This document shows, piece by piece, positions 1 through 24,460 of a DNA stretch of 24,460 bases (its first letter is position 1; each line of letters opens with the position of its first letter). The DNA lies in the IMG/VR virus record IMGVR_UViG_3300031992_000020; one strand, given 5' to 3'. Source of the DNA: a virus. Taxonomy: Duplodnaviria > Heunggongvirae > Uroviricota > Caudoviricetes. The position numbers and the translations under genes were made by a program. Under the pieces are notes generated by a model. The model was not told where the DNA came from. It ran no database searches and saw nothing but the letters and a program-made list of their open reading frames with translations.

Positions 1-884
1 ACTGTGACTATTTACATCACGGATCGCATATGATGGAAGGTTTTTCCCTCGGAAGGAGGATTTCACCTACAAACCCTTGCGCGCAATGAGTAGGTTATTA
101 GTGCTTACTGCGGATTTTCACCGCACGATCCGGCTACTCGACCTCACGAGATTCGGAATTGGGAGACTTCTTTTTTAGAGTGCTAACGCCACTCGTGGTG
201 AGGAACCCAACGGGCAATCTCCACATTCGCGGTGCGTCTTTATACCCCGTTGCCGCACACGGTCTCCAACTAGCCAATGACTATTGTGTTACCTTACGGG
301 TAGCACGCACACAGACTAAGGATCAAATGCACTTTACTTCGCTTCTTTATATACCGATTTCCGCAAGCCACATATCACAGCGCCCAATCTTAGGACCGAC
401 TTACGTGCCAGTGGTAGTTGAAGTGCTAAATCCGTGTTATCGGTCGTAGTTTATTGTCATTGCGGACATGGTGGCCCAACGAGGATTCGAACCTACGATC
501 TGTTCCTTGAGAGGGAACCGGCCTAACCTTTAGCCGATTGGGTCATAATAGTGATGCAAGCGGTGATCTTGCCAAACGCGGTATCGCCTATATCCGTGCG
601 GCGAGCACAGGTAACCAACCTGTTACTTTGAGCCACCGCAAGAGGATTCGAACCCCTACACTACGTTCTCACCGATCGACCCCACGTGTCTTTATCCTGG
701 CCGCGGGACCCAGTTGAGAAAGCCTAACGCTCTTTCTCGCTCCAACGCTGCTTACGCAGTAGGCTTAAACTATTTTTTATACTCATTGCCTTAGTTTGAG
801 TTGAGCCGATATCATTTCTCATACCCTCTGCGCTCCTCGGGGCAGAGTTTTTTTAGGAGGTTTTCTTTCCTCTCTTCATCTTAC
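1..884 (-). ncRNA. Large ornate ncRNA, GOLLD/ROOL-like, containing tRNA-Glu (3' end at or beyond the window edge)
   Basis: No credible ORF; promoter at 891-919. Many nested helices on the minus strand: GACCGA/TCGGTC, GGAGAC/GTCTCC, CAACGGG/CCCGTTG, GAGTG/CACTC, GAGTAG/CTACTC enclosing TGCGG-TGAAAAT-CCGCA, and a likely pseudoknot CGGATCG/CGATCCG. GAGTAGCC and GGTGAAATCC motifs resemble GOLLD 3' domains as I recall them. Family not verified. Confidence 0.55.
469..545 (-). tRNA. tRNA-Glu(CTC)
   Basis: Cloverleaf; anticodon arm GTTCC-CT CTC AA-GGAAC; T-loop TTCGAAT; CCA encoded. Confidence 0.9.
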
Positions 885-890
885 ATATAT

Positions 891-925
891 ATTATATCAA
901 AATTTTTTTAGTTTTTCAAGTCACT
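891..925 (-). promoter_or_regulatory. sigma70/sigA-type promoter with AGTSACT box
   Basis: TTGAAA (919-914), 17 bp, TGnTATAAT (896-891); AGTSACT at 919-925. Confidence 0.8.
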
Positions 926-976
926 ATCGTTTTCATTGGACAGTTCCTTGATCAGTTCCTGCATTTCCTCGTACTC

Positions 977-1177
977 TTAGTCAAAGGCGTCATAGGACAC
1001 ATTCAGAATAAAATCATCAAGCATCTCTTTTCCTCCTTTGTCACGAAACTTATGTTTGCGGTTCTGTTCGCAATAGGGGCAACTGCCATGATTGCGGCAG
1101 GTCTTATCTATTGCTTTTGATTTGCGGTAGGGCTTTCGATGTTCTTTGCCATGCTTTATTGCTTGATCGAGCGACAT
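977..1177 (-). CDS. Small basic Cys/His protein (CRNHGSCPYC), hypothetical phage protein
   Basis: ATG 1177 after GAGGGAGG RBS; ends TAA; promoter directly upstream. Confidence 0.75.
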   Translation of the reverse strand: MSLDQAIKHGKEHRKPYRKSKAIDKTCRNHGSCPYCEQNRKHKFRDKGGKEMLDDFILNVSYDAFD

Positions 1178-1207
1178 CTTTCGTCCCTCCCTCAACCTTA
1201 CATATAT

Positions 1208-1243
1208 ATTATATAATAATTTTTTATGATTTTCAAGTGACTG
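1208..1243 (-). promoter_or_regulatory. sigA-type promoter with AGTSACT box
   Basis: TTGAAA (1237-1232), 18 bp, TATAAT (1213-1208); AGTSACT at 1237-1243. Confidence 0.75.
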
Positions 1244-1259
1244 TCAGTTTAGCTTGGAA

Positions 1260-1523
1260 TCAATAGTCAACGTCGACATACACTTCATCGCCATAATGGA
1301 AACCATTTGCCAGAAGAACGTCGATGATTTTCTGCATCCATTCTTCGCCTTCTACTTCATCAGCCAACTCATTCTCAGTAGGGATCCAGAAAAGAATGCT
1401 ACAAGACTGACTCGGCATAAACCAATCATTAAAACGGCCTTCGACATAATGATTACTCGGCGAATCACACAAACGGAACAATTCATTACCATCAATATGA
1501 GTGTAAGTTTTCGTTTTCAGCAT
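1260..1523 (-). CDS. Hypothetical acidic protein, 87 aa
   Basis: ATG 1523 well spaced from AAGGAAAG RBS; ends TGA; promoter at 1563-1591. Confidence 0.75.
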   Translation of the reverse strand: MLKTKTYTHIDGNELFRLCDSPSNHYVEGRFNDWFMPSQSCSILFWIPTENELADEVEGEEWMQKIIDVLLANGFHYGDEVYVDVDY

Positions 1524-1562
1524 AGTAGTCACTTTCCTTTCCTTTCTTCATCTTATATATAT

Positions 1563-1591
1563 ATTATATAATAATTTTTTAAGATTTTCAA
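1563..1591 (-). promoter_or_regulatory. sigA-type promoter
   Basis: TTGAAA, 17 bp, TATAAT; the -35 overlaps the TGA stop of the upstream gene. Confidence 0.75.
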
Positions 1592-2055
1592 ATAAGATCT
1601 CTTGACCACTCTTGTATTGGATAACCATGTGCGGCAAACCAAGCTTGAATAGGGCCTCTCTCACTGCACAGTTTAGTAGGTGCTTCATGCAAAAGTAAAG
1701 CAAAATTTACATCTTCAAAGCTCGGTTCACGTTGAAGAATTTTCTGTCTAAGATCCTCAAATCTTTGCATGACTTCTGAAAAGTCAAGTTGGTTGAGTTG
1801 AATGCGATATCGTAATAAGAAGTCGCAATTTTGCGGCTCCATTCCACAAGACGGGCCGCAATATCCAGAGAGATCTACGCCAGGTGCAAATATATCCGCT
1901 CGAATACCATTGATAACTCCTCGCTTATCTTTAAATTGATAATCTTGTCCTTTATTATCATGAAAATATTTAGGATCCCACCTAGCCGTAGAAAGAGGAA
2001 TCAGGTTAGGTGGGAAAAATCTAATCATATAAAAGTAACTTGTATATATTGTCAT
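1588..2055 (-). CDS. DUF488-like protein
   Basis: N-terminal IYTSYF and C-terminal LLxHEAPxxxCSER resemble the DUF488 pattern; ATGA overlap with the upstream ATPase. Confidence 0.55.
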   Translation of the reverse strand: MTIYTSYFYMIRFFPPNLIPLSTARWDPKYFHDNKGQDYQFKDKRGVINGIRADIFAPGVDLSGYCGPSCGMEPQNCDFLLRYRIQLNQLDFSEVMQRFEDLRQKILQREPSFEDVNFALLLHEAPTKLCSERGPIQAWFAAHGYPIQEWSRDLI

Positions 2056-3185
2056 GCGAAATACCTTGCTGGACCGTATTCCTTGACACGAGTAAGAACA
2101 ATACGATCAAAAATCCATTTCTCATTTGCTTCTTTTGCTTTTTGCTTAGCAGTTTCATCATCATCTTCCCAGAAATCATCTGCATAATAATGCGGATTTA
2201 TAATCTGTTCATTGATAATATATTCGTTGCCAACCAAATGCGCCATGCAAGGACGGATTTTAAGATTGATAGAATCTCTTTTGCCGGAATTAGAATCATA
2301 GTTACTAACTGAGATCCATTCCATGTCGCGGCTAGTGAGGTCAAGTCTAACAGACCAGGCTTCATATACTACGTTATCTTTGCGGTAAGCCTTAATATCA
2401 AACTGAAGATTGTTAGTCTTAGTAATATTAAGATCGCGCATCGTTTCTTTCAAACTATAACCTTGATTGAGTTCAAAAGCAATAGCACGAAGAAAATCAT
2501 ATGGCATATCAACAGCGCCGGCAAGCTGAACAACATCTTGAATAGCTTGCTCATACTGCGGATCTACCTTGTCGCGCATATACTGCTCAACTTCCTCTTG
2601 GGTGGGCGGTTTCATGGTAAAATGATAATGAAAACGTCCTGGGCGGTTCAGCATATATTTGCTAATATCATCTAAATCATTACAAGTTACAATAAATAGT
2701 TTATGCCCACCATCAATACCATCAAACAAAGATAGCATTTCATCTTGTGGGTTATAATCATCCTGGGGCTTGAAGGTTTTTTCAAATTCATCAAAAACAA
2801 CAACACAATCTTGATCAATAGATGAAATGAAATCCGCAATCCCAGGTATGGCAATACTTACAATAAGTACGGGGTAATGTGCGGCAATTGCCTTTTCCGC
2901 AAGCACTCGCACGAAAAGACTTTTACCGATACCCTTTTGACCGGAAAGAAGTACGCCAAAATTGCGGCCAGTCATACGCTCATATGAATTAAGAACCTTG
3001 GCGACTTTCTCTTCACTATTGCCATACACCTGTTCTTCATTCACGCTCAGATCATGGCGGCTAGTGAGATAAAAGCCTTTCATTTTATGAAACTCAACAT
3101 TATATGATCCAATTGGAAGTTCCCTATATGTTTTTACATCTTCACCATATACTTGAAAACTACTTCCCGCATTTACTATATTCAT
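2052..3185 (-). CDS. AAA+ family ATPase
   Basis: Walker A GQKGIGKS, Walker B VVVFDEFEK, sensor-1 TCN, arginine finger RPGRF. Start moved to ATG 3185 because the longer ORF runs into tRNA-Trp. Confidence 0.9.
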   Translation of the reverse strand: MNIVNAGSSFQVYGEDVKTYRELPIGSYNVEFHKMKGFYLTSRHDLSVNEEQVYGNSEEKVAKVLNSYERMTGRNFGVLLSGQKGIGKSLFVRVLAEKAIAAHYPVLIVSIAIPGIADFISSIDQDCVVVFDEFEKTFKPQDDYNPQDEMLSLFDGIDGGHKLFIVTCNDLDDISKYMLNRPGRFHYHFTMKPPTQEEVEQYMRDKVDPQYEQAIQDVVQLAGAVDMPYDFLRAIAFELNQGYSLKETMRDLNITKTNNLQFDIKAYRKDNVVYEAWSVRLDLTSRDMEWISVSNYDSNSGKRDSINLKIRPCMAHLVGNEYIINEQIINPHYYADDFWEDDDETAKQKAKEANEKWIFDRIVLTRVKEYGPARYFA

Positions 3186-3204
3186 ACATTCTCTCCTTCT
3201 TATA

Positions 3205-3278
3205 TGGCAGGGGATACGCGACTCGAACACGTACCAACGGTTTTGGAGACCGACATGCTACCATTACACCAATCCCCT
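3205..3278 (-). tRNA. tRNA-Trp(CCA)
   Basis: AGGGGAT/ATCCCCT acceptor, CT CCA AA loop, G73, CCA encoded. Confidence 0.92.
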
Positions 3279-3369
3279 ATGGTGGGAGTTTCCTCTCGGT
3301 ACCTTGCGCTTTGTTTGACTTCATTGTTACCGTAGCACGTGATACTAATAACGAAGCTTCCCGACTCCC

Positions 3370-3443
3370 TGGCAGGCGACCAAGGATTCGAACCTTGAAC
3401 AACGGAGTCAGAGTCCGGTATGTTGCCATTACACCAGTCGCCT
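3370..3443 (-). tRNA. tRNA-Gln(CTG)
   Basis: AGGCGAC/GTCGCCT acceptor, CT CTG AC loop, G73, CCA encoded. Confidence 0.92.
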
Positions 3444-3541
3444 ATAAATCCGCCGACCACTCTATTGGAACACTTTCACCTTGCGGAGCGTCTATTGTGT
3501 ATTTGCTAGCAGAATTTGAACCATTAACTATGGCGGATAAG

Positions 3542-3615
3542 TCTGAGTAGTAGGATTTGAACCTACGGCCTCGTGGTCCCTGGCCACGCGCTCTACCAAA
3601 CTGAGCTATACCCAG
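3542..3615 (-). tRNA. tRNA-Pro with unusual AGG anticodon and C33
   Basis: Pro-type body (C1:G72, A73, GCTCAGTTTGGTAGAGC D-arm); anticodon arm CGTGG-CC AGG GA-CCACG; no encoded CCA. Confidence 0.8.
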
Positions 3616-3618
3616 ATA

Positions 3619-3693
3619 TGGACGCACAGATGGGAGTCGAACCCACTAACTCAGGTTTTGCAGACCTGCCCCCGACCGACGAGGATCTGTGCA
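3619..3693 (-). tRNA. tRNA-Cys(GCA)
   Basis: CAGGT-CT GCA AA-ACCTG; U73; CCA encoded. Confidence 0.88.
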
Positions 3694-3711
3694 ATGTGCG
3701 GCAAATGCCGC

Positions 3712-3921
3712 TTATTCTTTAATAAACCAAATGTCCTGTACAATCTGATCCAAAAGATATTCAATACAGAGCATATCCTGTACTGGATAACTTAGACCAC
3801 CACCACTTTCAAAAACCATTTGATCATTTTTCCAAACCCACTGATCATCTGGGTGCTCGGTATTAGAAATAGCTTTTCCCGCACGCATAGCTTTATATGC
3901 TTCTTTGAAACTCATATACAT
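3712..3921 (-). CDS. Small protein, possibly DUF2829/Tad2-like
   Basis: GAGGT RBS then ATG; N-terminal MSFKEAYKAMRAGKAI and C-terminal DIWFIKE resemble the ends of DUF2829 proteins; lies between tRNAs. Confidence 0.6.
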   Translation of the reverse strand: MYMSFKEAYKAMRAGKAISNTEHPDDQWVWKNDQMVFESGGGLSYPVQDMLCIEYLLDQIVQDIWFIKE

Positions 3922-3944
3922 TACCTCACATTTAATTATAAATG

Positions 3945-4016
3945 TCCCCGTGGTGGGAATTGAACCCACTGTACCCAGATTAAAAGTCTGGTGCCTTACC
4001 GGTTGGCTACACGAGG
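3945..4016 (-). tRNA. tRNA-Lys(TTT)
   Basis: CCAGA-CT TTT AA-TCTGG; CCTCGTG/CACGGGG acceptor; no full CCA. Confidence 0.9.
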
Positions 4017-4197
4017 ATATAAAGATAGAATATTGTAATGGTTTTGTCCATATGGGGCGCTGTACTGCCGCGCCTTCTATCTTATTTACTCTGGCGACTG
4101 GGTTCCTTGTCCCCTCTTGAACGGCCTGAGTAAGGCGTAATGTCGCTCATAAGTGATTGATTATCCTCACTCCGATACACGGACTTATGAGCGAGAG

Positions 4198-4282
4198 TGC
4201 GCCGGGTTGGAGTCGAACCAACGATGTATCTTACGTGCCTGATTTACAGTCAGGTGGGATCGCCAACTACCCATACCGACGC
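4198..4282 (-). tRNA. tRNA-Tyr(GTA)
   Basis: CCTGA-CT GTA AA-TCAGG; long variable arm; A73. Confidence 0.9.
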
Positions 4283-4562
4283 ATAAAGTAACTGTGGTGG
4301 TTAGCCACTAACGGTAGTTACATACCGTGCGTGCATTCACAGGCGCTAGCAATGTTCACTGGTTAGTCTTTAACGTATCGGCTAACATTACGCCATCTTT
4401 GAACCGCAGGAACTAAAGATGGAACAGTTCCATATAATTGGTAGTTTTCCCGCGTAGCAACGGTTATTCTACCTATGCAGGTTTGATTTCTGGAGCTCAA
4501 CCTACTGAACATCTCCGAAGCCTTTTCTTATCGAAGTCTCCTTATCGGTAGCTACTTTGGCC

Positions 4563-4638
4563 TGGTCCGGGATGACGGGCTCGAACCGCCGACTTCCTGC
4601 TTGTAAGGCAGGCGCTCTCCCAGCTGAGCTAATCCCGG
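4563..4638 (-). tRNA. tRNA-Val(TAC)
   Basis: Canonical 76-nt cloverleaf, CT TAC AA loop, CCA encoded. Confidence 0.95.
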
Positions 4639-4647
4639 ATAAAAGAG

Positions 4648-4720
4648 TGGAGCTGACGCGAATCGAACGCGCTACATCCTGCTTGCAAGGCAGGTGCTCT
4701 ACCAATTGAGCTACAGCCCC
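4648..4720 (-). tRNA. tRNA-Ala(TGC)
   Basis: GGGGCTG/CAGCTCC acceptor with G3:U70; CT TGC AA loop. Confidence 0.95.
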
Positions 4721-4728
4721 ATAGAAGA

Positions 4729-4863
4729 TGAATGACTTAGTGAGCCTTATAGGGCGATCAACTCCTACTATCTGGTGCTACGTTTGGACCCAGACACCCT
4801 CCAGTGCGACTCACATTCCATTCCTGCATCGTGCACACGCAGGTGGTAATCTCTTGTCATTCA
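4729..4863 (-). ncRNA. Candidate structured small RNA between tRNA-Lys and tRNA-Ala
   Basis: Closing helix TGAATGAC/GTCATTCA; internal CCTGC/GCAGG, GTGAG/CTCAC and TCTGG/CCAGA helices; no ORF. Confidence 0.45.
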
Positions 4864-4867
4864 ATAA

Positions 4868-4942
4868 TGGTGCGCCATCAGGGATTCGAACCCTGGATCC
4901 ACTGATTAAGAGTCAGTTGCATTACCGCTGTGCTAATGGCGC
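4868..4942 (-). tRNA. tRNA-Lys(CTT)
   Basis: ACTGA-CT CTT AA-TCAGT; CCA encoded. Confidence 0.93.
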
Positions 4943-5104
4943 ATATCGTACATATGGTTAGCATTTAGCCACTTGCCAGTGGACGCCAGCTCCGTTTCCT
5001 TACTCACTTTTGTACGACTTACTGCAGTTCACGTACTCGGCTTACGAGCCTCAGCTTTCAGGGCGTCGCCCCATGTGTTTTTTATAAAATTCAGATCAAA
5101 TCAA

Positions 5105-5371
5105 TTATTCAGTGTAGACCAAAAATTTGTCACCATAGGTCAAACCGCACTCGCGCATCACAATGCGATAGAACAGCTCGTTCTCAATATCATAGTCGAG
5201 AGTCATTGAATCTTCGTCATCCGGAACATAGGCTTCAACCACAATATCATCCCGGTCGGTCAGTGAACAGTTGATTGCATAAGCAATATCATTCGGATCA
5301 GTATGGATCTGATTTGCAATTTCCTTAGCAATCTCATGCAACCACACCATTTTCAAATTTTCAATCCGCAT
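5105..5371 (-). CDS. Hypothetical acidic protein, 88 aa
   Basis: GAGAGGAG RBS; own promoter at 5404-5432; ends TAA. Confidence 0.8.
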   Translation of the reverse strand: MRIENLKMVWLHEIAKEIANQIHTDPNDIAYAINCSLTDRDDIVVEAYVPDDEDSMTLDYDIENELFYRIVMRECGLTYGDKFLVYTE

Positions 5372-5403
5372 CCCTCAATCTCCTCTCTCAACCTTACATA
5401 TAT

Positions 5404-5441
5404 ATTATATAATATTTTTTTAAGGTTTTCAAATAGTGACT
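5404..5441 (-). promoter_or_regulatory. sigA-type promoter, AGTSACT box offset by 3 bp
   Basis: TTGAAA (5432-5427), 17 bp, TATAAT (5409-5404); AGTSACT at 5435-5441. Confidence 0.8.
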
Positions 5442-5448
5442 AAGGAAG

Positions 5449-5522
5449 TCGGGCACCTGGGATTCGAACCCAGACTCACTGGTTTATAAGACCAGCGCAC
5501 TAACCGACTGTGCTAGTGCCCG
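5449..5522 (-). tRNA. tRNA-Ile(TAT)
   Basis: CGGGCAC/GTGCCCG acceptor; CTGGT-CT TAT AA-ACCAG; A73; no encoded CCA. Confidence 0.88.
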
Positions 5523-5523
5523 A

Positions 5524-5572
5524 TGGTGGAGCCAGGAGGTGCCGCCCCTCCCCAAAGATACTGTCAAGCCCC
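5524..5572 (-). ncRNA. 49-nt tRNA-Ala/tmRNA-TLD-like minihelix RNA with no anticodon arm
   Basis: GGGGCTT-GACAGTATCTTTGG-GGAGG GGCGGCA CCTCC-TGGCTCC-A-CCA: Ala-type acceptor with G3:U70, A73 and CCA, plus a T-arm-like hairpin. One-nucleotide spacers to the tmRNA and tRNA-Ile. Confidence 0.6.
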
Positions 5573-5573
5573 A

Positions 5574-5931
5574 TGGTGGAGACGAGGGGAATTGAACCCC
5601 TGTCCGAACTACAACCAGCATCAAGAATTACTTACGCGATAGCCATTTTTACGTGTGGCGCACAAGGGATGATCCGTAGATCAAATTTTCCACCACTTAC
5701 TTTTTACCAGCAGCCGGAGAAGTAAGAAACTGCGGCGTATGTCTCCTGTATTCTATGATCCGCAAGCATTTACCCTTGGAGACACTGGGATGCTGTTTAG
5801 GAGTCTCAGCCTAATTAGGCAGCGAGACGATCTTCGAAATAGTTGTCAGTTATTGTTTTTCGGCCCATAAGGCGGTACCGATACCCGCGATCTTGATACC
5901 TATTATAACCCGTCGAAACCAAAACGTCCCC
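5574..5931 (-). ncRNA. ssrA: tmRNA (one-piece), tag (A)DNYFEDRLAA
   Basis: 5' GGGGACGTTTTGGTTTCGACGGG, 3' GGGGTTCAATTCCCCTCGTCTCCACCA, G3:U; ATAACT before resume codon GAC (5847); tag ORF ends LAA-TAA (5815); 358 nt. Confidence 0.95.
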
Positions 5932-6040
5932 ATAAAACACCCTCTTCGCAGTATTTGGTGAGAACGTTTTTTACAAGGTATCTCTCACAGGCCCTGTTAG
6001 AGTTTTACTCCTATCCGGCAACTGCGTTCTTCCCTTGAAG

Positions 6041-6112
6041 AGCCGAAGGCGGGATTCGGACCCGCGATCTTTCGCTTACCAAGCGACTGCTCTACCCCTG
6101 AGCTACAACGGC
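6041..6112 (-). tRNA. tRNA-Thr(GGT), possibly degenerate
   Basis: TT GGT AA loop and Thr-like D-arm; two T:T mismatches in the acceptor; TCC instead of TTC in the T-loop. Confidence 0.75.
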
Positions 6113-6288
6113 ATAAATCGCAAGAGACGAGTATCATGTGCGCTAAGAAGCCCAGTGCATGGGCAACATGACTTTTCACTGCCTCTCGCTTCATCTTTCA
6201 GCCATTCTTTTACTTCCTTGCAAAAGGTGCCAAGTTATTAGGAAGTCAGCGTATTGCAACTCATGTTCTTGAATTGCAAACGATGAAA

Positions 6289-6459
6289 TTAATCCTCGTA
6301 AAATTCTGGTTCAGCATCATACTGGTCACAAACGTCCTCAAACCAATCAAACTCATCCTCACGATAAGCCTGACGGCCTGCTTCAGAAGAAAACACAGTA
6401 GTAGTTCCATAGGTCCAAGAATATTCACCCATTGCGATTCCCTCCTCAAAGTCGTTCAT
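6289..6459 (-). CDS. 56-aa very acidic protein (not in the ORF track)
   Basis: MNDFEEGIAMGEYSWTYGTTTVFSSEAGRQAYREDEFDWFEDVCDQYDAEPEFYED; GAAGGGA RBS; promoter at 6484-6512; ends TAA. Confidence 0.75.
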   Translation of the reverse strand: MNDFEEGIAMGEYSWTYGTTTVFSSEAGRQAYREDEFDWFEDVCDQYDAEPEFYED

Positions 6460-6483
6460 TGTTTCCCTTCACCTTACATATAT

Positions 6484-6518
6484 ATAATATCAAAATTTTT
6501 TAAAGTTTTCAAGTCACT
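6484..6518 (-). promoter_or_regulatory. sigA-type promoter with AGTSACT box
   Basis: TTGAAA (6512-6507), 17 bp, TGnTATTAT (6489-6484). Confidence 0.78.
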
Positions 6519-6592
6519 TTGCATTTCGCTAGTAATGACGTTCGTCATAGGTATACTCATTATATGAGCGTTTCATAGCATCCTCTTTAAAA

Positions 6593-6772
6593 TTATTTGC
6601 CCAGTTGTTTCATTACATATAGCGGCTTCATTAACCATACTCGATCCCAATTTAAAACTGCAAGAATTTCACCAGCTTCATTGACTAACTCAACCCAATT
6701 GCCGCATACTTCTTGCCAATGAGAACAATCAGGAAAATCAATATACTCAGTAGCACTATAATAGACTCGCAT
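6593..6772 (-). CDS. Hypothetical protein, 59 aa
   Basis: AAAGGTAGG RBS, ATG 6772, ends TAA. Confidence 0.7.
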   Translation of the reverse strand: MRVYYSATEYIDFPDCSHWQEVCGNWVELVNEAGEILAVLNWDRVWLMKPLYVMKQLGK

Positions 6773-6823
6773 TAACAACCTACCTTTCTGGTTTGATACA
6801 AATTATCATTCCATTTTTAGTTC

Positions 6824-7174
6824 TTATATGCTTCTTAGTGTACACTTCAATGTTTTTATTTTATAACGAGTTCGTCCATTTTTCCCTTTGCGTTTTACAA
6901 TAGGATTCCCATATTTATCACGTTTAACTCTGCGGCAAGTAACAGTGATAATCTCTCCTATTGATGTTGGAGTGATATGAAAAGTGGTGTCACCACCAAT
7001 TGCCCCAGAATATCCATCCGCACCAACTTCGTGACACCACGTAACGTATTTATCATATTCCTCTTGCGTTAAACCCCAAAATTGACCATATACTATATCA
7101 TCAGTTGATCTTGGAGTCAAATCCAAATCTGGAATCTCAGCACTCCAACCGTTTGGAAGCTGAGTTATTTTCAC
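6824..7174 (-). CDS. Hypothetical protein, 116 aa
   Basis: GTGA start/stop overlap with the upstream gene; ends TAA. Confidence 0.75.
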   Translation of the reverse strand: MKITQLPNGWSAEIPDLDLTPRSTDDIVYGQFWGLTQEEYDKYVTWCHEVGADGYSGAIGGDTTFHITPTSIGEIITVTCRRVKRDKYGNPIVKRKGKNGRTRYKIKTLKCTLRSI

Positions 7175-7473
7175 AGGTCAAGCTCCTTCATAAGGCGTTC
7201 AAGCGTCGCCTTTTCATCAGCATCCATCGCCACTGGATTTGATGCCTGCGCCGCAGGAGCTTCGGCAGGATCATCAAAATTTAGATCCCCACCATTCCCA
7301 TTAAATACGACCGGTGTCTTTGGGCAAGTCATACTGACCGCAATCTGCACGACTTCTCCATTTTCTTTACTATTGAAATAATACTTTTTATCTTGTTCAC
7401 CAAGATAATCCGCACCAACAGCTGCGGCAAAACGCTTAATCAATGCCGCCTTTGCTTCATTCCCTTTTGCCAT
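7171..7473 (-). CDS. Hypothetical protein, 100 aa
   Basis: AAAGGA RBS; own promoter at 7505-7533. Confidence 0.8.
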   Translation of the reverse strand: MAKGNEAKAALIKRFAAAVGADYLGEQDKKYYFNSKENGEVVQIAVSMTCPKTPVVFNGNGGDLNFDDPAEAPAAQASNPVAMDADEKATLERLMKELDL

Positions 7474-7504
7474 ATCTCAAAGTCCTTTCTTATTTTCTAA
7501 AGAA

Positions 7505-7533
7505 ATTATATCATAAATTTTTTAAAAAATCAA
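7505..7533 (-). promoter_or_regulatory. sigA-type promoter (TTGATT class)
   Basis: TTGATT, 17 bp, TGnTATAAT. Confidence 0.75.
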
Positions 7534-8882
7534 GGTTCCCAAGGATACTCATAGGGTCCGTCATCACTCATATCATAGCAATCCGGACAGATATATCCTC
7601 GGCTAGCATCCCAATGCATTTCGTCTCTTGGGAATACTGCGCCGCATATAGCACAACTTTCCATGTCATCACCTTCGCGACATGCAGAACAAACCATAGT
7701 GTCACTATCTGCAACGTCATGCTTGCCGCAACATAGACAAGGAACTGCTTTGCCAACAATCAAAGGATGATCTACATGCATTGGAAGCATTTCATCACTA
7801 CGATCTTCATACGGCATCATCCAAGGAGAATAGGTATGACTCTGGATTACATCATTGAAGTTGACTGCGGCTGGATCATTCTTAATATAGTTTTTCCCCG
7901 GCACAATCTTAGTGCCTTCATTATAACAATCATCGGCAACTATGAATTTAGTTTCAGTAAAATTCACTTGTTCACCATTGATAATAGCGGGGCCTTTTAA
8001 ACCATAATGATGAAAACGATGTTTACGCAAATAATTCTGAGTAAAATCATTCCAACTCATATTAGGATTTACAACTTTTTGAGCATGTTTTAGCAGATCT
8101 TCACGACTATGCTCAGGCTTAAAATATGCAAAATTATGAATAATCTCGCTAATTAATTCCAAGCCTTTATCAGTGTGGAAAGGATATTGCCGTCCCGCAT
8201 ATACGATTTTATTTTCACGATCAACATGAAGATATACACGCCATTTTTTATCATTCCACGGCACATTATGCGGGAATCGCGGCAATTCAACATCACCGCT
8301 ATTGCTTTTTAAATATGCCATGATTGTACAATCGTCGAGCATATAACTGATATTGCCAGTACGATATTCTCCATCAAGAGCGTGGCAACTTCTCCATCCA
8401 TGATTATTTTCACTTGCAGAAAGGTAATCAAGAGGATGGACAGAAAGACACAGCTTGCCAGTAACTTTATTTGACTGGATCAACATGGAAAGCTTCTGCC
8501 GCACATCTTCCGCGTCTAGACCAAATTCCTTCATAAGCACTTTGGATAGTTTCATTCCTTTTGGAAATTCACCATAGGATTGCGGCAATTTATTTTCAAG
8601 GATCCCATCATAGTTATCCTTAAAAAAATTATACATATCTTCGCCATATTCACGATAAACCCAATCAATAAATTCATCAACCTTGGATTTGCGGCTATCG
8701 GCATCCAGATCAAATACTACTGAGGTCGGCAGTTCATAGATCAATGACCCTATGCTGTCCAGGAACCACTTCTTTTGTTTCTCCCACTGTTGGAACAGAT
8801 GATCCGTGTTGATCTGATCCAGATAGTCCTGAGAGTATTTTATCACTTGATTGAACTGGTTTTGAATGCTGCTGTAATCCAT
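7530..8882 (-). CDS. Uncharacterised HPLDY/W-x-SC protein with C-terminal Zn ribbons (paralog of 11399-13138)
   Basis: GKLCLSVHPLDYLSASENNHGWRSC...DGEY...AYLKS...KKWR; four C-terminal CxxC pairs; start set to ATG 8882 with a GAGGA RBS. Confidence 0.85.
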   Translation of the reverse strand: MDYSSIQNQFNQVIKYSQDYLDQINTDHLFQQWEKQKKWFLDSIGSLIYELPTSVVFDLDADSRKSKVDEFIDWVYREYGEDMYNFFKDNYDGILENKLPQSYGEFPKGMKLSKVLMKEFGLDAEDVRQKLSMLIQSNKVTGKLCLSVHPLDYLSASENNHGWRSCHALDGEYRTGNISYMLDDCTIMAYLKSNSGDVELPRFPHNVPWNDKKWRVYLHVDRENKIVYAGRQYPFHTDKGLELISEIIHNFAYFKPEHSREDLLKHAQKVVNPNMSWNDFTQNYLRKHRFHHYGLKGPAIINGEQVNFTETKFIVADDCYNEGTKIVPGKNYIKNDPAAVNFNDVIQSHTYSPWMMPYEDRSDEMLPMHVDHPLIVGKAVPCLCCGKHDVADSDTMVCSACREGDDMESCAICGAVFPRDEMHWDASRGYICPDCYDMSDDGPYEYPWEP

Positions 8883-9951
8883 CTTTACAATCCTCACAAA
8901 TATAGTTCTTAATATCGACATCTTTAATTCTATGCTGGTTTAAATAATACCCATTTCCGCAATTACGACACCACACCACTTGATGAGCAACCTTATCATG
9001 GCAACTTAAACACATATTCATTGGTGTGATGCCATGTTCCATTTTAACTGGGATTACTTGCGTTTCCGGCACTTCTCTATGGCACCAATCGCAATGGGCG
9101 AATCCTGGCTTTGGTTTATATCCATCCGGTATATACCAATCATCCAACTCATCATCATCTAAATACCAGCCATCACTATAATACTTATATCGGTTAGTCC
9201 CAAATGTATATGAGTCATATGCAGGAATATACTTAAATGGCTCCATTTCAGGATGCTGTTCAACATACTGTAATATTTTTGCAGTTTTTTCAATAGTTTC
9301 ATACATCCAGTCTACATGAAGACGTTCAATCTCATGATGTTCATCTTCATATCCTATTGAAAAATTCACTGCGGCAACTCCCCATACTGGTGCGAGCACG
9401 CTAATATCAGTAAATGTACCCCATTCAGTATGAAAACCAAAAGGTGTAATGAATTTTTCAAATTCAAGATTGTCACAATCATAGTAGACTGCATCATTTC
9501 TATTGCGTCTATCCAATTGAATCATGAACTTTAAAGGTTCTTTAAATACCGGCATATGTGCGATTAGCTTTCCAGCACCTATGCAACCGGATTCTTCACC
9601 GGTAGTAATAATTACATGTGGCTTAAATTTGAATCTTTTAAGCAGCAAAATAATCGCAAATATTCCAGCTCTATCATCGGCCCCAGCTCCTTCTGGATTC
9701 CATATGACATCTTTCTCACTGTCATAATAGAAATGTTCAATACTTGGTGGCAGTTTAAATACTGTATCCGCATGGGCCACAAGAGCAATTGGAATCTCAC
9801 CAAACGCATAGACAAAAGAAGGAGTTGCTGTTACTTTATCCTTTCCATACTTTCTTTCCAGTATGTCTCGCATAATAGACAGAACTCCACGCTCAGTGAG
9901 GTGACATATATTTTGATAAGTTCTGCGATCTTTGGCACTGAAAGTTCCCAT
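8734..9951 (-). CDS. M28/M20/M42-clan zinc metallopeptidase with C-terminal Zn ribbons
   Basis: Metal-ligand motifs AHADT, GADDRAG, GEESG, QLDRR, TDI and EH; four C-terminal CxxC pairs. Confidence 0.85.
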   Translation of the reverse strand: MGTFSAKDRRTYQNICHLTERGVLSIMRDILERKYGKDKVTATPSFVYAFGEIPIALVAHADTVFKLPPSIEHFYYDSEKDVIWNPEGAGADDRAGIFAIILLLKRFKFKPHVIITTGEESGCIGAGKLIAHMPVFKEPLKFMIQLDRRNRNDAVYYDCDNLEFEKFITPFGFHTEWGTFTDISVLAPVWGVAAVNFSIGYEDEHHEIERLHVDWMYETIEKTAKILQYVEQHPEMEPFKYIPAYDSYTFGTNRYKYYSDGWYLDDDELDDWYIPDGYKPKPGFAHCDWCHREVPETQVIPVKMEHGITPMNMCLSCHDKVAHQVVWCRNCGNGYYLNQHRIKDVDIKNYICEDCKDGLQQHSKPVQSSDKILSGLSGSDQHGSSVPTVGETKEVVPGQHRVIDL

Positions 9952-9982
9952 GTGTCACCTTCTTTTCTCATTTTCTATAATT

Positions 9983-10012
9983 ATTATATCAAATTTTTAT
10001 TTAAAAATCCAA
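9983..10012 (-). promoter_or_regulatory. sigA-type promoter
   Basis: TTGGAT, 18 bp, TGnTATAAT upstream of the peptidase. Confidence 0.65.
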
Positions 10013-10033
10013 TCTTGCGATTGGATTAAGGGG

Positions 10034-10846
10034 TTACTCTTCTGAGGTTTTTGATTGCTCTTTTAATTTACGATATAGTTCAGTTTCTGCCCAACAATAG
10101 TTGCATCTAAAAGATGTTTTATCACGCATACACGCTTGATGACAATTAATTCTACGCTTGGCAAATGCATCATCAATTAGTATGCCTTCTGTGGTATTTT
10201 CGCCATTAAGTAAATAATATCTTAGCTCATTATTATATCTTTTATTAAGAAAAATCTGTACCAAAGTCTCTTCGCGCACATGGTTCTGATCCAAGAGATC
10301 AACTACATCAATATACGGATCATATATCTTCATATGCTGCGGCAATAGCCAAAAATGCTTTAAGCCATCGTCTATGTCTGCAATATTATTGAACAAAGTG
10401 GGTCGTCCAATAGCTGGATTAACTCTAATGCAAGGACGCTCTTCTGGATTCAAATGATCTAATGTGGTTTTTAAAGTATCAAGATCAAATGTCATAGGCT
10501 CGCCAATTGTAATATCAGACAATGGATATTGCAATAAGAAGTATAGCATATTAAATGTAGAAACAGGATAATGATACATATACTTACGGATCCCATTAGC
10601 ATATTTAATCAGATCATCTATTTCATAAAAATCGAAATAAAGATTCTCATTCTCTTCCAATAGACTATTGACTAATTCTGGTGTTAAATCATCTTCATCT
10701 GCGTGAAGAGTCTCAATAATGACTTTCTTGTCCGGGTGAGATGCGGCATATTCGAGCGCCGCAATTGAAGCGCCAACAGAAAACCGAATTTCATCCAAGT
10801 TATTCCAGAACTTTGGATTAATATGATACGATGCACAAATTCTCAT
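10034..10846 (-). CDS. Hypothetical protein with C-terminal CxxxC...CxxC motif
   Basis: Long ORF; GGAG RBS before ATG 10846; C-terminus CHQAC...RCNYC. Confidence 0.8.
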   Translation of the reverse strand: MRICASYHINPKFWNNLDEIRFSVGASIAALEYAASHPDKKVIIETLHADEDDLTPELVNSLLEENENLYFDFYEIDDLIKYANGIRKYMYHYPVSTFNMLYFLLQYPLSDITIGEPMTFDLDTLKTTLDHLNPEERPCIRVNPAIGRPTLFNNIADIDDGLKHFWLLPQHMKIYDPYIDVVDLLDQNHVREETLVQIFLNKRYNNELRYYLLNGENTTEGILIDDAFAKRRINCHQACMRDKTSFRCNYCWAETELYRKLKEQSKTSEE

Positions 10847-10863
10847 TATATTTTTCAACTCCA

Positions 10864-10893
10864 ATAGCCCGGTTCCGCAAGGAAACCGGGCTT
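10864..10893. terminator. Intergenic hairpin, possible terminator
   Basis: AGCCCGGTT/AACCGGGCT stem; no clear U-tract on the minus strand. Confidence 0.45.
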
Positions 10894-10907
10894 ATAATAC
10901 ATTTTAA

Positions 10908-11327
10908 TTAGCCAGCATTGTGCCGCACAGCACTGTAAAAAGTTACTCTCCTATTGGAGTCATCAACTTTCACAGTCTGAGTCTCCTTGCTGATATAGTC
11001 ATTCTTAAACAACTTTCCAAGTCGATAAACAACCTTCTGCGCAGTTGCTCCTTCGATCTTACCAACCAGATCAGAAACACTCATCGGAGCGTCGGCATCA
11101 GTCAAAATCTGCATGATGCTATTGCTCATTTCATCATCGCTGGCTTTATGTTCCTGCTGATATTTCTTAGACTTTTCTGCGCGCTGATTAATCAACTCGA
11201 TCTCATGATCAATGAAATCATGCAGCCGCTTTTCAGTCTCTGCATCCAGGCCGGCATTACTTACCAGCTCATATAGGGAATTATAATTGTCCTTTTTCGT
11301 AATCTTCACATTATCAGGGGTCACCAT
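10908..11327 (-). CDS. Coiled-coil plus winged-helix protein (family A, divergent member)
   Basis: C-terminal PMSVSDLVGKI...TAQKVVYRLGKL...ISKE aligns with the other four family A members. Confidence 0.8.
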   Translation of the reverse strand: MVTPDNVKITKKDNYNSLYELVSNAGLDAETEKRLHDFIDHEIELINQRAEKSKKYQQEHKASDDEMSNSIMQILTDADAPMSVSDLVGKIEGATAQKVVYRLGKLFKNDYISKETQTVKVDDSNRRVTFYSAVRHNAG

Positions 11328-11356
11328 AGTTCAATCTCCTTTTTCTCTTTTTTTAT

Positions 11357-11385
11357 ATTATACAATATTTTTTTAAAATTAGCAA
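11357..11385 (-). promoter_or_regulatory. sigA-type promoter
   Basis: TTGCTA, 17 bp, TGnTATAAT-like -10. Confidence 0.7.
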
Positions 11386-11398
11386 TTAGAAAAGGGGA

Positions 11399-13138
11399 TC
11401 ATTTACTGCGGTTAAAATCCGCAGTAAATGCATCCCAATTCAACTGCCAAAACTCTTTTACGGCCTCAGCATTTTTAACATCCTCATCGGACGCCCAAGA
11501 TACATCGTTAATCATGTTCGCCCAGTTATAGCTGTTCATGTGACAAATAGAAGCAGCAGATTCCAAAGTATGCTTGGTAGGATCCGGCACAATGAAGTCA
11601 TATCCATCTTTGCTCTCATAATTGGCCAGACCTTTGCGCTCGGCGCAATCCTTGCACAGATGGGTTTCATCAGTCGCTTCCGGATTCCAATGAAGATGTC
11701 TCCACAGATCATACCCGGGCTTATAGTGGTCAATGATTTTACGTCCCCGGGAGTCTACTGAGGTATGACGACGCAGAATCCATTTATCTATTGCACTGCG
11801 AAAAACAGGAATCACAACCGACACGTCGTCATTGTCGCGGTCATGGACACAACCACATTCTTCGCACTCAACAAAAAGCTCGTTATAGCACTCTTCGCAA
11901 TAGGTGCATCCATCCGGGCCTTCATAGGTATAGTCCTCATCCATTTCAGTTCCGCACCGATCACAAATTGTGCGAGTGTTGCAATCGGGGCAAAGCAGAG
12001 TATCGGCACCCTGAGTATCGTACCGAATAACATCGCCGCACACCATGCATTCGGCAGGACCGCTGAAATTGATATACCCAGGCAGGTTGCTCATTTTTGC
12101 GCCATCACGGAAGCAACCAATAACATCATCGCCACCAAGGTCATTATACATATAGTTGGTGCGAAACTCGACATTTCGATCGGTCTCTTCCATATAGTTG
12201 AAGAAATCGGTATGAATCTCCTCATACTTCCAACCATACTTTGCGCCAACTAGCTCTTTGACCCAATCAATCGCCTGGATCGCAAAGTTTTCCTGATGAT
12301 AGGGGTAGTGACGATTGCACAGGATCACATCTTTGGTCACAATGATCCAAGCCCGCCATTTCTTGGAGTTCCAGTCATTGTTGTCCACAATAGACATGAA
12401 CTGCTTATTGCTTTTGAGATATGCACAGATTACCATCGGAGAGTTCATCATCTCGACAGTACCCATCCGATAGCAACCATCTTCGCGCCAAGACATACAG
12501 CTAGACCAGCCATTGTCATTATCAGAAGCGGTCGCATAGTCAAGAGGATGAATAGAGAGACACAGAGTACCTTTCAGCTTTTTCTGGTTGAGGATCTGAG
12601 AATGCTTAATGCGGAACTGTTCCCATTCAGCTTCCAGACCGATCTGACGGCACAGCTGGGCCATGGCACGAGTTGCTTTCATGCCAAGTTGAAGCTGAAT
12701 TTTACGACCATTATCGAACTCCAAAGTGCAGGCTTTGATATCCTCGTAATCATACCAGGTGCCCTGATCAACCCGCTTGCAACCGAGAGTCAGATAGTTA
12801 TCAACCATCTGAGAAGTATTGTCAAGACAATCTTCCAGAGCTTGCAGAACAATGCGGATAACATCGTCGACAGGGGTAACCAGATGATTCTTCATGGCGC
12901 GCGCAAACTGCTTACGGAAGTTGAAATTTTCCCGCAGCATCTGCGCCATTTCGGAACGCAGTTCATCCAGGTTCTTCTGATACTCGACTTCCTTTTCGAG
13001 GATCAGCTTATCACCGAACAGCGGAGCCAGATACTGGCTCTTATTCTCCCGCCACAGGCGCAGAAGGTAATCCACATCACAGTAGCTCTGACTCGTCTCG
13101 GTATTCTGTTTCCGGTAATGATCAAATAGTTCAAACAT
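11399..13138 (-). CDS. Uncharacterised HPLDY/W-x-SC protein with multiple Zn ribbons (paralog of 7530-8882)
   Basis: GTLCLSIHPLDYATASDNDNGWSSC...DGCY...AYLKS...KKWR; six CxxC pairs; ATG 13138 after GAGGG RBS (the TTG at 13192 is the -35 box). Confidence 0.87.
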   Translation of the reverse strand: MFELFDHYRKQNTETSQSYCDVDYLLRLWRENKSQYLAPLFGDKLILEKEVEYQKNLDELRSEMAQMLRENFNFRKQFARAMKNHLVTPVDDVIRIVLQALEDCLDNTSQMVDNYLTLGCKRVDQGTWYDYEDIKACTLEFDNGRKIQLQLGMKATRAMAQLCRQIGLEAEWEQFRIKHSQILNQKKLKGTLCLSIHPLDYATASDNDNGWSSCMSWREDGCYRMGTVEMMNSPMVICAYLKSNKQFMSIVDNNDWNSKKWRAWIIVTKDVILCNRHYPYHQENFAIQAIDWVKELVGAKYGWKYEEIHTDFFNYMEETDRNVEFRTNYMYNDLGGDDVIGCFRDGAKMSNLPGYINFSGPAECMVCGDVIRYDTQGADTLLCPDCNTRTICDRCGTEMDEDYTYEGPDGCTYCEECYNELFVECEECGCVHDRDNDDVSVVIPVFRSAIDKWILRRHTSVDSRGRKIIDHYKPGYDLWRHLHWNPEATDETHLCKDCAERKGLANYESKDGYDFIVPDPTKHTLESAASICHMNSYNWANMINDVSWASDEDVKNAEAVKEFWQLNWDAFTADFNRSK

Positions 13139-13163
13139 TACGCATCCCTCACTTTCTATATAT

Positions 13164-13198
13164 ATTATATAATATTTTTTGAAAGTTTTCAAGTGACT
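13164..13198 (-). promoter_or_regulatory. sigA-type promoter with AGTSACT box
   Basis: TTGAAA (13192-13187), 17 bp, TATAAT (13169-13164). Confidence 0.8.
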
Positions 13199-13199
13199 A

Positions 13200-13222
13200 T
13201 GGGGTTGACTAAGTCAACCCCA
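13200..13222 (-). terminator. Hairpin at the end of the 13214 gene
   Basis: TGGGGTTGACT/AGTCAACCCCA inverted repeat. Confidence 0.5.
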
Positions 13223-13495
13223 CATAATATCTATCTTGCACATGCCGTCATTCGCGGTATTTGCCGCAGCAGAATACACGTTTACATTATATCCCACTTC
13301 GCGCAGTTCTTCCGCAATCTGATCCAGCACTTCACCATTTTCACCAGAGAACTGATGCCGAGTTTTACCCCGGCTACACTTCCATGCAATCTCGCGCATG
13401 ATCTTACGGGCGTACCGTTTATAGATTTTGTAGTAACGATGGTTCATTTTCTCCTCGGCAATATTCCGAGCCTGTGCCGCAATGAACATACTCAT
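13214..13495 (-). CDS. Hypothetical protein, 93 aa
   Basis: GGAAGGGAAGGA RBS; ends TGA. Confidence 0.78.
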   Translation of the reverse strand: MSMFIAAQARNIAEEKMNHRYYKIYKRYARKIMREIAWKCSRGKTRHQFSGENGEVLDQIAEELREVGYNVNVYSAAANTANDGMCKIDIMWG

Positions 13496-13510
13496 GTATC
13501 CTTCCCTTCC

Positions 13511-14365
13511 TTACACCAACTTGCAGTACCAAACAACAGTCTGCTTGGTACCATTGTAGTCCTTATGCTCCTTGACCTTCATTTTCAGATCCAGAACCTT
13601 GTCCACTTCATAGTTCTTGGATCCAGTAGTCCAAACATATACATTGCCATCTTCATCTTCGAGGATGTGCATATGAGACTCACCATAACGGCTGGACAGT
13701 GCGATATTCTTGGTAACAACAACCTTGCGGACGATCCATTCACCAACAGTTCCCTGATATTCGCTCTTGCTTGGGATAGAGATCAGGCCGTTGACATAAG
13801 TAGTCACAAAATCATTGTCCTTCATGGCCAGGCCCTCGGGGTCAGACTCATCACGCACTTCATCCCAGTCCAGAGTGACAGCTTCAATATCCTCGGGCAG
13901 TTCAGGCACGTCCATCTTAGAAGGAGTATACCAATGGAAAATAGTATTATACCAAGCGGCACGATGGCCAACTTCATCAATAGTGAAGCTCTTGAAGAAC
14001 TCAGAGATCCGAGCAGCATCACCCTTATACAGAGTAATGAAGCCAGCTTCGCCGAAACCGAAGGCATTGCGCGCAGCGAACTTCACACGCCGAGCTTCCT
14101 GCGCTACGGCCCGCTTTTCAGCACGCCGCTCAGCCGCCCGGTCCTGCGCCGCACGTTCCTTGTCGGTATACCAGCGCACGGTCATAGTCTTGATACCAGA
14201 GCCACCGCAACCATAGCAACGAGTGCCGTCGATCTGATTGTAGGAATAGTGACCAGAACCACCACAGCGCGGGCACTTGCCCTTAACCTTGACATACATC
14301 TTGCCTTCATCTTCGAAGGGCTGGCTCAGAATCTCCATGTTTTCATAAGACTTTGCAACTGCCAT
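13511..14365 (-). CDS. DnaJ-type Zn-finger plus C-terminal OB-fold-like protein
   Basis: CPRCGGSG and CYGCGGSG (CxxCxGxG) motifs; beta-rich C-terminus (EDEDGNVYVW...VKEHKDYNGTKQT) typical of phage OB-fold proteins. Confidence 0.8.
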   Translation of the reverse strand: MAVAKSYENMEILSQPFEDEGKMYVKVKGKCPRCGGSGHYSYNQIDGTRCYGCGGSGIKTMTVRWYTDKERAAQDRAAERRAEKRAVAQEARRVKFAARNAFGFGEAGFITLYKGDAARISEFFKSFTIDEVGHRAAWYNTIFHWYTPSKMDVPELPEDIEAVTLDWDEVRDESDPEGLAMKDNDFVTTYVNGLISIPSKSEYQGTVGEWIVRKVVVTKNIALSSRYGESHMHILEDEDGNVYVWTTGSKNYEVDKVLDLKMKVKEHKDYNGTKQTVVWYCKLV

Positions 14366-14399
14366 TCTTATCACTTTCCTTTCTTCATCTTACATATAT

Positions 14400-14434
14400 A
14401 TTATATAATAATTTTTTAGAGTTTTCAAGTGACT
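14400..14434 (-). promoter_or_regulatory. sigA-type promoter with AGTSACT box
   Basis: TTGAAA (14428-14423), 17 bp, TATAAT (14405-14400). Confidence 0.8.
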
Positions 14435-14638
14435 TTAAGTCTTGGTTGGATCAAGATCATAGAAGAGGCAGGGCCCATTCGCCACAGTCTTGCGGAATTT
14501 GCACCAATCGCCGTCTCGCTCACATTCGCAATGACGGCACGTGCAGCACCAATGCTCTTCTATTGCACGCTTACGGATCTTATCTAACATTGCGTTTTGT
14601 TTTTCGGTATTAAATACATCTTCAAAGTTGACCATCAT
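14435..14638 (-). CDS. Small Cys-rich protein
   Basis: CCTCRHCECE...WC...PC; GAGGGG RBS; own promoter. Confidence 0.72.
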   Translation of the reverse strand: MMVNFEDVFNTEKQNAMLDKIRKRAIEEHWCCTCRHCECERDGDWCKFRKTVANGPCLFYDLDPTKT

Positions 14639-14663
14639 AACCATCCCCTCACTTTCTATATAT

Positions 14664-14692
14664 ATAATATCAAAATTTTTTATAAAAATCAA
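14664..14692 (-). promoter_or_regulatory. sigA-type promoter (TTGATT class)
   Basis: TTGATT, 17 bp, TGnTATTAT. Confidence 0.72.
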
Positions 14693-14719
14693 AAGAACCC
14701 CTCAGTAACTGAGGGGTTC
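14691..14719 (-). terminator. Intrinsic terminator
   Basis: GAACCCCTCAG/CTGAGGGGTTC stem followed by a U-tract on the minus strand. Confidence 0.8.
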
Positions 14720-14733
14720 GATTGTATTATCTA

Positions 14734-15099
14734 TTACTCGGCTTTCGCCACAGAGAACACGGTAGTCCGCTTCTCGCCGGTTCCCTTCACAAGCAGGCCA
14801 GCTTCAACCATCTGATTGAGCAGCGGAGAAGCCTTCTGCACGGAGATTCCGAAGGAGGTAGCGATCTCGCCAGCCTTCACCGGCTCGGTATAGTCATTGG
14901 TCATATAGTCCAGGATCTGGGCTTTCAGCTCGGCATTCTCTTTCTGGGTTTTGGTCGGTTTCCGCTCACCGGTCTTGGCATTCCGCTTGATCAGAGAGGC
15001 TTTAAGGGCTTCCAGTTTCTCCCGAACCTCATTGGTCATCTCGGCACCAGTCAGCACGGTTTCCAGAGCGTTCACGTAAGTCATTTTCACCTTTTCCAT
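14734..15099 (-). CDS. Coiled-coil plus winged-helix protein (family A)
   Basis: KMTY..AL...EKLEALKASL.KR...RKPTKTQ.EN, then HTH AGEIATSFGISVQKASPLLNQMVEAG and a wing. Confidence 0.88.
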   Translation of the reverse strand: MEKVKMTYVNALETVLTGAEMTNEVREKLEALKASLIKRNAKTGERKPTKTQKENAELKAQILDYMTNDYTEPVKAGEIATSFGISVQKASPLLNQMVEAGLLVKGTGEKRTTVFSVAKAE

Positions 15100-15153
15100 A
15101 ATCAATTCCTTCTTTCTGGTTTATTGGGTTTTCCTTCCCTTATCTTCATATAT

Positions 15154-15188
15154 ATATTATCAAATTTTTTTTAAGTTTTCAAGTGACT
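15154..15188 (-). promoter_or_regulatory. sigA-type promoter with AGTSACT box
   Basis: TTGAAA (15182-15177), AT-rich -10 (TAATAT at 17 bp). Confidence 0.7.
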
Positions 15189-15211
15189 GCATGGTTCGTT
15201 GGGATCCGGTG

Positions 15212-15238
15212 GGGTGGGAGAGTCAACCCCTCCCACCC
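15212..15238 (-). terminator. Hairpin after the 15247 gene
   Basis: GGGTGGGAG/CTCCCACCC stem. Confidence 0.5.
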
Positions 15239-15246
15239 TGGGTTCA

Positions 15247-15585
15247 TTAGGCCAGGCGGAACAGCACCGCGCGCTTCTCGCCCTCGACCTTCACAGCCCG
15301 TCCAGCCTTCACCAGCTTGGACAGAGCCGCAGACACCTTCTGGCCAGAGACACCCAGGGTCTCAGCCAGATCACCGCACCGCACTGGCTCCTCGGTCAGA
15401 GCTGCGAACACGGACTCGGTGAACTCAGTGACCTCGCGCTGAGCCTTGGTGGGCTTGGTGGACTTGGACGCAGAGCGCTTTACCAGGGAAGCCTTCAACG
15501 CTTCCAGCTTCTCGCGCACTTCATCGGTCAGTTCAGCGCCAGTCAGAACAACATCCAGGGCCTTGGTGTAAGTCATCTTTTCCAT
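15247..15585 (-). CDS. Coiled-coil plus winged-helix protein (family A)
   Basis: Close paralog of 14734; leader AAAGGAATTGATACC-ATG. Confidence 0.88.
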   Translation of the reverse strand: MEKMTYTKALDVVLTGAELTDEVREKLEALKASLVKRSASKSTKPTKAQREVTEFTESVFAALTEEPVRCGDLAETLGVSGQKVSAALSKLVKAGRAVKVEGEKRAVLFRLA

Positions 15586-15639
15586 GGTATCAATTCCTTT
15601 CCGGTTTGGTGGGTTTTCCTTCCCTCATCTTTCATATAT

Positions 15640-15668
15640 ATTATATTATATTTTTTTGAAGTTTTCAA
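15640..15668 (-). promoter_or_regulatory. sigA-type promoter
   Basis: TTGAAA, 17 bp, TATAAT. Confidence 0.78.
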
Positions 15669-15831
15669 GTCGTTGTGGGGTTTGGGGCGGTCAGGACGAT
15701 TCATACCTGGCTTTATCGCTCGCCCTCAGAGACTTGCAGATCCATGCTGCATCGCCACGCCGTAGATCATTTGATATAGCGCTTCCTACGGCACGCGCTT
15801 GCGGGTTGTATACCAGCCCCGCAGTTATACC

Positions 15832-16200
15832 TTACTCCGCGGTAGCAACCTGGAACAGGACAGTCCGCTTCTCGCCAGCCACCTTAACGATGGCGCCATC
15901 CTCAACCAGCTTGGTCAGGGCAGCAGTAGCCTTCTGACCACTCACGCCCAGGATCTGGGCAACCTCACCGGCACGCATCGCCTTGCCGGCATCCGCCACG
16001 GTTTCCAGCACGGTCTGCCGGAATTCAGCCTTGGCCTTATCAGCCTTGGTCTCACCGCTCTTGGCTTTCAGCGCTACGCGTTCCAGACGGTCGATCTCCT
16101 TCTGGATCACATCCCACGCCATGCGGGCTTCCTCAGTCTCAATGGTGCTCAGAGCTTCCTGGGCCATGGTGAAAGCGGTCTTTTTCGTCATTTTAATCAT
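15832..16200 (-). CDS. Coiled-coil plus winged-helix protein (family A)
   Basis: MRAGEVAQILGVSGQKATAALTKLVEDG HTH; same AAAGGAATTGATACC leader. Confidence 0.88.
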   Translation of the reverse strand: MIKMTKKTAFTMAQEALSTIETEEARMAWDVIQKEIDRLERVALKAKSGETKADKAKAEFRQTVLETVADAGKAMRAGEVAQILGVSGQKATAALTKLVEDGAIVKVAGEKRTVLFQVATAE

Positions 16201-16281
16201 GGTATCAATTCCTTTCTGCGGTCTTGCCGCAAGTCCTTTATTTTGAGGAGGGCTTTTTCCCTTCCTTCATCTTACATATAC

Positions 16282-16316
16282 ATTATATAATATTTTTTTT
16301 AAGTTTTCAAGTGACT
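16282..16316 (-). promoter_or_regulatory. sigA-type promoter with AGTSACT box
   Basis: TTGAAA (16310-16305), 17 bp, TATAAT (16287-16282). Confidence 0.8.
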
Positions 16317-16331
16317 TTCGCACTTGGTCGG

Positions 16332-16550
16332 TCAGTTGAGGAAATAACTTTTGAGTTGGAAACCTTCATTCTGCGCCATCTCAATGACGTGATTCCAGTC
16401 ATTATTTTGCACAGCGGTATCAAGTTCAGCAAGAGCCGCAGATAACCAATGTGTGGAACAAATCCAAGGGATCGTTTCATTTGCCGTGCCGAAATGGTTT
16501 TGCAGATCTTGGTATAAACGCGAAGCGTCTATATCGTGCGTTTCATTCAT
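16332..16550 (-). CDS. Hypothetical protein, 72 aa
   Basis: GAAGGGAG RBS; own promoter. Confidence 0.72.
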   Translation of the reverse strand: MNETHDIDASRLYQDLQNHFGTANETIPWICSTHWLSAALAELDTAVQNNDWNHVIEMAQNEGFQLKSYFLN

Positions 16551-16583
16551 TGTTCTCACTCCCTTCCCTCACCTTACACATAT

Positions 16584-16618
16584 ATAATATCAAAATTTTT
16601 TTAAATTTTCAAGTGACT
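16584..16618 (-). promoter_or_regulatory. sigA-type promoter with AGTSACT box
   Basis: TTGAAA (16612-16607), 17 bp, TGnTATTAT. Confidence 0.78.
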
Positions 16619-16634
16619 ATGAGGTTCGAGTGGA

Positions 16635-16979
16635 TCAGCCGTAAACCCAGCCGTTGGCAATGCTTTCTTCAAGATCAGAAGCATATCGCGCACGCGGATT
16701 GGCTTCGAGTTCAGCAATACGCTGTCTTAGCCGCTCAATTTCACGATCACGCACTTCTTCCTCACTCAAAGTGACAATCTCGCAAGACCAGGGAGTCAGA
16801 CGAAAAGAGCAAGAATTGCCGCACGTAGGACAACGCACAATGTCATCACAGTCGCCATGACCGACGATTTCGTTGCGGAAATCGTTATCATTGCACTCAA
16901 AGATGGTTCCACACCGCTTGCACGTAACACGATAGTTGGCTATTGTTTTCGGTGTCGGGGCTTTGATCACTCTAATCAT
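16635..16979 (-). CDS. Zn-ribbon plus coiled-coil protein
   Basis: CKRC...CPTC; GGAGGAAAG RBS. Confidence 0.78.
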   Translation of the reverse strand: MIRVIKAPTPKTIANYRVTCKRCGTIFECNDNDFRNEIVGHGDCDDIVRCPTCGNSCSFRLTPWSCEIVTLSEEEVRDREIERLRQRIAELEANPRARYASDLEESIANGWVYG

Positions 16980-17011
16980 AAGTTTCTTTCCTCCCTTCAT
17001 CTTACATACAT

Positions 17012-17040
17012 ATAATATCAAAATTTTTTATAAAAATCAA
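17012..17040 (-). promoter_or_regulatory. sigA-type promoter (TTGATT class)
   Basis: TTGATT, 17 bp, TGnTATTAT. Confidence 0.75.
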
Positions 17041-17067
17041 CGAGCCCCATATCAACTCTGGGGCTCG
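17041..17067 (-). terminator. Hairpin at the end of the 17052 gene
   Basis: CGAGCCCCA/TGGGGCTCG stem, followed by TTGATTTTT on the minus strand. Confidence 0.6.
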
Positions 17068-17291
17068 TGCTCGCGCATTATATGCTTTTCCGCAATCTTT
17101 AACTGACGTTCCAAAAGTTCATTTTGCTTTTTGAGTAAAGCATTTTCCCGCAATAGAAGCTCATTCTGTTCATTCATTTTCGCGCACGTAGCAATAATAT
17201 CTTGCATTAGATCAGTCTTTTGTTCATTTAAACGTTTGGCCTCTTCGATCATTTGCAGCATTTCTTGCTGCTCATTTTCCGTCATCAGCAT
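17052..17291 (-). CDS. Coiled-coil hypothetical protein
   Basis: Heptad-like Leu/Glu/Gln-rich sequence; GGGAGAG RBS. Confidence 0.75.
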   Translation of the reverse strand: MLMTENEQQEMLQMIEEAKRLNEQKTDLMQDIIATCAKMNEQNELLLRENALLKKQNELLERQLKIAEKHIMREHEPQS

Positions 17292-17484
17292 AATATATAT
17301 CTCCCTCTATTAGATCATATTCACGACGTTCCAGCTCACTGATGCGATCATAGCAACGGGCCAATTCAGCCTTTGCCGCATCCAAGAGTTGACGGTATGC
17401 TTCTATTGATGCGTGCAATTCCTTGTTGGTCTGCACGGCAAGACGGTAAGCGTTACGATAATTAAATTGAGTCACTGGAATCAC
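17272..17484 (-). CDS. Coiled-coil hypothetical protein
   Basis: GTGA overlap with the upstream gene; GAGGA RBS. Confidence 0.72.
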   Translation of the reverse strand: MIPVTQFNYRNAYRLAVQTNKELHASIEAYRQLLDAAKAELARCYDRISELERREYDLIEGDIYYADDGK

Positions 17485-17690
17485 TCCTCTTCTGCGTAAT
17501 GTTCATCTAAAAGTTCTTCTTTCAGTTCATCGGCAGATGCGGTGAACTTAGCTACTATTGTATTGATGAATTGTTCGGGATCCATGTCGGTGTCGTTTCT
17601 TTCAACGGCCATATACCATTCGTCATTGACGGTGGCAACAAGATCTTCAATAATGCGGTCTACACGATCACTAATTTTCATTCTAATCAT
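17481..17690 (-). CDS. Acidic hypothetical protein, 69 aa
   Basis: AAAGGAG RBS; first gene of the leftward block. Confidence 0.78.
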   Translation of the reverse strand: MIRMKISDRVDRIIEDLVATVNDEWYMAVERNDTDMDPEQFINTIVAKFTASADELKEELLDEHYAEEE

Positions 17691-17708
17691 CTCCTTTTCT
17701 CTACTATT

Positions 17709-17737
17709 ATATTATCAAATTTTATTTAAAAGATCAA
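17709..17737 (-). promoter_or_regulatory. Leftward promoter of a divergent pair
   Basis: TTGATC, 17 bp, TAATAT. Confidence 0.6.
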
Positions 17738-17813
17738 AAAATGCTTCAAAAGTCTCGAAAAGAGTCTCGGGAATCGTCTGAGGAAAAAATCGTTTCGTCA
17801 CGAGCTCGTGAGC

Positions 17814-17842
17814 TTGATTTTTAGAAAAAATTTTGGTATTAT
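17814..17842 (+). promoter_or_regulatory. Rightward promoter of a divergent pair
   Basis: TTGATT, 17 bp, TGnTATTAT. Confidence 0.75.
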
Positions 17843-17904
17843 GTATATAGAAGATGAGTGATATAGCTTATCTGTACAGATAATTGAGAAAAAGGAGATC
17901 AAAT

Positions 17905-18102
17905 ATGACGAATAAAATTATTTACACACGCCGCATTGCGATGAAGCTGATCGAGATGGGTAATATTCCGAGTGGCACAACCCCTAATCCAAGCAAACCT
18001 GAATTTTTATGTTGGATCTTTCCAGTAAGTAATAAGTTTGAGAAGGACTTACAGACGATCCTTGACGAGCGCAAAGCTCCTGCGGCTAAGACGGCGGAGT
18101 AA
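17905..18102 (+). CDS. Small protein, DUF5659-like
   Basis: AAAGGAG RBS; IYTRRIAMKL...G...PNPSKPEFLCWIF pattern resembles DUF5659. Confidence 0.75.
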   Translation: MTNKIIYTRRIAMKLIEMGNIPSGTTPNPSKPEFLCWIFPVSNKFEKDLQTILDERKAPAAKTAE

Positions 18103-18117
18103 GAGCCTCGAAGTGAC

Positions 18118-18150
18118 TAGCAGTCTGCATTCGCGCAGACTGCTATTTTT
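18118..18150 (+). terminator. Intrinsic terminator
   Basis: TAGCAGTCTGC/GCAGACTGCTA stem followed by TTTTT. Confidence 0.8.
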
Positions 18151-18165
18151 ATAGGTAAAATTTTT

Positions 18166-18236
18166 GGGAAAAAAATCTACCATACTTGGGAAAAAAATCT
18201 ACCATACTTATTTTAGGTAAAAAATCTACCATACTT
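18166..18236 (+). repeat. Three 22-bp iteron-like direct repeats (upstream set)
   Basis: RGGWAAAAAATCTACCATACTT at 18166, 18188 and 18215. Confidence 0.9.
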
Positions 18237-18296
18237 GGGTAAATTTGTTAAAAATTACCTAAATAATTTTCAAGTTTAAAGAAAGGTGGTGAGATT

Positions 18297-18893
18297 TTGA
18301 TCCAAAAACGATTCCCAGCTGACACGGATCTCAGCAAAGAAATAACATTTTTAAAAGATCCGAAAATTGATGCTGAATTATATAGTTATTTATAGTCTAT
18401 GTCGTATCCTAATGAGGGGGTAACTATTGTGTTAAAAAGTGATTTACCTACGTAGGCTAAGATAGCTGAAAAAATCGGCGTAAAAAGCACAAAAACACTA
18501 AGGACGCATTTGTAGTATTTGGTAGATACTGGATATGTTGAAGATCATGATAGTTATTATGTATTGCCTAATATAGAAGATATATATTTGTTGTTGCCAT
18601 TAGAAACCATTTAGTTTATCAATGATACTATTCGAGAACCAGTTATAAAAGTATATATTTATTTAGGGCAACGTTGGAATTATAAAAAAGGTTATGTGTT
18701 TACATAGGAAGAAATTGCATAGCATCTTGGATTAAAATTAGCAGGTAATCCTCGTGCGCGGCAAACAATACATAATGCTCTTGATTTATTAGCGGCAGTT
18801 GAGTTAATCTCATTTGAGAATTTTTTTGATGGTAAGTCACCACGGTATAGATTGACAAATTGGTCTATGCATTATAAAAAGTCAGTTAGGTAA
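18297..18893 (+). CDS. Tandem winged-helix protein, probable replication initiator, with six in-frame TAG codons read as Gln
   Basis: AAAGGTGG RBS, TTG start, 198 codons with no TAA/TGA; TAG at 18393, 18453, 18513, 18612, 18705 and 18720. Reading TAG as Q gives two HTH motifs: PTQAKIAEKIGVKSTKTLRTHLQYLVDTGY and FTQEEIAQHLG...TIHNALDLL. Confidence 0.85.
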
Positions 18894-18949
18894 AAAATCT
18901 ACCATGCTTGGGTAAAAAATCTACCATACTTTGGGAAAAAAATCTACCA
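18888..18949 (+). repeat. Three iteron-like repeats (downstream set, last one partial)
   Basis: The same 22-mer at 18888, 18910 and 18933. Confidence 0.9.
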
Positions 18950-19020
18950 ATATCTAAATAATACTAAATAATGACTAAATAATGGTCGGGGTAATATCTC
19001 CCTTCGGTCGATATTACCCC
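18950..19020. other. AT-rich CTAAATA repeats plus inverted repeat, candidate unwinding element
   Basis: CTAAATA x3 followed by a GGGGTAATATC/GATATTACCCC hairpin. Confidence 0.5.
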
Positions 19021-19087
19021 TCTATGCGAGGAACTAGGGCTATAATGAAATGAAAATTCAAAATGAAAACGCATTGAGGTGGACAGT

Positions 19088-19336
19088 ATGGAAAATGAAT
19101 TGAAAAACGAAATTTATGAGGGAGAAGAAGGAATAAGACATAAGAAGTTAAATGTGATATTATATATTGACGATGAGGATCAATTAAGGAAAGAAGTAGA
19201 AGATATTGTAAGTGCGTATAATGATTATACTTATGTTGATGATGATGATATGGAAAGAGATTGTATTGATACAGTAAAGAGACATTTAAAGTGGAAATTA
19301 TAGGTGTATAATGACGAAGATCCAGTTGACAATTAA
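19088..19336 (+). CDS. Acidic hypothetical protein; stops at TAG 19303 in code 11, extends to TAA 19336 if TAG=Gln
   Basis: GAGGTGG RBS; read-through adds QVYNDEDPVDN. Confidence 0.7.
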
Positions 19337-19354
19337 GGAAAAATATAGTATAAT
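19326..19354 (+). promoter_or_regulatory. Perfect-consensus sigA promoter
   Basis: TTGACA, 17 bp, TATAAT. Confidence 0.85.
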
Positions 19355-19438
19355 GAATATAGAAAATAGAAATGGAAGATGCGCGGACTGACCATCTGTG
19401 CGGCAGACCAAGACTTATAGTGATTACGAGGTAAGAGT

Positions 19439-19783
19439 ATGGGCAAATTAGCAGGCAATCAGTGGTTGATAGATGAATTGAGTAAGATTAGCAAGAAAAA
19501 TTATGTTAAGACTTATTTTACTTGCGCGCAACTGAGATTAAAAGGGACTAAGGAAGTCGTGCAAGTAATTTTGCCAGTGGACGTTTATGAGGTTGGCGGC
19601 ACTGGATTTGAGATCATGCCTATTGTAGTATTGACTAAGAATTGTCCATGGGATATGGATAAAGTATTGGTGACTATTAGGAGTGACAATACGACTATTA
19701 TGGATGAGAATCTTGGGGCTATTGTAGTTGAAGACGCAGAGCTTCATGGATATTTGACTCAGCTGGATGATGATAAGTATTAA
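19439..19783 (+). CDS. Hypothetical protein, 114 aa
   Basis: GAGGT RBS; promoter upstream; ends TAA. Confidence 0.75.
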   Translation: MGKLAGNQWLIDELSKISKKNYVKTYFTCAQLRLKGTKEVVQVILPVDVYEVGGTGFEIMPIVVLTKNCPWDMDKVLVTIRSDNTTIMDENLGAIVVEDAELHGYLTQLDDDKY

Positions 19784-20231
19784 GTAATTATGATGCTGCA
19801 AAGAGATCAGAGATCAGAGATCAGGAAAAGAGTAGTAGTGTAAAGAGCAATGTTATGGGAGTATAGTTATAAATTAGCTTATGATTATAATTAATATAAA
19901 TTAATGTTAATTTTAAGTTGATGATGATCTTTGCTCTCGGTTTGCTTTTGATTTTAATTTTAGTTTAATATTAAGTTTATTAATACTAAGTTTAATCTAA
20001 TATTGAATTGAGTTTAACGTTGAGATTAATATTAAAGCTAATATTAAGGTTAACGCTAAGTAGATATTGAAGAGACGTTGAGATGCTGAGACGCTAAGAT
20101 GCTGAAACGCTGAGTAGGCGTGCCGATCGGTGCTAGGCATCCATATACATTTTTCTCGTCTTCGTCATCGTTTTTAATATATAATTATATTTTGTATACA
20201 GTATCCTGTATACAGTATTTTGTATACAATT

Positions 20232-20256
20232 AAAAAGCCTGGACTAACGTCCAGGC
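20232..20256 (-). terminator. Intrinsic terminator
   Basis: GCCTGGAC/GTCCAGGC stem with a U-tract on the minus strand. Confidence 0.8.
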
Positions 20257-20268
20257 GCATTTTTTCAT

Positions 20269-20796
20269 TTACCGAAGTCCAAACTTTTTGAGGAAGTCGT
20301 CGATCACATCGTCGGCATTAAGGTTCTTAGTGGATTTAGGGGCAGATGTAGGCTTTGCCGCGGTCGTGTTCTTCTCACTCTTGGTGATATCAATTCCGAG
20401 CGCCTTAGCCCAGTCAACCAGGCTATCTGCCAGCTCATTGATCGCGTTGTCCAGATCCTTGGATGCCTTTTTGTCTGCGGCGTCCACGTTGAGGAAGATA
20501 TCAGCCAGCTCTTTGCCGGTGAGGCCAGCGCCATCATAACCATGAGTCTTCATCCATGCGTTAATGACATACGCGCAGTCATCATCAGTGAGCTTGCCTT
20601 GGAGCAAACGATTGGCGAGATCCGCAACCATCTTGCCGCGAGCCGCCTCAGCCTTCTCTCTTGCTTCCTTCTCTTCTCTCTTGGCCTGGGCAATATCGGC
20701 CTGGGCACGCTTCAAAAGATTATCGAGGTCGTCCAAAGTTCCGGATCCCTTGGTCAACGCTTTTTGAAGTGCATCAACAATTGTCTTCTGATCCAT
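20269..20796 (-). CDS. Helical/coiled-coil hypothetical protein
   Basis: GGAG RBS; own promoter and terminator. Confidence 0.82.
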   Translation of the reverse strand: MDQKTIVDALQKALTKGSGTLDDLDNLLKRAQADIAQAKREEKEAREKAEAARGKMVADLANRLLQGKLTDDDCAYVINAWMKTHGYDGAGLTGKELADIFLNVDAADKKASKDLDNAINELADSLVDWAKALGIDITKSEKNTTAAKPTSAPKSTKNLNADDVIDDFLKKFGLR

Positions 20797-20848
20797 GTAC
20801 ATGTCTCCTATTACTATATTTATTAGGATATTCCCTTATCCTGTATAT

Positions 20849-20877
20849 ATAATATCAAATTTTTTTATAAAAAGCAA
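20849..20877 (-). promoter_or_regulatory. sigA-type promoter
   Basis: TTGCTT, 17 bp, TGnTATTAT. Confidence 0.72.
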
Positions 20878-20931
20878 GTAATGCGCGCAAATCTAGCCTC
20901 AAAGTGACTAAAATATGCGCTAATGCGCATG

Positions 20932-20951
20932 GGATACTGTATACAGTATCC
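20932..20951. repeat. Perfect 20-bp palindrome GGATACTGTATACAGTATCC
   Basis: Related copies at 21150-21165 and 20193-20228. Confidence 0.8.
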
Positions 20952-21419
20952 AAAAAACATAAAAAATACGCTCTCCGATCGGTAAAAATGCTTCCCCCGA
21001 CTATATTTTATCATATTTTTCATAAAAAATCAATAAAAATGTGTAAAACTGGTCAGTTTTCCTGGTTTTTCATGCTATTTGCTAGCATTTGCTATGGATT
21101 TGCGCAGCAAATCGAGGGTTTGGAAGTAAGATTGCGCTTTGGATCCAAAATACTGTATACAGTATACCGATCGGTGCTAGCCCGCACTTCCGGGAGATTT
21201 AAGCGCATATGGCGCATATGCCCCGTGGGTTCAAGAAATGTTGGCGCATATGTGATCGCGTGAATTCGGGCCGAGTCGCCCGCGACCGGCCCGCCCTCAT
21301 TTCGGGATTATTACAAATGTTACAAAATTGTTACAATTCGCCAAAAAATACGTGAAATACTTGACAAAACGCGAAAACCGGCCGGTGCGACCAGCAGCGG
21401 CCGGCCAAATCGTACATTG

Positions 21420-21452
21420 TAAAAAATGGCGGGATCTGATACCAGATCCCGC
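21420..21452 (-). terminator. Intrinsic terminator
   Basis: GCGGGATCTG/CAGATCCCGC stem with a U-tract. Confidence 0.78.
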
Positions 21453-21458
21453 ATTGTC

Positions 21459-21890
21459 TTATTTGGTTTTGGGAGGGCGGTGAGCCGTGAGGGTGAGGGA
21501 ATACTTCACGCCGTTCAGCTCGAAGTCAATCTGCCGTTCGGGGTTGACAACCGTACCACCATCACCGAGCGGGGCGTGCTCCCCGGTTGCCTGCATTGCT
21601 TCATGCAGGACGGCGATGATAAAACGCTTGTCCTCGTTGGGTTTGCGTTCCCGCTTGACCTGCTTGCCGTAAGCATTGACCGCACGAGCCATGCCCTTGC
21701 GGGCTTCCTGCGCCACCTTTTCCTGTTCGGCGGTCAGGTCGTATTCGGTCTTTTCGCCGTGGTCAACCTGCTCGTCATACCATGCGCAATCCGCCTGTTC
21801 TTCAAGAGCCTTGAAGTCGCTGATTTTTTCGTCCGGGTGATCGTCCATGTACTTGTCAATCCACTTTTCAATGTACTGTTCCTTAGTCAT
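21459..21890 (-). CDS. Hypothetical protein, family B (paralog of 23495-23866)
   Basis: Shared ARAVNAYGKxVKRERKP and VVNPERxIxF...YSxTLTxHRxPK motifs. Confidence 0.85.
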   Translation of the reverse strand: MTKEQYIEKWIDKYMDDHPDEKISDFKALEEQADCAWYDEQVDHGEKTEYDLTAEQEKVAQEARKGMARAVNAYGKQVKRERKPNEDKRFIIAVLHEAMQATGEHAPLGDGGTVVNPERQIDFELNGVKYSLTLTAHRPPKTK

Positions 21891-21919
21891 TTCGCCACTT
21901 CCTTTCTTTCACTGTAATA

Positions 21920-21948
21920 ATTATATCAAATTTTTTATTATTTGTCAA
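21920..21948 (-). promoter_or_regulatory. Consensus sigA promoter
   Basis: TTGACA, 17 bp, TGnTATAAT. Confidence 0.85.
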
Positions 21949-22517
21949 GCGGTTACCACACCGCTTGACAAATAATTTTTTACAATGGCGTTGAATGTGC
22001 GGGTGGGGATATCAACGCCGAAGAACCGGTCATTTTTGCAAAAAGCATCCGGAAATTTGTGGATAAATGCCGCGCGCGTGACTGATTCAGCACCTTCGCA
22101 GGGGATAGCCCCGCAATCAATCACGGAACAGATTTCTGTTTCCGCAACCGGAATACCATGCTCTTGATAATACTTGACTTCTTCCTTCAAGCGCTGTTCA
22201 GGCAGGCGGGTAGTTGTGCCCACTTTTGAACAAATCAGCTTGCCGTCCGAATCATAGAACTTGAACAGGTAAACCAACTGTTTACCGCCCCGCAGGACTT
22301 TCTTGACCTTTTGGGTCACATGGTAGAAAATGGACTTTGCTTTTTCAAGCAGGTCGGCAAACTTGCGGATGTAAGTCTTGATCGTTTCTTCCGCATAGTC
22401 TACCCACTTCCGAATTTCCGCAGGAGAAAAGCCGTGGCTCGCGAGATACACAACCTGCATCCGCTTCGTGTCCGTGTCCTCAAAGTGCTGGAAAACGTCT
22501 ACCTTTTTCATGTTCAT
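21945..22517 (-). CDS. N-terminal HTH plus GIY-YIG-like nuclease domain protein
   Basis: GFSPAEIRKWVDYAEETIKTYIRK (HTH-like); VYLFKF...KVGTTTRLPEQRLKE (GIY-YIG-like). Confidence 0.65.
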   Translation of the reverse strand: MNMKKVDVFQHFEDTDTKRMQVVYLASHGFSPAEIRKWVDYAEETIKTYIRKFADLLEKAKSIFYHVTQKVKKVLRGGKQLVYLFKFYDSDGKLICSKVGTTTRLPEQRLKEEVKYYQEHGIPVAETEICSVIDCGAIPCEGAESVTRAAFIHKFPDAFCKNDRFFGVDIPTRTFNAIVKNYLSSGVVTA

Positions 22518-22654
22518 TCCTCCTCATAGAATATCATTGCGAACAGCATCATTATAAGCCCAATAGCCGTAATTGTCAAGAGCTCCCGGAAAAAAATTCC
22601 CCAAATCAAACCGAGCATGGCCAGGACACAACCCAGAATACCAATTACCTTCAT
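22514..22654 (-). CDS. Small membrane protein, 46 aa, two hydrophobic segments
   Basis: GAGGAGGGG RBS then MKVIGILGCVLAMLGLIWGIFF...; the TTG at 22708 in the ORF track is the -35 box. Confidence 0.72.
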   Translation of the reverse strand: MKVIGILGCVLAMLGLIWGIFFRELLTITAIGLIMMLFAMIFYEEE

Positions 22655-22679
22655 GCGCGATCCCCTCCTCACAGTGACT

Positions 22680-22708
22680 ATTGTATCAGATTCGGGAGAT
22701 TTTGTCAA
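22680..22708 (-). promoter_or_regulatory. sigA promoter
   Basis: TTGACA, 17 bp, TGnTACAAT; an AGTSACT box sits downstream of the -10 here. Confidence 0.8.
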
Positions 22709-22829
22709 CCCTTTGGGCGATAAATTTTTGCGATAAAAAATGCGGGGATCCCCACCTAACCGAAATTCTGGCCTTTCGCGACCGCGAAAGGCCAGCTGAA
22801 CAGATCAGCTGGCCCCGGGGCCTTGCGGA

Positions 22830-23189
22830 TTACTCCGCAAGGCAGAAGGTGGACTTCCGGCCGTCCGGCACTTTCAGCACCGCACCATCCCGGACGAGGG
22901 CGTTCACCAGAGCGGACACCTTCTGATTGGAGAGGGCACCCAGCTCGGCATCCCGGGTCATGAGATCAGACACGGTGCAGGGGTCAGAGGTCAGCACAGC
23001 CAGCACCTTGGCTTTCAGGCCCTCGTTGGCGACCTGCGCTTTGGTCGGCTTCCGGTCAGCGGAGTTCCGCTTCACCTGAGCGTCCCGGAGAGCGGTCAGC
23101 TTCTCGACCACCTCGGTGTTGTCGTAGCCGTTGTCGGCCAGGAAGGTCAGAGCGGTGTTCAGAGCGGTCACATAAGTCATCTTAGTCAT
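22830..23189 (-). CDS. Coiled-coil plus winged-helix protein (family A)
   Basis: KMTYVTAL...EKLTAL...RKPTKAQVANE...LSNQKVSALVNALVRDG; leader AAAGGGTTGATACC-ATG. Confidence 0.88.
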   Translation of the reverse strand: MTKMTYVTALNTALTFLADNGYDNTEVVEKLTALRDAQVKRNSADRKPTKAQVANEGLKAKVLAVLTSDPCTVSDLMTRDAELGALSNQKVSALVNALVRDGAVLKVPDGRKSTFCLAE

Positions 23190-23238
23190 GGTATCAACCC
23201 TTTCTGCGTTTGTGGTGTTCGCCTCACCTTTCGTAAGT

Positions 23239-23267
23239 ATTGTAGCACATCGTGGGCCTGTTGTCAA
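23239..23267 (-). promoter_or_regulatory. sigA promoter
   Basis: TTGACA, 17 bp, TGnTACAAT. Confidence 0.8.
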
Positions 23268-23356
23268 GGGGTTTTTTCGTCCGGATCGAAATTTTTTTCT
23301 GATCCCCTTGCCGAGTGGCCCGGGCCCCTTTGGGGCCCTTCCCTTTCGACATGATT

Positions 23357-23385
23357 ATAATATCATATCCGGGATCAGAAGTCAA
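23357..23385 (-). promoter_or_regulatory. sigA promoter in tandem with the 23239 promoter
   Basis: TTGACT, 17 bp, TGnTATTAT. Confidence 0.65.
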
Positions 23386-23478
23386 CACTTTTTTCATGTG
23401 AATTTTGTCCAAATTTTTTGCCGGATCCTACATCAAGAAGAATTCGGCTCGTGCGCCCGCGCACGAGCCGCCCAAAAG

Positions 23479-23508
23479 AAAAGCCCCGGAGGGCTTAGCC
23501 CTTCGGGG
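23479..23508 (-). terminator. Intrinsic terminator overlapping the stop codon
   Basis: CCCCGAAGGGC/GCCCTCCGGGG stem followed by CTTTT. Confidence 0.7.
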
Positions 23509-23866
23509 TGCGGTGCCGGGTGAGGGTGATGGAGTAGGAGCCGAACCGGATTTCCCGTTCCGGGTTGACCACCTCGGGAGAGAGGTCGGCCAGGGCCTCG
23601 GCCAACCGGGCGATCAGCTCGCGCTTTTCAGCGTCCGGCTTGCGCTCACGCTTGACCGCTTTCCCGTAGGCGTTGACCGCCCGGGCGCCCTTCCGCATCT
23701 CCTTGGAAACCCCCTCGGCGGTTTCGTCCAGATCGAAGGGGGTGGGGTTGCCCTTCTCGATTTCCAGATCCCACCATGCCATGTCGGCATCCTCGGGGGT
23801 ACAGTGGCGAGTCTCGCACCATGCGGCGATCCATTCGGGGGTGGGGTAGTTGATGGTTTTCGTCAT
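23495..23866 (-). CDS. Hypothetical protein, family B
   Basis: Paralog of 21459-21890; GAAAGGAG RBS. Confidence 0.85.
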   Translation of the reverse strand: MTKTINYPTPEWIAAWCETRHCTPEDADMAWWDLEIEKGNPTPFDLDETAEGVSKEMRKGARAVNAYGKAVKRERKPDAEKRELIARLAEALADLSPEVVNPEREIRFGSYSITLTRHRTPKG

Positions 23867-23890
23867 GGGGTATCATCTCCTTTCAATGGT

Positions 23891-23919
23891 ATTGTACCAC
23901 AGGAGGCAGGGGCTGTCAA
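23891..23919 (-). promoter_or_regulatory. sigA promoter
   Basis: TTGACA, 17 bp, TGnTACAAT. Confidence 0.8.
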
Positions 23920-24460
23920 CCCCTGCCGTAGAGAATTTTTTCCATCTTGCGGTGGGTGCGGTAGGCTTTCAGCACGATTTCCCGTTCGATCATGGTATCC
24001 TCAAAGGCGGTGTGGCTTTCGATGAAATCATCGTCACCGGTGATGAAGCGGTAAATGATTTCGGCGGTCATCCGCACCCGGGGCGGCTTGTGCTTGGTCA
24101 TGTAGCCCCGTTCCTCGCAATACTTGCGGTAGGTGGTGGTTTCGGTGAAGGTCTTTGCCATCTTCATGGAATCCCAGATTTCAAAGTCCCCCAGAACCCG
24201 GCAATAGAAGCCATAGAGGAACTTGAACGTGGTGTTCAGTGCGTCAACATCGAACCGGGCGTTATGGGCGACAATCGCAACCACGTTTTCCTGCCGGGCG
24301 GTCGTGATAATGTCCATCAGGATTTCACAGAAACCCTTGATTTCCCGCTTGCCCGTGGCAATGTCCGCATAATACCGGGGGAGCTTTTCCGCATAGTAGC
24401 AGGATTTCATCCGCTCATACTCACCGAAGAAGATTTCCCGGACGATATAGGACTTCTCGG
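23916..24460 (-). CDS. DEDDh 3'-5' exonuclease (DnaQ-like), 5'-truncated by the window edge
   Basis: Exo II AHNARFD and Exo III HTAFED; the frame stays open to the window end. Confidence 0.82.
   Translation of the reverse strand, partial: EKSYIVREIFFGEYERMKSCYYAEKLPRYYADIATGKREIKGFCEILMDIITTARQENVVAIVAHNARFDVDALNTTFKFLYGFYCRVLGDFEIWDSMKMAKTFTETTTYRKYCEERGYMTKHKPPRVRMTAEIIYRFITGDDDFIESHTAFEDTMIEREIVLKAYRTHRKMEKILYGRG

Follow-up and report, generated by a model that had tools for sequence, protein, structure and literature searches.

A 49-nt tRNA-shaped element between the tmRNA and tRNA-Ile genes of a rumen phage, with relatives in the anticodon loops of phage tRNA genes

The tmRNA/tRNA-Ile junction and the 49-nt element

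We analyzed a stretch of 24,460 nt from a virus of the class Caudoviricetes (IMG/VR record IMGVR_UViG_3300031992_000020), hereafter the window, in which a 49-nt tRNA-shaped minihelix element (5524-5572, minus strand) was identified from its sequence, its folds, a covariance model (R1), and homologs. The upstream neighbor of the element is a phage tmRNA gene with the tag DNYFEDRLAA (5574-5931, minus strand; ARAGORN, and Rfam with 110.9 bits), and its downstream neighbor is tRNA-Ile(UAU) (5448-5522, minus strand; ARAGORN and Rfam), a gene that coincides with a 75-nt conversion patch. A single U at position -1 (5573, minus strand) is the only spacer between the CCA of the tmRNA and the first base of the element, and one T (5523) separates the element from tRNA-Ile(UAU). 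An earlier note on this DNA had placed the element 1 nt from the tmRNA CCA and 1 nt from tRNA-Ile, a placement suited to release by normal processing, and the ARAGORN and Rfam calls confirmed it. The element itself was called by neither ARAGORN nor Rfam in the window.

Read on the minus strand, the element comprises GGGGCUU, a 14-nt linker, the hairpin GGAGG-GGCGGCA-CCUCC, a U, GGCUCC, A, and CCA. The acceptor pairs are G1-C72, G2-C71, G3·U70, G4-C69, C5-G68, and U6·G67, with U7 opposite U66; the 5' strand of the acceptor, GGGGCU (nt 1-6 of the element; 5567-5572, minus strand), pairs with 5528-5533, and the 3' strand, GGCUCC, is followed by A73 (5527) and an encoded CCA (5524-5526), these parts together occupying 5524-5533 (minus strand). 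The T-arm-like hairpin (5534-5552, minus strand) has a 6-bp stem (5547-5552 with 5534-5539) and a 7-nt loop, GGCGGCA (5540-5546). Remnants of a D arm or an anticodon arm are not recognizable, and the alignment of all copies (A2) has a single-stranded linker of 14 nt (5553-5566, minus strand) in place of the D arm, anticodon arm, and variable loop. The minimum free energy (MFE) fold of the element alone stacks a 6-bp acceptor on a 6-bp hairpin (one extra G·U), giving a 12-bp stack that resembles the top half of a tRNA, and the same 6+6 bp MFE fold is kept inside 168 nt of precursor context, which suggests that the element folds autonomously. Sequence and fold thus bear out the earlier description of a 49-nt minus-strand RNA made of an acceptor and a hairpin, with a linker replacing the D and anticodon arms. 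The reading of the hairpin as a T arm stood only in part: the hairpin is stacked on the acceptor as proposed, but its loop, GGCGGCA or GGCAGCA in all copies, is not the T-loop of a tmRNA or tRNA, and the canonical T arm (GGUUCRANUCC) is absent from the element. The alanine identity elements G3·U70 and A73 and the encoded CCA are present by direct reading, as had been claimed, and with G3·U70 in the context of G1-C72, G2-C71, and G4-C69, followed by A73 and a 3' CCA, the element agrees with the sequence criteria for an AlaRS minihelix.

The folding energy of the element is no better than that of shuffled sequences (z = 0.13), and stability was not used as evidence. The generic shape of an acceptor, a hairpin, and NCCA occurs about 0.39 times per shuffled window, and the shape with G3·U70 and A73 about 0.003 times, a figure in which the exact abutment to both neighbors is not counted. 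The element was found unchanged in a second assembly (L003) and in DNA contigs spanning it from two independent sheep samples, and no DNA contig skipping it was found in the two sheep DNA runs. No match to the exact 49-mer was found in IMG/VR, and BLAST searches of a phage collection with the region and with the 49-mer returned only unrelated tRNA matches or 18-nt chance matches.

The only sequence that the element shares with the adjacent tmRNA is CUCCACCA, and beyond the acceptor it has no similarity to tRNA-Ala of the window or of L001, a close relative of the window. The position of the tRNA-Ala(UGC) gene is itself variable: in the window (4647-4720, minus strand) its neighbors are Lys(CUU) and Val, in L001 (L001:14071-14148), where it has an encoded CCA and a different backbone, it follows Val, and it is absent from L004, L007, and L018.

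Homologous copies inside tRNA genes

Pattern scans identified three homologs of the element, all of 47 nt and all on other rumen-phage contigs. A first pattern, with GGGGC, the loop, and GCUCCACCA fixed and the stems and linker free, yielded 1 true homolog (L034) among 16 metagenome matches, and a second pattern yielded 2 (L050 and L041) among 22 viral-contig matches. Each of the three copies splits an anticodon between nt 34 and 35, in tRNA-Lys(UUU) at L034:128-174 and L050:30-76 and in tRNA-Ile(UAU) at L041:6451-6497. The L034 copy lies within a 120-nt Rfam tRNA match (56 bits), and its removal in silico leaves a perfect 73-nt tRNA-Lys(UUU); an ARAGORN excision test on L041 likewise gave a perfect tRNA-Ile(UAU), again with the junction at 34/35. 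The L050 copy has the same Lys anticodon context in a different tRNA-Lys backbone, the host gene being cut by the contig end. An exact empty site was found in L123, whose uninterrupted tRNA-Lys(UUU) matches both L034 exons contiguously. The anticodon stem of the interrupted L034 gene differs from that of L123 and is fully paired, as expected of a still-working tRNA.

The window copy is not inside a tRNA gene; it is intergenic, between tmRNA and tRNA-Ile, and is the single intergenic case (n = 1) among the four known copies, its donor arrangement not having been found. On the sequences at hand, we read it as the first intergenic relative seen of mini-introns that split anticodons. The earlier note had proposed a search of phage genomes for homologs beside ssrA, and they turned up instead inside the anticodon loops of tRNA-Lys(UUU) and tRNA-Ile(UAU). 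Because the homologs interrupt anticodon loops, the family is intron-like and mobile and not a tag-less tRNA-like domain of tmRNA; that earlier proposal is further contradicted by the lack of an Rfam or ARAGORN match to the element and by a similarity to tmRNA limited to the one shared sequence given above.

The remaining pattern matches were rejected as chance. L017, 15 of the 16 metagenome matches, and 20 of the 22 viral matches were GC-rich, with an unpaired hairpin and no tRNA context, and the same properties were seen in L059-L061 and in all 54 matches from prokaryote genomes. A search of related loci totaling about 290 kb with the covariance model R1 added no copies to the four known. 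A GC-rich viral contig carries a 44-nt GGGGCUUG...GGCUCCACCA element (L046:11229-11272) with a hairpin of the canonical tmRNA/tRNA T-arm type (GCGGGUUCGAUUCCCGC); it could be a fragment of a tmRNA end or the remnant of an attachment site.

Conservation was analyzed in alignment A2, which holds the four sequences (window, L034, L050, and L041) at a mean column identity of 88%; the R1 score is 66.8 bits for the window copy and 73.6-76.9 bits for the intronic copies. Covariation of the acceptor and T-stem had been named as a check, and it was found in the hairpin: all 12 pairs form in all 4 copies (100% of cells paired), with compensatory double changes in 4 of the 6 hairpin pairs and an invariant loop-closing G-C. 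The observed covariation values were reached by 1 of 500 shuffles, and slid controls fell to 29-67% paired. A single register shift could account for three of the four double changes, which distinguish the window copy from the remaining three; the G-C to A-U double change in L041 is independent. The acceptor, including G3·U70, and the ACCA are invariant in all four copies (0 of 16 columns variable, against 16 of 33 elsewhere; Fisher p = 3e-4). In the linker, which measures 12 nt in the intronic copies and carries a 2-nt insertion in the window copy, G8, AG, and CUUU are conserved, and a T directly precedes the element in all four contexts.

These homologs bear on the possibility, which the earlier note had itself raised, that the element is unconstrained junk, either a tRNA-Ala in decay or a duplicated tmRNA (ssrA) that has suffered an internal deletion, with no conserved homologs. 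Its acceptor does resemble the acceptor ends of tRNA-Ala and tmRNA, and the tRNA-Ala gene moves or is missing among relatives. The covarying homologs, however, lie in three contigs with different hosts and keep every pair through compensatory changes, the hairpin is unlike the T arms of tmRNA or tRNA-Ala, and the insertion is a clean 50-nt indel; decay or duplication is on this evidence barely credible.

A second mini-intron family was identified in L123, where the anticodon of a tRNA-Leu gene (L123:1118-1249) is interrupted by a 47-nt insert of unrelated sequence (about 1154-1200). In this insert, the acceptor has 7 bp (CGUGGGU/GCCUACG) and is joined by a 12-nt linker to a 5-bp stem that carries the loop GUCAUCA; the sequence ends in ACCA. 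Both families have the architecture 7/12/5/7/5/7+ACCA, and the loops of both fit GNCRNCA. The acceptor of the L123 insert has U3-A70 and is not of the alanine type, and the class feature is therefore the shape of a top half plus ACCA, not alanine identity. With a second, unrelated family of the same architecture and a non-alanine acceptor, the proposed roles as a decoy or alanine donor lose weight.

Both families bear on a stand-alone function of the RNA, the idea put forward in the earlier note, according to which the minihelix, set free at the intergenic site or out of tRNA introns, would be charged by AlaRS and serve, as an anticodon-less alanyl-RNA, as a decoy for EF-Tu, SmpB, or tRNA-sensing defenses, or as an alanine donor for non-ribosomal transferases. 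Francklyn and Schimmel reportedly showed in 1989 that AlaRS charges synthetic minihelices through G3·U70, and the full alanine identity set is invariant in the four copies here, when half of the other columns vary; the hairpin is also kept by compensatory changes, the intergenic copy included. The invariant alanine-type acceptor could therefore mean more than a processing handle. Excision alone, however, needs the same features, the L123 mini-intron with U3-A70 makes alanine identity no property of the class, and the element is absent from four sister lineages, all of which leaves a stand-alone function unlikely in our view.

Insertion, homing endonucleases, and the conversion patch

Relatives of the window, collected through a neighboring 463-aa ORF, have the common order Thr - tmRNA - Ile(UAU) - Lys(CUU) onward and differ at the tmRNA/tRNA-Ile junction. 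The junction reads CCA-TAT-tRNA-Ile in L001 and L018 and CCA-T-tRNA-Ile in L004, and a cassette of ~840 nt with a GIY-YIG endonuclease gene lies between tmRNA and tRNA-Ile in L007-L009 and L011; the same cassette precedes tRNA-Ile in L010, for which Rfam made no tmRNA call. The 49-mer is present only in the window and L003 and is absent from four other sampled lineages. What was inserted is a clean indel of 50 nt, and the 9-nt direct repeat that flanks it, CTCCACCAT, by direct reading has its left copy in the tmRNA 3' end plus T (5573-5581, minus strand) and its right copy in the element 3' end plus T (5523-5531, minus strand); the repeat is possibly microhomology that was used during insertion. 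The comparison of junctions points to the element as a recent insertion in the window lineage.

Other differences were observed around this junction. At L007:8236-8700, the tmRNA gene of the GIY-YIG lineage ends in ...CUCCA without an encoded CCA, the cassette starting immediately after it, and at L010:5333-5690 the distance from Thr to the endonuclease is about 210 nt shorter. A tRNA-like gene with an insertion of ~31 nt in the D-loop region was identified in the tRNA-Thr/tmRNA interval (L008:8256-8360; also L012:7702-7808 and L014:3359-3465), with an Rfam score of 36.4 bits in L008 and an ARAGORN call only when the intron search was on.

The tRNA-Ile gene of the window is 99% identical to that of L007/L009 and 85% identical to that of L004. 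In the other compared segments that L004 shares, however, the window keeps to L004, at 86-100% identity for the ATPase gene, the tmRNA, the remaining tRNAs, and the spacers on either side; the window ORFs at 7171-7473, 6824-7174, and 5105-5371 are 77-82% identical to L004. The patch measures 75 nt and has exactly the extent of tRNA-Ile, with the 49-mer at its upstream edge. These identities show the window tRNA-Ile to be a gene-conversion patch from the GIY-YIG-bearing lineage, and the patch and the adjoining 49-mer have the look of co-conversion around an endonuclease break.

Free-standing GIY-YIG genes were also identified near the intronic copies in both contigs of sufficient length, at 0.7 kb from the interrupted tRNA in L034 and at 1.7 kb in L041; the encoded proteins share 45% identity with one another and about 30% with the L007 enzyme. 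The L034 gene (L034:858-1520) is open only with TAG as a sense codon (one TAG), which fits TAG=Q recoding. Another 11 loci (L119 and L121-L130) have a GIY-YIG gene of this subfamily ~87 nt downstream of a tRNA-Lys(UUU) gene that is uninterrupted. In 9 of them Ile(UAU)-Arg(UCU) immediately precedes the Lys gene, which in L119 follows Phe(GAA) and with which the L127 locus begins. From these 11 loci, the two tRNA species that host the element are the neighbors of that GIY-YIG endonuclease.

The 49-mer is probably a mini-intron copy at an ectopic, intergenic site, brought there by recombination linked to the endonuclease, and tRNA processing would remove it as a side effect. The copy would have arrived during the repair of a homing-endonuclease break at the tmRNA/tRNA-Ile junction, aided by the microhomology of CTCCACCAT, and it may persist because the insert splits the target site of the endonuclease, the target sites being placed here by gene positions only.

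The selective value of the insert may be seen separately, as a spacer selected for splitting the GIY-YIG recognition site at the tmRNA/tRNA-Ile junction, whose tRNA shape merely makes it harmless at the RNA level; this is compatible with an ectopic mini-intron copy. The GIY-YIG cassette occupies exactly the same junction in L007-L011, the conversion patch from the GIY-YIG lineage abuts the element, and the tRNA species hosting the intronic copies are the two found beside genes of the related GIY-YIG subfamily. A precedent is found in collaborative homing, where the psbA group I intron protects against the free-standing endonuclease F-CphI, which mobilizes the intron (PMC6083498). As in that system, an insert without an endonuclease of its own lies near a free-standing one and, judged from positions, would split its target (PMC6083498); unlike the psbA intron, the element is not self-splicing. 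Against selection as an anti-homing spacer, tRNA-Lys next to the endonuclease is uninterrupted in 11 loci, and no GIY-YIG homing-endonuclease gene was identified in the window, and we regard such selection as possible but on balance doubtful.

Predicted processing and relation to known systems

The features of a pre-tRNA that bacterial RNase P recognizes are a 12-bp acceptor/T stack, a purine at position 73, CCA, and a U at -1. Because the element mimics the 12-bp stack and has A73, CCA, and U at -1, RNase P is predicted to cut it at U(-1)/G1 (5573/5572). Transcribed inside the tRNA/tmRNA polycistron, the element would thereby be parted from the tmRNA, whose 3' end would be freed with a 1-nt tail; RNase P cleavage at +1 of tRNA-Ile would leave a 1-nt tail on the element, which 3' exonucleases would trim. 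As the window position needs no ligation, the insert would be harmless to both neighbors. In the intronic copies, the same 5' cut together with a cut after CCA would produce tRNA halves with a 3'-OH and a 5'-P, the substrate of an ATP-dependent RNA ligase, and a phage RNA ligase (phrog_968) could reseal them. The model is weakest at the 3' cut that the intronic copies would require directly after CCA; an encoded CCA inhibits many RNase Z enzymes. The efficiency of RNase P on the element is uncertain, since its loop, GGCGGCA, does not have the U54-A58 features of a true T-loop.

The free-standing copy between two RNase P substrates amounts to a natural experiment. With the same ends, U at -1, and ACCA whatever the surroundings, the element carries its own boundaries, and such context-independent boundaries are a prediction of the model of RNase P-defined excision. 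As it involves no ligation step, the transcript of the tmRNA 3' end, the element, and tRNA-Ile is the simplest test system for this model.

We searched related phage records for RNA-repair functions. The phrog_968 ligase (an OB domain, PF21189, with PF09414) was identified in the records of L041, L050, and L001, lying 1.2 kb upstream of the interrupted tRNA in L050. RtcB (PF01139) was not found in three related phage records, the Rnl1 profile (PF09511) had no match in three related phage records or in any control genome, and no RNA-repair domains were identified in the ten larger window ORFs scanned.

Parts of the window were contained in six sheep-gut metatranscriptome runs. RNA contigs from two of these runs cover the tmRNA body (5621-5912 and 5668-6026), and in several contigs of both RNA runs an Illumina adapter directly abuts 5576/5577, the tmRNA 3' terminus, which hints that tmRNA molecules end near this point and do not run into the element, contigs being poor evidence for RNA ends. 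No RNA contig covers 5528-5571 in the two sheep runs, where contigs cannot show 49-nt RNAs. Sheep-gut metatranscriptome runs of two studies contain long contigs of the tmRNA (5574-5931); in one run (X6), the flanking ORFs have a much lower depth than the tmRNA contig, a difference suggestive of expression in the rumen.

The textbook introns of bacterial and phage tRNA genes are group I ribozymes, and the group I intron of tRNA-Leu(UAA) sits between nt 34 and 35. The present family resembles group I tRNA introns in the 34/35 anticodon position, the association with homing endonucleases, and the existence of intron-less alleles, and differs from them in its size: a ribozyme core (P3-P9) takes about 200 nt or more, and 47-49 nt cannot hold one. 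For the element, Rfam gave no match to a family other than tRNA, either at E <= 1 on L034 or at the gathering score on the window. With no ribozyme core, excision of the element must rely on proteins or RNase P. On inspection, the inserts also differ from the endonuclease-spliced introns of archaea and eukaryotes, as they have no bulge-helix-bulge and lie at 34/35 rather than at the usual 37/38; at the junction of the intronic copies, a helix of 6-7 bp has 3 nt on its 5' side and 8 nt (ACCA and 4 loop nt) on its 3' side.

Other tRNA-like RNAs offer partial parallels. Like synthetic minihelix-Ala, the element has an acceptor stacked on a T hairpin, G3·U70, A73, and CCA; unlike it, the element is natural and genome-encoded, with a bulged linker of 12-14 nt and a non-canonical loop, and its charging is only predicted. 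Alanylation of the released RNA, if it occurs, would make it the first minihelix substrate of AlaRS found in nature. Processing modules of tRNA-like form are also found in mascRNA (the MALAT1 3' end) and in the small stable RNAs C and D of the T4 tRNA cluster. These share with the element the tRNA mimicry that recruits RNase P and 3' processing for the release of an RNA from a longer precursor and, for the T4 RNAs, the location in a phage tRNA cluster, but they have no sequence relation to it, are full cloverleaf-like or larger, and are not intron-related.

The tRNA genes of Lak megaphages contain conserved "enigmatic" introns, one of which "itself may encode a tRNA", with no mechanism proposed (Devoto et al. 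2019, PMC6784885). These introns are identical across cohorts, and intron-less alleles exist (PMC6784885). The Lak introns and the present family are alike in being short inserts in tRNA genes of gut or rumen phages with TAG recoding (PMC6784885); the Lak report defined no structural class, whereas the present family, compared with it by description only, is a 47-49-nt top half without D or anticodon arm, and the window copy, unlike the Lak introns, is not within a tRNA. A literature search on phage "tRNA-like intron" found only the Lak tRNA introns (PMC6784885) and no mechanistic description since. A 2014 review, which covers tRNA hosts, placed all phage introns known then in protein-coding genes (PMC3984707).

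A broader reading would join these elements of explanation, with the top half plus ACCA acting as a mobile "cut-here" cassette that borrows RNase P and serves either as an anticodon intron or as an intergenic spacer while releasing a functional, alanine-accepting RNA. Within a tRNA it would be a ribozyme-free intron whose exons are rejoined by the phage RNA ligase, between genes it would be a spacer that blocks a homing endonuclease, and the released anticodon-less RNA could be, for example, a decoy for tRNA-targeting host defenses, SmpB, or EF-Tu. Taken as a whole, this combination is improbable. For the ectopic mini-intron copy that we favor, the homing-endonuclease hot spot and the 75-nt patch connect the inserts with the gene-conversion events by which phage tRNA arrays are shaped.

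Further interrupted tRNA genes were identified among the related loci by an ARAGORN intron search. The calls, at L119:370-679, at L121:158-969 and 1391-1659, and at L131:1608-2611, comprise putative tRNA-Leu(UAA) genes with inserts of 225-921 nt, the insert in L131 spanning an HNH_3 ORF, and a putative suppressor-type tRNA(CUA) with a 177-nt insert. These putative long inserts may be group I or other introns. At about 2.5 kb downstream of the GIY-YIG gene, three of the related-phage tRNA arrays (L121:8061-9135, L122:8064-9138, and L123:7348-8428) also have adjacent genes for an AAA_33/KTI12-type kinase and a Metallophos phosphoesterase, a Pnkp-like pair for the healing of RNA ends.
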